Part shown: positions 1-64,000 of the stretch, one piece after another | Numbering within the stretch: the first letter of the stretch is position 1 | Layout of the letters: every line of letters starts with the position of its first letter | DNA from: Trichosphaerium sp. ATCC 40318 | Lineage: Eukaryota; Protista; Tubulinea | Assembly (NCBI GenBank): GCA_038496445.1 | Contig: JALMLS010000507.1 | Location: forward strand, 434,001-498,000 | Direction: 5' to 3' | Length of the DNA stretch: 64,000 bases | Made by a program: the position numbers and the translations under genes | Notes under the pieces: generated by a model | Databases searched by the model: none | Told to the model about the DNA's origin: nothing | Seen by the model: only the letters and a program-made list of their open reading frames with translations

Positions 1-193
1 TCACTGCATCAGTCAACCTACGAGTACAAAGTTCGCATGAGACTTGTCTAACCTGACTTTTTACTTTGCAAGTCACGTGATACAACTAGTCTCAAAACGG
101 TTTTTATGGAAGCAAGTTGAACACGAAATAGAATCATATGGTAATACGACGTAGTTGAGTGTTTATTTTACATATGTACAAGTGTTGTAGCGT

Positions 194-598
194 CTACTTG
201 TGCTTGGAAAAAAGAGTTTGCCCAGGTACAAGCAAAAATGCAGAAGTTAGTTGTTCTCGCGTAAATGGTCTTAATTTTAATGGTGCTAGATCTCCCTCTG
301 GTGGCGCCATTCTAGCGACTTTTTCTAAGCCTTTATAGCGCGGTTTGGCGCGCCGTAGTTTAAATTCTTTTTTTTTAACGCCCTGAATGCCTTGTAGGTA
401 TCCCTTGCGAAACTCTTCCTCAATACGCTCCGTTTTACTGACTGATCCGCCTAAACCATAATGTACTAATAGATTCTGCGTGGCTGAAGGTACAGTAGGG
501 TCTTGACGCGGTGGTTTTGTTATTAGGGCCAATGGGCGTTCTTGCTCTCTTAGCGAGATCTGTAGAAGCTCTTCGGCAGTAGGTTCTGCGGCTTCCAT
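194..598 (-). CDS. MED19: Mediator subunit MED19/Rox3-like protein
   Basis: SATQNLLVHYGL ... FRKGYLQGIQG ... PFTREQLTSAFLL resembles the MED19 core (TGSTNLITHYNL ... LSNFLPDLPG ... AGFRL). CDS is intronless. Confidence 0.55.
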   Translation of the reverse strand: MEAAEPTAEELLQISLREQERPLALITKPPRQDPTVPSATQNLLVHYGLGGSVSKTERIEEEFRKGYLQGIQGVKKKEFKLRRAKPRYKGLEKVARMAPPEGDLAPLKLRPFTREQLTSAFLLVPGQTLFSKHK

Positions 599-756
599 CT
601 ACTATTTGTTGATTAGCTGGAGTAACGACGAAACAAGACTTTTTGGTTTTTAAATTGTCCACTATCGGCGCTTTGCACTAAACTGGCTAGCCATAGTTCA
701 TGCACGCTTACTAGTATCGCATTTGTATAGATTTGTGTGAACGATAACGTTACCTA

Positions 757-2587
757 ATGGCAAACAACGTACCACGAATAGAAGTTAGTGGCGCAGAGGT
801 AAGCATCAGCAATAACAACCGCTATTTTTAAGTGACAATTCCTAAACCGAGTTGAACACCTTCATTGTGCGATTGGTTGCGTGTGTACGCTGGAAAATCC
901 ATTTCAAAGTAATGATACGTTTGCAATTGCTAAATCTAGTTCTAGAGCGACGAAGGCGCTCCACTAACCGAGCGCATAGATGGGCAGCCTTATCCTGAAC
1001 AAGAGACGAACGCAGCAAAATACATGCCCGAAAAAAGGCCATTGCATGCTAGAACGCTTACCTGGTTTCGTCATAGATTCGTCGGTGGACATTGGACCGT
1101 AATTAATGTACGTGTGCAACTAAAAATCCCAACACCATGCTACTTGTTTATTTCAGTGAATGCTGCCTGTCATTTTATAAATGTCTCTTGTTTGATAGCT
1201 TACAGTTTTTAGTTGCATTTACCATTAGGTTCAATGGGCGCTCTTAGTGTTTATGTTGTTCAGATATTTCTACTATACGCAGAAAATAGTTTAGCCGCAC
1301 AAATAATATCAATGTTCCTTGGGGTTATGAGCGTATTGTATGTTATCAATTGGCTGTATCAGCTTGTGTCAGCTGTATTTTACGTTAGTACATTTGCTAG
1401 AAGTGGGTACGTGAAAATTATTTCAGCACATTACCAGCGTGCACCTTTTTTTTTGGTGCTGATATTGTTTAGGAAATTTGCAACATTTTCAGAAGTTGTA
1501 CAAGATGTTGTATTCAATCGAATGAGGAAACAAGGTCAAATAGATGTGGTGTTACTAATAGATACATACCTTGGTGAGTATTGTCTGAGTTCATTCAAAC
1601 AAGACTTAACAATATGCCTGTAGAGATTACTATCGCTTTTTCCAGCTTCTTCATAGGCTTGTACTTCATTGATCCTGCTCAGTTTAATGGAGTAAATTTT
1701 ACAGATAGTCCATGGCGTAAAGGTAAACAAACGTCTTTGTACTGCTTCCTTTAACAACCTATAGCTGTCATTTTTTACTACTACACAGTTCTGGTCAATG
1801 CTGGCGTTGGGTATGGTGAGTATGCTCCCGAACACTGGATTTGTGAGGTATGTGGGAAGTCAGTCTGAAAAGACTAGCAAGCAATTAACAGTACTTGTTT
1901 TACTAGCTGGCTACTGCTTTTAGTGTAATTATTGCTGGTTTGTTCAATATCTTCGCCATCGGTAGCGCTACTGGAATGGTTATAGGTCGTAGAGATAAAC
2001 AAGATGAAGCTGGTATTGAAGTAGCAAACAGGCTTGTAAAAGCTGCAGCTCTTTATGTAAGAAAAGAAAAAGGTAGATCTTCTTTTGAGAATAACCTTGT
2101 GGATGTATCTGTTAGATCCAGTATCCTCGGTTCTAATGAGAATACAACGATACCTTCATTCAAATCAGAGGACGCAAAGTCTTGTGTACTACCAGAATCA
2201 GAAGAGCCAAGTGATGAGGAAGATGACGTGTTGGAGGATAGTAGTCACGAAGAAGGCGATAAACCAAAGAAAAAGAAGAAGAAAAAAAGTTCTTTGAAAA
2301 AAAGAAATGCGAAACGTGAAGAAGATGACAGCGGAGTTTCTGTCCATTTCAAGGATGATGTAATAGATAGTGCAAGGTCAGATTCTGAGACCCCATCAAC
2401 CTCTTCAGAAGAAGAAGGTGTGAGTCGTGCATCTAACAATTTGGCAATACCAAAGGATGGTAAGGCAGAAAGAAGAGCTAGAAGAAAAGCAAGAAAAAAA
2501 AAAGCTAAAAAGAGAAGACAAAAAGAAGAACAGAAAAAACAAGAAGAAAATAATAAGAATAATGATGGATCTATTGAAGAAGATTAA
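757..2587 (+). CDS. Ion_trans_2 / K+-channel-like membrane protein with acidic, Lys-rich C-terminal tail
   Basis: Spliced exons give TM helices, then IFYYYTVLVNAGVGYGEYAPEHWICE|LATAFSVIIAGLFNIFAIG (pore helix, GYG filter, inner helix). 5' exons are tentative. Confidence 0.7.
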
Positions 2588-2893
2588 TAAATTGTGTATA
2601 AATAAATAATGATAATATAATAAACCCATGTCCGCCTGAATGATGTTTATTTTAACAACTTTTCAGAGCTCTACGAAAAAAAGAAGAAATACACCATTGA
2701 ACATACCTCCATCGTAGTCGGTCGAAATATCTGCTACAAGCCAGAAATCTTAACGTTCTCTAACCACGGACGTACCCCCTTTACAATCCGATGCTTACTG
2801 CGTTTTTTTATCGATTATTACACCTGAATAAAATATACCCGCACCACAACCAATACCACGTTCTTTTGGACTTGTATTTTATTTCTTTCTTTT

Positions 2894-4752
2894 TTACATC
2901 CTATTGATGTATGTGCCTTCTGTTCTTTTTGTCAATACTTCGTGTCCATCCTTTGTAATCAAGATTGTGTGTTCAAACTACGCGAAAAGTTAACCAAAAA
3001 AACGGAAAAAAAACCAAAGAAATCTCGCGTTTTTTCTTAGATATATTCGCTCTTTTTTTACCTGTGCGGAACGTTTTCCATCTGTAGTACATGCTGTCCA
3101 GTTATCAGGCCATAATTCATCACGCCACGAGCCTACAAGAAATAAGTATAAGACAATAACATTAAAACTGCTTTTCTTTGTGTAGTTAAAACTTGACTCG
3201 TACCTTCGTTAATCATAGGCTCAATAGTAAAACAATGACCAGGTCTCATCACACCAGTTGTTTTATTGCCTATAATATATGTATTAACAACAGAACATCA
3301 AAATAAAGTAAATAAAAAATACCGATTAACAATTTCAATGAAATGTGTTGATTTTTGCTTATCGCTTGTTTTTGACATTAACTATGACTTACGCGCGTAG
3401 TGGGGTACATTGGGATGTGTATGGAACAATGACCCGATACCATGACCGCAATAGCTCTTGACAACAGAGAAACCATTGGTTCTGGCATGTTTAGAGATTA
3501 TATCGCCTAGCTCACGGTATAATGATCCAGGACGACAGTAATCGATTGCTAAAATAAACAACAAGTTAATATAAACATCTAATCATAATTTCTTCAAATT
3601 AAAACGCCAAACAAAAGTAGATTACTGTTATTTTAAGAATTTTTTGGTTTTGCAAATACCTTTGTTTAAGCACTCGTAGGTAACTCTTACAAGCTTCTTG
3701 TGTTTCTTATGAACATTACCAATTAACCATGTCTCATTCAAGTCAGAATGAAATCCCTTGTGGTAGAGTGTAATATCACAATTTACAATATCGCCTAAGA
3801 TGACCATTATTTACAAGTATTATTACTCAGCACTTACCATCTTCTAGGGGTCTGGAGTCAGGGATCCCGTGACAAATTACTTCGTTAACAGAAGTACATA
3901 CTGACTACATTTGTACATGAGCAAACAGATCAAACGTTGGTTAAAGGCTATTAGGTAACGAACCTTTGGAAATTGACGATAGTTCATTGGTGAAGGATAG
4001 CAATCACGTTCAATTATGGCTTCGTGTACAACCCGATCAATCTCTTCTGTAGTTACACCAACCTTAGCGGCTCTACCAGCAATAGCCATGACCTCAGCGG
4101 CTAACTACATTGCATTTAAGTCGAATACAAAACAATAAACACAAAAAACCGTTTTGGCATTTGTGCCTGTTTATCACTTACTTTGCCTGCCTCGCGCATG
4201 GTTTCCATTTCCTTGGCGTTGTGGATGTACACTGTTCTTGAACCTCTTTTAACTTCACGTTCGGACTTTGGATCACCCTTGTTGTAACATATTTAGTTGG
4301 TTGTTGCATTGTAGGCACTCAAAAGGATGTTTCTTTCGAAAAAAATCGGTCGTATTATTTTAACGACCAAATCGTACTTCTGGATCGTCTGCATAGTCAG
4401 GACGTGGAATATGCTTTGGTACAGTGCGAGAAAAGGGTTTAACAACCTGTAAAACAATTAACATTTAATCAATGATGGTATTACGTACTCCAGGGCGCAA
4501 TGTGCCTGCGAAAACGTATCCTTTAAACATTTCTGGATACCACACAGGTTCTACGTAATTATAAGCAATGTTAAGAAAAATAAACGTACTCTTCGCTGGC
4601 GCTGCCTTTTTTACTACATGTACCTTCTTGTGCTCACCCCAGGCACTTCTAAAACACTCTTGACCACAAAAGTATGTGCTAGCGAGCTTTAGCTTCTTAC
4701 ACGTTGGGCATTCCAACTTTGAAGGCTTTCCGCAACGAGAACAGACTGGCAT
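2894..4752 (-). CDS. METAP1: Methionine aminopeptidase 1 with N-terminal zinc finger
   Basis: CPTCKKL..FCGQECF zinc finger, [32 protein letters not shown]. Multi-exon. Confidence 0.95.
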
Positions 4753-4871
4753 TTTCTCCTTAGACTCCTGTGACAGACAGATTTGGTCGATTTTCAAAAA
4801 AAGTCAAGCGATAAAAAAACTGCTAGTTTCAATAACAGCTACAGTATTTACTGTGAATCTTAATAGGCGAA

Positions 4872-7506
4872 ATGGATAATACTGAAGAAGTAGTTATCAG
4901 TGTAACAAGTTGCGTTTGCACTTTTTGTTATTTTACTGATTGTTCGCAGATATACGCGGAGAGGATTTTGTGAGCTCTAGGGATCCGTTGGGTAATATTT
5001 AAAGTAACACCGGCGTATTTTTATAGTGTACAGGCGAAATTAGTGGTTCATTCTGTTCTGTTAAGCTTCATGATGTATCAGGATCCAAGTCACACTCTAA
5101 ACGGACCAAAATAATAAGAAAGACAAATTCACCGAGGTGGAGACAAGTCTTAACATTGTACGTGCACAAATAATGCAACAAACGCGAAAGCAAACTCTAA
5201 CCAACCTTTTTATTTAGCACAACTAAAAAACAGCCAAAAAACCTGGAGATTTCCATTTGGGAAAGGCACGACACCACACAAATACAGAAGGATCGTATAG
5301 GAATAGTTTACGTTGAGTACGAAACAATATAAAACAGTTTGATGGTTGTATTTGGTCTAAAACAGTAACATAGTCTTACAAACCTGGAAAAGGGTAAAAC
5401 GTTAGAGTGCTCAGAGGATATGGTCTTAAAAGAGACAAAGACAGGTCTATATTTAACGCTTTGTTAAAAATATTTACAACTTAAACGTTTCTTTCCACAA
5501 TAGGCATTTTACATGTAAACGTTGATTATATGACACCACAAGCTATTGGAGAGCAAAAAGAGTTTTTAAGGTTACAATCAAAAATGTTACAAGATGTTGA
5601 TGTCAATGAAGATGATATAATTGAAGGTAAGAATGTGACACCTTATTACTCGAAACGAACGAATTTTCTTTTTTTTCGACATTGTCATCGTTTGAAATTT
5701 CTTCAAGAGTTGCTGACGGAATGCGCGCCTTTTTGGCGTGCCCGCATTCACTTGTAATATTTTTTTAAGCATGTCATCGTTCATTTCTTCATGAGACTTA
5801 TTGACAGATGCTTTTTTTTTGGCTTTTTTTGACACATTTCAAAAAACTCATTGTGACATTTTCTAAAGCAACTCTTTTATTTTAGAGTTTAAAAGCAAAT
5901 ACAATTGGGAACATGGTGATACATACGGATGGTTATTTATTTCAGAAGAAAAAGCTATATTTTATCAAGTTCTGGATAAGATAGGGCACGGAGAGGTATA
6001 ATACTATTTTCTTTATGAATACAATTATTTTTAATTAATATCTCACTGGTTCGGCTTTAGATTCTCGAAATGAAGACTATTACAGATGTGGAGGAAGTAA
6101 ACAATGGGTTACGCATTATAGTAAACTTCACACAGACGGTACGTACAATCTTGAAATAGGAAAGAGGCTTTTCCAACGTTAGCTCTGTTGTTGATTTTTT
6201 GCGTAGCATTGGTTTCCTGAGGTTCAAGATGCTGGTTCTGCTTATGATCTTATAAAACAATACATGCCTGTTGTAAAGACACCATTTTCCCTTAAAAAGA
6301 GGATGTCCGAGGTTTGTTTATAAACATACAATGGTTTTTTTTTTAAGAAACACTTGAAAGTAATTGTTTTTGCTTAGATTAAAAATTCGAATTCTGTGCC
6401 TATACCTAAGGTTATACGTGCAAAGTCAATAGACGCAGCAAGAGCAGTTACAAAGAGTGAGAGTTTACCTGAAGATAGACGACGCAGGAAAGGTAACTAC
6501 CTCTTTGAGCAACTCTTTAAATCGTTGAAATGGTCCTCCAACTTCTTTTGTTTTCAACGTTAACCAACATCCTGCCCAACAATTTTTTGTGTTTCTGAAT
6601 ACTTACTTGTTTGGTGCACTCATAAGCGTGTATAAATCATTTTTGGGCCATAGCGACAATAAACAAACTCACAAATCAAGCGTTAACTTAATGTCGTTTT
6701 ATTATAGGTTTTTTGGGTTCTATGAAAATGAAAAAGAAGTCATACCAATCTACGTCAATGACTGAGATTACAACTGAATCTACATCCTCTAAATCTTCAA
6801 ACAACTCGTTTTCTAAATCAAGTGAGCTATTAAAACCAAAAATACCAAAACAACCATCAAAAGAGCAACTTGGGGCACTTAGTAGGTAAGCACTATCATT
6901 AGGCTGTTTGTGATCAAGATGACTAACTATTTATAGGCGAAGAAAAGGGTTTACTGTCGCAGATGTTCTTCATGCAAGAAAGAAATCTAAAGTTACTTTT
7001 AATCATAGTGAGATATTATATGGTCACTTTGGAAGTCCCATGTTTAAGCAGTTACTTTATGCTTTTTTGAGCTGTATGGTATTTGCTTATGGTTCTTGGT
7101 TGGGTCTTATAATAGCTGCTATTATATTGACTATTGCTAATATAGTATTCAAGAGCTGGGTGTACTACTTTAGCTTCGAGATAGGGAAGAAAATACTAGA
7201 AAAGTTAAATGTAAAGTATGATGTTGGGACAAGATTGATTCCTCTCGCTATTGTACCAGCAGTTATATATCCGTCTTTTAATGGAGCTATAATAGTATTA
7301 CTAGCAGCTACAATGGATTACTTTTCAGTACGTTTGAGGGAGAAAGGGATTGTTTTATTCATTACAAGTCATCCGCCAATTAACTGCTTTCTTCTTAGAT
7401 AATGGGAACTATGCATTTGTTATATCAATCTTGTTTTTTGGCATTTATCTCGAGCTTTTTTGTTGGTCCCACAGCTGAGGATATTGTAGCTCCTTTCAAC
7501 TTGTAA
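4872..7506 (+). CDS. C2 + GRAM/PH-like + multi-pass TM protein
   Basis: KRTKIIRKTNSPRWRQVF (C2), GWLFISEEKAIFY (GRAM-like), hydrophobic C-terminal exons at 7040-7506. Start is tentative. Confidence 0.55.
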
Positions 7507-7840
7507 ATAATAAAGAATAACCATAGTTTTTGACAACGTATTCTTGATGTTTTTGGCTGTGTACAAACCAGGTTTTATGCGACACTAAGGCAGGTTGGCG
7601 ACTTAGCGTAGTAACTGATCTAGGGGCGTAACTAACGGCTAGAGGCAATTACGCGATATAGAGCAACTTTAATAAATTGTATCACGTGAATACTCAAAAA
7701 AGTGAATTCATACAAGCACAAAAAAGTTAATTTATTTCTTTTGGTGAGCCTTGCCAGGAAGTATATTGTTTACTACCATTTCTTCTTTCCTTTAGTTGGT
7801 ATGTTTGAATTTCTAGTATCCATTCTCATCACTTCCCTTC

Positions 7841-8728
7841 TCATTGTGTCCAATATAGCTGAGCAACATAAGCAATCACCAATACACATGTAAAAGCAAT
7901 GCCACCAAATATAACATTATGATTATATGCTAATGCACTCCTCCTGTAAACCTCACCACCAACCAACTGACCACCTGGTGTCCAATGTTTGAACCGTCCA
8001 ATTTTTATTCCTTTTTCATACTTCCCAACCACAGCCATATTTCCGCTTCTATACCTTATTTTATAAACCCCATGTAGCATACCTTTGTGATAGAAACAAT
8101 GTTGTTTCATTGCTCCATCACTATGCCATGTTTTATACTCGCCATGTAATTTACTAGTACTAAATATAAACGGAGGTAAAATATTCTTGTACCACTTCTT
8201 TGCTTCATCTGACAGTTTATCACCTACATAGAAACAGTGCAACAATAGGTTTCCATTGGCATGCCATGTTTTCAATTCTCCTCGTTTCTTATCATCACAG
8301 GTTTTAAACTGTTCAGCCAATTGACCATTAACATGCCATACCTTACAGTCAACTTCTTCTTTATCATTAATTCGAAATTGCTTTTTAACTTGTCCATTGT
8401 CATACCAACTTGTTGCGTGGTCACTAAGTATACCACCAACATAGAAGCATTCCTCTTGTAAAGTACCATCATTATGCCATTTCTTGTATTCTCCGTCTAG
8501 CACGCCACCTTTGAAATAGCAACGAGTGGCTACTTTATCGTTTTCGTGTTGTATCCAAACGCCATGTTTTTTGCACTTATCATCGAAACGGGTGCTTACA
8601 GCAGTTGTTTTACACAATAATGGCCATAATGCGTACATTTCGGGAGTATATTCCATGATATCAAGCTGTAGCTCTACGGGAAGGCAAAGCAACTTACATG
8701 GTACACTTCCGTTAGATAAATTTGCCAT
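7841..8728 (-). CDS. F-box-like + MORN-variant (MORN_2/YwqK-like) repeat protein, intronless, with hydrophobic C-terminus
   Basis: LLCLPVELQLDIMEY (F-box-like); repeated G(E/V)YKxWHxNGxLxxxCFYxxGxL units. Confidence 0.8.
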   Translation of the reverse strand: MANLSNGSVPCKLLCLPVELQLDIMEYTPEMYALWPLLCKTTAVSTRFDDKCKKHGVWIQHENDKVATRCYFKGGVLDGEYKKWHNDGTLQEECFYVGGILSDHATSWYDNGQVKKQFRINDKEEVDCKVWHVNGQLAEQFKTCDDKKRGELKTWHANGNLLLHCFYVGDKLSDEAKKWYKNILPPFIFSTSKLHGEYKTWHSDGAMKQHCFYHKGMLHGVYKIRYRSGNMAVVGKYEKGIKIGRFKHWTPGGQLVGGEVYRRSALAYNHNVIFGGIAFTCVLVIAYVAQLYWTQ

Positions 8729-8831
8729 GATACTGCGCTGATGGTTAAAAAAAACTAAGATGAGAAGTCAATGGCGATCCGGATATTTCACTGATTACTT
8801 CGTACACGTAGTCTGTTTTCACCTTTTGGCA

Positions 8832-10480
8832 ATGTCTAGAGTGTTGTACTTATGTTACGAGCTCTGTGACCCTATATTCAGCGGCAACGGTATTGTTTTA
8901 CGTGTTATTTATAACATTTACGCAGTAAAGGAACATGGTCGCGAAGCATCGTATCAACGCTTGTAGCTGATGGAGCGGAGATTTTCGTACTATGCGCAAG
9001 GCCATCTGGCACTGTTCAGCATTTTAGCTTTAAAACTCCTCCAAACTTTACAGCGAGAACAGTAGAGGTACCTAAAAACAAATGGCGCCGCTTAGACAGG
9101 TATTAAAACTAATCCATGCCAAACTGCGCACAAACCCTTAAAATTACTTGTAAACTATTATCAAGTGAACCAAACATGTTTTTGTGCGTTGTACAACTAA
9201 AAAAGCTGAATAAGTATAAGGTTATGCGCTTGGAAAGAGTACGCATCTGGTATCATACAGTATAAGGATGATATTGCTGCGTTCGCTCCTGATATTGTGG
9301 TGGGTGTTGATTGGCACGTGTTAGAATCGTACAAAGCCCATTTTAAGGATATTCCACTTATTTACATGAACTTCCGGTACGTTTCTATCAACTACTCTTT
9401 GAGCCTTTTTATTCTTATTTAATCACAGTGCTTTTCATGCAAGTCCAGGATTCTCTGATGAAGATAAAGCGTTCTTTGCCCCTCTAGAAAGAGGTAAACA
9501 GATTATTTTTTAAAAGGTTTGTTAACTGCTTGGATTAGAGATGTGTCAACTTGCTAAAACAATTATTACGTTATCTAAGCCTGATGCAATATTCTTAAAG
9601 AAACTGTCAGGTTGTAGTTGCAAGGTTCTTAATTGCACAATACCAACTCACGTATCAGAGCAGGTATCAAAACTCTCAGGTATCGTGATTATTATTAACA
9701 TCACGTGATGTGAAAATCTAACTTTTTTTCCTTGTGTAGGACAAGAACGAGAACGAAAGTATATCACTTGTTGTTGTCGGTTATCACCTGAAAAAGGTGT
9801 CCATAGATTTGTTGACTTGATAGAAGAACTTAACAGTTTCCTCAAAGAAAAAAATATCACGTGCGATAGATTACTACAAACGCTGATTCCTAACTTGTTT
9901 TTCTTATTTAGGCCTTTCTTGTGTGGTTCTCGGTCAAATCCCGAGTATGCAAACGAAGCAATAAGTAAGTTAAAACGTGTGGCACCTTCCGCTGTCATCA
10001 AAGAGTTTATTTCACCAGTGGAGCTTTGTGCATTATACAGGTACCTATAAAAAAAAAGCGAGCAACATTTACTAAGTATCAAATCAGTGAATCAGTGCTT
10101 AATGTACACCCTTGTAATTACGATGCTTATGGTTTAACAATGGCAGAAGCTGCAGCTTTTGGAACACCATCCGTTATAGATGGCAGTGGAGAGATTGGTA
10201 CGAACTCTGAAATAACTGTTCCATGATCTGTATTCTAACTCTTATCTAAGGTATTACTGATTTTCTGCGTCCTTCACACAACGAGATTCTCGCCGTTAAC
10301 CTTGACAATATACCAGAGGCTGCAAATCAAATTAAGAAAATACTGAGTAACGAAGATGAACTAAATAAGACTAGAAAAGTATGTAAAGCACGAACTCTTT
10401 CTTACCAGATTGGAGATTATTGTGCAAACCTTCTTAAAGAAATATCTTCTGTTGTAGCTCAAAACAAGCTATCTAAATAA
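8832..10480 (+). CDS. Glycosyltransferase family 4 (GT-B fold)
   Basis: MSRVLYLCYE..PIFSGNG, CCRLSPEKG, YDAYGLTMAEAAAFGTP. Multi-exon. Confidence 0.85.
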
Positions 10481-10630
10481 CATATAAATACACCTAGTAT
10501 CATATATCTAACAACAACCCTGTTATAGTATAGTAAGATGGAAGGGTTCTTGATAAAAGAACAACCAAGTTCGATTAAGTCGCCTTTTTTTTTGTTTATT
10601 TTTTTAACTTTTTTTTTAAATGTATTATTA

Positions 10631-13600
10631 TTAATTTACTCGTGCACCACGTAATCCACGCCTTGGTGCTAACGTCTTATAGCATATAGCAGTCAAAATG
10701 ACAGCAAATAAGTTCATTATAGTTGTCACCAGAAAGATAATAGAAGCATGACTTGTCAATCCGTTCTTGTTCTTCAATATGTTTGAATAAATATTGGACA
10801 CTACTGGAGGTACTGCAATACGTGCTATAGCAGCTGCAGAAGACAGCCAACCCATAACAACTCCCTAAAGCAATGATAAGATTTTCATGTAATGAAAGGA
10901 AACCTCAACAGTCAGGTAACACTTTGACGTACTTGTTCATGGCCTTCCAGTACTTTTGAGAAGATTGATATCAATAACGCTGTTCCATCTGCATATCCAA
11001 TACTGACAAGCACCAGAGCTGTATACCATAACGCCGGTGAAGCCAAATGATTGCTCATTGGATTTGTCCAGTCAACAACAAAGCATAAACCACCTAGAAG
11101 AAAAAAAAAGTAAGCAAAGAAAAGAAATTAGTGTTTCAATACAGCGCTACAATTCTTTCAGTATTTTTTTCACGCTACTTATCATTTTTCCGATAAGTAC
11201 GGGTATTTTTATCGGTTGAAAAGAGTTCGAAGGGTTTGAAATGCACTTCGAGACAAACAAATACTTTTTTTTTTCAAAAGATTTACCTGAGAGCAATGTG
11301 CCAAAAGCTATCAGAAGTATTCTGTCAGAGAAGCAATATGCAAATACCTTTTTCATAAGTTAAGTACAAAGAATTATGATTCGTATCTAATCTTACTTGT
11401 AATACAATCAACGCAACCAAACAAACGCCAGATATACCCAAAAACATGAACGCATTTTTCTTTTGAGAAGTGGAGTTAGCCAATGAGATTCAACTACTAA
11501 AAATAAGCGTACAGTATCATTATAGCCATAAGCATCAACTGTAATGATTGGTCCCAGTGTTTCGAATACTGTAAAAGCCTATAAAATACAAGTTAGTAAG
11601 AAGAACTGAAGAGATAAAAAACAAAGTCAGCAGAAGAAATGTTATTCAAACTAAAATAGCTTGTTCTCTTTGTACCCAAGTGAATGTAAATGCAAAGTAC
11701 ATGCAAACTAAAACACCAGCTATAGGCATTTTTGTTTTACCGATCATACTCAACGACAAACCAGATCTATCTAGTGAAAAGAGTAAAAAAATTATTCAAA
11801 GAATGCCAAAAAAAAAAAACAAACTGAGAGACGTTCAAAAACAATCCATCGTGATAAAACGCGTACAAGAAGCAGCTTTGGAAATATGAATTCTAGATGA
11901 TCCAGCAGATGCATTCTAAATAAATTAAATCAACACCAAATCGATTGGCAAAAAAGAAAGAAACTCAAGAAAAAAAACCACGTGTTTTCGTGCAGGTGGT
12001 TTTTTTTTTTGGTCTCATGATACAATACGTACTGTTTTAATACCGATAATCTTGGAATATTAGTTATATACATACATAGATACATAGATACATAGAAACA
12101 ATTAAAAAAATAAAAAATAGATAGTGACATTACGAAATATGTCAACAAAATGATTCAGGTAAAACGACGTGTCACAATTAGTTTTTGTGACACGTCATTT
12201 TCTGAGTTGAGCTGGGCTTTTTTTGTGTTGTTACGTACAGGTCCTGCTTCTCTTGAAACTTCACGGAAAGGTATTAAGCATAGAAGTCCAACAAGAGAGA
12301 AAATTGCAGAAATCCAGCCAGGTCCTGTATTGGCATTGAAATGAATATATTTGCCAATGCTGAATTCAAGTGCTGGTAAACTGGAGAGCAAGGAGAAAGC
12401 TGTAAAAAAAAAACACGTGGTTAGTGCACACAATAGTAAAATTAAGAAAGGGGAAAAAAAGACCTCCAAAGAGGGGTAGAGAATCATACCTGGACCACAA
12501 ATGAAACCAATAACAGTAGCAGCGCTGTTAATTGTCATAATCTTCGTTCTTACTTTTGGAGATGTAGCGTATGTCAAGTATGCGCCAGCAGGAGCGTAGT
12601 TTGCTATATAATTCATAAGGTGATTTGATAATTCACACAAAGGAGATAATAACAAACAAAAATACCCAAACATCTCCGATAGACAAACAACGAAATATTG
12701 TTCTATCAAAAAAAAAAAGAAAAGAAAAAAAAGAAGCGTGCCTGCTGCTATGCCGACAATGAAACGTGCTGCCAAAAGGTGCCATATATTTAATGCGTGG
12801 TCAGCTTGTATATAACCAGCCACTGAATACCATACATTACCTGTTTAAAGAACGTAAGTACGAACAACTGAAAAGTGCTTGGAATCTTTTCTTTCAAAAA
12901 AAAACGTGAGCTGTTTTTTGTCATCTTCTCTCCCAAACAAAGACACATTTTTTGTGTTACACGCGTAATCAATGACGCGTATCTGTTGTTTCCAACAGGT
13001 ATTACGTACCTAAAACCATGATAACAAGTGAGCACGCCAAAACTTCTCGAGTATTCCGCTTATCAGCCCAATAACCGAAAACTGGACCAGCAATAAAAGT
13101 TCTAAGGTGTTTTAGACAGATTCCAATTTAAAGGGCAATTCAATTCTCCAATTGTAGGGTCGCGCGTATTTTTTTGTAGTAGTCATATTTCGATATAACA
13201 TAACAATACTAAGCGTAAAAAAGGGTTTTAAAGCAAAACAAATGACATAAATTTTGTTTTCTCGTTTCTGCTCCTTCTAATTTAGAAAAATCAGTAACGT
13301 GCGTACCCAAGAGCGTTTATAGATATAGCATAACCTGTCCACGACTTGGATTTACCAATCTACGAAGAGTTGTTATGAAACAAAAAAAAAAAGGAGTGAG
13401 AAATGTCAAAATCGCTAAAATGTAGCGATTATTGTATTAAGTATGCGTATTTGAGAGTTTTTATGATGATTTGAGTTAAATTTGTAAGTACATACCAATG
13501 CTGGATCTATAATATACTTGTTTAGCGTAGGAAGTACAATAGAGAATACTACGTTGGACAGGAAATTGATAAATATCATCAGGATAAGGGAAATTGTATT

Positions 13601-13732
13601 AGCTCGCTTCTTATTGGTTTTAGAGCTCTTATATTGAGACTCATGGTCTGTAATTGTGCCAAGGGACGAATTCGAAGCATTCCCATCAGAAGTTAGCAGA
13701 GCCTTTGTAGCTTCGTTATTGTTATTGTCCAT
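10631..13732 (-). CDS. MFS transporter, MFSD8/CLN7-like
   Basis: FGYWADKR, ARFIVGIAA, GFICGP, TGPGW, VMGWLSSAAAIARI; multiple TM exons; one GC donor at 12741. Confidence 0.85.
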
Positions 13733-14118
13733 CTATGTATACTTCACCGATATGGCTAATGGTTGCTAAATAAAAAATATACCTATTTCCACTTAACCGT
13801 AAAAAAAAATCTACGTCTGCCAACTTGATTTCTGTGTTATATTTCATATCCGTAAACCTTCTTTATGGCATACAAAAGATCTAAGCCGTATCTGCACAAT
13901 TTTTAAGATAGCTTTTTGACGCAAACTTCCTTTTTTAACCAAGTCACCAGAAACATACCACTCCTAGAGAAAATCCTTACAACTCTAAAGCAAACATGCC
14001 GTAGCCAAACAAGAAATAACAAACTACACAGATCAAGAGAGTATCATCAAGGTTTTATTTACAAGGTACTTTACAATTTTACGTCACAGCGCTTTGCGTT
14101 GCTTTGAAGCTTCGGGTT

Positions 14119-16061
14119 CTACCAAACTTGTGGATCTCCATCTGAGTCATACTGTACTTCGTCTATATTATTATTTTGCTTAGTCATAGGACTATCTACA
14201 CTATCCAAAGACTCTATCAAGTCTTGATCACCAAATGTTTTACGTAGGTTAAACTTAGTGACTAGTTCTGACGAATCAGATTCTGGAGAATCTTTCTTCT
14301 TCTTCCTATTAGCTTTATCTTTTTGGTCACTACTGACATCTTTGTCTTCGCTATCATTTGAGACATCTTCCATAATATCATCGTTAGATAGTTTGTCGTT
14401 ATTATAACCTTTATCTTGAGAAGGCTTGGGACGAACAGGTGTGAAGTTTGGATCAAAGTCACTTATCCCAGAATCATCGAATGAGTTGTTTTTCAACTTG
14501 GATCCAGCTTCTTTTACCGTTTTTTTCGGTGTTGTTTTCGGCGTCTTTTTCTTGTTCTGTGTACCGTCAACATAGGACTTATTTGAACCATAAGAATCTG
14601 ATAGCATTGGTAAGTCTCCAAGACCTTCATATGTCAAAAAAGGTCCGATATCTGGTGATGCACTCTGTGTTTTTTTTTGCTTTTTCTTCGGAGGTTCATT
14701 TTCTTGTGTCAAATCTAGAACAATCTTCTTTTTCTTTTCAGGCGATATATTTGACACTCTTGGTTCCTTTTTAATATTTATAGTCTTTCTCTTAACTACA
14801 TTACTCGTTGCAGACATAGCCATAGACAAAGACTCCGGTTCTTTCTTAACAGTGATAGAAGGAGCTGCTTTTTGCAACCTCTGTCTGTTAAGTGCTTCTA
14901 AATCATTGTTAGTTTAGTGGTATTCTTAATTACGCTGCACACTTGTACCTTCTAGTTCATTAATCTTTCGTTGATATTGGGATAACGCCTCGCTCATTTG
15001 TGTCTTTTCAGTTTGATGTTTTGTTTTCATTTCAGTAATTAGTTTTTGACTTGATACGCTCATCAAACCAGGTCCTGTTAACTGACCAGAATTAACTAGA
15101 GTGTGTCTGGTGACACGAATGGGTGGCTCTGGCCTCGAACGCTTGTATTTGTTAAAAAATTAACACATGATATCTAAGTGTACCGGAACAAAAGAAGTAG
15201 AGCAACTGTCAGGTACAACAGATACCTCATCTTCTTCATCGATATCCTCAATTATGTCCATCAAGTCAACCTCAGTTTTAGGCTCCAAAAGAATCTGTGG
15301 TTCTTGGGTAGCTTTCTTTGGAGGTTCTGTAGGTCGACGCTTACGTTTTAAAGATGTTTTGGAGCGCTTAGGGGTTGCACGAAGTGATTGTAAACCGCTT
15401 TAAAAAATGACTGTTAACTTGTTGCAATAATCACGTGATGAAGACTGGATGTAGAACGTACCTCATAGGTTTAGCAGGCTTAGGTTTGTTGGTCTTAGGG
15501 CGTTGTTGCTTAGCAACAGTAGCTAAGATTCGTTAAACAAGGTTTTGGAGGGTTTTTTGAAAAAATAATAAAAAGGACGTACGCGGCGTTGAGCGTATAC
15601 GTGGTGGCAGTTTGCGAGGTTCTCTCTTTATTGCAGCTACGTGGAATGCGTGTTGTTGCGATGCAACGTCAGTTGGGTTTGGTTGTGGCCGTTTTGGTTC
15701 GCCTGCCTTTAAATATATTATTACGCGGTGGTCGATGATTTCTGGGTTGTTTGGCCGCTTTACATGTACAAACGGGAGGTTTTGATTGAACATGGCACGT
15801 ACATCCTGTATTTCGTCGTTTAAGAAAGGAGAGCGTAGAAACGTAATCTAGGAGAGGTTAGAGAGCTGATTTAGTAAAATTTCCATGTACAGTCTTTTCA
15901 ACATGACTAAGGTCACGGTTACGACATGAAAACTGTTTGCGGAGGTTTTTCTGCCATTTGTAACCTTTTGAGCCAGATAAACTGCTTTGAATCCTGGAAG
16001 TTTTGTATTTCCTATTGTCATCGAAACGCCTACTATAACAAGTGGCGTATGGGTTGTCCAT
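14119..16061 (-). CDS. Hypothetical low-complexity Lys/Ser/Asp-rich protein with a short coiled coil
   Basis: Long exons can be joined at GT-AG sites; NLS-like PPKKKQKK; no domain recognised. Confidence 0.55.
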
Positions 16062-16179
16062 TACGCCAACATGTAATTTATTACAAAAAAATACGTTAAG
16101 CACGAAGATGTAAGAGAAAAGTCAACAAGTTTAGTTTCTGTTTTTTTTCAACGGTATTTCGTATTGCGCACCTAAACCG

Positions 16180-18637
16180 ATGCGAATTTTGCTCTCACTG
16201 TCTTTGATGGCTTGGCTAGGCGCCATTACCGCGGCTCCACCTAACATTGTTTTCATGTGCGTAGTACAAAATGACACGTGATATGCACTTACTGAAGTTA
16301 ATGTAATTTGATAGGCTCACTGATGATTTGGGATTTAACGCTCCAGGGTACGTCCACGTTTTACCCTTCTAATGGAAACACGCAAGTTAACACTATTAAA
16401 GATATCGAAATCCGGATTTGATAACACCAACTCTCGACAGCTTGGCAGCAGATGGTACGTTCACATGTGATTTGGGTCAAAAAAAATTTAAATTGCCGAA
16501 AAGTGCCAAGAATTTTCCACGACTTTGGTTAACACTTCGTCACGTGACATGTCGTTTGACGTTTACCAGGCCTTAAACTTGATTTTCATTACACGTACAA
16601 GTATTGCGCACCAACACGTGGATCGTTCTTGACAGGAAGGCTTCCTTATCATCTTTCTGCAACACGCACAAATTATATACCTTGGGATTTACCTGACGGT
16701 ACGAATACACTATTAATGCTTGTTTTTAATCCTCTAGGAATCGACTTGTCGTATACGATGTTACCTAAGAAGCTTAAAACAGCTGGTTACACGTCGCATC
16801 ACGTTGGAAAGTGGCATCAAGTACGAATTTGTTGGAAAGTTTTGGCTAACAGGTTTTTGTATAGGGCTTTTACACCGTAGATTATACACCAATTGCAAGA
16901 GGGTTTAATAGTACTTTTGGATTTTTAGAGGGAGGTGAAGATCATTTTACTCAGGTATGCGTGAGATAGCAAGTACAAATGTGATGGTTTTTTGCAGGAA
17001 ACATTCAGATTGGGTAAATTATGCCAAGCCCTTGATCTATGGGAAAACAATGCTCCTGCTTATGGTAAGAATGGTACCTATAACGGATACGCTTTTACGA
17101 AGGTACGCTAAAGATTAACTTGACAACATTGTTTCTCACGTACAACCCAAGCACGCAGTGGATTTGATTAAAAATCATGATAAAAATTCAGGTCCTATGT
17201 TTTTGTACTTTGCGTTGCACAATACGCATGAACCTGTAGAGGTTTGTATTCATGTTCTCATCAGAAGGTTTCTAAGTAGTTATTTAAGGCACCAGAGAGA
17301 TTTACGAACATGTATCATTTTGACCAAAAGTTGAGGAATGTGTTTAACGGAATGGTTTCTGTTGTTGATGAATCAGCAAAGAATGTTACACAGGTTCGTT
17401 TGGTTTTTTTCTGGAAATGCTTTTGTTGTTACAGTGTGTTAGGCTTTGAAAGAAAGTGGTATGTGGGAAAATACTTTGTTCATTTGGACAACAGATAATG
17501 GAACACCTGTTGGAGCCGGTGGATCTAATAAGCCATTAAGAGGTAAGCTAAAAAGTTTACACAAAGACTAATTGTTTGAAAAGGCTCAAAAACAACCAAC
17601 TTTGAAGGTCCGCTGGTTCTTCCTTAAATCTTCGAGTTTCTGACACATGTAACAGGTGGTACTAGAGTCCCTGCATTCGTTAATGGAGGAATTTTGCCGG
17701 CGAAGATGCGTGCCAAACATGTTAATGGTAGGTGATTTTTGACAAGTTTAATCAAGTCCTATCAACCTTGTTTTCATTATAATTTTTAGGTACAATACAT
17801 ATTGCTGACTGGTACGCTACTTTTTGTGAGTTAGCAGGTATCGATCCTGCAGATCCAGGTAAGATTGAAATAGAACAAATGGCAACATGTAAACTTAAAA
17901 ATATTTAGGTACACCTACACCTGTTGAGAGTTTGAGTATGTGGAAATACCTGAGGTACTTGAAACTTCTACGTTGGTTTGGTTAACCCTTTTCTTTTTCT
18001 CAGCGGACAATCAGATGAGTCACCTCGAAAGAAATTTGTTTACGACCATCGCATGTTCACCTCACCATACACTGGTATCAATAACTTGCTTTGTGGACAC
18101 CAACCTAAATACAACCATAGGAGCTATCAGGGATGGTGATTACAAGCTTATTGTAGGTCCAGAGATAGCTGCTTCATGGTACGTTGACTTGTAACAATGC
18201 TCAAGGTTAAGTTGTATTCGTCTTTCTTCTTTTTTCGTTGGTTTTCTCGCCTTTCCTCTGTAAAAGCAACTACGGTTCAACTGTGCCATATAGGTTTGGT
18301 CAATTCACTCCGAACACCACTTTCAATAAAGATAAGTACAAAGTGACTGCGTGCTCTGTTGATAAGCCTTGCTTATTCAATATTGCAAACGATCCAACTG
18401 AACACTTTGATCTTGCAGAACAAATGCCTGAAAAAGTATCTGAAATGATGATAGAATTCAAAGCTCTTGAAAAAGAATATCACCCACCTAAATTGTACGT
18501 TTTAACAAACACGTGACTTTATAGTTGTTGAGTTCTTATTTTTTCTAAACAGGAATCCACCACGTGATACAATAGGATATTGTAACGCAGTCTCAACATA
18601 CCAGGATTTTGTACATCCATGGCAGAAAGGGAAGTAA
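16180..18637 (+). CDS. Arylsulfatase B-like secreted/lysosomal sulfatase
   Basis: Signal peptide, PPNIVF..DDLG, formylglycine motif [41 protein letters not shown]. Confidence 0.93.
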
Positions 18638-18823
18638 AACGAGTTAGTACAGAGGTTTCATAGAAGAATATAATGCAGTTATTCACAATTGTTGTACTTG
18701 CGTCAATACTCTCGAGCTTGCGCTCAGGATATCTGTTACAAGATTCGGCAGCAATGAATGATCCAGGGATCTAGTTCATTAAGTGTCGAGAATGCTAGTT
18801 AAGTTCATAAAAGTAGTCAACGT

Positions 18824-19034
18824 TAGAGGTGGCAGAAATACCAGTGGTGCAGAACTTTTAATTTTGAGGCGTTTTAGACTACTTTTAATCAAAAGAAAGC
18901 TGGTGGTTCAAAAAGAAGCAATAAGCCGAAAGGCCAATAACTGGTGTTCACTGAATGCATACTGGTCTTGTTCTAAATCGCGGACCGGTTACGGACCGAA
19001 AACTGATAAACCGGACCGGTATTTTCCACCTCTA
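18824..19034. mobile_element. Non-autonomous hAT-type MITE (211 bp)
   Basis: Imperfect TIRs (tagaggtggcagaaatacc / ggtattttccacctcta), exact 8-bp TSD gtcaacgt at 18816-18823 and 19035-19042, and three subterminal cggaccg repeats near the right end. Confidence 0.85.
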
Positions 19035-19073
19035 GTCAACGTCTTTATAAATAGCGTAGGTGTTTGGAAACAC

Positions 19074-20680
19074 ATGTCATTGAATAACCTACCCGATGAG
19101 TTGTCTTTAGAGATAATATTTCGTATTGGTTATCCAAAAAGTATACTGTCTTTTGCGACTTGCTCTCAATACTGGTAAAGTGTTTAATCCGCGTCAGAGA
19201 GTCCAAACGCCGAAAATGGCTAATGTTTTTCAAAAGGCACTCACTTTGCGGCGATGACGTTGTTTGGAGGCATTTATGTTGTACTCTATGGCAAGTACTA
19301 GAAAAATCGCCACCTCCGGGCAAGATAGACACTGGTGAAAGCCTAAAAAGCGAAGAACAAAAAAACATTGAAATGGAGACTTGGAATGAGTACTTTAAGC
19401 GTTGTTTCCTATTCAACACGTATTTTGAAGGTCTGTCAGCTCAAACTGGTGGATGGAAGCCGTATCCAAGTGCGTACAAGCCATTTACATTAACATCTGT
19501 GTTAGCTAACTTTATTGTTCTTCTTCTTAGTGGCTACGTACTTTAAGAGGTTAACAAGGCAAGTTGACAATGTTGACAAAGGAATTCCATTCAAAGGTTA
19601 GTTGTAAACCTTACACTTAGCTTCGCAAGATGTCATTTAACCTTGCATCTTGCTTCTGAAGAAAACGTTCATTTACTCACGTGATGTTAGGCTTCTTTTT
19701 TTGGCCTTACTTTAGACGACCTCATAATACTATTGGTATATGTGCTGGTATGACAAACATGGTTGGTGAGTACAATGAACATAAAATCATAAGGTACTGC
19801 AGGAAGAAAACTCATGGTGTTTGAAATCACGTTTGTTCCTAAAACTCGTTTTAAATTGCAATTTAGAGTGACTGAAGTATCGAAAATATGTGGAACAGCG
19901 TTAGGTATTGGTGGTAAATATGTATTGATGCCATTTCTACGATGTAATTGTATTCTTGGTTACTGGGAAGGACGATATTCTGAGGAAAGATACAATTATT
20001 TTTACTTGGTAATGACAGGTACAACTTTACTTGTTACACACTAATGAGACATGGCCTCTAACTCTCTCTTTTTCATTATAGATATTTCATATGATCTTGG
20101 ACCTCTTAGTGTATGTCATATACCTTTTATCAAGGGTGTTACTAATATTTCTTAGTCTATTGTACCTGTTGCTAAAAATATCATGAACCTAAACATACAG
20201 GTACAAACCTCACCTCGTTTCAACTTGATTGTTAACCGAGCTATACAGTATTCTGGAACCGTCTTGTGCACGATATCTGATGCTCCCAAGGCATTACCAA
20301 TGACAGTTACTATCCGTAATGTATCTTCGACAAGATCTGGGAGTATACCACTGCTTGGAAAAGCATCACCACTTATTACTGTCAATGACTTAGGGACAGT
20401 GTCTGTCACTATTAGTGTTGATGGTAAAGAGATGCAGTATGATGGTTCTTTCTTCTCTATGCATGATAAGCTGTGGAATGATCATAAAGTACATCGTTAT
20501 GTTCGTGATACTAAGGATAAGCCTCTAGAGTATGGTATGCTTTTTGAAGAGTCTGATGGTAAGTACTCCATGTTTAGTATAAGAGGTGATTGTATGTTCG
20601 GTAATCTACATGATAATGATAGCTTTTATTTACAACATAAGCGTAACTATCATCAAAAGATTAGAGAGATATATATGTAA
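19074..20680 (+). CDS. F-box protein with an unrecognised C-terminal domain
   Basis: MSLNNLPDELSLEIIFRI...TCSQYW..CGDDVVWRHLC. Multi-exon. Confidence 0.75.
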
Positions 20681-21105
20681 TACAATACAATAATAACTCG
20701 TACTTTCTTTGACGTTGGCTGTACATTGTAATGTCTCATAGGTTTTTCTAAGCAACATTGTATTCAAGCAACCTCAGTTTAAGTAACTGAATCACAAACA
20801 GGACCGCAAGTTTGCTTATCCCACGTGATAATCACTTTTATTGACTGTTTCCGTTTCTAGTCTTCTCCACCACTTTCATTTGTGGTGATTAAGACTATGT
20901 ACACAAACAAACCCTGTAGAGGTAGGTTTATACTTTTCTTCTCCAGTGTTGAACAAAATTTATCTTGAACCTTTTTTGCCTTGTGTCCTGTTGCGTCATT
21001 GACACGGAGTGTTTGTGTACCGTTTTTTAGGAGTTGAGAGAAAGAAACGACTTCCACACTAGACAAGTAGCATATCTTCCTTTCATATCATCATTTCATC
21101 CAACA

Positions 21106-22149
21106 ATGCTAACAAACTGTATTAACGAAGTATCTAGTAATAGCGATATCAACGCTGAGCTATTAGACATACCAAACGAGATACTCGCTCACTTATTCAA
21201 ATGCTTGCGGCGCTATGATCGATTTTCTGTTTCCCAAAGCTGCAACCGACTATATGAAGTTATACATAATCACGTGGGATACAAGAGAATTAATATACCC
21301 GCATATGAAGCAACTTCTCATTGTTCACGTCTTTGTGGCAGTCCATTATTAAAAAATACAAATATAAGCGTCCAGTCACCTTCAGACTCAGATCTTAGTA
21401 TGCTTTCAGGTGTCCTACACCTTACACTTAAGTTTAGAACCAAGAGTATCTTGCTAACAGATGACGGATTGAAGTCTATTTGTGGTGTACATCACTTATC
21501 ATTAAAGAACTGTCACAGTATCACAGACACAGGATTAATGCCGCTAGTGGCACACCTCCAGTCCATCCACTTGTATGGAGTTCCAAATCTGACCTCAGAA
21601 CTTATCAAAACATTTGCTGGGATACCACATATCAGTATACCAAACTCTTCAGCTACCGATGAGGTTTTGGTTGCTTTATCAGGAGTAATTTCATTAGATA
21701 TACAAAAATGTGAGCTCATTACAGATGCAGGTGTTTCAGCTTTAGCTGGCGTTCATACCATAAATTTAAGTGGTACAAAAGTGACTGATAAAGGTGTTTC
21801 AGCTTTGGCTGGTGTACACTCTATCAGTCTTTATGATTGTAAAAGTATCACTGGAGAGTGCATGAACAGCCTTGCGGGTGTACACCACATCAACTTGTCA
21901 AGCACAAATGCAACAGATGATTGGATAAAACCTTTGTCTGGTGTGCACACTATCAATCTTTATGGTTGTAAAGGTATCACAATAGAGAGTATGAAACATC
22001 TTTCAAGTGCACACAGTATCGATTTATCGGAGACAAATGTAACAAATGATTGGATTAAATATCTCTCCTGCGCAAAGATACTACAATTGCGACGCACAGC
22101 AACGACATATGAGTATCTGAAAACACTAGAAGTAGATTTAGCACTATGA
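21106..22149 (+). CDS. F-box + LRR protein, intronless
   Basis: LLDIPNEILAHLF (F-box) followed by about 10 LRRs of type (I/V)TDxGxxxLAGVHTINLS. Confidence 0.85.
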   Translation: MLTNCINEVSSNSDINAELLDIPNEILAHLFKCLRRYDRFSVSQSCNRLYEVIHNHVGYKRINIPAYEATSHCSRLCGSPLLKNTNISVQSPSDSDLSMLSGVLHLTLKFRTKSILLTDDGLKSICGVHHLSLKNCHSITDTGLMPLVAHLQSIHLYGVPNLTSELIKTFAGIPHISIPNSSATDEVLVALSGVISLDIQKCELITDAGVSALAGVHTINLSGTKVTDKGVSALAGVHSISLYDCKSITGECMNSLAGVHHINLSSTNATDDWIKPLSGVHTINLYGCKGITIESMKHLSSAHSIDLSETNVTNDWIKYLSCAKILQLRRTATTYEYLKTLEVDLAL

Positions 22150-22369
22150 ATGAGTATCAAACTGACCATCAAGGCTTTATCATAAAACTAAAAATCCTGA
22201 TGAGTAAACAAGCTATAGGTTACTTTTTTGTTGTTTTAGGGTTTCTTTTCGTTTTTATGTACAAAATCATATACATTAGTTATTAGTTACACTCAAAAAA
22301 AGGTATTGGTTTGAGGGTTTTTTTTTCTTTTTTTTTCTTATTCTGTTTATTTTCGTTCTTTCTTCTCTG

Positions 22370-25300
22370 TTAGGTAGGTGGCTCACCTTCACTACCACCA
22401 CCTACAGCCGCTTTGTATGTTTCTGATGTAGGTAATGATACATCATAAGAGTCTGAACTTCCATTTGATGACGCGTGCAGTGAGCCATTCTCTGATAACA
22501 ACTCGTTATTTAATTTTTTTGGTATTGTTTTTTTTTCATTTTCGCAACTGGAAACCATTGCTAATATTGAGCTTTCTGAAAACTTGGGCCGCTTTGATGG
22601 TGTTTGATCCCAGCATTTAGTAATCAATTCACTCCAACAATCATCAATATCCTATGAATAGGTGTTAATCAACAACATCGAAAAAAAATTTTTTCAACAA
22701 TCTCATCAAGCTGTCACTAGTGCCTCTCTACCACACCAAACCATAATCTAAAATACTGCATCACGTATAATAATATACGTATTGAAGTACTTTGTTAGAT
22801 TTGAATGATCGGTGAGTATTAACATAAGCGTGAGCGTTGTGGCTTCAAACAAATAATTTAAAGAAAAAAAACTGAGCACGTGCATGTGGGAATGTTAACC
22901 GTGATCCTGCTGCGACAGAATTAACCCATTGGTATATTGTATTTCCTTCTGGATATGGAGGTAACCCTGTTACTAATTCATATAATACAACACCATAAGA
23001 AAACCTAATAAAGCGACTACATCAGCACAAACAGCAAACAGCAAAGAAAAGAACAAAAATCAATGGTTAAATCATACACATCAGCTTCTGTTGTGCATTT
23101 TGATCCTTTTATAACTTCAGGAGACATATATGCTGCTGCTCCATGTGTATAGCTATAAGTCTCATCCTCACGGATTATTTTAGATAACCCTAAATGCAAA
23201 GTGTTATTTTTTCAAAGCTACAAAAACGAACTGTGTTCTTACCAAAGTCTGCGACTTTTGCTGTAAATTTTCCATCAAGTAGAATGTTCTTTGAATGTAA
23301 GTCCCTAGCGTGGTAGTATATTAATTGAAAAATGAGCTGAACAGTACAGAATACTACATAATACAACGTACCTGTGAATAATTCGCAAGCCATGCAAGTA
23401 GCTCATACCTACAATAAAATGTCAGAAAACATGTTTTTGGATTTAAAATAAATTGCATGGATGTAAAAGGGTTCAAATGAACTTTGGGCTTTTTTTTCCA
23501 AACAGACAAAAGTTACTAAGAAATTTCGTTTTTCTAGTCACGTGCTCGCTTATATTCTTTTTTTACTTTGTTTATACCTTGTGCTATATCCCTTGCAATA
23601 CGAAATTTTAGTGATGGTGTAACATATTGACTTCTCTTGAAGCTATTGTGTACGAGATCGTATAGACAACCATTTTTCATGTACTCGCATATGATATATT
23701 TACAATTTTTGTTATCTAGAGCAACCCCCAAAAACAATATAACTTTTGGATGTCGTAGTTTACTATCAAATAGTTAATAATAAAAAGTCAAGTACATAAG
23801 CACGTGGAAAGATAAAACATGATCAAAAGTCAAAAAGTCCAAGCAATTACATTTAATAAAATTTGCTGTAAAGGGTGGTACCTTAAAATTTCTATTTCTT
23901 GTTGAAGAATGTCCCATTTATCCTTTTTTACTGTATCTTTCCTTACTAATTTACAAGCAACCTATTAAAAAAATAAGTTCTCATCACGCGCAGTGTCAAT
24001 AAAAGCAGCAAAAAATCAACGCAGTAAGCAAAAAACATCCGACAAAGGCGTTCGATTTATGTACCTCCATGCCGTTCCATGTCGCCAATAAAACCTCGCC
24101 GAAATGTCCCCTCGCCAAGTTACCAACACAAGTCAAATCTGATGCGTTTATGATAGCATATGATACATCCTTTGGTGCTGAAGATGAAGATGACGTTGAC
24201 TCTGATAATTTTTTGTTTGGGTCTATTTCAATTGAAATAGATGATGTTGACTCTGATAACTTTTTCTTTTTGGGTGATCCAATTTTATCAAAAATAAATA
24301 GTCGTACAATACCTTTCCTGGCATTTAAAAATACATATTTAAGCACTAAATAGAAGAAACGTCAACCAAAATAAAAACGACCTAAACGATGTACAGTGTG
24401 CTTTTTTGAAATTGTTCAACAGTTAATTCGTTTCGACTTACCTTTGTTTGATGAAAGCAGAACAAAATCGTCTTCCTCGTCCTTAAACTTTATAAGAATT
24501 CCATTCTTTTCATAAACTTGTTCTATTTTATCTGATAACTCATCAACAGTGATAGCCACAGACACATTAAGTAATATCCTACCATTTTTTAGTAACAATT
24601 CAAAAAACTTTTAAGCACGCGTTGTAACAAAATAACGGTACCTAATGTCTTGATTATCTGAAGGTCCAAAAAAGCACTTTACTTTGACAGTAGTGTCACG
24701 ATCAGAAGAGTTTGTGGCGTCATCTAAAGATGATCCAGAATGCAATCCAGACGAACCTCCAGAATTATTGGCCTTCAAGAAAAAAAAGTTATTAATCAAT
24801 AACCTCGTAGAGTGAGTGTACAATAACACGCAATCTTAGTAAAGAATTTTGATAGACAAAGAAATACTCACGTCTGGAAAGTAGGAACTCGTTAATGGAG
24901 AACTACTTCTCCTGGAAAGAAAAGGAGAAGAATCTGATTGTTGAAAAAGAATACTATCACTTGAATGATTCCCAGATCCATGTGCCTTAAGCTCGCTTAA
25001 AATCATTGCGGCATGAAGCTGAACCATATGATTACTATCTTTCAATAGCTTTATAAGTAAATTCCAACCTTCTAAAGAAAATAGTAATTTAGTAACAAGC
25101 ACTGTGCTGAAAAACTGCTTTTCAAAATAACTTACGTGAATGAAGGTATTTTCGAGATTGCAGGTTTTTAGTCATAAGTGCAAGTGTCCAAGCTACTTCT
25201 TGTTGAACCTCGATATTTGTTGAACTTATAAGGCTATATTTGGGGGTAAGTCACCGTGATGTATGGAAGCTTTCAGAGTTTTTTTGGTAGTTTTTGAATA

Positions 25301-26378
25301 AATTTTCTATTTACCTAATAAGCGGTTTCATGCCTCCTTCTTCGCCGATGATAACTTGGTTTATATCTATATAATTATTTAACATCCATTACAAGCGAAA
25401 AAATACAACAGAGATGAGTGAAGAATTTTCCGATTGAGATTACCATTTTTAGCTAGTATGCACAATGCCAACCCTGTTGCGTCTTTAACAGCGTCGCTTG
25501 TTGATGTAGAAAGCAGTGAAATAAGTACAGGTACTGCTCCAGCTTTAGCAATTTTAATCTGATTAGGTTCTAAAAGCGGTTAGTGTCACACATGAGAAGC
25601 CACAACAACATGCATGTTGATTAAAAAAACAACTTTTCCTTTTTTTAGTACAAATTTCAAGAAAGCGTACCGTAATTATACGCCAGCGTATACAACACCC
25701 AAGCAGCCTTTATATAACCTGATGTTAGTACTTTTTTTTAAAATATTTATTTCGACTTTGTCACGTGATATAGCAATGGTGTATCAACGGTTTCAACGTT
25801 AAAGAAAAGAGAGAATCTTTTTTTCATTTTTTTTTCATTTCACGTGCGTACCTTCTCTTGCGCAATGGCACTGTCCATTTTTAATATTGCGACAAGAAGT
25901 GGTATACCACCTTCAGCTGCTATAAGCTCTTTGTTCTCCTCTATACAAATTACAATCAGGTCGGACGAAGTTCAAAGTACGGCGTTGAAACAAGTTTAAC
26001 TCCCATTTTGAGCGTTTAAACGTAAGTTCTATATAAAAGACCGTGCGTATACTCTATTTCTAGTACATTTTGCGCAAAGTCAAGACTTTTTGGCAAAAGA
26101 AAAAATAGAAGTAATTAAAAATAACTTAAACGATGTTTTCCGGGCGTAAATATCAATATCCGGGTGCATTAGAGTAAAAAAAATCTAAACTAACGTGCCT
26201 GTCTGTGCTAATTTTCTAATTGCATCACAAGCTGCTTCCTGTACTTCTAGATAGCGATCATCATCCTCCCCTCGCAAAAGATGCACCATATAACTGTTTT
26301 TACAGTCATACCCAAATAAAACAATTCATAAGATACGTACCGCACAGAGCGATAATTGACGTTATTAGTTTCTGCCAT
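22370..26378 (-). CDS. ARM-repeat + PB1 + TKL protein kinase
   Basis: ARM repeats (NKELIAAEGGIPLLV), PB1 (VKVKC...IKFKDEEDDFV), kinase motifs ARGHFGEV, HRDLHSKN, DFG, YMSPE; GC donor at 26198. Confidence 0.85.
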
Positions 26379-26714
26379 AAAAACACCACCAGTACAAGTC
26401 GTAAAATACGGTTTGTATTTAGTATTTTATCGCTAGCGGCGAGCCACTTTTGGCTGTTATCATACCATCGAGCGATTTATGTTGCCCTTGAAGTGTACCT
26501 TTGCAGTTTCTGGCCTTTTGCAGTACATTAAGCAGAAGCAGCTTAACGTTTGATCTTTACAACGTCCAGTCTTCTACGAATCCAAGGCAATGCGCGAGGG
26601 AGAAAAGGTACGCGAAGAGCGGTTAAATGGTAGCTACAAAAAACCAACTTACAAAACGTACAGCGTTAAAGTCGCCTCCTCTTTGCTCGTTGAAACGGTG
26701 TTGCGTACGGCAAT

Positions 26715-27728
26715 ATGAAGAAAAGCCATTCCAAGCAGAAATGTCCAATTCCATTAAATAAACCGCAATCGCTCTCTGATGACGTATCTAATCTCTCAGC
26801 AACGCAACTAGACCAAGTCAACCATTTGCGATTGCCTCTGGGCGAATCAACTGATGAACTGGATGCAACACAGATAGACTGTTTAGCTACGCCAAAACCG
26901 AGCTTATTACTACAATCTGGAACACAAATGGACTTTTTAACGCAGAGTGATGGTTTGCTTGGTGGAGCTACTCAACTAGACTTTATTACGACTCAAATAG
27001 ACAGCCTAAACGAGTCTGGTGCTGTATTGGGCGCGACACAGTTGGATGTGGCTGGCGCAACTCAAATAGACCTTAAACTATCAGCAACACAGCTTGACGT
27101 GTCTACAGACACGCCAGGGATGATGGCAACACAATTAGATGTCCAGGATTCAGATAACGTGGCAACAAAGTTAACGCAGCCAGATTCGGACTCAGAAGAA
27201 GTAACTGTTGTCAATACACTCGGTAGACTTGTTTCTTTACAACCTGACATAGATGACATCATCCTGGAGCAAGTTTCGCGTGAGCTGGTAGTAGGCAGAA
27301 GCCGTACTGCTGATATCACTCTTTCCATACCACAAATTAGTGGAAAACATTGTAACATTATTACCAAGATAGCTGATGGTAAAGCAACAGCTTTTATACA
27401 AGATGTAAGCTTTAATGGGACGTATCTGAATGGAAAGAAGATAAATGGATGTATAAAATTAAGGGGTGGAGATGAGATATCTCTTGTTTGTCCTAGAACT
27501 ACAGGTGCAAACCTTCCTTCTGTTGCTTTCCGTTACGAGCGAACATTTCGGCAAAGGTCGGGTCTTGGGCTTAGCAGGGAACTTTCAAACGAGGCAGTGA
27601 AGCCAAAGGCAGCAAAACCAAAGAAAGTGAAGCCCAAGGTAGTGAAGCGCAAAGCAAGTAACACACTTCAGGTTCCTAAAAAGAAGAAGATGAAGATGAC
27701 TAAAAAACAAAAAGAAAACAAAGACTGA
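26715..27728 (+). CDS. TQxD-cluster + FHA domain protein with basic tail, intronless
   Basis: 11 T-Q-x-D motifs; FHA motifs VGR, ISGKHC, SFNGTYLNG. Confidence 0.85.
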   Translation: MKKSHSKQKCPIPLNKPQSLSDDVSNLSATQLDQVNHLRLPLGESTDELDATQIDCLATPKPSLLLQSGTQMDFLTQSDGLLGGATQLDFITTQIDSLNESGAVLGATQLDVAGATQIDLKLSATQLDVSTDTPGMMATQLDVQDSDNVATKLTQPDSDSEEVTVVNTLGRLVSLQPDIDDIILEQVSRELVVGRSRTADITLSIPQISGKHCNIITKIADGKATAFIQDVSFNGTYLNGKKINGCIKLRGGDEISLVCPRTTGANLPSVAFRYERTFRQRSGLGLSRELSNEAVKPKAAKPKKVKPKVVKRKASNTLQVPKKKKMKMTKKQKENKD

Positions 27729-28078
27729 CACTCCTTCTTAAAGTTCTGGTTCTTTGTTCTTCTGATGACCCTGACAACCTACCCTTACATCCTCAATCTA
27801 CGATTTTACGATCACGTGATCACTACACGCTAAGGCGATGGTAGCGCAAAATGCCAAATGTAATGTACTAATAGATTTTTTTCTTTCGCAAGTATTGACA
27901 TTGCTATGGTCGCTCTTCATTGATGGCGAACATTATAAGATGTTGCTATGGCCTAAAGGGACAATGAATTTTTGACACGCACATTAGGGCTTGTTTTGGT
28001 GAATGTACATTGAAAGAGTTTGCTTGACGATTTTTCAATACTTAAAGTTCTCTGTCTTTATTTAAAAGGAAGCCAGCC

Positions 28079-28715
28079 ATGGAAGAGGAAACACCTGTGA
28101 ATCCAGTATACGCCGCAGTACCTTATGGAGTAACAACAGAGAACGTCTTAGATGCGTTTGGAGCTTTAAAGACAGTAATATTAGACGAGTTTGGATTAGA
28201 AGATCAAATCGTTACTATTAAACCAAGGACTGCTGAAGATGCTAAAAATCTTCTATCAATGGGCACTGCAAAGTTTTTTGATACAGAAATTACGTTTTGC
28301 GACAACCTAGAGGCAGCAAAAGCGAAAAAAGGTAAAGCAACAAACAAAAAAAAAACCGTAAATCAAAAACAAAATATGAAAAAAATAGTTTTGAAGTTGT
28401 TTGTCGTTTTGTTGGTTTGTATTTTTTTAAAATGGTAAAAAATACACTCTATCACAAACTCCTGTGTTCCCTTTTGGCCACAGCGGAGGTTAAATCATAA
28501 AATAAACACCGTTGTTTTTTAAAAAGCAGAATTGATTAAAAAATACAAACCATAATATTAGGTGCAATGAAAGGTCCGCAGTTCAAGACGGCGCATCAGA
28601 AGAGGTATGGCGAATACATATCTTTTATTGTGTACACTACACGCTGTTCTAATATAATACCGTTAGTAACAAGAGCGCCTCTTCAATGGGTAACCATCGC
28701 ACGACAACGAAGTAA
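28079..28715 (+). CDS. Small RRM-like protein
   Basis: VYAAVPYGVTTENVLDAFG...TAEDAKNLL fits a degenerate RRM; two short 3' exons; an upstream exon is possible. Confidence 0.45.
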
Positions 28716-29209
28716 TATATTCAAAATCATCACTTGTTTTTTATTAAAAAAGGAATAACACCGCAAACCGTCACGTGATTTCGAAACGGTATCATTAATC
28801 AATATTTCTATTGTTTTTTTTGAGAGAAGTTCAATTTCTGAGAGCCAGGTCACGTGCTTTTTGTAATATTAATGATAATGCTGTAGCATTACTTTTAAGG
28901 CATTAGTGTGATGTAAGCGATCACGATAATATCTTGTTGTTATTGTTGTTTTAAGGTTAACAATTTTGAAACCTACAGCGTTAACCTCGCAAATCACATG
29001 TCGGGCTAACTGCCACCTAAACTCCGTTTTAGCAAGTCCTCAACTTAGATATTATCATAGGCGTATTTAAAGACTGATTACAAAAAGAAGTGCAGTAGTG
29101 TAAAATAGTTCACAGACCTCGTCGTACAAGAACTTCACAAAAATTCTTCTCAAGTCTTCAAAAAATAAACTATCTGGCGAACGTGAGAACGTGTAAAACC
29201 AAACATTCT

Positions 29210-30361
29210 ATGGACCTATATGGTCGTCTTAAACGTACGTATACTTTAATACAAGTCTAAAAAACGAAACGGCATTCAGAAGAACAAACAAAAAAAAACT
29301 GCAAACTACTATTCAAGGAGAAGCTTATTTATATTTTAAAAGGTCTACATAAACGCGTATGGGCATCACCTCGTAGTAGAAAGGGTGAATCATTCAACGT
29401 TGGAGGAAAGTCGCGTTCTGAAATATCATATCTGACACCTAATGGCACACAAAGAGCATTGGCGTACGATAAATTTCCTTATTATGGCTTTTAACTAAAA
29501 AAAAAAAAGTTCATTAATTGTTTGTTTTGTTCAGGGCAGAGACTGAGACTCAAGTTTCTGAGACGAGATCATTAGAAGAATATGATATTAATGGTTCTCC
29601 TAAGAGCTGGTCGAGGAAAAGCGCATTTCTGGCTGAAGTTGGTAAGAAAAACAAAGCTTTTTTTTGTGTTTTCCGATTTTGCTTTTTTCTTGCTCGAATT
29701 TCGTCGACCGCTGTAGTACGCCTTATATTGATAGTACTTTCTAAGAGAGATACAAGAGAATATCCACTTTAGAAGATCGTAAAGCTTGTTCAATTTTTAT
29801 ATACAATAACTTTTTAAACGATGATACAGCAGCCCATCCTTTGTATATTTCTGTCAGGATGCATCACGTGCGTTGAAAAAAAAAATTAATAGCCAAAATT
29901 GTTCTTGGTCTTTTTTGCTTTTTTTTTCATCAAAACGTTATGGTAATTACTTTAAACTTGAGTCATTGACTATATGATTATTTGTTCTATCGTAATCTAT
30001 CATCACATTCGTATTTTCTTTATTTCTACCTGCCTCTGATGACCATTTTTATGAATTTTTATTTTTTTTTTTGAATAGCTTGAAACTATGCTGACATTGT
30101 TTTTATAGCGTATTATTACAAAGCTAGACAACCCAGACTTTAATTTATTTGATGGTACGCTCAAGAAAAGACAAAAAAGAAAAAAAATAATAATTCAACA
30201 GATTTTTTAACACTAAGGTTTTAGAGGCTTGTGCTGAGATAACTACAATACGTGATCGTAGATACTTGTGCACGCGTAGAGATTCAAGTGTAAATGTTAA
30301 AAAAAAGAGCAAATTCTTCCGGAGCAAGTCAAAGAAAGATATGAAGTTCGAGTATATGTAA
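29210..30361 (+). CDS. RGS-domain protein (divergent)
   Basis: Spliced: AFLAEVERYKRISTLEDRKACSIFIYNNFLNDD..HPLYIS..RIITKLDNPDFNLFDEACAEI. Start uncertain. Confidence 0.7.
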
Positions 30362-30857
30362 ATAACCTCTCAACACTCTGAACTTTAAAAGAATTTTTTT
30401 TGATATGTCTCGGGAACGAGAGCTCAAAACAAAAACAAAAAAATAAAATGTACATAAGTGAAAAAGCAGCGAATGGGTGAGTTCAAACGAACGATAGGGT
30501 CTCACAATTTATGGATAATTCTGCCAATTGTTATGACGCGAGTTCCATTGAATGTTACACTATACAACGGCTCACAATACGCGCCATAATAATCACGTTA
30601 TATGTATAAACGTGCGCTATATAAGTATGAACCAACGAACTCCGTTGTTTTTTGAGAAATAGTGGATCGCGTTCCTGTGGCAAGTTTAGGAAGTTCTTTC
30701 AGCAAGATTAGGTGAAAACGCTTAAACGACATCTGTGATTATAAACACTATGCTTTTCTATTACTAGACCACGCGACAACATCATAAAGTACAATTCGTT
30801 CGAAAAATAAGAGGGTGATTCGAAGGCGTTCAGAAATTCAAGATTTTTTCATAATTT

Positions 30858-33800
30858 TCAAGAACTATTGATAACTCCTGAATACACAAGGAAATCTATC
30901 CACTTATCCACAAAATCAGATCCAAGTTCAACCTGTCTTTTTCCTTGCAGTTTATCAAGTAGCTCACGTGTTTTCGGACTAATCTTTCTTCCTGGTCTTG
31001 AAGGAAACTTAGAACCAGAAAAATATGTGTTCTTCATTGTGAACAATGGGTTGCTCTCAGGAACTTCGTATACCTTGAACAAAAAAAAAATAAGTAAGAT
31101 GACGTCTATGAATACTAACTCCAAACAGACAGCTTTTATTATGAAGCTAGCGTACCTCTTTCTTCCATTCTTTGTAAGGTTCTAATTTTAGCTTGTATCC
31201 TTTTCTCGATATGTAATCAAATAGGTAAGAGCATCCCAAACAGTGAGTGTTATCGAAATTATGCGTTGGTGGCGCGTTAGGCATTTCTTTGCTGTGTTCA
31301 TGATAAGCAATAAGGGAAATTATATCTTTAGCCATTATATCAACTGGAGTAATGGCAAGCTTAATATCACCTTCCGGAGCACTCCCTGAAGCAAAAGCGT
31401 CGTTAAAGTTACAAAAATAGAACCATGTTTATTGTACCCATATTTATGCATCCAGACAAGAACCTGTTATCAAAATCGTTGAGATTAGCGTGTCCTGTAA
31501 CCGTTGCAGATCCAATGAACCCTATAATACAATGAGCATATTTCTTTTGATGTTGATCAAGGCGAAAATCTGTTGCACGTGATTTGCACGTGATTAAGAT
31601 AAAAAGCATTTGCACAAAAAGCTTGATATAAACTGTGCATTTAGTACTGTGTGTACCTGGCCGATATATGAAGGCAGGTATCTTTCTTTTGAAAGCAATA
31701 GCGACTTTTTTCTCGCCTGCGTATTTGCTCAAACTAAGTTATTCTTTTAGTTTTTTGCAATGTCATTAAAAAAAACTGGGTATACTTGTATCCTGATGCA
31801 TCATGTCTAGGTCTATCTTTAGGGTATGAGAATGTACTTTCTACTGGAACCGATCCAAATGGGAAAACAGACATTGTCGAGATGTAGTGGACGCTTTTTG
31901 TAACACCTTCGCATGCTAACTTTAGAATTTCTTGTGTTCCTTCTGCATTCACTTTTCTCATGGCGGAGTAAGGCTACAGATAAAGTCAGTGCACTAAGAT
32001 TTTTGTTGGTAGTACCAGAAAGCTATTTACAACAGCGCCAGCATGGATAATAACATTGACAAGTTTTGAAATCTGATCGTAATCTGAATCGGAGATTGCA
32101 AGCTTGTTTTGATTTAAATCTCCAATAATCTACCCCTTTTGTTAAAGTTTTATGTGGTGCTATAGGTGATTTTACAATCACAATCACTTACTACATGTAT
32201 TTTAAGCTTTTCTTTATCATTTAAATTCATCTTCGCCTCTGATAAGGCCTTAAAAAGACGTTGATCGCCTCAAACAAGATAAGATTGTGCAGATAGTTTT
32301 GTGAGTTTTTACCTTCCTTCTTGTCTTTTGCACGAACAATACAATACACTTCCGTTGCCCAATCTGCTTGTATTAGACCATATAATAAATGTATACCAAG
32401 GAAACCAGTAGCACCCGTGAGCAGTACTAAAGCCAATGAGGGAAAAATACTTGTATCTAGGTTGTACCTATTTTTTTTGCGAAAGGGTCAGTCTTAGTAT
32501 CATTCGTTTGAGAAGGTGTAATGCTCTTTGGAAGACTTAAATCATCTAAGAATAGATCCCACTCGTTCTTTTGACTAATAACAAAGAATTGGTGTTATTC
32601 AATGACACGTGACACTTACGCATCAACAAGAGTTCCAGAAGTTTGTCCTAAATTCGATGCAATATAACTTTGTATACCATCTACATCACGTGAGTTTTTT
32701 TTAAGTTAAGCTTATACCTAGTGTGCCAGTATCTTCGTTGTAAATCACGGAAGGAGGTAGATCTACCTTGTATTCTTCTTTGGCCCATTGCATTATTTTC
32801 AAAGCTGAAAGGGAATCTCCGCCTATCTGAGATATCGAATCGTCTAATGCAAAAAAGTAAGTAGTCCGTTGGTTGTTGGGTGATATACCAGAAGCTATTT
32901 TTGTATCAAATATGTCCTCCAGAGCTTTTTTAAGCTTTTTCTTTGTATCTTCTGGATCATACTTGAACTCAGAGCCAACATCTTTGTACATGAAATCAAT
33001 ATCTTCCTTGTATCGTTTAAAAAGAGCGTGTCTGGCAAACTGTGAATAAAGTAAGAAAAAAGTCGCGTTGTACCTGTTAGGTTTTTGGTTTGTTGTCATC
33101 AGTTTGTTATCAACCTACACTTCGTTAACTATAATTGATGGTATAAAGTATGTACAGAAAAAGGAATAGTCTCGAGTGTCAAACGTGCTGGTACTTCAAA
33201 TGATCGAAGCTTTGTATAGTTAGTTGAATTAATCGCCTTGTTAAAACTGTACCTCATGTCTTGCAGCAATAGCTATCATTTGTTTATGAACTACAGCTTT
33301 GACGCGTGCATCTTTACACATGACTTCCGCCGTTGTTGTATCATCGATAAAGGTACAATCCTGCTTAAGCTCAGGCACTGCAACAAAACAAGTTAGTATG
33401 AAAGTCATTCATGCCATACGCACAGTTAATCACTACTATTGCAACCAAAGATGAATATAAAGGGTTTCCATATATGAATATATCCATAATCGCTGGTGCT
33501 TCTAAGTAGAAGGTCTCCAACCTGCTTGGAGCGACAAATTCTCCTTGTGACAACTTGAACATATTTTTCTTTCTGTCAATAATCCGAATACCATTTACTC
33601 CAACACATTCAACCTACAAGTAGAAACAAATAGTCAGACCAAGGAACTCCAATAAATCGGAAAGTAAGGGAGACTTGCAATATCGCCAGTGTGGAACCAT
33701 CCATCTTCATCGAAATTCGCTTTTTCAGCTTCAGCATTTTTGAAGTATCCAAGAATCATTGAAGGTGTTCTTACACATCTGAAGATACAAGAATTAAATC

Positions 33801-36063
33801 ACGTGTGTTACCAAAACAATGTATTCTTTGCTCTAATATTCACGTACAGCTCTCCTCTTGGTAGAGGTTTATCAGTAGTTTTATATTCCTCCCAGTCAAC
33901 AATCTTTGTTTCCGTTGTTTTATGTGTTACGTTGTCACTAGCAATCTGTCCACACTCAGTTGTACCATAGCTTTCCAAAACAATACTTGATTTAAAACAC
34001 TTTCTCATAAACCTGAGAACCTCTCCACTAGTAGGAGCACCTCCTTGGGATAAAATAAGAACAGGTAAACAAGATACACATACCTGTAACCAAGTATGCG
34101 CAACGTCCTCCAAGAATTTTAGAGAAATTCTTGTTGAATTGTCTTTTCGCTTCTATAAGCTCTGGTTTTGATATGATCCCTTCACAAGCTTTTTCCATTT
34201 GCTGAACATATGCATTATACAACTTGTTCCATAGTGCCTAACATCTCATTAAAAACAATCACAAAGAAAAAATCAAGAAACAACATAGACAGTTTTCAGC
34301 TTTTGGGTTCGTACAGGTGTGCTTGATAGCATGGTAGGTCTCAATGCTTGTATGTCCAGTATAAGACGAGATACTTCTCCTGAGTAAACACCAACACGAC
34401 CACCATTACACAAAGTTATCAGGTTATTCTTCCTGTCGCTGTTGGAAAATGCGAAAATGATAAAAGGATCCAATAATCCTTTTGAAGAAACTACAGTATG
34501 ATTCCAAGCTTTATCACTATGCATCGCTCCTTTAGGCATACCAGTACTTCCAGATGTATCTAATCACGAATAAACAAGATAAGAGATTAGACTACTCATG
34601 TTCTTACATACTAGCGTAAGCATATCATCAGGGTTTGTAGCACGATGATCTGGTTCCCTGTTTTTACCCTTTCGGAAAAAATTAGATGTTGTTAAACTCT
34701 CTTTGTTTTGTTTACGTACACGTTCTATAAGTTCTTTATATGTGATTACCTCACATTTATCGGATATATCAGTGATATCCTTAGGATCTACATCTTCCAT
34801 GATAACCAGCGCTTTTATGAAAGGACATTCTTTGGTCATCAAAGCAAGCTAGAAATTGAAGAAAAAACAATTAGCTTTTTTGCTCATGTTTTTTAGTTGT
34901 TTGCTTGTACTTGTTTGACATTAGTACTATCTGTAAATATCACTTTCATTTCACATTGCTTCGCAATGTACTTAAGTTGATCGGGTTTCAGCGCAACAGG
35001 CATAGGTGGACCAATAATAGAGTTCAACTTTGCAGAAAATCAACATACATTATTGTGTTAGCTTCGTTTAATGTACCAAACATGCAAAATCAGCTATATA
35101 CCAATCAATGCTATTCTTTCCACAAATACCAACAAACTTCCTCTTTTAAACATAAATACAAACGGTTGAGCAAATGAAGACAATGTCCTTGTCATTTGTA
35201 GAAAGAAAATCCAGGAAAAAAAGAAGAACTTACAGGTTCCACGAATGTTCGAAGCCCACGGCCAATACTCTCTGCACGTTTATATACTTCACTAAATGTA
35301 AGCCATTTATAGGGTCCAAGCTTTCCATCTTCACTACTACGACTTCTATAGCCTAAACAAGGTCTATTGCTCCAAGCTTTAAACATGTTCCTAAGGAAAG
35401 TGTTACATTCAAAATAACAAAACAAACCGACGTTAAAGTATGCATGAAAGACGGTCCTCCAATTGTTTCTCTAAGTAATATAGGAGCCCTTCGTTCAATA
35501 TACTATATCATGTCAACATATGTAGGAGTTAAATAGAAAAATATTGATACCATTGGATGATTATGACCTTTTTCTTTGAAGCAAGTTTCACACAAGTCAT
35601 AATCAGCAGCTTCTATTTTGTCTTTTGTCAGTTACTGAGTACAATAATTTGCATGAAAGTGTACCGTAGCTATGGTACCGTGCATCTCCTTCATTAATAT
35701 GGTGTCTACAAATATCACAGCTTCATTTGGTGAATAGGAGGTAAGAATTTGTATATTGTACGTAAAAAGCGCGTCATCGCCTTCGCGCATGCGTAACATC
35801 TGTAAATCCGTTTTGTATGAACCTTCTGTACTCTTTTGTTTGCCTATTGTAGTAATTATCATCGTACATGCTTTTTACACGATACCTAGACGCATAGCGC
35901 CAGTTGGAGTATATTTAATGCCATTTCCGCTTGATATAACATCCATTACGTTTAATTGTAAATTGGGCATTGCAGACGCGTTTGAAGCGCTTTGATCTTG
36001 TTTTTTATCTATCTTTTCATCAGGCTCTATTTCGTTCTTCTCTTTGTTGTTTCTGTTGCCCAT
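30858..36063 (-). CDS. Carboxylic-acid-reductase-like A-T-R enzyme with N-terminal Gly2 and ZZ zinc finger
   Basis: YTSGSTGMPKG, SYGTTE, TDKPLPRGEL, GWFHTGD, KLSQGEFV (A domain); GGDSLSA (PCP); LLTGATGFLG, GYNLSK (R domain); CDIC..DYDLCETC..HNH (ZZ). Confidence 0.9.
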
Positions 36064-36186
36064 GATTACGTTATACAACGTGTCACCGTTAACGGACGCA
36101 AAGCTAAGCCTGTGAGAGTATAATATACCACTTAACTCAACGGTTCAAAGAAAGCGATTTAAGTTTTTTTGCGTTTTACTTTATTT

Positions 36187-39100
36187 TCACTTTACATCTT
36201 GTCCTAACTTTGATACATAGTTCTTAATATGCCAAATCAAAGGTGTATTATTAGATGCAACAACATTCCAAAGTATCTGAACATTTGTCTCAACGATATT
36301 AGCAAATTCGTTCAACAAGCAAAACTTGATACAATCCTCTTGAAGTCTTTCTGCGCTGTACTTGTTTGCAAGTTGCCAAAATTGTAAATAGTTATTCTTT
36401 GATATCTCGTTGACAAGGTAATCCTCACAATATTTACCGAGGTCTTCCATATCAAATTTCTCTGCAAGTATCATTACTTCAAGAGCAACATTTGCATTCT
36501 CAAATGTTGTTTTCTTAAGGTATATGAATTCTTTGACTTTAACAAAGTGATCTCTATTGACATCCATAAGTTTCTTTTCTTCTCTAACGGAGCTTATTGT
36601 AGTTTTATCACCTAAATATAATCAAAAAAGTCATGCGAATTTTTAGTTTAAGAGCCCGTTACTGAGAGCTGAAAGTCACAACAAAAAAAAAAGATCAAAA
36701 AACGGTGACAAAATTGAAAAAAAACTCTTGTGGTCGTACCCAGAAACATATCGTCAAAGTGATCTACATCGCAGATAATATATTTATGAGCATATACGGG
36801 ATCACCTGATTCAAATGTAAAGATAATATCAGAAAACTTCTCATCTTGAAAAAGTTCAGCAATATCATCTTTTTCTTCTGTCTTCACTTCTGTCTTCTTC
36901 CATAGAGATACGTTCGAAAACATTGATAATGTCTTAGACATGGAAACAGATGTTTGTTTAATCATCTCCATATTTCCTTCAAGTACACTAACGCGCCTAA
37001 AAAAAGATAAGAACCAACGAACAAAAAAACAACAAAAAAACAAATTTCATTTGGAAGCAAACTATTTTTCCTGTCTTCTTCATTCGTACTTTTCGGCGTT
37101 GTGGTACGCTGTTACTACCCTAACAATAGCTTTTGAAGAATCAATAGCATAATCCTTCTTAGATTCGTTTGCGTTCTGTTTAGGATCATCATTATGAGCT
37201 GCATATATTACAGTAAATAGAGCTGATACAACAGGCTGTAGGTGTTTTTGTAGGTGTACTAGAAGAATAAATAAGTATCAATTACCTGAACGAGCAGTAA
37301 CAAAACATTGATTTGTTCTTACTTTTATGTATTGGATAAGTGAGTTCGATGGCACAATGGAAACCAACGTTATTTTCTTTGTAAGATAGGCAAGGAACCA
37401 AAAAAGGTGTAACAGCAGCCAAGACTTTACCAGACGCAGCGCTTAGTTTTTTATGCTTAGCATTACGTAAGGTAGGAAGATTACCAGATAAAATTATCGG
37501 AAGAACAAGACCAGACAGAGAAGTACCTAATAAAGAAAAGTTGATGAGATTTTGTTAAAGATGCGTGACGCACTTGTTGCTAACATCATTGCGATTGCTG
37601 TTGCTGCAGGATTAGCAATACCTTCATCCTCTTTGTTGGTAAGAAAAAAGAGAGCTTCCAGAATACCCATATGCACAAAGAAAGGAATATTTGATTCTGG
37701 GAGGCACATGCATTCAACTAATACACAAAGGTTGTTAATAGCATGCATACTTGTAATTTCACCACTCATTACACTCTTGAATAGTACAGATATCATTGGA
37801 ACTAAACAAACAAGACATTAACATACGTAGTAACTAATAATAAACGTACGTGCACCTGCACTGACAATTGCTTCACGACAAGAATCTAAATAAAAGTATT
37901 AATACCTCTTCAAAACACGTGAAAGATTTCGAGGTTTTTTAATTATCACGCGATAAGCTATTTTTTTTGGTTTTTGTTTTACTTACTGTGTTTCATTGCC
38001 ATAAGGGCAATACCAGTTGTTGCTAGCATCAAACAAGCTTGATGCGTTTTATTCAGGTTTTTAACATATCTCATTATCACTTCTTTCTGGTTACTGATTT
38101 CGCGCTCGTAGCCTTTCCAAAAAAGGATGTATCAGTACCAACGATTGTTAAGCAAATTGGTCTAAGTGCAAGTAGCATTTACGTACGACTGATTTGAAGA
38201 AATCTATTCAAGCAACGCATGACACCTGCTTCTAGCATAGCGTCATCAACTGACCGTGAAAACATCTTCAACAAGCATGGTAGTATTTGCAAGTCATATA
38301 CACGAGTAACTACAGCATCTACAAATACTTATAAGACAAGGAAACTCGAGGAAAACATGGCCTTGGAAAGTTTGACAAAAAACCAACAACTTGCTGTCTC
38401 ACTCCATTGACACGTGTCATTGTCTTTGTTCATCAATATACGATAAAACAGAGCAAGGATACAAACTTTTGGATATGAAGAAAAAAAACGTACCATCTTG
38501 TAACGCATATCCAAGAACGTGGGTTGCCACTTTAAGCAATTCAGTGCTTTCACCATTGATAATCATTTCTGTTATCTTATCAACAACACCTTGCTCTATT
38601 AACACCTGTCTACCGATTTCTAAAAGAAGAAATAAAAGTTAAAAAAGAGCAATCTTTTTAAAGCAATTACTGTACCTGTTTTGGCTAAGTTAGCCAAAAT
38701 ATGCAACACGAGTATTTTAGCGCTTAGTGTTACGGAAGAACGAGTCGTTTGAAGGAAATCAAGTAAATGAGGAACAAGACTGTTGCATTCTACTAGATAC
38801 TTCACTAGGCAGTGTGTTAATAGTGCTATACGCGTAATACAGCGATTTAAAGCAATATTAATGACTTGGAAGAGAAAAACAATTGTGTAACGTCATACCA
38901 AGTTTAGGGGTTTCTGAAAATTGTTTAAGTGTTATCAATGACGTTTTAACGATCTGTGTGTTCTCGTGTTGAAGTAGAGAAACAAGAAGATTAACGTATT
39001 TGAGAGAAAATACAATCTGCTGAATACCAGCGTCTTTAGCAGTAATTGTCAGTAAAATACCCAAAGCTTGGAGTACATGATCTCTACGAAAACAGAAATT

Positions 39101-39372
39101 AGGTCTTTTTCTTAGGAACTGTACAATGAGTTCTCTACGCACGCATCGCTCGAATAGACGCAATTCACCAATGGTGTCAGTAATTCGACACTAAAAGACT
39201 ATCAATTAATTGATTGTATGCTTTACACGCACTCTTCGAATATATCTGATAGACTGGTGTTAATGTCTGTATCAGATAACTTTGCTAGCACTTCTATTGC
39301 CTCTGCTGCAGTATCTGGGTTACCAAGCTTTTCAGCAAGCTCTGGTACAGTGTTTTTGTACTCTACAGCCAT
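36187..39372 (-). CDS. ARM-repeat + BTB/BACK protein
   Basis: ARM-like helical exons; FSDIIFTFESGDPVYAHKYII (BTB); LAEKFDMEDLGKYCEDYL, LANKYSAERLQEDC (BACK). Start uncertain. Confidence 0.8.
38362..38462. repeat. 101-bp exact inverted copy of 39689-39789, located in an intron
   Basis: Base-by-base identical reverse complement; lies in the 175-nt intron 38319-38493 of the ARM-BTB gene. Confidence 0.95.
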
Positions 39373-39621
39373 GTACTTGCGCTCCAAACCCTTTTCTAGC
39401 GGCTTTAAGGTACAGGCCAAAACAATGTTAAGCCAACTTTCTGGACGAACTTTCCTAGTCCTTGGCCAACTCAGGTTTACGCATAAATATACTCCTATTC
39501 TTGAGACAATACATTACCCTTTTTTTAAAAGGAAAGATTAGAAAATCACAATTTTTTGAGAAACTCACTTTGTTTGTGTACAAAACCTAGGAAAACCCAA
39601 CAGGTTAGAAAAAAATACGCC

Positions 39622-41418
39622 ATGGAAGGTGTTGATGTATCGTCATGGAATATAATTAACAAAAGCTCTATTACTCCAGTCCAAAAGCGTATCCTTGCTC
39701 TGTTTTATCGTATATTGATGAACAAAGACAATGACACGTGTCAATGGAGTGAGACAGCAAGTTGTTGGTTTTTTGTCAAACTTTCCAAGCTTCACAACCA
39801 ACTCTGTGAAGAGCTTGACGCAAAATATGATAGCGTAGAAAAGTTAAAGCGAATCCTGCATCAACTAGGTTTTGTTAACTCGAGCGGTTATTGGGCATTC
39901 GCCTACAAAGATATACAAACAGGACTACCAATATTCAGAAAGGAAAACAGACGTTTTCAAAGTACACTTGCTCCATTTAACGCAACAAACTAAATACTTC
40001 TTTAGACTTTCTTAATGCACCTTCTTCTTTGTTAAGAACCCATGACGGAATACTTCCCCCACTTTTAGGTATTCAAAATGGCACGTCGCAAAATCTTCGG
40101 CATACTGTGCCATTTTATGGGAACACCCAACGAGACCCAAAACATCACTTAAAAAATGATATGGTGAGCCACTGACCAAAAAACAAAAAAGATATAGACT
40201 CACATTGTACTGCATAGGTACCTAAATATCACCATGTTTCTCCCATAAGGTCACCCAACATTGGCCGCGCATTATTTTCCAGAAACCCCCATGGGGCATC
40301 TGCTTTTTCAGGTACGTTTGAGAAAAAAATACAAAAGTAAAAAAAAACCCAAGTGCTTAGTACTAACACGGTTAGGCGTACCGAAGAATACCTCAAAAAC
40401 ACAAGGCGGAGTGCAAACGAACGAGGAAGAAAAGAAGAAGAACGCACATGATACATTGTTACCTCCAGTCGCAGCTATTGTCCTTCAACATAACCTAGAA
40501 GAACCAGTACTGCATTCCTCTTTGTGAATATTCCACCTAAAAAGATTTAGGTTACTACACTCAATGAAGTATACCAGCATATTTCCTACTTTACAAAGCG
40601 TCCTCTTAACAGTTTTGAGAGCAAGTTAGTACGCTTCACTGTTGGTATATTTATTTTTGGCGACGGCATTCTTGAACGTGAAAATTTCGCTAAGGTAAAA
40701 AAAACTACCCAACAGGATTGTGTACAGTACATGAGTTATTAATTTCTCAGCTTACAGATACCTACCCGATAAATTTAAAAGTACTAGATGAATTATGGAA
40801 GTACTTTGGACCGTGGGACCACCTCCTTTACAAAATACAAGAACTACCATTCAAGGTTTCAATTATTCACTAAAACATGGTTTTATGCTAAACAATCATG
40901 AATCTGAATAATTTTTTTAGACGTTTTATCACGGGAAAATTAGTTGCATAGAAGCTACAAGGCGTATTAAAGGTAAAAGAAAATTCCTTTTTCGCGTTTT
41001 TGAAAAAAACGGTTTATTAGTTCGACACACATTTGACATTATTCTTTCTTACTGTTATACAAAAGGGCAACCTCGTGGTACCTTCTTAATAGTAAACTCT
41101 GACATACCTGGAGTTTTTTCTCTATTGTGTAGTAGAGATCACCAAGGAAGCCATGAAATAGTTGAATTTTCTATTTATAACTGTCGTATTGGTGTAAGAT
41201 GCCAAGAGCGTCATTATGATAATCTAGTAGATTTAATAGAGAGTAACAACCACCTATGGAAGCGTGGATGTAATGGTGGTATATTTAAGAGGCTAATAAT
41301 GCAAAACAAAGAAGAATTTCCTTGGAGTCAAGAAGATCCGAATTATAAACTTTATATTAAAACCACGTTTCGAGAAACGGCATCTTGGCCTTCTTATCCT
41401 GAACCTCCATGTCGGTAA
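39622..41418 (+). CDS. HSF-like DNA-binding domain + low-complexity linker + EF/SH2-like module
   Basis: Eight exons join in frame at GT-AG sites. N-term LFYRILMNKDNDTCQWSET..LKRILHQLGF..YWAFAY; C-term YFGPW..FYHGKISCIEA..GTFLIVNS..YDNLVDLI. Confidence 0.7.
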
Positions 41419-41996
41419 AATATAGCTCACAACGTAATCCAATTTTGTATTTTGCCTTAAGGTACAACATAAAGCGTATCATAAGAGCGTCTAGGGATAC
41501 CTAAATTAGATCCTGTAAACAAAATAAAAAACGGAGTACCTCAAGGTTTTTTTTTGAGGAAGAAAATAGTAAAAACCACAAATTCCAAATCAAGTGTTAC
41601 CACTCACTACATATCTTTCAACACCCTACTCTTCCGTGAACTATTAAATATATATGGCGCCATATCTACTTTTTTCCTTTGACCGCTTCTTTGTGTATTC
41701 CGTCGGAAACGCTTGGAACATCCGTCAGTACACAGTGTAGTCACGTACAATATCGTGAAGGCGCCACGCTTTTTTCACGTTTTTTTTTGGTTGTAATTGC
41801 TGAACGGCAATTGAATAGCTAGATGGACGTTCTTGTATCTGTTTTAGGCGTACACAACGCGTTCAGAATGCTTTTGACTCGACCATTCAAATTCTGTTCA
41901 TACAAAGCACGAGGGTTCTCTAAAGAGTCCCTTATATCCACGTATACATACCTATATTATCCCGACTAGCAAGCTACAGGAAGCAGTGAGCAAACA

Positions 41997-42396
41997 ATGA
42001 ATCCAATAAAGGAAGGCTACGTGTCGAAATGGAGCGCCCAAAAGCGTCCTTATTGCCCGTACGGTAAGTATAAAGGCAAAAGGGACATTTTTCTTTTTTA
42101 TACCTCGCCGGTGATACATTCTATGTTCTTATTCTTCTACTTTAGCGCACGATTTTCACATCTCAGAGCCATGCGAGGTGTCTCTCCAGGGATTTTCGCG
42201 GTTGTCTTCATGTGATAATGGACTTTATCAATTAGGTGAGTATCAAGTAGAGCTCAGCAGAAACCCAGCCTACACAAAGAGCCAGCATCAGGGGTTCTAC
42301 ATCTGGGTCTTTCCACCTGGTCAGAAAACAATAAAACCTCGACGATTATCAGCTTTTAAACCAGTAACGCCGCGTCAAAAAGAAGAGACGAATTAA
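41997..42396 (+). CDS. Small hypothetical protein (2 exons, about 105 aa)
   Basis: A GT-AG intron joins ORFs 41997 and 42178 in frame; no domain recognised. Confidence 0.4.
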
Positions 42397-42877
42397 ATTG
42401 GAAAGTCAGAAAACCTATACCTGAAATAACAAAGTGAAACACTAAGTGCGATATTGTACACAATTTTTTTTTCGCAACTTATCACATTGTTTTCTTGACT
42501 CGCCTCGACCCACCGCGGTATGGCTGCTGTAGATACTCTAAACGATAGTGTACCTAGCCGTTGATATATACAATAAACTTACCTGTACAAAAGGCCTTTA
42601 TCTTGCTGTCTGGCTGGTTGCCCGAGTTTGTTTTATTTTTATTTTTGCCCGTAACTTCTGTAGGGCATCGCGTAGATATGACACAGGATAGATTTCGGCA
42701 ACGTACGGTCCGAGGAGGAAAGTTGAATTGTCAGCTGGCAATTGGGTATTAGACCTTTCTGTGGCGCTTTGGAAATTATCAGAGCCGCAGTTGCTGCAAA
42801 GGGAGTGTTGACTGAATTAAGCCGATAATCAAAGAAAAACGGCCTTAAAAGAGTTCCGTGCTTGTACTTTCAACACC

Positions 42878-43378
42878 ATGGAGGACGTGCAAAACGTAGA
42901 GTTGCTTAGCAACAAACACAACAAAAAGTCTAACGTTGTTGTACTTGATGTACTCGTTAACGCTACTCTTACCGCGAGTACGCTACATATGACCGTTTAC
43001 AACGCACCTATCACTAGATGGGTGCTACAAGCGTTTAAAGTTCATGTTCTCAAGAATACAACGAGAAGCAGATTTTGGAGTGCTAAAGCAGGTATTTGTT
43101 CTACGTAGCGTTCGTTGGTTGACATTTCGGTAGAAAACTTCATATGGATGATAGATAAGACTAAAACTCACTACAAAGTAACACTAAAGAATGGAATAGA
43201 GATGCTTGATACCAAAACCGCTTCTAGAATACTCATTGGTTTTATAACAGAATTTATGGTGTTACATGGCTATACGCTAGTATCAGCGTATGAGTCCAAA
43301 GAAACAGTAATGATTTTCAATTTGGTTGAACTACAAAAACCAAAAAGAAATGCCTTAGACTTACCCGTCGAAACATGA
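42878..43378 (+). CDS. Hypothetical protein (2 exons)
   Basis: A short GT-AG intron at about 43092-43133 joins the two ORFs in frame. Confidence 0.55.
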
Positions 43379-43552
43379 CGGAATACAAAACACGCCAAAC
43401 AAAACGCTCATCCAACCAAAAAAAAAAAAAAGAAATCAAAAAAAACCCTTTCGAGATTACTGCTCTACAATAAGTTCAATTACTACAAATAGCACCACAA
43501 TAGGTACTATTAGTGGTGAGGATATTTGCCAAGTGCATAGGACGCGCAGCAT

Positions 43553-44448
43553 CTATTGCTTCTTTTTCTTTTGTGGTGCAGGACGAGGACGAGGATCGCA
43601 GCAGATCATGAGTACAAGGCTGGTCCACAAGCTCAAGCAAACACCGACCAAAAAGCCGAATGACAACAAAGCGATACAAGCAGTGTTGTACTTATTCCAC
43701 ATGGTCTAAACACGCGTATTAGAGCCCAATTCCAGCGTTTACCTGGCGAAATAAAAAATTCTTTTTTTGAAAACTCGTTTCGATTTTTTTTTTGATTTGA
43801 CACGTACGAGAATGTCTTGTCCGAGTTTCTCTGCGAAGTCAATGTATCCATCCCAAGGTGTTGGGCCAGGGTATTCCAATAGTTCGAACTCTTTGTGTCT
43901 ACATTTCCATCAGACACGGAGTACAAAAAACTTGAATAAAAATGACGCACCCTTCTTCTGCGAAAGTCTTGAAAGCTTCTACTGAGCGTTCACCTTCGTG
44001 TTTGTACATTTTACCCTTTTTGACACTGGTAATACATTAACAAAGGGTTTGTTCGCGGAGGGGACGTACAAGAAGACAGTTGGGAATCCTGTAACTCCAA
44101 ATTTACTCGATAGGCCTGCGGGATTGTTAGTAAATGCTAATTTGGTTGTGTTAGTACCTGTATTTTCAGTGGCATCGATTTTTGCTACGTTAACACTGCC
44201 TTTTAACTCAGTTGCTAGTTCTTCCCATGTAGGAGCCAAGTGCTTACAGTGGCCACACCTTTAATGTTTTATAAGATTAAATGAGCAAAACATCAAATTT
44301 AAATGTACCATGGTGCGTAGAATTCAAGAAGCCATGCTCCTGAGCCGGTTTGTTCCCAAATGTTGTCAGAATTTAAAACAACGACATCAGAGGCAATACA
44401 AGCTGTAAGAGCGATGCATAATAGTATGGCGAAACGCTGGAGAGACAT
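43553..44448 (-). CDS. TMX-like transmembrane thioredoxin/PDI
   Basis: Signal peptide, EFYAPW|CGHCK, GFPT, C-terminal TM helix and KKKQ-stop di-lysine ER-retrieval motif. Confidence 0.9.
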
Positions 44449-44538
44449 TTTGTTTGATGACGTGTATTACTTTGCAATCAAAACAAAAGAGAAAAAACCG
44501 GTCAGTATACTTTCTTTTACTTTGGGCGCAATACGCGA

Positions 44539-46261
44539 CCGTTTAGACATGAAATAACATGACGTATGTCAAGGATGTACGCTAACACCAAGCAAATTTC
44601 ATTGGGGCTGACTTGTAGAGTAGAACAGCTCGACTTCAACGTACCGCTTTAAATAATACCCTACGGCTACACAGAAAAGTTATTAATGATATTGGTGAAC
44701 GATTAGCCGTAAAACAGTTGGACGAATGGTATAATGTCAAAACTGTTCAAGTTGTAGCCGAGGGAGGAACGTCTGTTGTTGTGTACGCGTAACAAGCGCT
44801 GAATTGAGAGAAAAATCACACTTTTACTAGAGGACACTACAATAGCTCTATATCGACATGCCTACGCCATGTATATCCAAACCACGAATGGGATTACAAA
44901 TTATTCAAGTACGATCTGACCTGTCAGTTTAAACAAAGAATCTTATCGTACGTTAAAGTCACGTACCTCGCATGTATTGGCGAGACATTGAGAACCAAAA
45001 AGCAGTATTTGACAAAGTGGCAATAAATCTAGGCATCAAAGTACTTCAAGACTGGTACGTTCATTTCTCTTGAACCAAATTCGCACTGCATGACGCTGAA
45101 GGTATTGTTGCGCTTACGCACAGCATGTCAGTTAGAACTACAGCGCCGTTTATAACGCAATAAATCCAAAATCCAATTTTTGTTTTCTTTTCCTTGCAGT
45201 GGTTCTTCTTATTGAAATAACTAGGTACAGCCTCAGTACTGCGGATGTTAAACCTTTCGGTGCTGATAGCATATTGTGGTACGTCATTGAAGGCAGAAAA
45301 AAAAAAAAAAGAAAAAAGTTTGACACGCAAATGTGTCATTTGACACTTTTATTCAACAGGTCGAAATATGAAGGATCATTGTCCAAATGCCTAATGACTC
45401 TTTACCCCAATTTTTCGTGGTTTCCTTGGAGATTCAAGTACGATACACAAAGCCATGCTTCAACATGAATTTTTTTTTGTAAACAAAGTCATTTTTAAAC
45501 TTACTCCTGTACAAGGCATGCTCCTGTTAATTACTGGTGTGACTTGAAAAATCAAAGATTATTACTTGAAGATATAGCAAAGCAATTGAATATAAAGAGT
45601 ATTGATGATTGGTATACAAAAGGAAATAAAGATGTGTTACATCTTGGCGCAGCAGGAGTACTGTACGCCTTCGTTTTATTATTTTTTTTTAATCAATTAT
45701 TGTCACTGGTTACTGTGATGACTAACTTGATTATGTAAAGGAAGCATCATCAATACTCATTGTCTAATTGTTTAGTTGCTGTGTACAATGATTATAGTTG
45801 GAACAGAATGCTCTTCGGGTATTTATTCATTCTTATTTTATTCTTATTTTACACAAATTAATGCCTTACTTACTTTTTCCTGTAGAAAGCTTCCAAGAAG
45901 ATTCTGGGAACGTCCAGAACATAGGCAAGGGTTTTTAGAAAAGGTTAGAAATGAACTATGTATAAATGAACCATCACAATGGTACCAAACTAAGCAATCT
46001 ATTTCATTGTTTTTTTTACTAAATGGTCTGAACAAGGTACCGTATTCCAAACATGTATTTAAAGGCCAACGGAGCTGAAGGATTACTGAGCTACTGGCCT
46101 CATACCTTATCTCTTGTAGAGCCTCGTTTTGATTGGCACTGGGCTAAATTTTATATAACCAAAAGAAGAGCAAAGCAGAGGTGCCTAACGAAAAATCATA
46201 AATTTATAGTTACAGTAGCTGTAGGAACTTACTGCAAAAGTTAAAGGTCATAGTGAAGTAA
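44539..46261 (+). CDS. Uncharacterised protein with four ~70-aa Trp-rich helical repeats
   Basis: Repeats of pattern P..YW...NQ......A..L.IK...DWY.........G...L..Y..S.S.CL...YP...W. Start uncertain. Confidence 0.75.
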
Positions 46262-46590
46262 TAAGTGAATTTACAAATTGTAATTATAAAGATAACAGAA
46301 AAGAGCGTATTGTACAATAGAAGGGAGATGAAGTATCTCTCCATTAATAGTTTTTTTTTACAAAAAGCAATTTAACTCATAAATCTGCAACTCTCAGACA
46401 GTGGACGAGAGGTTGATGTGCTCACCAGCCTGGGTTAATCCGTAACATAATCATGTATTTCTCATACCTACATCCTCATCCTGACCGGATATTGTGTTCT
46501 GCATGGGAAAGAAGTTTAGAATAAGAAGTATTCAAACACTTGTTAAGTCTGTTTTGTTTTTTGTGATTGTAGCGTATACGACGGTTGGAA

Positions 46591-48067
46591 ATGTCTGACG
46601 ATGATCGTCATAAAAGAACATATGTTTACGTACTTCTTGCGGCAGCATCATGTACTCTAATTGCCAGTTGTTATATGATTATTAAAATACTTATAACACG
46701 TCGCTTTAATACAATGCCACAGCGATTTGTACTTTACGTGTTCATACTGGATTATTTTATTGGTGTATCAGACTTACTTACTGCTTGGACTACAGACGGA
46801 ACCGATAAAGGCATGCCTAGCATATTTAGTTTCTTTTTTGCGCATGTGCGAGGCTTTTTCGTTTAAATTTCATAAAATCGATGTATTTATGCTTAAAATC
46901 ACGTGTTTACGCTCTTATTTTTCAAATAGACGCTCTTTGTCAAATTCAAGGCGCAACAGAAAATTACTTCAACTTGGGACAGTTACTTATATCTGTTGTT
47001 ATCGCTGGCAACTTGTATTGGTTTGTGGTTAGGCACAAGTAAGAAAGTTTAGCAAATGTTGGTCTAGCTTTATTTTTGCATGACACGTGATAGGCAGCGT
47101 ATGACGAGTAATGAACCTATTTACATAGCACTTGTTATCATTATACCTGGCGTTTTATGTACACTACCTTTTACGACAAACTCCTATGGTAAAGACACAC
47201 CGTAAGATATTTTCGTTGTATTGATTGAAATATGTCTCACATTTTTCTTTGTCAGGTGGTGTTGGATTCCGCACGATGCAGGTCATAAATCTATAACACT
47301 TATGTAAGCTTCATGTTTTATGGTTTCGTTCTTCCGATACTAACTTTATACGTCAGGTGGCAACTTGTAACTCATTGGGTGCCAATCATTGGTTGTTTTC
47401 TAGTAATTTTGTATTTTAATATTTGCATTGCACTTCGTGTTTTAAAGATAACAAAGGCGGTACGTAATACATACAAAAACCGAGTATACAACAAGTGCTC
47501 ACTTACACCGATTTCTGAAGAACAAAACAATTCAAGTCTTTACTTTTCTTTTCTTTTTTTTCTAATGAACAACAAGCATTCATCTCGTCAAGCTTTGGCT
47601 AAAAAAGTAGAAAGAACTCTACTTGTCAGAAGACTTATTGGATATCCAATTATTATTTTTTTCGTATGGATAGGACCTATAATAAGGTATCTTATTATTG
47701 AACAGACACACAAGGAATCGGTACAATACAACATTCGTTCTAACACTTTTTGTTGTTTGACTTTTATTTTAAGCCTTTCGCTCTTGTGATCATCTGTTTG
47801 CTTACAAGACCTCTTATTGGTTTCTTTGATACTATATTTTATGAGTTTAGTTATAATCAGTCAGTATGGGGTGGATGTTTTATGACTGGTAAGAGATGAT
47901 AGTTGTTTTAAAATGTTTTTGATTATCATTTGACTTAGTTTTTCTTTACAGGAACAAGAGAGTACAACGAAACGTTAACTGAAACAGATGACAGCGTGTC
48001 ATTTGGATCACGTGGTAGTCTAAGAAGTAGTATTGGAAACCGTAATGAATGGGTACAAGGTGAATAG
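46591..48067 (+). CDS. 7TM GPCR, cAMP-receptor-like (cAR/Git3 class)
   Basis: TM helices, LCQIQG, WCWI, RLIGYPIIIFFVW; GC donor at 46811. Confidence 0.85.
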
Positions 48068-48451
48068 TTAAAAAGAAAATATACCTATCACAACATTGCA
48101 TGATTTGTAAAGAAAGTGTACCCAATGTCCGTGAGGAAATAATAAATTGTATGTATAAATTGCAGATTTACGAACAGCAGACAACAAAAACTTCGAAATA
48201 TAGGAAACAAACACTTTAACTTCCTACTGTACTAGCGATTGATATGTACGAAATCTACCTCTTTTTAATTGTGAATGTATCAAAGGAGCATGTATGAAAA
48301 GTAGCCTCTGTATCCAGTAAACCATATTCGTATATCCGTTACACTTGTGATTCTCGTGCATCAGGTATTGATGGCTCATCAGGGTACGTTCAAAGAAGGA
48401 GTTAAGCAATCTTTGGCATGCTTAAAGTTATTTACGAAGGCAGTGTACGCT

Positions 48452-49420
48452 ATGACTACGTTATTGTCGCTACCTGATGAGGTCTTAGTACTCATTTTGG
48501 AGCGTTTGGAAGCAACTGATTTAATTTCTGTTTCCTACGTGTGTAGCGATGCCCGTACGCCTGCTAATGATAGTAAAGTGCGTAACAACATCTTTTCGTT
48601 AAAATAGAACATAATCAAACACAAGTGTTAAAGGTATGGACGAATCTGTCTTATAGAGACTTTGACGGGTGCTTGATGAATATGACAACAAAATTCGAAG
48701 ATAATAGTAAACGACGGTACTACGAAACAAAAAAGGTTCTAGATACAGAATATCAGGGGTCTTACGTTGAGGGAATACGTATGTAGTCTCCAATACTAGC
48801 TCAGTAGAGTTTTATTGCCAGAGTGTTCTATTGAAACTAATCTACGATTAGGAGGTTGGAAAGCTTACATACGAAGGATTACAGGCACTCATTGTTCGAG
48901 TAATAAGTACGGTGCTATTTTCATGAAAGATGGCAAGCTTTTGGCCAAATCGACATTGTTTAATGTAAGCAAACAACAACTTGCTGTTTTGGGGAAAGGA
49001 TCTGGTTCTCAGCTACCAACAGTCACTTTGGGTGATAAAAAGTACTTACTTTTTTTTTATTGTTGCTATTAATAGCACATAAGCCTCTCTCAAAATCAAG
49101 TTATCCAGAATATATTCCAGTAACAGTATCAAGTGCTATTTATAGTACAAGAAACTGACTGATAAAGGGATTTTTCAGAGAGTCTTGTGGCACTTTTTGA
49201 AGAACCTTTTTTGTGGTTTTTGTTGCTTACGATTTTGATAACTAGGTACTTGATTCTAGGATCTGATGATGATGCCATTACTGGTATTTGTGGAACATGT
49301 GGCTTTACTTGTTATAAATCAAAAACGATATGTGTTCTTGGAGTCTATGATATGCACCCAAACTACTCTTCCTCAGCTGTAGGTCGTATACAAAGTTACT
49401 TGGAAGATCTAGGTTATTAA
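48452..49420 (+). CDS. F-box-profilin fusion protein
   Basis: Four exons (48452-48577, 48634-48778, 48852-49041, 49246-49420). F-box LLSLPDEVLVLILERL..VC..ANDSKVW; profilin-like GWKAYI..GAIFMKDG..TLGDKKYLILGSDDDAITG..GFTCYKSKTICVLGVY..VGRIQSYLEDLGY. Confidence 0.85.
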
Positions 49421-49886
49421 ATATATCACTAGTCACTCACATCAAACAATCTGTAGTTGTTTGTTGTTTAGAGTGTCTTATGAGCAATGATTGATCATTA
49501 TCCTCGCTTCTATTCAAGATCTTCTAGGACAATCATCGTGTATCAAACATAATCATCTGAGTTAGACTGCAAGCAGTTTTTTTTTTCAGTCCACTATCAA
49601 TTTCACTATTGATCGTACAAGTCCGTTGACTATTTCTCATTCTACTGCTACTCATTCCAAGGGTTACCTCAGTTATTCTTTGTATTTTTTATTAAAAACA
49701 ACCTCTAAAAAGTGATTCTGTACAGAAACAGTAAAAGGTTAGAGGAGTAAGTTTAATAATTACGATAGTTAAGTGTTGCTAAACGGTTGAAGTTAAGTCG
49801 AGTCGTATTTTGGTTATTGATCGGTATCAGAAGTAACTGCTTCGCCACAAATCTCTTAGGCCTTACTATCGTCATAGAAGCCAACC

Positions 49887-50976
49887 ATGCAAGCGAAATG
49901 TCTTAGAAAAGATTACATTCATGACGATATCAACACTGAGCTTTTAGACATACCAACAGAGATACAGGCTCATTTGCTCAAGTTTTGTAAGCGTTCTGAT
50001 AGATTTTCTGTTTCCCAGAGCTGCAAACGGCTGAGTGATGTTATACGGCATCATGTCGGTTTTGTGGGAATTTCATTTCTAAGCAGAGAAAGTTGTTCAT
50101 GTCTTTGTGGCAGTCCACTATAAAAAATACGAGAATATCGGTTTACGACCCAACAGACTCAGATCTTAGTTTCCTTTCAGGTGTTCAACACCTTTCACTG
50201 TGTCACAGTGTCAGCTTGCACACACACCACGGATACAAGGGTACCTCGCTAACAGATGACGGATTGAAGTCTATTTGTGGTGTACGTCATTTGTCATTAG
50301 TGAATTGTTGCAAAAATATCACCGATGCAGGATTTAAGCCACTTTTGAGACACCTCAAGTATATTGAATTGTTTGGAACCACAAGCCTGACCACGGAGGG
50401 TATGAAAGCATTTGCTGGTATACCAAGCATCGGCTTACCAATGTCCTCAATTACAGATGAGGTTTTGGTAGCGTTATCAGGAGTACATACCATAGATATA
50501 CAAAAATGTAAGCTCATTACAGATGAAGGTGTTTCAGCTTTGGCTGGCGTTCATACCATAAATTTAAGTGGTACAAAAGTGACTGACAAAGGTGTTTTGT
50601 CGTTGGTTGGTGTACACAATATCAAGCTTTGTGGGTGTAAACATATCACTGGAGAGTCTATGAAATACCTGGCAGGTGTACACTCCATCAACTTGTCACG
50701 CACAAATGCAACAGATGATTGGATAAAACCTCTGTCTGGTGTGCACAGTATCAGCCTTCAATCGTGTAACGGTATCACAATAGAAAGTATGAAATACCTT
50801 TCAAGAGTGTACTATATTGATGAAGCACACACAAATGCAACTGATGCATGGCTCATCTTACTAATTTAATTGAATTAAATTATAGATCTAATTTTTTTGA
50901 CAGAATTAATGGAATTACAGATGACAAGATTAAAGCGCTAAAAATGAAAGGCGTTTCAGTTATCAGCTATCGATAG
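49887..50976 (+). pseudogene. F-box + LRR paralogue of 21106-22149 with two frameshifts
   Basis: Long near-identical stretches shared with the first copy; 1-nt deletion near 50121 (cca cta taa vs cca tta tta aaa); second shift near 50850 before an LRR-like ending (..ITDDKIKALKMKGV). Confidence 0.75.
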
Positions 50977-51435
50977 TCACGAACGTTATGGTGAGATACA
51001 AGAATATGTAATTTGTTTGCACATTGTTCCCTACCAAAAACGTTAGTGTTCCAAATAAAATAAAAAAAAAGAAAAAAAAAGCATGCTGTGTTTATCTTGT
51101 ACAAAAACTTTCGCTTTATGGGGAGTAATTACTCACTACTGTCACTGGGTATCATCTCTAGTGTTCTTGTTACATTGAATTCAACACGTGTAATTAGGAA
51201 CATGAGTGATGCTAAGTGCTTAAGCCAGAGCTGTTTTAAAGGGCGTTCAACTTGTGGAGATACTAAGATGATGCCAGTTGACTATGCTAGTATTATTAAG
51301 CTGTAGGAAAGACCCAAACAATGTGCTGTATTTTTTTATTTTTACAATAGATTGACACATGAAAAACATTAAAGGAGGGTAATACCAATCCTCAAAAGGT
51401 TTGGGAAGGTCTTCTTTTTTGGTGGTGAATGAACG

Positions 51436-54400
51436 TCAAGATGCATACTTGGCTCTATCTTTTCCTCTTTTTTTCTTTTTATCTTTCTTTGGCTTCTTAT
51501 CTTTAGATTTTTTTAATGACTTCTTTCCACTACTGCTAGTACTAAGCGTAATACTATCAGAACTATTATCTGAAGCAAAAATCTTATCAGATGATTTTCT
51601 CTTTCCTACATGAAATCTTAACTAAAAATTTTTGTTTGGATATTAAAAAACGAATGGTGTTTGTTCATCAAGTGAAACAACAAGTTGATGTCAAGTCCAC
51701 ATTTTTTATGTTTTACGAGCAAAGTCAACTTGTTATTTCAGTTGAATGATACAGTAAGAGGAATTTAGATTGACAAACAGAGCAAGAAAACATAAAAATT
51801 GAGCAACTCCACATTTGCTGAAATAGCAGCTTTGTAAAAGGGTGACAGCAAGATATGTAAGTAGTCATTTTCGATTGTTTAGGTTTTTCATAACAGTGCA
51901 ATGGTTTGTACCTTCTCTTTTGGGTGTACTAGGTGAAGTAGAAGCATCTTTTTTAGGTGGTTGTGAATGTTTTAAATTCTCTTTCTTTCTTAGTAGAGAA
52001 TTTTTACGACTTCTCCTTGGCTTCTAAAAGGGTGGTAAGAATGCAGTAGTTTTTAAAATTATAAAAAGGCCTGCTAAACATTGAAGTTTTTGGAGGACGC
52101 GTTAGCATTAATAGTATAACTGTTTGGTAAGTGAGAGCGCTTGTAATTATATAAAGTATATTTTTTACCTTTGGCTGATCTTCTGATGGAATGGAAACAT
52201 ACGTCTTCCGTGAAGTAAACTCCTAGTGAAAAAAAAATCAGATTTGAAGAAAAAAAAGAAAGAAAAAAAACCAGTTTGATGAGTGTTTTTAGCCTGAAAA
52301 AACGCAACGTTCATGAAATAACACATATACAAGACAAGTTGTCATTTGTTAGTTGATGTGCAGGTGTTGTAAAGATCTTTTTTCGATAAGCAAAAAAAGG
52401 GAGGTCTTTCACTTTTTCTCTTACGTACAGCAAGTTTGTTCATATCTTCTTTGTTTTTCTCTGGTACCACATCCTTATAATTATACGCTACTCCTTCACC
52501 TTGTAATGCAGCATCAATAGTGGTATACTCAGACTCAAGTTCAGCTCCATTCTCTTCATGGAATGCTTGTGTTATGTTTGGAATACAAGGGAGTTGATAG
52601 CGTTTACTTCTACTTTGAACAAACTCTTTCATTGTAGGTACATAATCTACAAAATAAAACTAATCAGTAATCACGTGGATATCACGTGAAAAGAAACAAA
52701 ACCAAGAAAATCATGACAGTCCCGTTGAAGGTATAGCAGAGGGGCTGGGGGTGTTGGTGAACAACCATTGAGTCAATGCTTACATGTTTTGAAACCGTTA
52801 CTATTTTTAACAGTGAACTTTCCAGGTTCTGGATAAACACGTTCTTGAAGAACGTTATCTCCTTCTCTGTATGCCATTACCTAATATCAAAAACCCAGTT
52901 AACACCAACCACAAAGAAATAGTTAGAACAAGTAAGTGCGTACATAGTAATAACCTTTAGATCCTATCCTAGCCAAAAAACTGCCGTCTGGAGCCTCTTT
53001 AAGAAGGTTTGTAGTGAGGATCTTTTTAAAAACAAATAATAAGCAATCTGACTATTCTTTGCAATGTCGTTCTTATTACGTACTTGATCTAGGTTTCCTC
53101 TAAACCACCTAAATATGTATGAGTTTATGTGTTTTATAAAAGAGTTTAAGTTATTCCGTACGGCTCTGAAGGCCACATTTCATCAAAAGGGTTTTTCAAA
53201 AAAGTTGTCTTTCCATAGTATTCAATAAAGTCTGCAATGTTCCCAAAAGATGGTACATCAGGAGACCTAAAATCACCAGATAACATTCCTTTTGGTATTA
53301 TGGTTAGCAAAAAAAAAAGAAGGAGTTTTAGAGTTACCATTTGATGACTTGACAAGCCACTTCTCAACAACCTAAAAATCGAATAAATCGAGAATAATTT
53401 ATGTGTCAACAAAATAGTCACGTTTACAAAAAATTTTATCACGTGATTATGAAGGTACGTATTAAAAAAAAATAGCAATTCTAATTTTTCACGTGTCGGT
53501 TTAATAAATATTGTCACGTGATATGACCGAGACTTTGGGGTTTGCGTGTTCACGTACAGTATTAGTCCTGACAGAAAATGCAAAATTGCCAGGCTGTGAT
53601 CTAAATTATGGTTAATAAACCTTAATCCGTTGTAATATTATTTCGTTTCTTAGGTTCAAAGTTGATTACGAAATCATACCTACTAAACCGAGCTATAAAA
53701 GTACCAATAGGTTTTTGGAACAGTAGAAAAGAACATTCCTCATGATCAAGGTACCTACACATCAATGGTTAGTATTCTATCAACATATCTAGATATCTAA
53801 TAACAGTGTTCCTATCACTGGAACACGCTATCAAAGCAAGAACTTAAAAATTACCAGTGGAACCACGGTTTAGTGCAATAACTGTTCATCTAAACATTAC
53901 GATTTAGCGTCCCTCATAATTATTGACAATTTACTTACCTTATCTATGCACTCAGCAAATGGTCCGTTTCCTTCTAGAAATGAAGCAAAAGTATGAGCTG
54001 ATATGTATCCAGCGCCATTGTGATCTTACGCATGATGTTAGACCAAACGTGTTGAGAAGTAAATAAATGTACCAAGAACTCGTTTAAGATTTTCAACATC
54101 CTTTTTAGTAACAAACAGAGCTTTCTGTAGTGCCTAAACGATAATAAACAATAAAAAAAAAGGTACTAGTACTTACAGCTATAAATACATCCCATTGAAC
54201 AAGAGCAACCTAGTAAAAAGAAACGAAACTTAGTGGAGCTCAGTACATCAAATAACATTCAACGAACAGTGTGGAAATTATCCTTCCAAAATTGAATGGC
54301 GTCTGAGTCCCAGAATAGTTCGGAATACTCTTCATTTCTTTCTTGCTCACCCAATCTAAATACCACAACTTAGTATCACGTGGTAAATCGAACTTAATAG

Positions 54401-56932
54401 GATTATGTGACTTACTTGTTCAAGAACGCTCCAAGTTCTTTTGAAGAAGCTTCTTCTGGATCATAATCTGAAGCAGCATACATAGAATCTTCTTCGTCAC
54501 TGCCAACATCAGTACCATTAGGTGGGAGTAAATTATATGTGTTGTTCGCATTCACATTATCAGGTCTATCACTAGAGGTTCAGCAAGATGAAAACTTGGT
54601 GGTCCAGAAAGTTCAGTACCTTGGTTTCAAACCTTTTCTTCCATAAAGTTGTGTAAGTCTGAAAACTTCTTGTGTCAATCGTGAATTAGCGTGCTCGATT
54701 TGAGCACGTGCTTGTTTCTTTTTAGTCCAGTATGACCAAAATTGATCTTTATGAGATCCCAAGAATGTATCATATGCTCCAAGTACATCAACAAGTCTAC
54801 TGAAATCCCGTGATTTATTTTTCGGAATATGTAAATTTTTAACGGCCAGCGCTGATTGACGAAGAACAATCATGACATCCTGAACATCAATCTAAAACAA
54901 TATGAGATCACAGCAACAGAAAATCGCTAGAGTTTCTTGTGACTTACTTTTCCTGCAGCTACACCATGGATATAATCAAGGAGCTGTTAATAAAAAAAGT
55001 TTAGTTGAAAATACAAGCAACAAAAGAAAATTATGAAATTATGGGTCTGCCTTACCGACACCATGTACTTCAGAACTGTGATTTTTGATATATCTGCTTG
55101 TGCATCCTTTATTGTTCGGAACTGAACTTTCAGTCGCGGTAAGTACGAAGCGTTGAGTTCCTAATGACAGAATATTATGACGTGATTGTGATGGTATTCA
55201 GGATAGGTAAACAAACCTTTCTCTGAGCAGCTTTGAGCTTCTTATTGGGTATTTGAAGTTGAACTATTTTCTTTGATAACAATACTGTTATAACATTATT
55301 ATCAGCTCCAACGCCAACTTCTTTGATTTTATCCTTAAATACTTTGGAACGAAGTGGCTCTATTTTAAAAAAATTACTATTAGAGCTTTCACCAGCATTT
55401 TTGGCACGTGACAGTTGTACGCGTCGCGACGTTGTATAATTTACTGCAAAAAAACTTCGCCTTCGTTAAAACATCTAAACTGTTGCGCGTAGGTATAAGT
55501 ACGTACCTTCTTGATCCGTAATACGGCTCCAAAAAGTAATTTCGTGATCTGATGTTCCTAAAAGGAATTCTCCGTATTCTGTTAATCCCTATATTGGTGT
55601 TACTTAATAAATTCTAAGATTGTGTTGTACCTTTATAGCTGTAGTCCTTAGTTGCCTCATGAAGAAAGATAGAGCTTCCCCATTTTGAGCTTTAGGATTA
55701 TCATGGATAACCTGTTGAAAAGAAAGATCATTATTTCGGAGAGTCTTTTTTTTTTTTGTTTTTCTTCTTTGTGTACGTTTTCTAGCTTCCCTGAATTTAT
55801 CTTGTACCTATAAATCTGACCCTCTACACCACCCACAACAACAAACTTAGAGTCTCCCTTATTATATGTCATAGCAGCTGTGATAAAAAACGAAGGAGAG
55901 ATAATAGTAGGTACATCTAGTAAATCACGTGAACACAAAAAAAAAACGTATGAACTGTCTGCTTTTTCTTGTCTCTGAGTAAATCTATCAATACATACCT
56001 TCCATACGCGTGGAGTTCCATATCACAATATGCGCAGAGGTTATACCAATAATATACGGAAGTGAAAGAAGAAGTTCCAAAAAAGTTGAGGCATTCTCTC
56101 TAAATAAAAATAGACTTTATCAGCGAACTACTGACGTTGTCGTTTTTTTTTGATCGCCCCAAATTAGTAAAAGAATTATGCACTTGGTTTTTTAAAATCA
56201 ATCTTTCTTCCAATCGATAATAAGAGATAGTTTTACGTACAAACCATCTATCATAGCAAGTTTACATTCAGAAAGAATCTCCCCTTTTTTTCTACTCCAC
56301 AACTGAAACCTAAACGATTAATAAACACCATGTCGCCTTTATATGTCTAGTACCTATCGTAAGAGCCAATAAGTAAAGAATTTGACGCAACTTCTGACAA
56401 TTTTGGCGTTGGTGTACAACATTGAGCCGGATTTGAGTTTATTTTCAATGGCGTCTCATCTGGTAGCTTAAAAAACGGTTCGGTCACGTGATTTTTATGT
56501 TTAAATAAAAACCTATAATAAGCGTACCTTATACATATAAATACTCTCTTCTGTTACCACAATGCAGCAAGAGTCACTTGGAAGAACACCAAGTGTTTTT
56601 TGGTTTGCCTCTACTTTTAAAAACACCGTTTTCCTTGTTCTTAGGTTATAAACAGCGAAGCGGTCCTCTTCCTTTCCCTCGTGTATAGAGAATATGTAAG
56701 GCTCCATAATAATAGGTTTCGTGTATCCCTTGAACCCATTAGGCATCGTAACAGGGTGTACTTCTTTGGCGTCGATGTCGAAAATTACATAACATCCAGT
56801 TTCATTGTATGTTGCCAAAACGTGTCTTGGTGTCATTAGAGCCAACCCAATACGTTTATGAAACTTCTTATTGTCCCATAACGTCGGTATTATTTCATCT
56901 ATTTCCACGGAGTATGGAGAGTTTTTAGACAT
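51436..56932 (-). CDS. Beta-propeller-like + helical bundle + Cbl-type EF region + tandem SH2 protein
   Basis: About 22 exons join in frame. WD-like segments (VVGGVEGQIYRY, LGTSDHEITFW); DAIQFWKDNF..VQWDVF..DHNGAGYISAHTF; SH2a PWFHW..GTFIARFS; SH2b PWFRGNL..GSFLARIG. Confidence 0.75.
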
Positions 56933-57245
56933 CCTCTAGAGGTACCACTATGAGTGCCTCTAATAGGTCCAGGTAGTAGCGATGTAAACAATGTCTGTCT
57001 TTGAGTTGGAAAATCTAAAACGTGTTTGACTACGCTTTGACTAGCGTTTCACACTTTCGTAGCTATTAGTTTCGTTTCAAAATTAAACCGCGTGTCGTCT
57101 ATAACAGTAGCGGCACAATCAATTATCACTTACTTTCAGTACTTCAAACCGTGTGACACATTAACCGACAAGATAAAAAAACACCAATCAGGAGGTATGT
57201 GTAGTATACGTCATCACGTGTGTTTTTTAAATTATCTTGTTTTAG

Positions 57246-58177
57246 ATGGAAGAAAAAAACAGTATCATTTATGCAGAGCAAGTTAAAGTTATTAACGAAC
57301 TTCACTCGTTTAATGCTACGGACGATATAAAAGAAAAATCAAAAATATGGTCCGTAACGGATTGTCAAACACTCTTACACTTTTAATTCATGAAAGCTAA
57401 TGACCTTATAGGTGGGCCTTATGTCCTTACTCAGGATCTCACATAGTAAAATTCACATCTGTTTTAGGGCATAGATGTGCTTCCCTAAAACTAATGTGCG
57501 TGTTCTCTTATTTATACGAATTTGTATCTTATTAATCAATGATTTTCTCCTTTATTAGAAATCAAAAGACACGTACTTCATGTGCTTATGAAATGTCACA
57601 CAGTGTTATGAAATCTCATAAAAAGATTCATGAAAAATACTGCATGCACAGTGCAGAAAAAAAAAAGGAGATGAACAATTTTAACATGAAAAAAAAAAGA
57701 AAGCGAGCTCCTTGGAATAAGAGTAAAACAGAAACATGTAAAGTACAACAACATTATTTGTTTAATAACCATATAAGCTTATTACTTGTATAGAAACGAG
57801 ATGCTCTGTATGGTGAAAAGAAAACACTTCTCACCTTATGTCGAGCATGCTACGAGTTTGTAAGTTTCAAGGATCCATTGTGCAAGAAATGTGCTTTGAT
57901 TCACCCACAAATGATTCCAGCACATATAAACATAGCTGGAACGCGAGACCATGGATGTGAAAATGGGGACATATTGAGTATAAGGAGGGAACAACGCAAT
58001 GGGTTATCAACTTATCAGCCTCCATGTCTACACAAATATGAGAAATTTCTTAAATACTGTTCTGAAGAAATTAAACAAACAAACATAGTAAAAAGAAACA
58101 CTTCACCGCCACGTGCGAAGAGCAATGAGGAATCTCGCCCAAAAAAACGGTACAAAAAGTTGTCTAATTCTTCTTAA
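57246..58177 (+). CDS. Tandem CHHC (U11-48K/GTSF1-type) zinc fingers + C4 zinc ribbon
   Basis: CPYSGSHIVKFTSVLGHRC and CAYEMSHSVMKSHKKIHEKYC; CRAC..CKKC in the last exon. Confidence 0.65.
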
Positions 58178-58337
58178 AATGCTAAGCATGAAATAGCCGA
58201 AGGGTACAAAAACCACAAAGGCTGTGAGATACAACAACAAAAGATAAACAAGGAGCGAGATCATATGTCGATTGAGTTCTGTAAAGAACTATACATATAA
58301 GCAAACTCTTGCTTTATTTTCACATAAACCTTTTTAT

Positions 58338-59828
58338 TTATACGGAGTATACAGATGATACGTGTTGTAGTAAATCTGTAAGAGATATCACGCCAACAAG
58401 TTTATCTCCATCACCAAACTAGAAAATAATTAAAAACGGAGTTTCTTTCTCTTCAACACAAAAAAAAGAAATATTAAAGTTTTTTGTTTATGGCGTACTA
58501 CATAGATACGGTGGACTCCTGTTTCAACAAAAGTGGTACATAAAGTATTAACGGTATCGTTCTCTTTAACATGAACAACACCTGTAATTTTAGGGTTCAC
58601 TGGCTTCAACTTGAGGAACTCAGAAACTGTCAACTTGAGGTTCTCAAATAATTTTCCATCAGTAATCATAGCCTACCAGTACGTTAACGAAAACAACCTG
58701 TTACTCCTCTTTTCAAGTACCTTAATATCAGTTGAACTCAAGTTATCAACAACCTTGCCTTGTGCATCAACGACAGGAAGAGCGCTGATTCTCTTCAAGA
58801 GTTGTTAGCAAAGTATAAGAAAAATCTGTGCATGGACCTTTTCTCGCATCAGTTTGAAACCATCAACTACTGGTGCTGTTGAGGCAACGTGTGATACCTC
58901 CTTGTATCCTAACTTGATCTCTGAAATAATTTGAGATCCAATTTTATCAGATGACATAAACGCATACAAGTGTCTGTAATAAAAAGTTAAAAAGGAGCAC
59001 GTGACATCATAATAAAATAATAAAATTCTTCTTTTTTTAGCCATTCAAGAACACATGTTCTAAAGAAATATCGTTTGACGCTACCTCACAACTGCTGATT
59101 CAGTAAGTAGTGTCATCATATCACCACCACCGTCAATAATAGGAAGTCTTTTAATGCTTCTATAAACAATGTAAGGAGTTGTATGGCCGAAAAGACAAAG
59201 GAAAGTTTCAGTCATACTTTTTGGTGAGTGCCTTCATAGCTACTCCCAGTGGCGCTTCAGCGCCAACAGCATTGAATGGATTACGTTCAGATAAGTCTAT
59301 ATCATACGTTATTAGCTTTAAAGGCGAACAGAGGAGAGCTGTCGGTCACGACTCAAAAATTAAAAAAACAAGCTCACCTTGAATAGATGACACCTTGGCA
59401 GTTAAAAACGCTTTGTTTAGTGCTTCAGTATCCGCTTTTGTCTCGAGAACGTTTAAAGCATGACACATGATATCCAGAAGGTCTACAAAGGCGACAAAGC
59501 GTCTAGAAAAGGTTAGAGACAACTACAAAAAATGTTCAAGAGAAAGGTAGGATGAGTAAGAAAATACTATTTGTGTGTACATCCAAACCCCATATACATG
59601 AGCATTTTAAAGAGGGGAATTAAACACGCACGCTTTACGAGTAGACCAAACTGGCAAAGATAAAATGTTGTGCTTCCAGGAGTTAGTGTTGTATTATGAA
59701 AGAGTATGTACCTCTGCCATGCGTTTAAACGCATTTTCAACAGTGTCGGTGTCTGCTACTTGGATTATTCCCTTTTTCAGTTCTTCAAGGCATGTTTCCA
59801 CCTTGGCAGTACTCATAAAATCTTCCAT
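58338..59828 (-). CDS. Four-CBS-domain protein (AMPK-gamma/Sds23-like)
   Basis: NILSLPVW, FVDLLDI, RLPII, ISALPVVD, NLSSTDIK, VHRIYV, VGVISLTDLL. Confidence 0.9.
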
Positions 59829-60087
59829 GGACTTTATTTTCAATTTCTATAATCCCGTTAACGCTTTACTAGCACCAACAACCTCACCTCAAGTTTATCC
59901 TGAGTAGCTTTAAGAATAGATTTCGGCGTAGCGATATGGCGTTCAGACATGTTTGGATGGTTAAAATGCGGCAAAATGAGTTTGACTTTAAGGCAATTGA
60001 TTGAATTTCATAAGTAATTGTAGACTGGCACTTGAATTAGGTGATGATTGTCTAGCTTTGTATGCTTAATTATGACGTTCGGTGATT

Positions 60088-63000
60088 ATGCGCCGTCGTG
60101 CAGCTAACTCTAAACAACCATCGTTATATCAGGCGCTTCCGCGTACGCTCGCATAGAGGTAATACCGTATAGTACTGATACCCATAAGCACGGAAAAAAA
60201 CAATACCGCCAAAAACTAGCGCATTTTCGTTGGATCTAGATGAAATTGCGCTTACAGGCGAAATATGCGACCAACTTGACAAAATAGATGCAGCATACGC
60301 GAATAGTACTAAAAACACTCGCAATACAAACACCGCGCAAAGTACAAAAGCTTGCAGCGTACAGCGCATTTTCTAACGTGTATCCTTCTAGGAACAATTA
60401 AACCGTCTAAACCGCCTCAAAAAGCAGCCAATAGACCACTGACAACGTGGAATAGACAACAAGTTACAAATAAAAATAATGAGAACTTTGAAAATACCGT
60501 TAATTCAAAACGACCTAAAAGTACGTCCTTTCAACTTGCTAAACAAATAGAATAATTTTTCGCGGGTTTTTCAGAATCACAACTAATCAAGAGACACGTG
60601 TAGATCCTACGCCAAATTTTATAATTACCTCGCAACCAACGTTCTCTGCGACTGCAAAACATCAACGTGGACCTACACACATGCGGTATGCTTCAGAAAA
60701 CACATCTTACGGCAATCCTACGCGACTACAAAAGTCAATGCGGAGTGTTAACCAACCGCTTCCAGCGCTGAATGTAAGTACATTTATTTGATTTATACTT
60801 GAAGTTGTAGCTTGTTTTTTAACTGATATTGTAGAGTGCTGTTGTAAAGAAACCTCAGCAAAGCCGTACATCGGTTCAGGTATCATTTTATACAGCGGGG
60901 TTGTGGCAACCAGTTACTGATGCAGATGATCAACAACGTAATTATTATTGCTGGTCTTGGGTAGCTGTCATGGGTGCTACTGCTCAAGTTATTGATAAGC
61001 CGAAACTCGGTGCTTGTGCTGTACGCGGAGGTGATGCAGAAGAGGCAAGTGATAGACACGCTGCCGTATTTGCATTATCAAAGGTACAATCACGTTTTTT
61101 GTGTTCTATGAACTCGCAAGTTTTTTAACTGTTTTTAAAGGCTATGGACTATGCAAAGTCTAAAGGAATTAGGAATGCAACTTTTATGTCAGATAATAAT
61201 AATGTTGTACAACAGGTACTAAAGAGGGAATTATTTATTAGAAACATACTTACACAAGGGTATGTAAACAGCTTGTTGGTAAATTTGCTTGCGATGATGA
61301 AAAATTCAGCTTGAAGTTAAAGTCGTTGCAAGCCAAGAGAAATGATGTTAGTGGTAAAGTTGTAGCTATAGTAAGACAGAACAATATGGCGCAATCCTAT
61401 GTCGAAGAAGCTAGAGAGAGCTTGCGTAAAAAGGCAGAGCAGCGTGGATTGAGTTCGCCTCCTACATTTGGTGATTCTCCAATGAGTATATCTCCTCAAT
61501 CTAGTGGTGTATCACGTATACCTTTTCAAGACCTTGAGCTTAAAAATGATCCAGTGCCTGTTAGAAACTTTGCAGTTGATAAAAAATCTGCACCAGCGAT
61601 CCCAAAGGTAAGTTACATCTCATACTTTTTTTTGACAATCTCTGTCTGATTCTTTTTCTTTTTCTTGTAGGTCAAGTCGCCAGTTGCTAGGAAGCGTAAA
61701 TTACCACATAGTTTTCAGCAAATAGCAAATAAACCTCCACCGAAAGGAAGGAAAACAGGAATTGCAAGCAAAACCAAAAAGTTTCCGTTTACACTTAAGC
61801 TCATTTATGAAGAGACTCACCACTACAATGAATTCCTTAAACGATGGAAACAACAGACAAGTTTCGGTTGGGGGTTGCTCTATGAAGGTGTTATAGGAGA
61901 GGGAGGATTAAGACCGCCAATGAAGGAAGAACAGGTAGACAAAATTAAGAAAAAGAAGCTAATCGTTTTTTTAGACGCTGGGAGAAGAGGGTTTAGCGTT
62001 TCTACCTGATACTTATGTAGTTAATGCTATTGCTGTTTCTTGGTCTTTTGATATTGTCTTTTTGGTACAACTTCATAGTGGCCTTGAATCAAGGAAAGCA
62101 GAGATGAATAAAAGGTTAGATTGAAGCTTATGGTTTTTTTTTTTTAACTTATTTTTTCTTCAGATGGAAAGATGTCAGAGATATATTCGCTAATCCTAAT
62201 ATCTGTAAAATATCATTTGGTATGAAGCCACAATTAAAAATATTGTTCTCCTACAATATAGAAGGTAACTGAGGCTTTAAAAACCTTTAAACAAAAATAG
62301 TTGTTAAACGAATCTGTAGTGAAGAATCTATCCGACCCTAAAATTGCTGCGTGGATGATAGACTCTGATGTAAATAAAGACAATACATTGTCTCAGATGT
62401 ATAAAACATACGTTAACAAAATACCAACAACAAATGTCGCAAAACAACACGAGTATTCAATTGTGAAGGTGCGCTACTCTGATCTTTTTTTGCTTTTTGG
62501 TTTTACTTAATTTTTTACAAAGGCTATTGAGTCGTATGCTGTTATGGCTCATCTTGAGAAACGTTGGAATACTAAGGAAGAAGCTGAATTGTACAGAACC
62601 ATCGAAATGCCTATTCTCGAAATATTGAGTAGAATGGAGTATTTAGGTATTGGCTTTGATGACAACAAATACACGACTATAAGACGTAACTTAGAGGTGA
62701 CTTATTTGTTGGATAACATATTTTCTTGTTATTTTCTTACTTTTGATAGGCTAAAATTGCAAACTTGGAGCGTCGTGCATATGCTATAGCTGGTATGGAA
62801 TTTAATATAGGGACACCTGATGACGTGAGGTATGGAGGAAAAAACTTCTTACTGGCTTGGCTCTGGAGGAGCCCAAATGCGACATGTTGTTTACTTTTTT
62901 TATAGCTATGTTTTATGGGAAAAACTTGGTATTGAGTACCCAAAAGGTTACGTCAAACGGCCTCAGGCGAAGATGAGGTACATTTTTAGTAATTTTGTAG

Positions 63001-64000
63001 TGCCAAGTATGGCTTTCTGCGATGAATGCTTATTTATTTGTGTAGACGTGTTCAAAAGAGTACTAACAAGGAAGTACTGATGGCTATTCGTCATAAGAGT
63101 AAATTACCTAATATTATCCTTGAATGGCGTAAATTGAGTCATACTATTAATACATACATTGATTCTTTACCTAAATTTGCTTTCCCTCGCAGAGTAAGAA
63201 ACAACTCTTTTTTACTTTTTCTGAAACCAACTGTTTTTTTAACGTTGTTAGTCCATGCAAATGAAGAGAGTTTATTCTACGTGTTTACAAACTGCATGTC
63301 CTACTGGAAGACTAGCTTTTACAGATCCTAATCTCCAGGCACGTGTTATATTATTGAAGATTTCTTGTTGACATTCTTTAGTCAATTACTCATTCGTTTG
63401 ATTTTGTACCTGTTAAAGGAACAAAAACATCTCAATATTCATCATCTTCAAAGTCTCCTGATATGTTTCATTCACCAACAAATTCATCATCTCCTACATC
63501 TCCAGCGTTAACACCTCTGGGACCAGTGATAAGGATAAACATTCGTGATTCTTTTTGTAGCCAAAAGGTATTTTTTCTCTTTTTTCGCTTTTCTGAATCT
63601 TAAACTCAATGTCTCTGCGTGTTACGTTATTCTCATATTTTTACTAGGGTTTCCAACTTATATCCGCTGATTATTCACAGTTAGAATTTCGTATATTAGC
63701 TCACTATGCACAGTACGTAGATTGTTTTTTTAGGCTTTTTTTTCTTGTTTTGTGTAATGCAATACGTGTTAACTGGAGTACCAGAGATGAAAAATTGAAT
63801 AGTACTTTTCATACCAAGGATGACATTTTTAAGAACGTAGCCAGTATTTGGCTTAATAAAAACCCAAACACAATAACAAAGGTAACCGAAACAAAAAGCT
63901 TGAAATTTCCATACTTCTCCTTAACCAATCTTCTAAGGAGGAGCGTTCTCATTGTAAGCATATTGTATATGGTATCCTTTATGGCATGGGTATTGGTAAA
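60088..64000 (+). CDS. Family A DNA polymerase (Pol theta/nu-like, no helicase), truncated by the window end
   Basis: DPKIAAWMID, EMPILEILSRME..GI, ILEWRKL, TGRLAFTDPNLQ, motif A ADYSQLEFRILAH, motif B RSHCKHIVYGILYGMG; GC donor at 63339. Confidence 0.9.

What the first reader, a model, noticed from the sequence alone, without database searches (positions are those of the whole stretch)
30858..36063. Myristoylated, ZZ-finger-bearing carboxylic acid reductase-like enzyme
Seen: MGNRNNK (Gly2), then a ZZ finger (about 35553-35721: CDIC..RYHSYEAADYDLCETCF..HNH), spliced in frame to A-PCP-R domains. The motifs (TDKPLPRGEL, KLSQGEFV, GGDSLSA, VLLTGATGFLG) resemble actinobacterial CARs. The ZZ has lost its second CxxC but keeps the CD/DYD aspartates that bind N-terminal Arg degrons in p62-type ZZ domains. 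Inference: a membrane-anchored acid-to-aldehyde reductase regulated or targeted through N-terminus recognition. It is fully intronised, so long resident.
Basis: partly seen in the sequence, partly recalled or inferred. Interest (0 to 1): 0.72.

Follow-up and report, generated by a model that had tools for sequence, protein, structure and literature searches.

The report
ZZ-finger carboxylic acid reductase gene
This is an intact, intron-rich amoeba-type gene for an enzyme that should turn carboxylic (probably fatty) acids into aldehydes; it belongs to an unstudied, eukaryote-wide family that carries a small ZZ zinc finger in front of the enzyme, and here the finger has lost one of its two zinc sites.

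Summary
On the minus strand, 36063 to 30858, lies a gene of about 25 exons with no stop in frame. It encodes Met-Gly-Asn..., a ZZ finger split over two exons, then AMP-binding, PP-binding and NAD_binding_4 domains. All core catalytic motifs are present. The adenylation exon hits only bacterial carboxylic acid reductases (CARs) in the PDB.

A spliced RNA contig confirms the last three introns and transcription of the 3' end. No RNA covers the ZZ exons. The ZZ-to-enzyme fusion is supported independently: the same ZZ-A-PCP-R order occurs in transcripts and gene models of Clastostelium, Ceratiomyxa, Pelomyxa, Polysphondylium, Ancoracysta, Platysulcus and a bdelloid rotifer, and ZZ-A in partial records of Balamuthia and Amoeba proteus. 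The Clastostelium protein aligns colinearly across the ZZ/linker/A junction.

The second Cys pair of the ZZ is replaced by Ser and Ala. Balamuthia, two metagenomic relatives and two paralogues in this genome have also lost one or both of these cysteines.

Myristoylation and N-terminus (N-degron) reading are untested. Gly2 is not conserved in the family, and the p62 Asn132 position is Arg here. I found no paper on this fusion. Verdict: a new variant of a known kind, moderately interesting.

The parts
30858..36063 (-). Whole coding span of the ZZ-A-PCP-R gene, ATG to stop, about 25 exons
   Evidence: A stop-free GT-AG exon chain. Domains found exon by exon. Colinear tblastn match of the Clastostelium protein P0001.
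35879..36063 (-). Exon 1: MGNRNNK..., 61 codons plus 2 bases, rich in Lys/Glu/Asn, Gly at position 2
   Evidence: The frame is open for 89 codons. Codon-usage log-likelihood is +20 bits in frame and -24 bits in each other frame. The phase-2 donor GT|GTAAAA fits the acceptor of exon 2. No RNA evidence.
35665..35720 (-). Exon 2: ZZ N half, CDIC...RYHSY, with the first CxxC; Ser stands where the third Cys should be
   Evidence: alignment A1.
35551..35612 (-). Exon 3: ZZ C half, (E)AADYDLCETCFKEKGHNHPM, with the third CxxC and HxH; Ala stands where the fourth Cys should be
   Evidence: Pfam ZZ 25.8 bits, cut-off 21.4. PF00569 search of the window's own genome hits C10:469551-469610, which is window 35551-35610.
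35234..35470 (-). Exon 4: ZZ-A linker and start of the adenylation domain (WSNRPCLGYRS at 35374-35342)
   Evidence: The phase-0 junction HPM|RNNW has an 80-nt intron. The region is colinear with P0001 residues 60-122.
33073..35470 (-). Adenylation (ANL) domain. P-loop TSGSTGMPKG 34557-34528; SYGTTE 33972-33955; PLPRGE 33867-33850; DGWFHTGD 33705-33682; IIDRKKNMFKLSQGEFV 33583-33533; A10 Lys in TTNQKPNR 33096-33073
   Evidence: Pfam AMP-binding on several exons. In the PDB the exon hits only CARs: 6oz1, 5msp, 5mso, 5msc. Motif coordinates.
32719..32900 (-). Carrier (PCP) domain; phosphopantetheine Ser in GGDSLSA at 32823-32803
   Evidence: Pfam PP-binding 30.7 bits, cut-off 20.8.
30861..32424 (-). 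Thioester reductase domain. Rossmann LLTGATGFLG 32424-32395. Catalytic Tyr in DASGY 31802-31788 and Lys in LSKYAGEK 31732-31709, giving Y-x3-K across a 52-nt intron
   Evidence: Pfam NAD_binding_4 on four exons.
31522..31656 (-). Intron of 135 nt, confirmed by RNA
   Evidence: Spliced contig of run X1, 100% identity, GT..AG on the minus strand.
31386..31437 (-). Intron of 52 nt, confirmed by RNA
31074..31155 (-). Intron of 82 nt, confirmed by RNA
30823..30857 (-). 3' untranslated region, at least this far
   Evidence: The RNA contig runs on to 30823.

Best explanation
This is an intact, transcribed gene for a CAR/FadD9-type carboxylic acid reductase. It belongs to an old eukaryotic family in which a ZZ zinc finger sits directly in front of the enzyme.

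Inferred mechanism, from the conserved motifs:
1. The ANL adenylation domain activates a carboxylic acid with ATP. The substrate is most likely a medium- or long-chain fatty acid, because the DGWFHTGD...IIDRKK...KLSQGEFV stretch matches the fatty-acyl-CoA-synthetase signature.
2. The acyl group is passed to the phosphopantetheine arm on the Ser of GGDSLSA.
3. The SDR-type reductase domain (TGxxGxxG, Y-x3-K) reduces the thioester with NAD(P)H and releases the aldehyde.

The ZZ is an accessory module that binds a protein or ligand. In this gene it keeps the first zinc site (CDIC plus CETC), the HxH pair and the acidic groove residues (D after Cys1, R of RYH, DYD). It has lost the two Cys of the second zinc site, so it probably holds one zinc.

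Shown: the gene structure, the domains and motifs, conservation of the fusion in other eukaryotes, 3' splicing, and a phosphopantetheinyl transferase family match (Pfam ACPS) in the genome.

Inferred: the chemistry, the substrate class, the role of the ZZ, and a possible N-myristoyl anchor on Gly2.
For: Domains found exon by exon: ZZ, AMP-binding, PP-binding, NAD_binding_4. The A-domain exon hits only CARs in the PDB. A full stop-free GT-AG chain runs from ATG to stop, with three introns seen in spliced RNA.

The ZZ-A-PCP-R order recurs in P0001 (Clastostelium transcript), P0029 and P0020. ZZ-bearing members come from Pelomyxa, Ceratiomyxa, Balamuthia, Polysphondylium, Amoeba proteus, Ancoracysta, Platysulcus and Philodina. 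P0001 aligns colinearly over the ZZ C half, the linker and the A domain.

A full-length search with P0001 ranks actinobacterial CARs (27-28% identity over 85-90% of the query) above acyl-CoA synthetases. The CAR-like set is one clade against ACSL (99-100% support).

The Pfam ACPS (phosphopantetheinyl transferase) family matches two loci in the genome.

An AF2 model of the Balamuthia ZZ, which also lacks these two Cys, has pLDDT 86-92 in the core. It matches p62 and p300 ZZ structures at 1.1-2.4 A rmsd and 31-40% identity.
Against: - No RNA covers exon 1, the ZZ exons or their junction to the A domain. The one run found covers only 590 nt at the 3' end.
- No member of the ZZ-CAR family has been assayed, as far as the paper library shows.
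- One exon junction (GDIA/NGIRIID) gives a loop of 27 or 36 residues, against 30-34 in relatives.
- The loss of two zinc ligands could mean the finger no longer folds. The AF2 model was made on a proxy protein with an alignment of mostly intact ZZs, so it is weak evidence.
- The substrate is not determined.
Confidence: 0.7

Rival explanations
1. The enzyme is N-myristoylated on Gly2 and so anchored to a membrane. Its ZZ works like the p62 ZZ as a reader of free protein N-termini (Arg N-degrons) that targets or regulates aldehyde production.
For: MGNRNNK fits the N-myristoylation pattern G-{EDRKHPFYW}-x(2)-[STAGCN]-{P} (read from the sequence; the pattern is from my knowledge of PROSITE PS00008). 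Exon 1 looks coding. The equivalents of p62 D129, R139, D147 and D149 are present (residue roles from PMC6197226). The best structural matches of the Balamuthia-type ZZ model are p62 ZZ-peptide complexes.
Against: Gly2 is seen in only one other ZZ-bearing relative (P0029) and not in paralogue L019. The p62 Asn132 position, which holds the Arg side chain, is Arg here. DYDLC is the general ZZ consensus. By sequence the full ZZ of P0001 is nearest to CBP/p300 and S. pombe Nbr1, not p62. The second zinc site is gone. No binding data exist.
Confidence: 0.15
2. In this lineage the ZZ is a decaying remnant with no function of its own. The enzyme works as a plain CAR and the finger is merely tolerated.
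For: All three ZZ-CAR paralogues in this genome have a damaged second zinc site: the window gene has S and A, L013 has C and R, L019 has T and D. L019 falls below the Pfam cut-off (19.3 against 21.4 bits). Many family members appear to have no ZZ at all.
Against: The four first-site Cys, the HxH pair, the R of RYH and the D/DYD acidic residues are all kept. The same Cys-to-Ser variant is kept in distant relatives (Balamuthia P0044, P0054, P0083). Codon usage in the ZZ exons is coding-like. Free decay would not spare these positions.
Confidence: 0.15
3. The gene model is wrong at the 5' end. Exon 1 and/or the ZZ exons belong to a separate small transcript, or to another first exon, and are not joined to the A domain.
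For: There is no RNA over 35500-36063. An alternative short first exon (ATG at 35869, 15 codons, phase-2 donor at 35822) also fits the ZZ acceptor. An ORF-maximising model finds another stop-free path that skips CDIC. If the intron after HNHPM were retained, a stop follows 15 codons later.
Against: The two ZZ halves and the linker join in phase with GT-AG sites and reproduce the family's spacing residue for residue. The fusion is present in real transcripts of other species (P0001, P0006, P0014, P0053, P0112). The ZZ N half opens directly at an acceptor after a stop, so it needs an upstream exon.
Confidence: 0.07
4. The protein is not a free-acid-to-aldehyde reductase. It could reduce twice to give the alcohol, or act on an amino acid or other special acid as the fungal NRPS-like reductases do (Lys2, glycine betaine reductase).
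For: A-PCP-R enzymes differ widely in substrate and in the number of reductions (bioRxiv 10.1101/559534, listed; otherwise general knowledge). This genome holds at least eight A-PCP-R loci, which suggests diversified roles.
Against: The A domain is of the ACSL/FadD9 type, not the NRPS amino-acid type: PDB hits are CARs only and the family groups with CARs next to ACSL. There is only one R domain.
Confidence: 0.15

Closest known systems
Bacterial carboxylic acid reductases (Nocardia/Segniliparus CAR, mycobacterial FadD9; EC 1.2.1.30; PDB 5msp, 5mso, 6oz1)
   Same: Same A-PCP-R order and the same motifs: P-loop, KLSQGEFV, A10 Lys, GGDSLSA, TGxxGxxG, Y-x3-K. They are the only PDB hits of the A exon. 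They rank next after the closest, mostly eukaryotic or unassigned, hits in a full-length search with P0001.
   Different: About 28% identity. Bacterial CARs form their own clade (100% support) and have no ZZ. This gene has about 24 introns and an N-terminal extension of about 130 residues.
Uncharacterised eukaryotic ZZ-A-PCP-R proteins, for example Pelomyxa schiedti KAH3745124, Polysphondylium violaceum KAF2072257, Philodina roseola AEN94433, and Clastostelium and Ceratiomyxa transcripts
   Same: Same four-domain order, with the ZZ 30-40 residues ahead of the conserved PCLGYR start of the A domain.
   Different: At most about 32-37% identity to the window gene. Most keep all eight zinc ligands, whereas the window gene has six. 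Databases label them only automatically, as 'FadD9', 'long-chain acyl-CoA synthetase' or 'carrier domain protein'.
ZZ domains of p62/SQSTM1, CBP/p300 and Nbr1 (readers of N-termini and ligands)
   Same: Cross-brace ZZ pattern. Asp after Cys1, Arg of RY, and D-Y-D before Cys5 are all present. The AF2 model of the Balamuthia variant overlays p62 and p300 ZZ.
   Different: The second Cys pair is lost. The p62 Asn132 position is Arg. The finger is attached to a metabolic enzyme rather than to an autophagy or chromatin protein.
Long-chain acyl-CoA synthetases (ACSL/FACS)
   Same: The A domain shares the FACS signature DGW.HTGD...IIDRKK...KL.QGE.
   Different: ACSLs match only the A-domain half of the query (about 50% coverage, Pfam AMP-binding only). 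They form the outgroup clade.
Fungal NRPS-like reductases (Lys2 alpha-aminoadipate reductase, ATRR glycine betaine reductase)
   Same: A-T-R logic and a need for a PPTase.
   Different: Their A domains are of the NRPS amino-acid type. NRPS A-T-R proteins match more weakly than CARs in the search and sit on a long branch.

Membership tests
Carboxylic acid reductase (CAR/FadD9-type A-PCP-R) | ANL adenylation domain with P-loop, A5, A7, A8 and the A10 lysine | tested here: met
   Pfam AMP-binding on exons. Motifs located: TSGSTGMPKG, SYGTTE, DGWFHTGD, KLSQGEFV, QKPNR. The A exon hits only CARs in the PDB.
Carboxylic acid reductase (CAR/FadD9-type A-PCP-R) | Carrier domain with a Ser for phosphopantetheine in a GGxS motif | tested here: met
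   PP-binding 30.7 bits, above the 20.8 cut-off. GGDSLSA at 32823-32803.
Carboxylic acid reductase (CAR/FadD9-type A-PCP-R) | C-terminal SDR thioester reductase with TGxxGxxG and catalytic Tyr/Lys | tested here: met
   NAD_binding_4 on four exons. LLTGATGFLG is present, and SGY|NLSK gives Y-x3-K.
Carboxylic acid reductase (CAR/FadD9-type A-PCP-R) | Groups with known CARs rather than with ACSL or NRPS in a tree | tested here: inconclusive
   The CAR-like set, including this family, is one clade against ACSL (99-100% support). Within it, bacterial CARs are a separate clade and the deeper order is unresolved. The window was placed only through three single exons.
Carboxylic acid reductase (CAR/FadD9-type A-PCP-R) | ATP- and NADPH-dependent reduction of an acid to an aldehyde | not testable with these tools
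   Needs an enzyme assay.
Carboxylic acid reductase (CAR/FadD9-type A-PCP-R) | A phosphopantetheinyl transferase available in the same genome | tested here: met
   PF01648 matches over the cut-off at C238 and C173.
ZZ-type zinc finger (PF00569) | Match to the family profile above the curated cut-off | tested here: met
   The C-half exon alone scores 25.8 bits against 21.4. The N half aligns with family members but has no Pfam hit of its own.
ZZ-type zinc finger (PF00569) | Eight zinc ligands: C-x2-C, C-x2-C, C-x2-C, H-x(1-3)-H, binding two zinc ions | tested here: not met
   Six of the eight are present. The second pair is Ser and Ala. The window gene is therefore a ZZ-derived, probably one-zinc, variant.
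p62-type N-degron-reading ZZ | D129, N132, R139, D147 and D149 equivalents lining the groove (PMC6197226) | tested here: inconclusive
   The D, R and D-Y-D equivalents are present, but the N132 position is Arg. Peptide binding was not testable.
N-myristoylated proteins | Gly2 in a context accepted by N-myristoyltransferase, at the true N-terminus | tested here: inconclusive
   MGNRNNK fits the pattern, and exon 1 is coding-like. The start codon has no RNA support, and Gly2 is not conserved in the family.

The most novel reading that the evidence does not exclude
The ZZ-CAR family couples recognition of a free amino terminus to aldehyde formation. The ligand could be a partner protein, a peptide or an amino-acid-like molecule, held in the conserved acidic groove of the ZZ. 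The ZZ would either gate the enzyme or bring it to its site of action. The recurrent variant without the second Cys pair would be a previously unrecognised minimal one-zinc ZZ fold that keeps this groove.
Probability: 0.12. Interest if true: 0.75.

Novelty: new variant of a known kind. Interest (0 to 1): 0.45.

Why it matters
CARs are valued biocatalysts and are treated as bacterial and fungal enzymes. Here a third, eukaryote-wide branch appears. It is found in Amoebozoa, Naegleria, a stramenopile, Ancoracysta, Picozoa, a sponge and a bdelloid rotifer, and many of these carry a ZZ finger. In public databases it is labelled 'FadD9' or 'acyl-CoA synthetase'.

The ZZ domain is known as a reader of protein N-termini in autophagy and chromatin proteins. 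In all solved structures retrieved here it sits in autophagy, chromatin or ubiquitin-ligase proteins, so a fusion to a metabolic reductase appears unusual. It suggests regulated or localised aldehyde production in protists.

The repeated loss of the second zinc site, with the first site and the acidic groove kept, is a natural experiment on what a ZZ needs in order to work. The family has a member in a dictyostelid (Polysphondylium), a group with established genetic tools, so the question can be tested.

Tried and rejected
- RNA support for the 5' exons. One run was found with 9% of the words.
- An ORF-maximising exon-chaining script. It proved that a stop-free path exists, but it kept the 135-nt intron that RNA shows spliced, skipped the CDIC exon, and chose a wrong donor at exon 8. 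I corrected these by homology.
- The joined (spliced) protein was not assembled for, or sent to, any search, fold or tree tool. All searches went exon by exon by reference. In the trees the window is represented only by three separate exons, so its placement is coarse.
- The window's own ZZ could not be folded because it is split over two exons. The Balamuthia ZZ (P0044:48-108) served as proxy.
- Paper searches for ZZ plus CAR or thioester reductase, and for FadD9 in protists or rotifers, found nothing relevant (one search failed on a short term).
- The scan's earlier findings, searched by words, gave nothing.
- Deep phylogeny. Neither FastTree nor quick IQ-TREE resolves whether bacterial CARs are sister to, or nested in, the eukaryotic forms. 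I draw no conclusion on the direction of transfer.
- A gene cluster. The neighbours are a BTB gene and an FHA gene, with no metabolic partner.
- An MAFFT --auto run timed out.


Full report
**What is in the sequence**

The region 30858-36063 holds a split gene on the minus strand. Translating the open pieces exon by exon against Pfam gives, in order:
- the C half of a ZZ finger (25.8 bits, cut-off 21.4);
- several AMP-binding pieces;
- PP-binding (30.7 bits);
- four NAD_binding_4 pieces.

The ATG of MGNRNNK is at 36063 and the stop codon at 30858-30860. A script that chains GT..AG introns found a stop-free path from ATG to stop with about 25 exons and introns of 40-158 nt.

**Gene model and RNA**

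One public run holds part of the locus. Its 590-nt contig lies at 100% identity on 30823-31681. It skips three stretches bounded by GT..AG on the minus strand: 31522-31656, 31386-31437 and 31074-31155. So the gene is transcribed and spliced at its 3' end. These three introns also corrected my automatic model, which had read through the 135-nt one.

Nothing covers the 5' third. There the model rests on sequence logic:
- Exon 1 (36063-35879) ends in phase 2 at GT|GTAAAA.
- Exon 2 (35720-35665) begins right after a stop at an AG and reads CDIC...RYHSY.
- A 52-nt intron with a GTAC donor, the donor form of all three RNA-proven introns, leads to exon 3 (35612-35551), which reads (E)AADYDLCETCFKEKGHNHPM.
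- An 80-nt intron in phase 0 leads to exon 4, which starts the A domain.

Exon 1 is open for 89 codons in AT-rich DNA. Its codon-usage score is +20 bits in frame, against -24 bits in each other frame. That is the same per-codon level as the proven exons, while the introns score negative.

Two uncertainties remain. A 15-codon alternative first exon (ATG at 35869) also fits the acceptor of exon 2 and cannot be excluded. One internal junction (GDIA / NGIRIID, near 33600-33680) has only two canonical solutions, giving 27 or 36 residues where relatives have 30-34.

Everything was done exon by exon.

**Is the ZZ really part of the enzyme?**

Independent evidence says yes. A HMMER search of 1.8 billion representatives with one A-domain exon returned full-length proteins of 1200-1400 residues. 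Pfam finds ZZ, AMP-binding, NAD_binding_4 and, in two of the three, PP-binding in P0001, P0029 and P0020.

A ZZ profile built locally from these hits marks 28 records among those fetched at that point. The named ones are:
- Amoebozoa: Clastostelium, Ceratiomyxa, Pelomyxa, Balamuthia, Polysphondylium, Amoeba proteus;
- others: Ancoracysta, Platysulcus and the bdelloid rotifer Philodina.

Several of these are assembled transcripts, so the fusion exists in mRNA elsewhere. The Clastostelium protein aligns to the window colinearly through the ZZ C half, the linker and the PCLGYR start of the A domain.

The window's gene has no close orthologue in the databases. The best is P0023 at about 32% identity.

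**Family relations**

The A exon hits only CARs in the PDB. A full-length search with P0001 lists closer, mostly eukaryotic or unassigned, relatives first. Actinobacterial CARs follow at 27-28% identity over most of the length, and acyl-CoA synthetases come after, covering only the A half.

In FastTree and quick IQ-TREE trees of the A domain rooted on ACSL:
- the CAR-like set is one clade (99-100% support);
- bacterial CARs are one clade inside it (100% support);
- the eukaryotic and ZZ-bearing sequences form an unresolved grade.

The window's three test exons fall next to Balamuthia, Clastostelium/Ceratiomyxa and the metagenomic P0054 and P0073. This fits the earlier notes of this scan that call the genome amoeba-type. 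It also fits vertical descent within a eukaryotic family. I draw no conclusion on who gave the gene to whom.

**The ZZ finger**

Against the family (A1) the window keeps the first CxxC (CDIC), the third CxxC (CETC) and HxH (HNH). It has Ser and Ala at the second CxxC, with the spacing exactly preserved.

The same loss, with Ser at the third-Cys position, occurs in Balamuthia P0044, P0054 and P0083. P0054 pairs with the intact P0086 at 99% support, so the loss probably happened more than once.

The window's genome holds at least two more ZZ-CAR paralogues, and both have a damaged second site:
- L013 on contig C30 has Cys and Arg at the second pair; Pfam ZZ scores 30.8 bits.
- L019 on contig C111 has Thr and Asp there and is encoded in one exon; Pfam ZZ scores 19.3 bits.

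These paralogues are no closer to the window gene than database relatives are, so they are old.

All four variants with Ser at the third-Cys position keep Asp after the first Cys and an acidic-x-Asp (Asp-Tyr/Phe-Asp in three of the four) before the fifth Cys. In p62 these are D129, D147 and D149, which cage the alpha-amino group of the bound N-terminus, together with R139 (PMC6197226). The window has the R139 equivalent too, but it has Arg at the place of Asn132, which in p62 holds the Arg side chain.

Two further points limit the p62 comparison. DYDLC is the general ZZ consensus. By sequence the full ZZ of P0001 is nearest to CBP/p300 and S. pombe Nbr1, and only then to p62.

An AF2 model of the Balamuthia variant is confident in the core (pLDDT 86-92). 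It overlays p62 and p300 ZZ structures at 1.1-2.4 A rmsd and 31-40% identity. It was built on an alignment of mostly intact fingers, so it does not prove that a one-zinc finger is stable.

**Mechanism**

The enzyme core has every residue class that CAR chemistry needs:
- P-loop, A5, A7, hinge/A8 and the A10 Lys in the A domain;
- Ser in GGDSLSA in the carrier domain;
- TGxxGxxG and Y-x3-K in the R domain.

The Pfam ACPS (phosphopantetheinyl transferase) family matches two loci in the genome. I therefore read the gene as an ATP- and NAD(P)H-dependent acid-to-aldehyde reductase. The near-perfect fatty-acyl-CoA-synthetase signature (DGWFHTGD...IIDRKK...KLSQGEFV; my knowledge of that motif) points to fatty acids. 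This is inference only.

The ZZ is most simply a docking module. A role as an N-terminus reader is possible but untested, and specificity for Arg is unlikely. Gly2 fits the myristoylation pattern but is not a family feature.

**Novelty**

Three full-text searches found no paper that links a ZZ finger with a CAR or thioester reductase, or that discusses these protist or rotifer 'FadD9' proteins. The family is visible in databases under automatic names. The enzyme kind is known. The conserved ZZ fusion and its one-zinc variant are, as far as I can see, undescribed.

Noticed in passing
G000 contigs C30 (L013 about 6380-6800, minus) and C111 (L019 4480-4890, minus): Two further ZZ-CAR paralogues sit in the same genome, both with a damaged second zinc site. 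L013 has Cys and Arg at the second pair and an intron 4 codons upstream of the window's. L019 has Thr and Asp there, and its ZZ lies in a single exon.
   Followed up: partly
L019:4850-4890 (minus) and P0001 residues 1-12: The paralogue starts MVLRTSNFFGVS, much like the Clastostelium protein's MVKRVVHFFGLS. This is a conserved N-terminal motif ahead of the ZZ, and the window gene lacks it.
   Followed up: no
G000 loci L011, L012, L014, L015, L016 (contigs C32, C50, C1, C80, C19): At least five more A-PCP-R (CAR-like) loci without a detectable ZZ lie in this 70-Mb genome. C80 and C19 look like a recent pair. This is a sizeable expansion of acid-reductase-like genes.
   Followed up: partly
window 36187-37043 (minus): The upstream neighbour on the same strand is a BTB/POZ gene (Pfam 23.9 bits). 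Its stop lies only 126 nt before the ATG of the reductase gene, so the spacing is very tight.
   Followed up: partly
window 26715-27728 (plus): An intron-free ORF of 337 codons carries an FHA domain (Pfam 48.2 bits) after a repeat-rich 'ATQLD/ATQID' N-terminal half.
   Followed up: no
P0074 cluster (JGI, 1503-1744 aa), P0083 (1910 aa), P0102, P0155/P0156: Some relatives carry long N-terminal extensions ahead of the ZZ. One is annotated 'small GTP-binding protein', so the ZZ-CAR unit is itself fused to other modules in some lineages.
   Followed up: no
window 31074-31656 and 35613-35664: All three RNA-proven introns and several predicted ones begin GTAC, an unusual preferred donor for this genome.
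   Followed up: no
trees: With an ACSL root, the bacterial CAR clade sits inside the eukaryotic grade rather than outside it. Support is too weak to read a direction of transfer.
   Followed up: partly

Follow-up and report, generated by a model that had tools for sequence, protein, structure and literature searches.

An exact 101-nt inverted copy of a neighbouring gene's coding segment in a Trichosphaerium intron: a probable microhomology-assisted templated insertion

Templated insertions of the MMB-TI type have a characteristic signature: a nearby template in inverted orientation and microhomology that is frequently interrupted, with pairing not required even of the 3'-most base (PMC8421209). 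The usual MMB-TI and polymerase-theta events measure tens of nucleotides and operate in a range of about 100 bp; for yeast, work cited in PMC8421209 places the templates of such insertions within ~100 bp. A second kind of inverted junction arises in vitro. Among MDA chimeras, 85% are inverted, mostly joining sequences <10 kb apart; of these, 93.5% show 2-21 nt of complementarity at the junction (PMC1855051). An intron of an ARM/BTB gene in Trichosphaerium sp. carries a copy that resembles MMB-TI and polymerase-theta insertions, the junction microhomology of which may be interrupted ('microhomeology'), in its nearby inverted template and its position outside coding sequence, where such insertions are tolerated (PMC8421209, PMC7165422). 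It differs from them in size and distance (101-112 nt, 1.2 kb), in having one blunt junction and in the nature of its template, an exon of the neighbouring gene. On the best reading, it is probably a templated insertion of the MMBIR/TMEJ type.

The published draft genome of Trichosphaerium sp. comprises 70.87 Mb in 710 scaffolds, with 37.7% GC (PMC10521059). The statistics of the assembly examined (70.28 Mb in 642 contigs, with 34-41% GC in the DNA analysed) are in keeping with that draft. The copy lies in a 64-kb window (the whole stretch of DNA that was analysed), the features of which are listed in Table 1.

Table 1. Features of the ARM/BTB gene, its divergent neighbour and the 101-nt inverted pair
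Feature	Coordinates	Strand	Basis or comment
ARM/BTB host gene (many short introns; ATG at 39372)	36187..39372	-	Pfam BTB, weak Arm/HEAT
Host intron (175 nt, GTACGT..TTTGTAG, phase 1)	38319..38493	-	Frame-consistent junction QD|D|AVV
Inserted copy (101 nt, intron 4 of ARM/BTB gene)	38362..38462	-	100% reverse complement of 39689-39789
Intron-copy flank: TCCAAAAG (38473-38466) then TTT (38465-38463)	38463..38473	-	Read from sequence
Spacer separating the start codons of the divergent genes (249 nt; presumed shared promoter)	39373..39621		Non-coding codon score
Source gene (N-terminal orphan domain that may be a winged helix; SH2-looking exon downstream, without a Pfam hit)	39622..41418	+	ORFs, frames
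Source-copy flank: TCCAAAAG (39680-39687) then C (39688)	39680..39688	+	Read from sequence
Source copy (first ORF of the orphan neighbour, from codon 23, positions 2-3, through codon 56)	39689..39789	+	In frame

The two copies are exact reverse complements (101/101 nt identical by the repeat finder) and are separated by 1226 nt. This bears out the perfect 101-bp reverse-complement copy reported in an earlier sequence-only reading of this DNA. The pair is the sole long exact repeat in the window, and a search of the whole assembly (70.28 Mb in 642 contigs) returned just two copies of the sequence, both in the window. No second haplotype contig for the locus was found in the genome-wide search of the 70.3-Mb assembly, and a scan of 264 kb found no second case of such a local copy. 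Both copies start with GTATCCTT (39689-39696 and 38462-38455), end in CCAAG and are sense-oriented in their respective genes, all as the sequence-only reading had described. The shared sense orientation is an automatic consequence of inverting a copy between two divergently transcribed genes.

Introner-like or mobile-intron elements and MITEs are also short intronic sequences with a copy elsewhere. Unlike these elements, the sequence occurs just twice in 70 Mb, and neither terminal inverted repeats nor a target-site duplication were found at the copy or its flanks. It is therefore not a mobile element, and its identification as an introner or MITE was rejected. A true MITE-like element of 96 nt looks quite different from the 101-nt copy.

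The host gene matches the Pfam BTB profile in the exon at 36187-36567 (E-value: 5e-5; 23.9 bits, gathering cut-off 20.5), and its exon at 38858-39163 has weak Arm/HEAT matches (Arm repeat E-value: 0.085). Splicing of the host intron is predicted from the sequence to keep the frame, ..LGYALQD being followed by D-AVVTRVY.. in the product. The copy is preceded by 31 nt of intron and followed by 43 nt, and the intron minus the 101 nt measures 74 nt (63 nt if the flanking 8-mer discussed below is counted as copied). Other measured introns of the ARM/BTB gene are ~48-100 nt long, and the mean intron length in the draft genome is 75.4 nt (PMC10521059). The earlier description of a 175-nt intron that is normal once the copy is removed thus holds. 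The T content of the intron flanks is 49%, versus 35% for the insert.

The first ORF of the source gene (39622-39990, 123 aa) contains the segment in frame and has a codon bias at the 99th percentile. If the segment is taken out, the ATG, the sole start codon of this ORF, no longer shares a frame with the remainder. The codon-usage log-ratio of the segment is +0.12 in the frame of the ORF, versus -0.18 and -0.21 in the two other frames. The direction of copying was from exon to intron: the source ORF keeps its frame only with the segment, codon bias within the segment follows that frame, and the host intron would otherwise be a normal 74 nt.

The N-terminal domain of the source gene is an orphan. 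Homology searches were performed with single exons rather than the joined spliced protein. There was no Pfam match to the domain at E<=0.1 and no paralogue in the 70.3-Mb genome. For the 123-aa ORF, a word search gave no match, and a full-library search gave four, all of them spurious matches to repetitive proteins. A sequence search of the PDB found nothing significant (an SH2 look-alike stretch of SHIP2 had an E-value of 0.8) and no HSF. The single-sequence AlphaFold model of the domain has a pLDDT of 49; Foldseek with this low-confidence model returned assorted winged-helix proteins, all non-significant with E-values above 0.07, and again no HSF. The 'HSF-like' label that the domain had been given is therefore not supported, there being no Pfam HSF_DNA-bind match and no HSF among the PDB or Foldseek matches. 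In the low-confidence model, the segment forms the first helix and hairpin within one compact domain.

As the domain is without a homologue anywhere searched, conservation cannot prove its age, and this favours a reversed direction of copying, in which the segment would be native to the ARM/BTB intron and would have made part of the neighbour's ORF. Such a reversal is scarcely credible. The only start codon of the neighbour falls out of frame without the segment, the positive in-frame codon bias of the segment resembles that of the rest of the ORF, and its base composition is unlike that of the intron flanks. The helix and hairpin of the predicted compact domain also argue against reversal, as does the host intron, which is 100 nt above the usual length solely through the segment.

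The two junctions of the copy are dissimilar. At the right junction, which is blunt, there is no microhomology or complementarity (0 nt). At the left junction, the 8-nt match TCCAAAAG lies 3 nt away and is interrupted: TTT, which directly abuts the copy, stands in the intron where the coding sequence has C. The computed chance of an 8-nt near-junction match is ~0.002. Direct reading of the sequence confirmed the claim that this 8-mer precedes both copies with a TTT versus C difference. BLAST joins the 8-mer flank to the 101 nt in one alignment of 112 columns (97%) that spans the TTT/C break. The claim that the copy is 'bounded precisely by GT' consequently stands if the 8-mer is pre-existing homology and fails if the 8-mer is part of a 112-nt copy at 97%, since the GT boundary then vanishes. 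Priming steps at the TTT/C junction were considered on either strand and set aside, as no simple scheme yields TTT in place of C. Self-complementarity of 8 nt between the left junction and the 3' end of the segment likewise gave no consistent model.

A blunt right junction and TTT directly against the copy are what would be expected had a free double-stranded fragment of the neighbouring exon, released by repair or replication, been captured at an intron break by classical end joining, and the genome has Ku70/80-like genes. The 8-nt near-junction match (chance ~0.002) is left unexplained by such a capture, as is the choice of the nearest neighbour as donor, and it is unlikely that a fragment was taken up in this way, with no synthesis primed at the insertion site.

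The ends of the segment are GT..AG, which has a computed chance of ~0.34% (0.0034). This low chance favours a route through RNA, in which the 101 nt would have been excised from the neighbour's transcript as a cryptic U12-like intron and then put back into DNA, in the ARM/BTB gene, through reverse splicing or a cDNA, giving an intron within an intron. Like U12-type introns, the segment has the consensus donor GTATCCTT and an AG end, and the U12-donor-like start that had been claimed for it was upheld, since the octamer is an exact fit to the 5' splice site RTATCCTT at both copies. The genome has a minor spliceosome; it has a U12 snRNA candidate in which the branch-site-binding box is intact, and it has canonical U12 introns in which TCCTTAAC stands 6-16 nt upstream of the AG (13 pattern matches, the box being required by construction, versus 0 in the control). 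However, unlike U12-type introns, the segment has no TCCTTAAC-like branch box, including in its last 40 nt, is in-frame coding sequence with the corresponding codon bias, and has a length that is not a multiple of three. Excision of 101 nt would shift the frame and lead to a stop after six further codons. In addition, the homology runs 8 nt past the GT, outside the supposed intron, and the route needs reverse transcription and recombination while leaving unexplained a target 1.2 kb off on the same DNA. As the branch box is missing, the segment was rejected as a U12 intron. The re-inserted cryptic intron offered by the sequence-only reading is thus extremely unlikely, given the missing box, the broken frame and a GT boundary that is lost if the 8-mer belongs to the copy. 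It is also very unlikely that the amoeba has a pathway that copies GT..AG-bounded pieces (true introns, or parts of exons whose ends resemble those of introns) into neighbouring genes through RNA or cDNA.

The draft genome was produced from REPLI-g-amplified nuclei by Canu assembly of ONT and PacBio reads, followed by three rounds of Pilon (PMC10521059). The DNA behind the assembly was therefore probably MDA-amplified, which makes an in-vitro chimera a serious rival: phi29 would have switched template twice during MDA, the chimera would have entered the Canu/Pilon consensus and the genome of the organism would have no insertion. This is possible, though not probable. Like the inverted chimeras of phi29, the copy is inverted, lies <10 kb from its template and is joined near a short complementary stretch; MDA produces inverted chimeras between nearby sequences at microhomologies (PMC1855051), and 100% identity is as expected from a chimera. 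The described chimeras, however, are single junctions in single reads, whereas here there are two junctions at one site in an assembly consensus, so that two switches returning to that site would be required. The unpaired TTT ought to have been removed by the proofreading of phi29, and the other junction has no complementarity. The nuclei came from five dishes, and a lone chimera would be expected to be in the minority and outvoted in the consensus. The scan of 264 kb, which gave no further such copy, and the MDA origin of the DNA, which is itself presumed, also count against an artefact.

The reading preferred here, on the sequence evidence, is that the 101-nt copy is probably a microhomology-assisted templated insertion, arising from a template switch as DNA was replicated or a break repaired. 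This was one of two origins put forward in the sequence-only reading. Its microhomology-templated part agrees with an inverted copy that lies 1.2 kb from its template and beside an interrupted 8-nt match; its attribution to Pol theta is conjectural. Three points are contrary to a templated insertion. The event exceeds typical polymerase-theta or MMBIR insertions in both size (101 nt) and distance from the template (1.2 kb), one junction is blunt while no simple priming scheme explains the other, and the GT..AG ends (~0.34%) must count as coincidence.

A possible course of events, in which the break, the enzyme and the sequence of steps are all presumed, is as follows. Within intron 4 of the ARM/BTB gene, a 3' end that was broken or stalled may have moved onto the first exon of the divergently oriented gene close by, copied ~101-112 nt as an inverted tract and returned to its original locus, in an event of the MMBIR or polymerase-theta end-joining type. 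The genome encodes several family A polymerases as well as Ku (Ku70/80-like genes), so the needed enzymes are plausible. The extra DNA would leave with the spliced intron and would have no function of its own. The insertion is probably either recent, or older and held identical by gene conversion.

The proposed event would have left the shared promoter flanked by a 101-bp inverted repeat, as the 249-nt spacer, which presumably serves as the promoter of both genes, sits inside the 1226-nt stretch flanked by the pair. An inversion through the pair is possible in principle and would break both genes; there is no sign that it has occurred. The copy itself is most likely an ordinary, functionless scar of error-prone DNA copying. 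It also serves as a warning that small exact inverted copies in this assembly may be amplification artefacts. If real, it is a clean, datable case of local template switching that carried coding sequence into the intron of a neighbour. The resulting inverted repeat could destabilise two genes, and such copies would be raw material for exon shuffling.

The window contains an inverted repeat of 101 nt, found with a repeat finder, whose arms are 100% complementary and 1226 nt apart (see table). One arm lies in the first open reading frame (ORF) of an orphan gene and the other in an intron of the ARM/BTB gene that diverges from it. The sequence-only reading had described an exact copy in the neighbour's intron, and this is borne out across the 70.3-Mb assembly, in which a 301-nt query around the coding copy returned only that copy and the inverted one. 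A perfect match of 101 nt cannot be explained by chance. Besides this pair, and excepting diverged paralogues 28.8 kb apart, no exact repeats of at least 35 nt were found in the 64-kb window.

Each exon was used as a separate query in Pfam and homology searches. The last large exon of the ARM/BTB gene has a BTB match above threshold, and an earlier exon has weak Arm/HEAT matches. The splice junction of the host intron (..LGYALQD + D-AVVTRVY..) is in frame. The copy is preceded by 31 nt and followed by 43 nt of intron sequence, leaving an intron of 74 nt when it is removed; three other measured introns of this gene are about 48-100 nt long. The T content is 49% in the intron flanks versus 35% in the copy.

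Coordinates of the repeat, its genes and other features (G000, whole assembly; C, its contigs, C10 carrying the window; L, other stretches of G000; other positions are those of the window)
Feature	Position	Strand	Remarks
ARM/BTB gene	ATG 39372 to stop 36187	minus	multi-exon, read from sequence
ARM/BTB first intron	39191-39228	minus	apparently just 38 nt, GTGTAA...TTTTAG; sole frame-consistent exon 1-exon 2 join found
Host intron	38493-38319	minus	175 nt, GTACGT start, TTTGTAG end, phase 1
Intron copy	38362-38462	minus	
Source ORF	start 39622	plus	123 open codons; ATG 249 nt from ARM/BTB ATG
Coding copy	39689-39789	plus	codon 23 (positions 2-3) to codon 56
Peptide of copied segment	39685-39792		codons 22-57; by eye against part of SHIP2 SH2 domain, YRIL.N.D..T.Q.SE..S..FF.KL
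Diverged direct paralogous segments	21086-21818, 49867-50616		71-91% identity, 28.8 kb apart, within long ORFs
Family A DNA polymerase exons (Pfam DNA_pol_A)	63026-63328, on to G000:C10:498488		continue past window end
Further family A polymerase loci	C73, C107, C288 (identical copies)		at least five further loci in genome, including these three
TCCTTAAC box	63918-63940	plus	12 nt ahead of AG; probable U12-type intron 3' end, polymerase gene
U12 snRNA candidate	L005:1501-1643 = G000:C49:145161-145303	minus	full-length
Canonical U12-type introns	C3:229851, C5:160244, C22:321161, C34:290966		58-72 nt, exact GTATCCTT and TCCTTAAC boxes
Further such introns	G000 C56:53592, C66:206847, C67:237667, C69:132551		58-72 nt
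Identical U12-intron sequences on large and very small contigs	C22:321161-321223 = C486:4318-4380; C5:160244-160315 = C568:7106-7177		
Exact 96-nt direct pair	L008:1891-1986, 8371-8466 = G000:C10:21891-21986, 28371-28466		
Repeat-rich stretch	G000:C10:170000-190000 (L023-L025)		long tandem arrays; several inverted pairs of 200-970 nt, 90-95% identity

Four lines of evidence say that the coding copy is the original and the intron copy derived. When the segment is deleted from the source ORF, the only ATG is out of frame with the remainder and only six more codons precede a stop. By a codon-usage log-ratio trained on the long ORFs of the window, the whole source ORF scores +0.17 in frame (99th percentile of random windows). 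The segment by itself scores +0.12 in frame, its other two frames giving -0.18 and -0.21; the in-frame scores are similar to what the ARM and BTB exons give. In a low-confidence structure model (pLDDT 49), the segment is predicted to form the first helix and beta hairpin of a small helix-strand-strand-helix-helix unit. Finally, the excess size of the host intron is due to the segment alone. With all four against it, an origin of the segment in the intron and its copying into the source gene is very improbable. Conservation cannot be used as evidence of direction because the source domain is an orphan.

The source domain had been labelled HSF-like, a label that is unsupported: it has no match in Pfam or by word search, no paralogue in the genome and no HSF match in a PDB sequence search, and 1.84 billion cluster representatives yielded only four matches, all repetitive and spurious. 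Foldseek rows are non-significant and mostly winged-helix proteins, at most hinting at such an affinity in the model. The SHIP2 SH2 alignment of the copied peptide is not significant (E-value: 0.8). A downstream exon of the source gene has an SH2-like look and no Pfam match.

The junctions carry two signals. TCCAAAAG stands ahead of each copy, separated from it by TTT in the intron and by C in the exon; 3' of the copy, the two sequences diverge immediately. In simulations on the window, the chance of a shared 8-mer within 5 nt of either junction is about 0.002, and that of a random 101-mer with a GT start and an AG end is about 0.0034. The former suggests a homology-guided DNA process and the latter splicing, so the two point opposite ways. 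Because BLAST unites the 8-mer and the 101 nt in one 112-column alignment (97%), the copy may be about 110 nt long with one copying error; it would then lack the GT start, and the original intron would be 63 nt, also a normal length.

A real templated insertion is the probable origin, and it would be of the MMBIR type (template switching at microhomologies during break repair or replication). The microhomology-templated insertion offered by the sequence-only reading agrees with the published signature, in which the template is near, the insert inverted and the microhomology often interrupted (PMC8421209), although the event here is larger and farther from its template than typical cases. MMBIR-type priming is possible with an unpaired 3'-most base (PMC8421209); no priming scheme giving TTT instead of C was found on either strand. 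The genome has genes for Ku and for several family A polymerases, one at the window's end, so that enzymes for either end-joining route are plausible. Ku would also serve classical end joining of a captured free fragment, an origin that we consider improbable.

A draft genome published for Trichosphaerium sp. (PMC10521059) has 70.87 Mb in 710 scaffolds, 37.7% GC and introns averaging 75.4 nt. The figures of this assembly (70.28 Mb, 642 contigs; window GC 34-41%) fit it, and both presumably come from the same DNA source. For that draft, DNA from nuclei was amplified with the REPLI-g MDA kit (whole-genome amplification with phi29 polymerase), and Nanopore and PacBio reads were assembled with Canu, with three rounds of Pilon polishing and a Redundans reduction (PMC10521059). 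Inverted joins make up 85% of MDA chimeras, and the joined segments mostly lie less than 10 kb from each other; among the inverted ones within this distance, 93.5% have 2-21 nt of complementarity at the join (PMC1855051). This makes an amplification or assembly artefact a rival to be taken seriously, though an unlikely one. It needs two switches with return to the same site, the unpaired TTT should fall to phi29 proofreading, and one junction has zero complementarity. With many input nuclei, a lone chimera should lose the consensus vote, and no second copy of this kind was seen in the 264 kb scanned. The assembly seems to retain some uncollapsed haplotigs or duplicate contigs (see the identical U12-intron sequences in the table).

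The other proposal of the sequence-only reading was that a cryptically spliced piece had been re-inserted, giving an intron within an intron. The genome does possess a minor spliceosome. The U12 snRNA candidate, a divergent RNA of this machinery, scores 39 bits, under the Rfam threshold of 53 bits, but its GUAAGGAAAAU branch-site-binding box is intact and an Sm site is present. The pattern GTATCCTT-gap-TCCTTAAC-6-16 nt-AG has 13 matches in the genome versus none in a reversed control. The 101-nt segment was rejected as a U12 intron because it shares only the donor octamer, has no branch box, is coding and breaks the frame on removal. The RNA route, favoured by the rarity of GT..AG ends, also requires reverse transcription and recombination and leaves the choice of the nearest gene as target unexplained; it is scarcely credible.

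The copies of the 96-nt pair end in inverted repeats (TGTAATG...CATTACA), have unrelated flanks and look like a MITE-like element. The 20-kb repeat-rich stretch stands out from the other DNA in the 264 kb scanned.

A templated insertion would be a familiar type of mutation at a new site. No function is expected of the insert because it is removed with the intron; being sense-oriented, it puts decoy splice dinucleotides, one GT and one AG, into the host intron. Nothing shows an actual inversion between the arms. Their recombination would invert 1.2 kb, comprising the presumed promoter, ARM/BTB exons 1-4 and codons 1-22 of the neighbour, and would disrupt both genes. The inverted repeat is a liability, not a switch.

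Follow-up and report, generated by a model that had tools for sequence, protein, structure and literature searches.

Amoebozoa have large, poorly charted SH2 repertoires that include unusual domain combinations (Acanthamoeba genome paper, PMC4053784). Two amoebozoan architectures are pertinent to the locus described here: the Dictyostelium-type STATs (Dd-STATa, PDB 1UUR; Pfam STATa_Ig, EF-hand_12 and SH2), and the Shk-type SH2 kinases, in which a TKL kinase is followed by a linker and a C-terminal SH2 domain. Also pertinent is a set of SH2 domains that lack the arginine at betaB5 (the FLVR Arg), the residue that clamps phosphotyrosine: both the role of betaB5 and the Arg-less human SH2s RIN2, TYK2 and SH2D5 have been described, and the latter count as accepted members of the family, in which betaB5 marks function, not fold (PMC7530234). 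The expected consequence of a non-Arg residue at betaB5 is binding of peptide or protein without phosphotyrosine recognition (PMC7530234). Our locus occupies positions 39622-41418, on the + strand, of a 64,000-nt window (the whole stretch of DNA that was analysed) of contig JALMLS010000507.1 from Trichosphaerium sp. ATCC 40318. We lean towards the view that this gene encodes a lineage-specific adaptor, composed of an orphan N-terminal domain, a disordered linker and a diverged linker-SH2 cassette.

The gene model comprises eight GT..AG exons, all on the + strand and with every junction frame-compatible, and it amounts to 437 or 458 codons. Exon 1 (39622..39961) provides the ATG at 39622, upon which the eight-exon frame depends, together with an orphan N-terminal domain of ~113 aa; its donor, GTACAC at 39962, is in phase 1. 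Exon 2 (40006..40163) begins a Pro/His/Asn/Ser-rich linker that is probably disordered. The acceptor of this exon is ambiguous: it may lie at 40005 (44-nt intron, with an ACTAA branch) or at 40068 (107-nt intron), both of which are in frame. The linker continues through exon 3 (40218..40311, preceded by intron 2, 40164-40217) and into exon 4 (40376..40506, preceded by intron 3), where a helical region starts; the 3' donor of exon 4 is uncertain, GTACTG at 40507 (44-nt intron) being the best of three in-frame candidates. Exons 5 (40551..40694) and 6 (40751..40855) represent the two halves of a linker domain that is EF-hand-like, of the type seen in STATs (EF-hand_12), and the last helix in exon 6 carries L-W-K-Y-F-G-P-W. 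The SH2 domain starts in exon 7 (40921..40972) with F-Y-H-G-K-I-S-C-I-E-A, which includes helix alphaA with a Cys at alphaA2; exon 8 (41066..41418) covers betaB to alphaB with the string G-T-F-L-I-V-N-S, followed by a ~50-aa tail containing P-N-Y-K-L-Y-I-K-T, and the stop codon. Intron 7 (40973..41065; 93 nt, GTAAAA..AG) is in frame and stop-free, so its read-through in unspliced form adds 31 residues. Introns 4 and 6 have donors that are poor or that yield a very short intron. Counterparts of introns 5 and 6 exist in paralogues, with which an intron just before the W/F-F/Y-H-G motif at the SH2 start is also shared. The strings quoted in a preliminary description of this DNA were recovered where it had placed them: C-Q-W-S, LKRILHQLGF and WAF in the exon 1 ORF, FGPW in 40751-40855, ISCIEA in 40921-40972 and GTFLIVNS from 41066.

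That description had also spoken of one spliced ORF. The eight-exon model is consistent with this idea, but transcript support, which comes from Logan contigs whose type is uncertain (none of the runs is recorded as RNA), is confined to a single junction: intron 3 (40312-40375; GTACGT...TACTAAC...AG), which is spliced out at the joint 40311/40376. The contig with this joint, which comes from a related organism and extends over exons 2-4, begins at 40089 (covering 40089-40309); it is the only one over intron 2, which it retains, and this retention puts a stop in frame. Exon 8 is covered by contigs X1, X3 and X4, whereas none of the Logan contigs was found to cover exon 1 or its junction with exon 2, or to link exon 1 to the rest. 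We infer a single transcript for exons 1-8 from the compatibility of their reading frames.

These observations bear on an alternative reading, in which the locus is either two genes or a gene in decay: exon 1 would be a separate ORF of 123 codons, which does have its own in-frame stop at 39991-39993, and the linker-SH2 portion would either be a gene in its own right, with 40161-40163 as its ATG, or a STAT/Shk cassette that was duplicated and is now degenerating without function. Such an origin fits with the lack of contig coverage for exon 1 and its junction, with the contig that begins at 40089 and keeps intron 2, with the divergence of the cassette beyond recognition by Pfam EF-hand_12 and the disappearance of its key arginine, and with the absence of a paralogue or orthologue from all of the databases searched. 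On the other hand, the seven downstream exons remain open and in phase over ~320 codons, which is unexpected for a pseudogene at ~36% G+C, and codon usage is best in the predicted frame, out of three, for 8/8 exons. Furthermore, exons 2-5 contain a single in-frame ATG, the codon with which exon 2 ends (40161-40163); it is situated ~170 nt past the exon 1 stop, a distance that could hardly accommodate both a 3' UTR and a promoter, and no AATAAA follows exon 1. The only listed difference in exon 8 with respect to the related organism, 41124 A>T, is synonymous (CTA to CTT). We assign the two-gene or decay scenario an appreciable, clearly minor chance.

The assignment of exons 7-8 to the SH2 family is supported by four weak, concordant comparisons. 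First, Pfam PF00017 (SH2) matches the unspliced ORF (40921-41415) over profile positions 18-75 with E 0.0011 and 19.5 bits, a value that is below the gathering score of 21 bits and that was obtained with a query in which alphaA is split off by the 31 intron-encoded residues. Second, hhalign gives E 1.8e-4 (probability 48%) when run against 18 SH2s that this genome encodes. Third, the neighbours of the SH2 ORF in a language-model atlas are all SH2 domains (score 0.90, 178 shared features). Fourth, FYHG and GTFL align in MAFFT with 17 paralogues, all of which show a 31-column gap exactly over intron 7. When the 64-kb window is translated in six frames, each of two SH2 signature patterns turns up just once, the two being adjacent and in one frame; by these sequence criteria, the SH2 part exceeds chance by far. 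An AF2 model of the SH2 ORF, for which the SH2 alignment with the 17 paralogues was itself the input, has the order alphaA-betaB-betaC-betaD-alphaB (mean pLDDT 48). When this alignment-built model was submitted to Foldseek there was no significant match: SH2 domains occupy 49 of the top 50 rows, all at E 0.18 or worse. A word-index search with the 165-aa SH2 ORF found nothing, a PDB sequence search with that ORF returned nothing significant, and exon 8 retrieved no paralogue of the gene from its own genome.

The feature that sets this SH2 domain apart is at betaB5, where the clamping Arg is replaced by Val (G-T-F-L-I-V-N-S). Arg is present at this position in all 17 of the aligned paralogues, although its apparent invariance is biased, because these 17 were picked as the best Pfam SH2 matches; at least one STAT paralogue (C21) also lacks the Arg, and is thus the second case of an Arg-less SH2 in this genome. 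In an alignment with CRKL, the Arg of the latter pairs with the Val, while the His at betaD4 is kept. Other changes are the Cys at alphaA2, the lack of a basic residue at betaD6, and an Asp within the BC loop. The preliminary description had both phosphotyrosine-binding arginines replaced: the betaB5 exchange stands, but the alphaA2 Cys is uninformative, because this position varies among the paralogues. As had been proposed there, the Val at betaB5 makes it probable that the domain is not a phosphotyrosine reader; that is, its phosphotyrosine binding has most likely been lost. We also noted basic residues that could conceivably compensate, in alphaA (R-R-I-K) or in the R that precedes G-T-F-L.

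Immediately upstream, the identification of exons 5-6 as the EF-hand-like linker that precedes the SH2 domain in this genome's STATs and Shk-type kinases is supported by alignment. Exon 6 aligns with the STAT-group linker at hhalign E 6.7e-5, and with eight linker pieces that carry the FGP motif, from Shk-type and STAT loci, at 3e-4; its last helix, L-W-K-Y-F-G-P-W, corresponds to F-W-x-W-F-G-P in the paralogues, and the same helix is found between kinase and SH2 in the Shk-type loci. Exon 5 retains the paralogue-invariant Asn, Thr and Arg-Pro-Leu (MAFFT) with a 7-residue deletion; its hhalign comparison with the paralogue linkers was not significant. In the paralogues this linker is recognized as Pfam EF-hand_12 and it matches Dictyostelium STATa (1UUR) at E 1.2e-9, whereas the linker at our locus has no EF-hand_12 match. 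In a joint alignment its identity is 21-31% to the STAT group versus 11-14% to the kinase-group pieces of the Shk type, and the positions of the introns that split the linker are common to the genome's STATs. PDB sequence searches with exons 5 and 6 gave nothing significant, and own-genome searches with these two exons uncovered no paralogue of the gene.

At its other end, the protein would start with a domain for which no credible relative turned up among 1.84 billion proteins. An exhaustive HMMER search of this collection with exon 1 yielded three matches at E<=0.001; we rejected them as chance because their scores are summed over stretches of an LRR array, a tandem-repeat protein and a junk-repeat ORF. 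The language-model atlas returned phage translation repressors for exon 1, all with scores below 0.9, which we treated as noise. In its own genome, exon 1 has no paralogue, only a 101-nt copy of part of itself; the GT..AG-bounded arm of this repeat inside exon 1 was considered as an intron and rejected, because its removal shifts the frame into an early stop.

The preliminary description had called this domain HSF-like and the protein a transcription factor, whose HSF/ETS-type winged helix would bind DNA while the pseudo-SH2 would mediate dimerisation independently of phosphotyrosine: a STAT-like logic with different parts. Some of the predicted structure is in keeping with this idea. A single-sequence AF2 model of exon 1 (pLDDT 49) has the order helix, two strands, two helices, two strands, which is that of HSF/ETS winged helices, and when this model was compared with known structures in VIA the top rows were nearly all winged helices, several of them DNA-binding, including the ETS protein FEV at Z 3.7; Forkhead, PaaX and MerR are among the rows of an atlas shape search, at TM below 0.5. 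Exon 1 is also mildly basic (net charge about +4 by manual count), and the C-terminal cassette is truly of the STAT/Shk type. Against these points, no VIA row exceeds Z 4.8, which is within that tool's background; HSF does not appear in the top 50 rows, and many of the winged helices that were matched bind protein (ORC, MCM, Nse, DEP, ESCRT-II, NB-ARC). Foldseek with the exon 1 model, one of the analyses that had been proposed for this N-terminus, gave nothing at E<=0.001. HSF_DNA-bind (PF00447) has no match on exon 1 in a Pfam scan at E<=10, and a six-frame search of the genome with this profile located one true HSF locus only (C8:686743-687078); a PDB sequence search with exon 1 produced nothing significant, neither HSF nor ETS. 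The motif core R.L...GF occurs twice in the 64-kb window, as compared to 1.67 expected from shuffles. The "HSF-like" label is not supported and, since HSF membership fails, the step to a transcription factor is left unsupported. What was right is that no HSF trimerisation coil is evident: the 126 residues after exon 1 are Pro-rich (10% Pro; 57% P/G/S/T/N/Q/H/K) and, judged by this composition, would form no coiled coil. Judging from the model, the exon 1 domain may adopt a generic winged-helix fold, which alone does not imply DNA binding. We hold the transcription-factor reading to be improbable.

The tail behind the SH2 domain raises a further alternative, namely that the protein is a decoy partner for STATs: P-N-Y-K-L-Y-I-K-T would be tyrosine-phosphorylated and captured by the SH2 domain of a true STAT, and since the Arg-less SH2 could not reciprocate, non-productive heterodimers would result. 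The two tail tyrosines lie 111 and 114 residues past the SH2 start, compared with ~116 for the conserved N-P-Y-D tyrosine of four STAT paralogues (manual count); the genome has at least nine STAT loci, and the linker is nearer to the STAT group. However, the tail motif was aligned by no tool, its likeness being a by-eye coincidence of position, and the SH2 domain shows no particular likeness to those of STATs: when compared by hhalign with the SH2 and tail of four STATs, it scores a non-significant E 0.04-0.07 (probability about 1%), and so we rejected a STAT-specific SH2 relationship. A decoy of this kind strikes us as very improbable. Also improbable, in our estimation, is a new architecture in which an orphan winged-helix nucleic-acid-binding domain stands ahead of the linker-SH2 cassette in place of the STAT coiled coil and barrel, and in which the Arg-less SH2, along with a STAT-like tail tyrosine, lets the protein act as a phospho-independent dimeriser or a one-sided STAT decoy.

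Returning to the adaptor that we favour, a single eight-exon gene of an amoeba-type eukaryote would encode a protein of ~437-458 aa. Its C-terminal half would be the EF-hand-like linker and SH2 cassette of the genome's STATs and Shk-type kinases in strongly diverged form, joined through a proline-rich, disordered linker of ~125 residues to an orphan alpha/beta domain at the N-terminus. By analogy with the SH2 domains of the JAK/TYK2 type, the SH2 would serve as a phospho-independent module for protein-protein interaction or as a scaffold. The STAT/Shk linker-SH2 cassette would then have been reused with an unrelated, relative-less N-terminal domain, minus the arginine that clamps phosphate. 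If it is expressed as modelled, the gene would represent a natural case, outside animals, of an SH2 domain that has been retired from phosphotyrosine reading, and a useful one for asking how SH2 folds gain phospho-independent roles. The transcription-factor reading would, if true, be more interesting than the adaptor reading.

How, then, does the locus compare with known systems? With the winged helices of HSF and ETS, exon 1 shares the predicted order of elements and a helix that ends in L-G-F and is followed by a hairpin; it differs in the missing profile and sequence matches, in its structural scores and in the absence of a trimerisation coil. Comparison with the TKB domain of Cbl (four-helix bundle, EF-hand and SH2) is apt insofar as the general logic is that of an EF-hand packed against an SH2. 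In Cbl, L-F-Q-P-W precedes the start of the SH2 by about 17 residues, and its counterpart here, Y-F-G-P-W, does so by 15. The betaB5 Arg is retained in Cbl, a four-helix bundle is not apparent at the locus, and Pfam Cbl_N, Cbl_N2 and Cbl_N3 match none of the exons at E<=10. Thus, of the "Cbl/Shk-type FGPW-SH2" in the preliminary description, the SH2 and the FGPW linker helix are real and belong to a recurrent STAT/Shk-type module, but a Cbl affinity is not detected by Pfam.

The Shk-type SH2 kinases have the W-F-G-P helix in common with the locus, 15-30 residues ahead of a classical W-F-H-G SH2; the locus has no kinase domain, its N-terminus is an orphan, its FLVR arginine is lost, and its linker is the less similar to theirs. 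The Dictyostelium-type STATs resemble it in the EF-hand-like linker that adjoins the SH2, with W-x-x-F-G(P) and N...T...RPL, in the introns within this linker and before the SH2, which are common to the genome's STATs and the locus, and in a tail with a tyrosine after the SH2. Unlike them, the locus has neither a coiled coil nor the STATa_Ig DNA-binding barrel: the genome's 12 matches to PF18214 all fall elsewhere, at 10 places, with two near-identical copies on contig C259, and none lies at the locus, where exon-wise Pfam scans for the N-terminal parts of STATs were likewise empty. Its SH2 starts with the classical F-Y-H-G-K-I-S instead of the G-F-I-S of STATs, its betaB5 is Val instead of Arg, and its linker escapes EF-hand_12. 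The Arg-less SH2s of TYK2/JAK, RIN2 and SH2D5 have His or Trp, not Val, at betaB5, and they occur in FERM-SH2 or other architectures; the locus additionally lacks basic residues at alphaA2 and betaD6, and its kinship to them in sequence does not extend beyond the SH2 family. What would unite them with the domain described here is an SH2 fold that is kept where betaB5 is not Arg.

We modelled the gene on the plus strand at 39622-41418, in a window of eukaryotic character (G+C about 36%, short introns with GT..AG borders), as eight exons whose phases are compatible and whose total, read from the sequence of the window, is 437 or 458 codons. These are, in order, 39622-39961 (carrying the ATG), 40006-40163 or 40069-40163 (the acceptor is ambiguous, both choices being in frame), 40218-40311, 40376-40506 (with an uncertain donor), 40551-40694, 40751-40855, 40921-40972 and 41066-41418 (ending in the stop codon). 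All of the strings quoted in a preliminary description are present: C-Q-W-S, L-K-R-I-L-H-Q-L-G-F and W-A-F in the ORF from ATG 39622, F-G-P-W in exon 6, I-S-C-I-E-A in exon 7 and G-T-F-L-I-V-N-S just past 41066. Among the three forward frames, the modelled one scores best for codon usage in 8 of 8 exons, a support that is partly circular in that frames had been picked because they were open. Homology backs three introns: the in-frame translation of intron 7 coincides exactly with a 31-column gap in 17 of 17 paralogues (other SH2 loci of this genome; MAFFT alignment), intron 6 has a counterpart directly before the W-F-H-G SH2 start in many paralogues, and the paralogues' EF-hand_12 domain is likewise split, near profile position 60-67, as it is here by intron 5. 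Furthermore, intron 3, which has GT..AG borders and a TACTAAC branch, is spliced in Logan contig X2: this contig, from a related organism and with an identity of about 97%, runs directly from 40311 into 40376.

The single spliced ORF of the preliminary description thus holds as to phases and intron 3, but X2 also retains intron 2, which brings an in-frame stop, and no contig covers exon 1; X1, X3 and X4 cover exon 8 and its 3' flank only. Because this contig evidence is thin (none of the runs listed is on record as RNA), we infer, with the balance tilting in its favour, that the eight exons form a single transcript; the competing account is of two genes, or of a decaying copy. The SH2 part requires an upstream start, because the only in-frame ATG within exons 2-5 is the last codon of exon 2.

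The surroundings contain an exact 101-nt inverted repeat (38362-38462 and 39689-39789), found in two copies in the whole genome, both of them these arms. One arm forms codons 23-56 of exon 1; despite its GT and AG borders it cannot be an intron of this gene, since its excision shifts the frame. The other arm lies inside an intron of a divergent minus-strand neighbour (39218-39420 and 38858-39163) whose product resembles armadillo or HEAT-repeat proteins. The start of this neighbour lies about 250 nt upstream from the gene's ATG, and the two probably share a bidirectional promoter region.

Five lines of comparison point to the C-terminal domain being an SH2; throughout the analysis, each search or fold took as its query either one exon or ORF 40921-41415, which is open without splicing. 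Pfam SH2 matches the unspliced ORF at E 0.0011 (19.5 bits, gathering score 21; profile positions 18-75), and a profile of 18 SH2 domains from the same genome aligns at E 1.8e-4 (hhalign). In the language-model comparison, every one of the closest clusters is SH2 (score 0.90, 178 shared features), and the CRKL and CRK SH2 domains are the sole meaningful rows of a PDB sequence search. AF2, given the paralogue alignment, yields a model with its elements in the SH2 order, at a mean pLDDT of only 48; Foldseek with this model returned an almost purely SH2 list, none of it significant. The domain start, F-Y-H-G-K-I-S, is of the classical type.

The phosphotyrosine (pTyr) pocket of this SH2, as read from its sequence, is degraded. 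At βB5, the FLVR arginine position, Val of F-L-I-V-N-S stands opposite Arg of F-L-V-R-D-S in CRKL; βB7 Ser and βD4 His are kept, and a by-eye reading of the CRKL alignment places Ile at βD6 and Asp in the BC loop. Arg and Ser at βB5 and βB7 are invariant in the paralogue alignment, and 17 of 17 aligned paralogues keep the FLVR arginine, these being the best Pfam matches and so a sample biased towards canonical domains. The preliminary description had both pTyr arginines replaced; this is borne out at βB5, but αA2 carries no weight because the paralogues differ at this position (T, N, S, E, R, K, A and others). Given this pocket, and an approximately 1000-fold affinity cost of βB5 mutation (PMC7530234), the domain has likely lost pTyr reading. 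Only RIN2, TYK2 and SH2D5 lack the βB5 arginine among human SH2s, and JAK-type SH2s bind partners without pTyr (PMC7530234). Nor is the loss unique to this gene, since a bona fide STAT of the same genome (locus L048, G000:C21:78400-79700; STATa_Ig plus EF-hand_12, matching Dd-STATa 1UUR) also lacks the arginine: it has N-S-F-L-V-Y-F-A-K-S where its sister L069 (G000:C44:126813-127650) has N-S-F-V-I-R-F-S-K-T, and its SH2 ORF had no Pfam SH2 match at E<=0.01. A rival reading, that the protein is a STAT decoy, is a by-eye lead: tyrosines of a P-N-Y-K-L-Y-I-K-T tail lie 111 and 114 residues past the SH2 start, and a conserved N-P-Y-D tyrosine lies at about 116 in four STAT paralogues. Comparison of the SH2 proper found no STAT-specific kinship.

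Exon 1 is an orphan in the databases searched: Pfam gave one noise-level match, the PDB sequence search nothing and the genome itself no paralogue. Three matches among 1.84 billion representatives were rejected, each score being summed over several stretches of repeat protein. The preliminary description proposed an HSF-like DNA-binding domain and hence a transcription factor. HSF kinship is unsupported: PF00447 detects the one HSF locus found in this genome (C8:686743-687078) and misses exon 1, and the motif core R.L...GF is not enriched (2 observed versus 1.67 in shuffles). The absence of an HSF trimerisation coil was rightly noted, since the 126 residues after exon 1 are 10% proline and of low complexity. 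As to the fold, single-sequence AF2 (pLDDT 49) predicts a helix at 19-34, two short strands, helices at 54-64 and 72-82 and a hairpin, which is a winged-helix order; Foldseek with this model found no match. A wide VIA structural search gave a best Z of 4.8, inside the tool's stated background, its rows being almost all winged helices (ORC, MCM8, Nse, JetB-type, DEP, LOTUS, ESCRT-II, NB-ARC WHD, MntR, and ETS FEV at Z 3.7) with HSF absent, and an atlas shape search gave weak winged-helix-type rows, every TM <0.5. A generic winged helix is thus possible, at slightly under an even chance.

We consider a lineage-specific adaptor the most likely reading: an arginine-less linker-SH2 cassette would act phospho-independently, tethered by a disordered linker to the orphan N-terminal domain. 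Its rivals are the transcription-factor model of the preliminary description, the account with two genes or a decaying copy, and the STAT decoy. The call of a Shk-type FGPW-SH2 was essentially right, and the Cbl affinity also proposed was not detected. Exon 6 matches the F-W-x-W-F-G-P helix of the STAT group (hhalign E 6.7e-5, probability 64%) and eight FGP-motif linker pieces from STATs and Shk-type kinases together (E 3e-4). Exon 5 retains Asn, Thr and Arg-Pro-Leu, residues that are invariant in the domain's first half, with a 7-residue deletion and a non-significant hhalign result; a Pfam scan of exons 5-6 gave no match. The pTyr toolkit of the 70-Mb assembly (642 contigs) is large: six-frame matches to SH2 number at least 80, EF-hand_12 has 35 matches, and STATa_Ig occurs at 9 or more loci. 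The STAT/Shk EF-hand-like linker is the best-defined reference for the FGPW module: W-(F/L/I)-G-P lies just upstream of the SH2 in 8 of 20 SH2 loci examined, and the loci that carry it fall into two groups. One comprises STATs (STATa_Ig, EF-hand_12 and SH2; at least 9 loci); for one of these, the match to Dictyostelium STATa 1UUR (residues 275-341) has E 1.2e-9. The other, the Shk-type kinases, joins PK_Tyr_Ser-Thr, linker and SH2; in three loci (G000:C1:788114-791600, C128:8991-12500 and C247:38400-42128; L075-L077) a tyrosine/serine-threonine kinase domain is followed by a W-F-G-P-L linker helix and then by an SH2 at the C-terminus, the architecture of the Shk-type SH2-kinases known in Dictyostelium.

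What the first reader, a model, noticed from the sequence alone, without database searches (positions are those of the whole stretch)
48452..49420. F-box fused to a complete profilin fold
Seen: four exons splice in frame to an N-terminal F-box, a ~50-aa linker and a full profilin-like domain. It keeps the polyproline-groove aromatics (W..Y of GWKAYI; C-terminal YL...GY) and the LGxxKY / DD..I.G / KSKT..LGVY strands. Known: F-boxes recruit substrates to SCF ligases, and profilins are normally stand-alone proteins binding G-actin, poly-Pro and PIP2. Inference: an SCF substrate receptor that uses profilin to ubiquitinate actin or poly-Pro proteins (formins, WASP/VASP), linking the cytoskeleton to the proteasome. 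I do not know a characterised example.
Basis: partly seen in the sequence, partly recalled or inferred. Interest (0 to 1): 0.85.

Follow-up and report, generated by a model that had tools for sequence, protein, structure and literature searches.

The report
F-box–profilin fusion gene, mostly mis-spliced
This amoeba-type genome does carry a gene joining a ubiquitin-ligase handle (F-box) to a divergent copy of the actin regulator profilin, but the only RNA evidence shows it spliced so that the start codon is lost and profilin is cut in half.

Summary
The DNA observation holds. Exon 1 (48452-48577) is a Pfam-significant F-box. Exons 3 and 4 match the N- and C-terminal halves of Pfam Profilin in the right order, and a language-model search assigns each half to profilin independently. 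Four GT..AG exons give an open 211-codon frame.

cDNA contigs from one sample (two alleles) confirm introns 1 and 2 exactly. The F-box/linker and the first half of profilin therefore sit on one mRNA, and profilin has no ATG of its own.

The cDNA contradicts the rest of the model:
- The third splice uses a nearer acceptor (49041>49084, 42 nt) instead of 49245. This gives a stop at 49121-23 and leaves exon 4 untranslated downstream.
- A further 44-nt intron (48445-48488) removes the ATG and the LPDEVL core of the F-box.
- The longest ATG-ORF of the observed cDNA is 110 aa and has no F-box.

I found no homologue of either profilin half in 1.84 billion representative proteins or in metagenome contigs, and no paper describing the architecture. 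The next gene is a frameshifted F-box-LRR copy.

Verdict: a real, lineage-specific F-box-profilin architecture, apparently undescribed. Production of the complete protein is unproven, and the gene may be lapsing.

The parts
48434..48444 (+). 5' end of the cDNA (11-nt first exon of the observed isoform)
   Evidence: The loose-end letters that follow the SMART template-switch oligo (ACGAAGGCAGT in X2, AGGCAGT in X1) match only this place in the window, where 0.02 matches are expected by chance.
48445..48488 (+). 44-nt GT..AG intron removed in the cDNA. It contains the ATG (48452) and codons 1-12, including the LPDEVL core of the F-box.
   Evidence: My inference from the loose ends at 48489 in both runs. 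The skipped letters start with GT and end with AG.
48452..48577 (+). Exon 1 of the 4-exon model: start codon and F-box (42 codons)
   Evidence: Pfam F-box-like 5.1e-9 and F-box 6.7e-8, both above their cut-offs. The cDNA covers 48489-48577.
48578..48633 (+). Intron 1, 56 nt, GT..AG
   Evidence: The joint 48577>48634 is present in the contigs of X1 and X2.
48634..48778 (+). Exon 2: end of the F-box (V-W-T-N-L) and a ~45-aa linker with no family match
   Evidence: Frame. No Pfam hit. Covered by cDNA.
48779..48851 (+). Intron 2, 73 nt, GT..AG. This is the junction that fuses the F-box/linker to profilin. If it were retained, a stop would follow at once.
   Evidence: The joint 48778>48852 is present in X1 and X2 with 128-145 letters on the shorter side.
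48852..49041 (+). Exon 3: N-terminal half of the profilin-like domain. It starts G-W-K-A-Y-I and has no ATG of its own before it.
   Evidence: Pfam Profilin positions 3-50, E 0.015. Atlas feature search: 35 of 40 neighbours are profilin clusters. Covered by cDNA.
49042..49083 (+). 42-nt GT..AG intron actually removed in the cDNA (proximal acceptor)
   Evidence: The joint 49041>49084 is present in X1 and X2.
49084..49245 (+). Stretch kept in the cDNA but intronic in the 4-exon model. It has an in-frame TAA at 49121-23 (TAG in the second allele) and two more stops. The second allele has a 2-nt deletion at 49177.
49042..49245 (+). Predicted 204-nt intron 3, needed for a complete profilin. It is not seen spliced. 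The intron starts GTACTT and exon 4 also starts GTACTT. The two ends can pair (AAGUACUU is a palindrome).
   Evidence: RNA fold -51.7 kcal/mol, z = -3.06, 0 of 200 shuffles fold as well. No other copy in the window.
49246..49420 (+). Exon 4 of the model: C-terminal half of the profilin-like domain plus the stop codon
   Evidence: Pfam Profilin positions 69-127 of 127, E 5.8e-5. PDB profilins align to their C-termini. Atlas feature search: 36 of 40 neighbours are profilin clusters. Present in the cDNA, but downstream of the stop.
49421..49745 (+). 3' untranslated region covered by cDNA contigs
   Evidence: X1 reaches 49440. X2 contigs cover 49383-49582 and 49583-49745.

Best explanation
This is a real, transcribed, lineage-specific member of the genome's large F-box family, and its C-terminal recognition module is a divergent profilin domain. 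Read as four exons, it would give a 211-aa SCF substrate receptor. The F-box would dock on Skp1, and the profilin domain would hold a ligand for ubiquitination. That ligand is more likely a poly-proline protein than actin.

The steady-state mRNA seen is non-productive in two independent ways. A 44-nt 5' intron deletes the ATG and the start of the F-box. The third intron is cut at a proximal acceptor, which gives a premature stop and leaves the profilin C-half untranslated.

The most likely reading is a young product of domain shuffling that makes little or no full-length protein and is lapsing under birth-and-death turnover of F-box genes. Shown here: the domains, the open frame, introns 1 and 2, and the two unproductive splices. 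Inferred: Skp1 docking, the ligand, and the lapsing status.
For: - The F-box scores above the Pfam cut-offs, and the two profilin halves are collinear.
- Independent support for profilin comes from PDB sequence matches and language-model neighbours.
- One 808-nt cDNA contig, identical to the window, carries joints 48577>48634, 48778>48852 and 49041>49084 and keeps 49084-49440.
- A second allele (X2) shows the same joints.
- The 5' letters after the SMART oligo map uniquely to 48434-48444, and the 44 skipped bases run GT..AG.
- The longest ATG-ORF of the observed cDNA is 110 aa and has no F-box.
- The four confidently placed cDNA joints, all in this gene, skip 42-73 nt. Two less certain joints in the neighbour's repeats skip 49 and 57 nt. 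The required 204-nt intron would be an outlier.
- No homologue of either profilin half was found.
- The adjacent F-box-LRR gene is a frameshifted copy of an intact paralogue. Decaying F-box genes therefore exist at this very locus.
Against: - The 211-codon frame, all splice signals of the productive model and the ATG are intact in the reference allele. The exon variants seen in the partial contigs of the second allele are one F>Y, one G>D and one synonymous change, with no stop or frameshift.
- The domain is far from canonical profilins yet still open. This argues for a long history under coding constraint.
- The evidence comes from assembled contigs of a single sample. Contigs drop minor isoforms, so a productive form below roughly a quarter of the transcripts would not be seen.
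- The direct exon 3-exon 4 junction recreates the profilin motif L-G-D-K-K-Y-L-I-L with no gap against the Pfam model (positions 64-69).
- The 204-nt intron folds unusually stably, with its two ends paired. This could favour the distal acceptor under some conditions.
Confidence: 0.55

Rival explanations
1. It is a fully functional SCF substrate receptor. The productive four-exon mRNA is made as a minor or condition-specific isoform, for example in another life stage. The two unproductive splices are then noise or a regulatory off-switch. The profilin domain recruits poly-Pro proteins (formin, VASP or WASP type) or actin for ubiquitination.
For: - The frame and splice signals are intact, and no disabling change was seen in the exon parts covered by the second allele.
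- The F-box is significant in Pfam.
- The poly-Pro groove aromatics are retained: N-terminal W..Y, C-terminal Y-L..G-Y.
- The exon 3-exon 4 junction restores a conserved profilin motif.
- Contigs cannot exclude minor isoforms.
- The intron ends pair in a stable fold.
- Other F-box fusions of this genome were judged real by earlier agents (not tested here).
Against: - Both alleles show the same doubly unproductive form as the assembled majority.
- No joint 49041>49246 is listed.
- There is no orthologue or paralogue to show selection.
- The basic actin-contact stretch is replaced: R-G-K-K becomes T-G-I-C.
Confidence: 0.33
2. There are two separate genes, a small F-box gene (exons 1-2) and a stand-alone profilin gene (exons 3-4), that only look fused.
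For: Profilins are normally stand-alone proteins. Retaining intron 2 would end the F-box protein at once with a stop.
Against: - A single cDNA contig crosses 48778>48852 in frame, with 145 letters on the shorter side.
- Exon 3 has no in-frame ATG before the G-W-K-A-Y start of the domain. The first ATG lies about 25 residues inside it.
Confidence: 0.02
3. The functional product is a short one. It would be either the 110-aa ORF of the observed cDNA (linker plus half a profilin) or an F-box plus half-profilin of about 167 aa made from an ATG-retaining, proximal-acceptor isoform.
For: These are the ORFs that the observed splice pattern allows.
Against: - Half a profilin sheet lacks the C-terminal helix and three strands, so it is unlikely to fold.
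- An out-of-frame ATG precedes the 110-aa ORF.
- Exon 4 is still a clean profilin C-half with an open frame, which would be pointless if it were never translated.
Confidence: 0.05
4. The C-terminal part is not a profilin, and the resemblance is due to chance or to another profilin-like fold.
For: Each half alone scores below the Pfam gathering cut-off (15.8 and 23.6 bits against 25). Exon 3 gives no PDB sequence hit to profilin.
Against: - The two halves hit the same family in the right order and cover model positions 3-50 and 69-127.
- Exon 4 aligns to the exact C-terminus of 14 solved profilins.
- Language-model neighbours of both halves are almost all profilin clusters.
Confidence: 0.03

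Closest known systems
F-box proteins of the 'other domain' class (FBXO-type SCF substrate receptors)
   Same: An N-terminal F-box of about 45 aa that is significant in Pfam, followed by a linker and a C-terminal protein-interaction module. The window holds several more F-box genes with LRR or MORN-like tails.
   Different: The C-terminal module is a profilin domain. I found this combination described in no paper. Skp1 binding is untested. The observed mRNA has lost the F-box start.
Canonical profilins (PF00235), e.g. Acanthamoeba profilin I (1ACF) and plant profilins (5FDS)
   Same: Collinear match to both ends of the family model. N-terminal W-x-x-Y, the G-x-K-Y strand, G-V-Y-D, and a C-terminal helix ending Y-L-x-D-x-G-Y.
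   Different: It is not a stand-alone 125-135-aa protein but the tail of an F-box protein. It is very divergent: each half alone scores below the Pfam cut-off. The basic R-G-K-K stretch is T-G-I-C, within a run of five Cys. The domain is split by an intron that the cDNA does not remove as needed.
Cullin-3 BTB-Kelch adaptors that bind actin or actin regulators (recalled from the literature, not tested here)
   Same: The same logic: a cullin-docking module fused to a cytoskeleton-binding module.
   Different: The docking domain (BTB against F-box), the cullin and the binding fold all differ. There is no homology.
PX domain-profilin fusions noted elsewhere in this genome (s1-383814, s1-406823)
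   Same: Profilin used as a module inside a larger protein in the same organism.
   Different: The partner domain differs. Those are first-reader notes only. I could not see their sequences or compare the profilin domains.

Membership tests
F-box protein (SCF substrate receptor) | F-box motif recognised above the curated family threshold | tested here: met
   PF12937 scores 36.2 bits (cut-off 24.3) and PF00646 scores 32.6 bits (cut-off 20.5) on exon 1 alone.
F-box protein (SCF substrate receptor) | A separate C-terminal substrate-binding domain on the same polypeptide | tested here: inconclusive
   It is present in the 211-codon model, and exon 2 is joined to exon 3 in the cDNA. The observed mRNA, however, encodes neither the F-box start nor the whole C-terminal domain.
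F-box protein (SCF substrate receptor) | Binds Skp1 and assembles with cullin-1 | not testable with these tools
   This needs a pull-down or a co-fold. The spliced protein could not be handed to the fold predictor.
Profilin (PF00235) | Match to the family model over its whole length, above the gathering score | tested here: inconclusive
   The halves score 15.8 bits (positions 3-50) and 23.6 bits (positions 69-127) against a cut-off of 25. The joined domain could not be scored. The sum of the two would exceed the cut-off.
Profilin (PF00235) | Poly-proline groove aromatics at the N- and C-terminal helices | tested here: met
   The N-terminus reads G-W-K-A-Y-I. The C-terminal Y-L-E-D-L-G-Y aligns with D-Y-L-I-D-Q-G-Y of plant profilin. 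The third groove tryptophan (W31 in human numbering) could not be placed by a tool alignment.
Profilin (PF00235) | Basic actin-contact residues in the beta-hairpin before the last strands | tested here: not met
   I-R-G-K-K-G of plant profilin aligns with I-T-G-I-C-G here. The role of these residues in actin binding is recalled from the literature.
Profilin (PF00235) | The complete domain is encoded by a mature mRNA | tested here: not met
   The cDNA contigs stop the frame at 49121-23, before the C-terminal half. The joint 49041>49246 is not seen. Contigs can miss minor forms.

The most novel reading that the evidence does not exclude
The gene is a working SCF receptor that uses a profilin domain to bring poly-proline cytoskeletal regulators, or actin itself, to the proteasome. 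Its output is gated by splicing at both ends. A 5' intron deletes the start codon. A proximal or distal acceptor choice, perhaps steered by the stable fold that pairs the two ends of the 204-nt intron, decides whether the profilin is completed.
Probability: 0.2. Interest if true: 0.7.

Novelty: new variant of a known kind. Interest (0 to 1): 0.4.

Why it matters
If the full protein is made, it would be the first described case of profilin used as the substrate-recognition module of a cullin-RING ligase. That would be a direct wire from actin and formin regulation to proteolysis, and a ready-made natural tool for degrading poly-Pro proteins.

If it is not made, the locus is a clean example of how frame-based gene models in intron-rich protists can overstate what is expressed. 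It would also show how F-box domain shuffling produces short-lived inventions. The same locus may hold a recent intron gain, given the 6-nt direct repeat at the intron ends.

Tried and rejected
- Homologue search with exon 3 by word index: no candidates.
- Exhaustive HMMER search of 1.84 billion representatives with exon 4: only two hits. Both are junk translations of tandem repeats matched through many short stretches. They were rejected.
- Metagenome contig scans with exon 4 and with exon 3: nothing confirmed.
- PDB sequence search with exon 3: only designed LRR proteins at E > 1, so no support.
- A crude intron survey of the window to build a splice-site model and a length distribution: too many false candidates. 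I did not use its scores.
- Search for copies of the 204-nt intron or of the flanks in the window: none, so no support for a repeated introner.
- A possible 36-nt micro-exon (49084-49119) with a second intron 49120-49245 would keep the frame and insert 12 aa at the G-D-K / Y turn. That second intron is not removed in the cDNA either.
- The option 49120-49167 is broken by the 2-nt deletion in the second allele.
- Two joints in the neighbour (50281>50331, 50398>50456) lie in LRR repeats and have short sides. I did not count them as evidence for or against general cryptic splicing.
- Findings look-ups by sequence and by words were blank, which per the operators means nothing.

Full report
**What is in the DNA**

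The window is AT-rich (36.5% G+C) and eukaryotic, with short spliceosomal introns. Earlier notes of this scan call the genome amoeba-type. I did not verify the taxon.

From the ATG at 48452, four exons join through GT..AG introns of 56, 73 and 204 nt. They give an open frame of 211 codons ending at the TAA 49418-20. The exons are 48452-48577, 48634-48778, 48852-49041 and 49246-49420.

**The two domains**

Exon 1 alone matches F-box-like (PF12937, 36.2 bits, E 5.1e-9) and F-box (PF00646, 32.6 bits). Both are above their curated cut-offs. Exon 2 has no family match and serves as the end of the F-box plus a linker.

The profilin evidence is as follows:
- Exon 3 matches Profilin (PF00235) model positions 3-50 (E 0.015).
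- Exon 4 matches positions 69-127 of 127 (E 5.8e-5). The two exons therefore hit one family in the right order and reach both of its ends.
- Exon 4 aligns end to end with the C-terminal half of 14 solved profilins, including Acanthamoeba profilin I/II and plant profilins.
- In the ESM-Atlas feature search, 36 of 40 neighbours of exon 4 and 35 of 40 neighbours of exon 3 are profilin clusters.
- The direct exon 3-exon 4 junction recreates L-G-D-K-K-Y-L-I-L, which runs without a gap onto model position 69.
- Exon 3 has no in-frame ATG ahead of its G-W-K-A-Y-I start, so it cannot be a stand-alone profilin gene.

**What the RNA shows**

The only runs that hold this locus (X1 and X2, one sample) are cDNA. 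Their contigs begin with the SMART template-switch oligo.

One 808-nt X1 contig is identical to the window. It carries the joints 48577>48634 and 48778>48852, so introns 1 and 2 are exactly as predicted. This includes the junction that fuses the F-box/linker to the profilin N-half.

The cDNA departs from the model in two places.

- The third splice. The contig joins 49041>49084, a 42-nt GT..AG intron, and keeps 49084-49440 contiguous. The frame then reads 13 extra codons and stops at TAA 49121-23. Exon 4 lies downstream, untranslated.
- The 5' end. The letters between the oligo and 48489 (ACGAAGGCAGT) match the window only at 48434-48444 (0.02 matches expected by chance). The 44 skipped bases start with GT and end with AG. 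A further intron has therefore been removed, and it contains the ATG and codons 1-12, the L-P-D-E-V-L core of the F-box. This 5' joint is my inference from the loose ends. The tool did not list it.

The X2 contigs represent a second allele. Within the model's exons, this allele differs by an F>Y change, a G>D change and one synonymous change. Within 49084-49245 it has two substitutions and a 2-nt deletion. It shows the same joints.

The longest ATG-ORF of the cDNA as observed is 110 aa. It covers the linker plus half a profilin and has no F-box.

**How much weight this carries**

- The contigs come from one sample and drop minor isoforms, so a productive form below roughly a quarter of the transcripts could be hidden.
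- Against that, two independent unproductive events are the assembled majority in both alleles.
- The four confidently placed joints, all in this gene, skip 42-73 nt. Two further joints in the neighbour's LRR repeats (49 and 57 nt) are less certain. The 204-nt intron needed for a complete profilin would be an outlier.
- The stretch 49084-49245 behaves as non-coding. It contains a 2-nt indel and a stop that is kept as TAG in the second allele. This fits the 4-exon model's view that the stretch is intron.

**Conservation and context**

I found no relative of either profilin half:
- the word-index search was blank;
- the exhaustive search of 1.84 billion representatives gave only two repeat-derived junk hits;
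- both metagenome scans were blank.

Selection could therefore not be tested. These blanks are weak evidence, because the organism's own proteins do not seem to be in those libraries.

The window is rich in F-box genes. The gene immediately downstream (49887-50869) is an F-box-LRR copy, 76% identical in DNA to the intact paralogue at 21034-22149. It has a 1-nt deletion that splits its frame. Decaying F-box genes therefore sit right here.

**Mechanism**

If the 211-aa protein is made, the parsimonious mechanism is the usual one for F-box proteins. The F-box docks on Skp1-cullin-1, and the C-terminal domain presents a bound protein for ubiquitination.

The alignment with plant profilin shows two things:
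- The C-terminal Y-L...G-Y is kept, and the N-terminus keeps W-x-x-Y. These are poly-proline groove positions.
- The basic I-R-G-K-K-G hairpin, which contacts actin in canonical profilins (recalled from the literature), reads I-T-G-I-C-G, inside a run of five cysteines.

I therefore rank a poly-Pro ligand above actin as the target. All of this is inference.

**An oddity of intron 3**

The intron begins GTACTT and exon 4 begins GTACTT. AAGUACUU is a palindrome, so the two ends pair. The intron as a whole folds much better than its shuffles do (z = -3.06, 0 of 200 shuffles as good).

This could be the scar of an intron gained by insertion with a target-site duplication. It could also be a structure that helps the distal acceptor. 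I found no other copy of the intron in the window, so neither idea is tested.

**Novelty and verdict**

No paper in the searchable library describes an F-box-profilin protein. One apparent co-mention was the word 'profiling'. Earlier notes of this scan list PX-profilin fusions and many F-box fusions in this genome, but not this one.

I file it as a new variant of a known kind: an F-box protein with an unprecedented recognition domain. My probabilities for the readings are:
- about 0.55 that the gene makes little or no full-length protein and is lapsing;
- about 0.33 that it is a working receptor whose productive mRNA is minor or conditional;
- about 0.1 in total for the three remaining rival readings.

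Interest is 0.4. The architecture would be striking if it functions, but the only expression evidence speaks against the complete protein, and there is no conservation to lean on.

Family and fold prediction on the joined protein were not run, because a spliced sequence has no reference. A second look at reads was not possible, because read laying is capped at one call.

Noticed in passing
window 49887-50869 (+), compared with 21034-22149 (+): The downstream neighbour is an F-box + LRR gene, 76% identical in DNA to an intact single-ORF paralogue 28 kb upstream. It lacks one T near 50117-50118, which splits its frame into two overlapping ORFs. It is a candidate frameshifted pseudogene (or a homopolymer-adjacent assembly error) and is still covered by cDNA contigs.
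   Followed up: partly
window 49042-49251: Intron 3 starts with GTACTT and the following exon starts with the same six bases. AAGTACTT is a palindrome, so the intron ends pair over 9 bp. The whole intron folds at z = -3.06. A 14-nt perfect palindrome (TGCTATTAATAGCA, about 49063-49076) sits just before the proximal acceptor. This may be an intron-gain scar or a structure that steers splice-site choice.
   Followed up: partly
window 7841-8728 (-), ~19080-19178 (+), 21034-22149 (+): At least three further F-box genes lie in the same 64 kb: F-box + MORN-like repeats, an F-box at the end of an ORF, and F-box + LRR. This fits a large, shuffling F-box family.
   Followed up: no
window 49290-49320 (exon 4): The profilin hairpin that is basic in canonical profilins carries five cysteines in 22 residues here (C-x2-C-x3-C among them). 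Its meaning is unknown. It caused spurious hits to repeat-derived proteins in the big search.
   Followed up: no
window 46585-48066 (+): The upstream gene looks like a multi-pass membrane protein (long hydrophobic ORFs). It has no cDNA coverage from 47800, where the laid stretch began, to its end at 48066, and the locus stays uncovered up to 48457.
   Followed up: no
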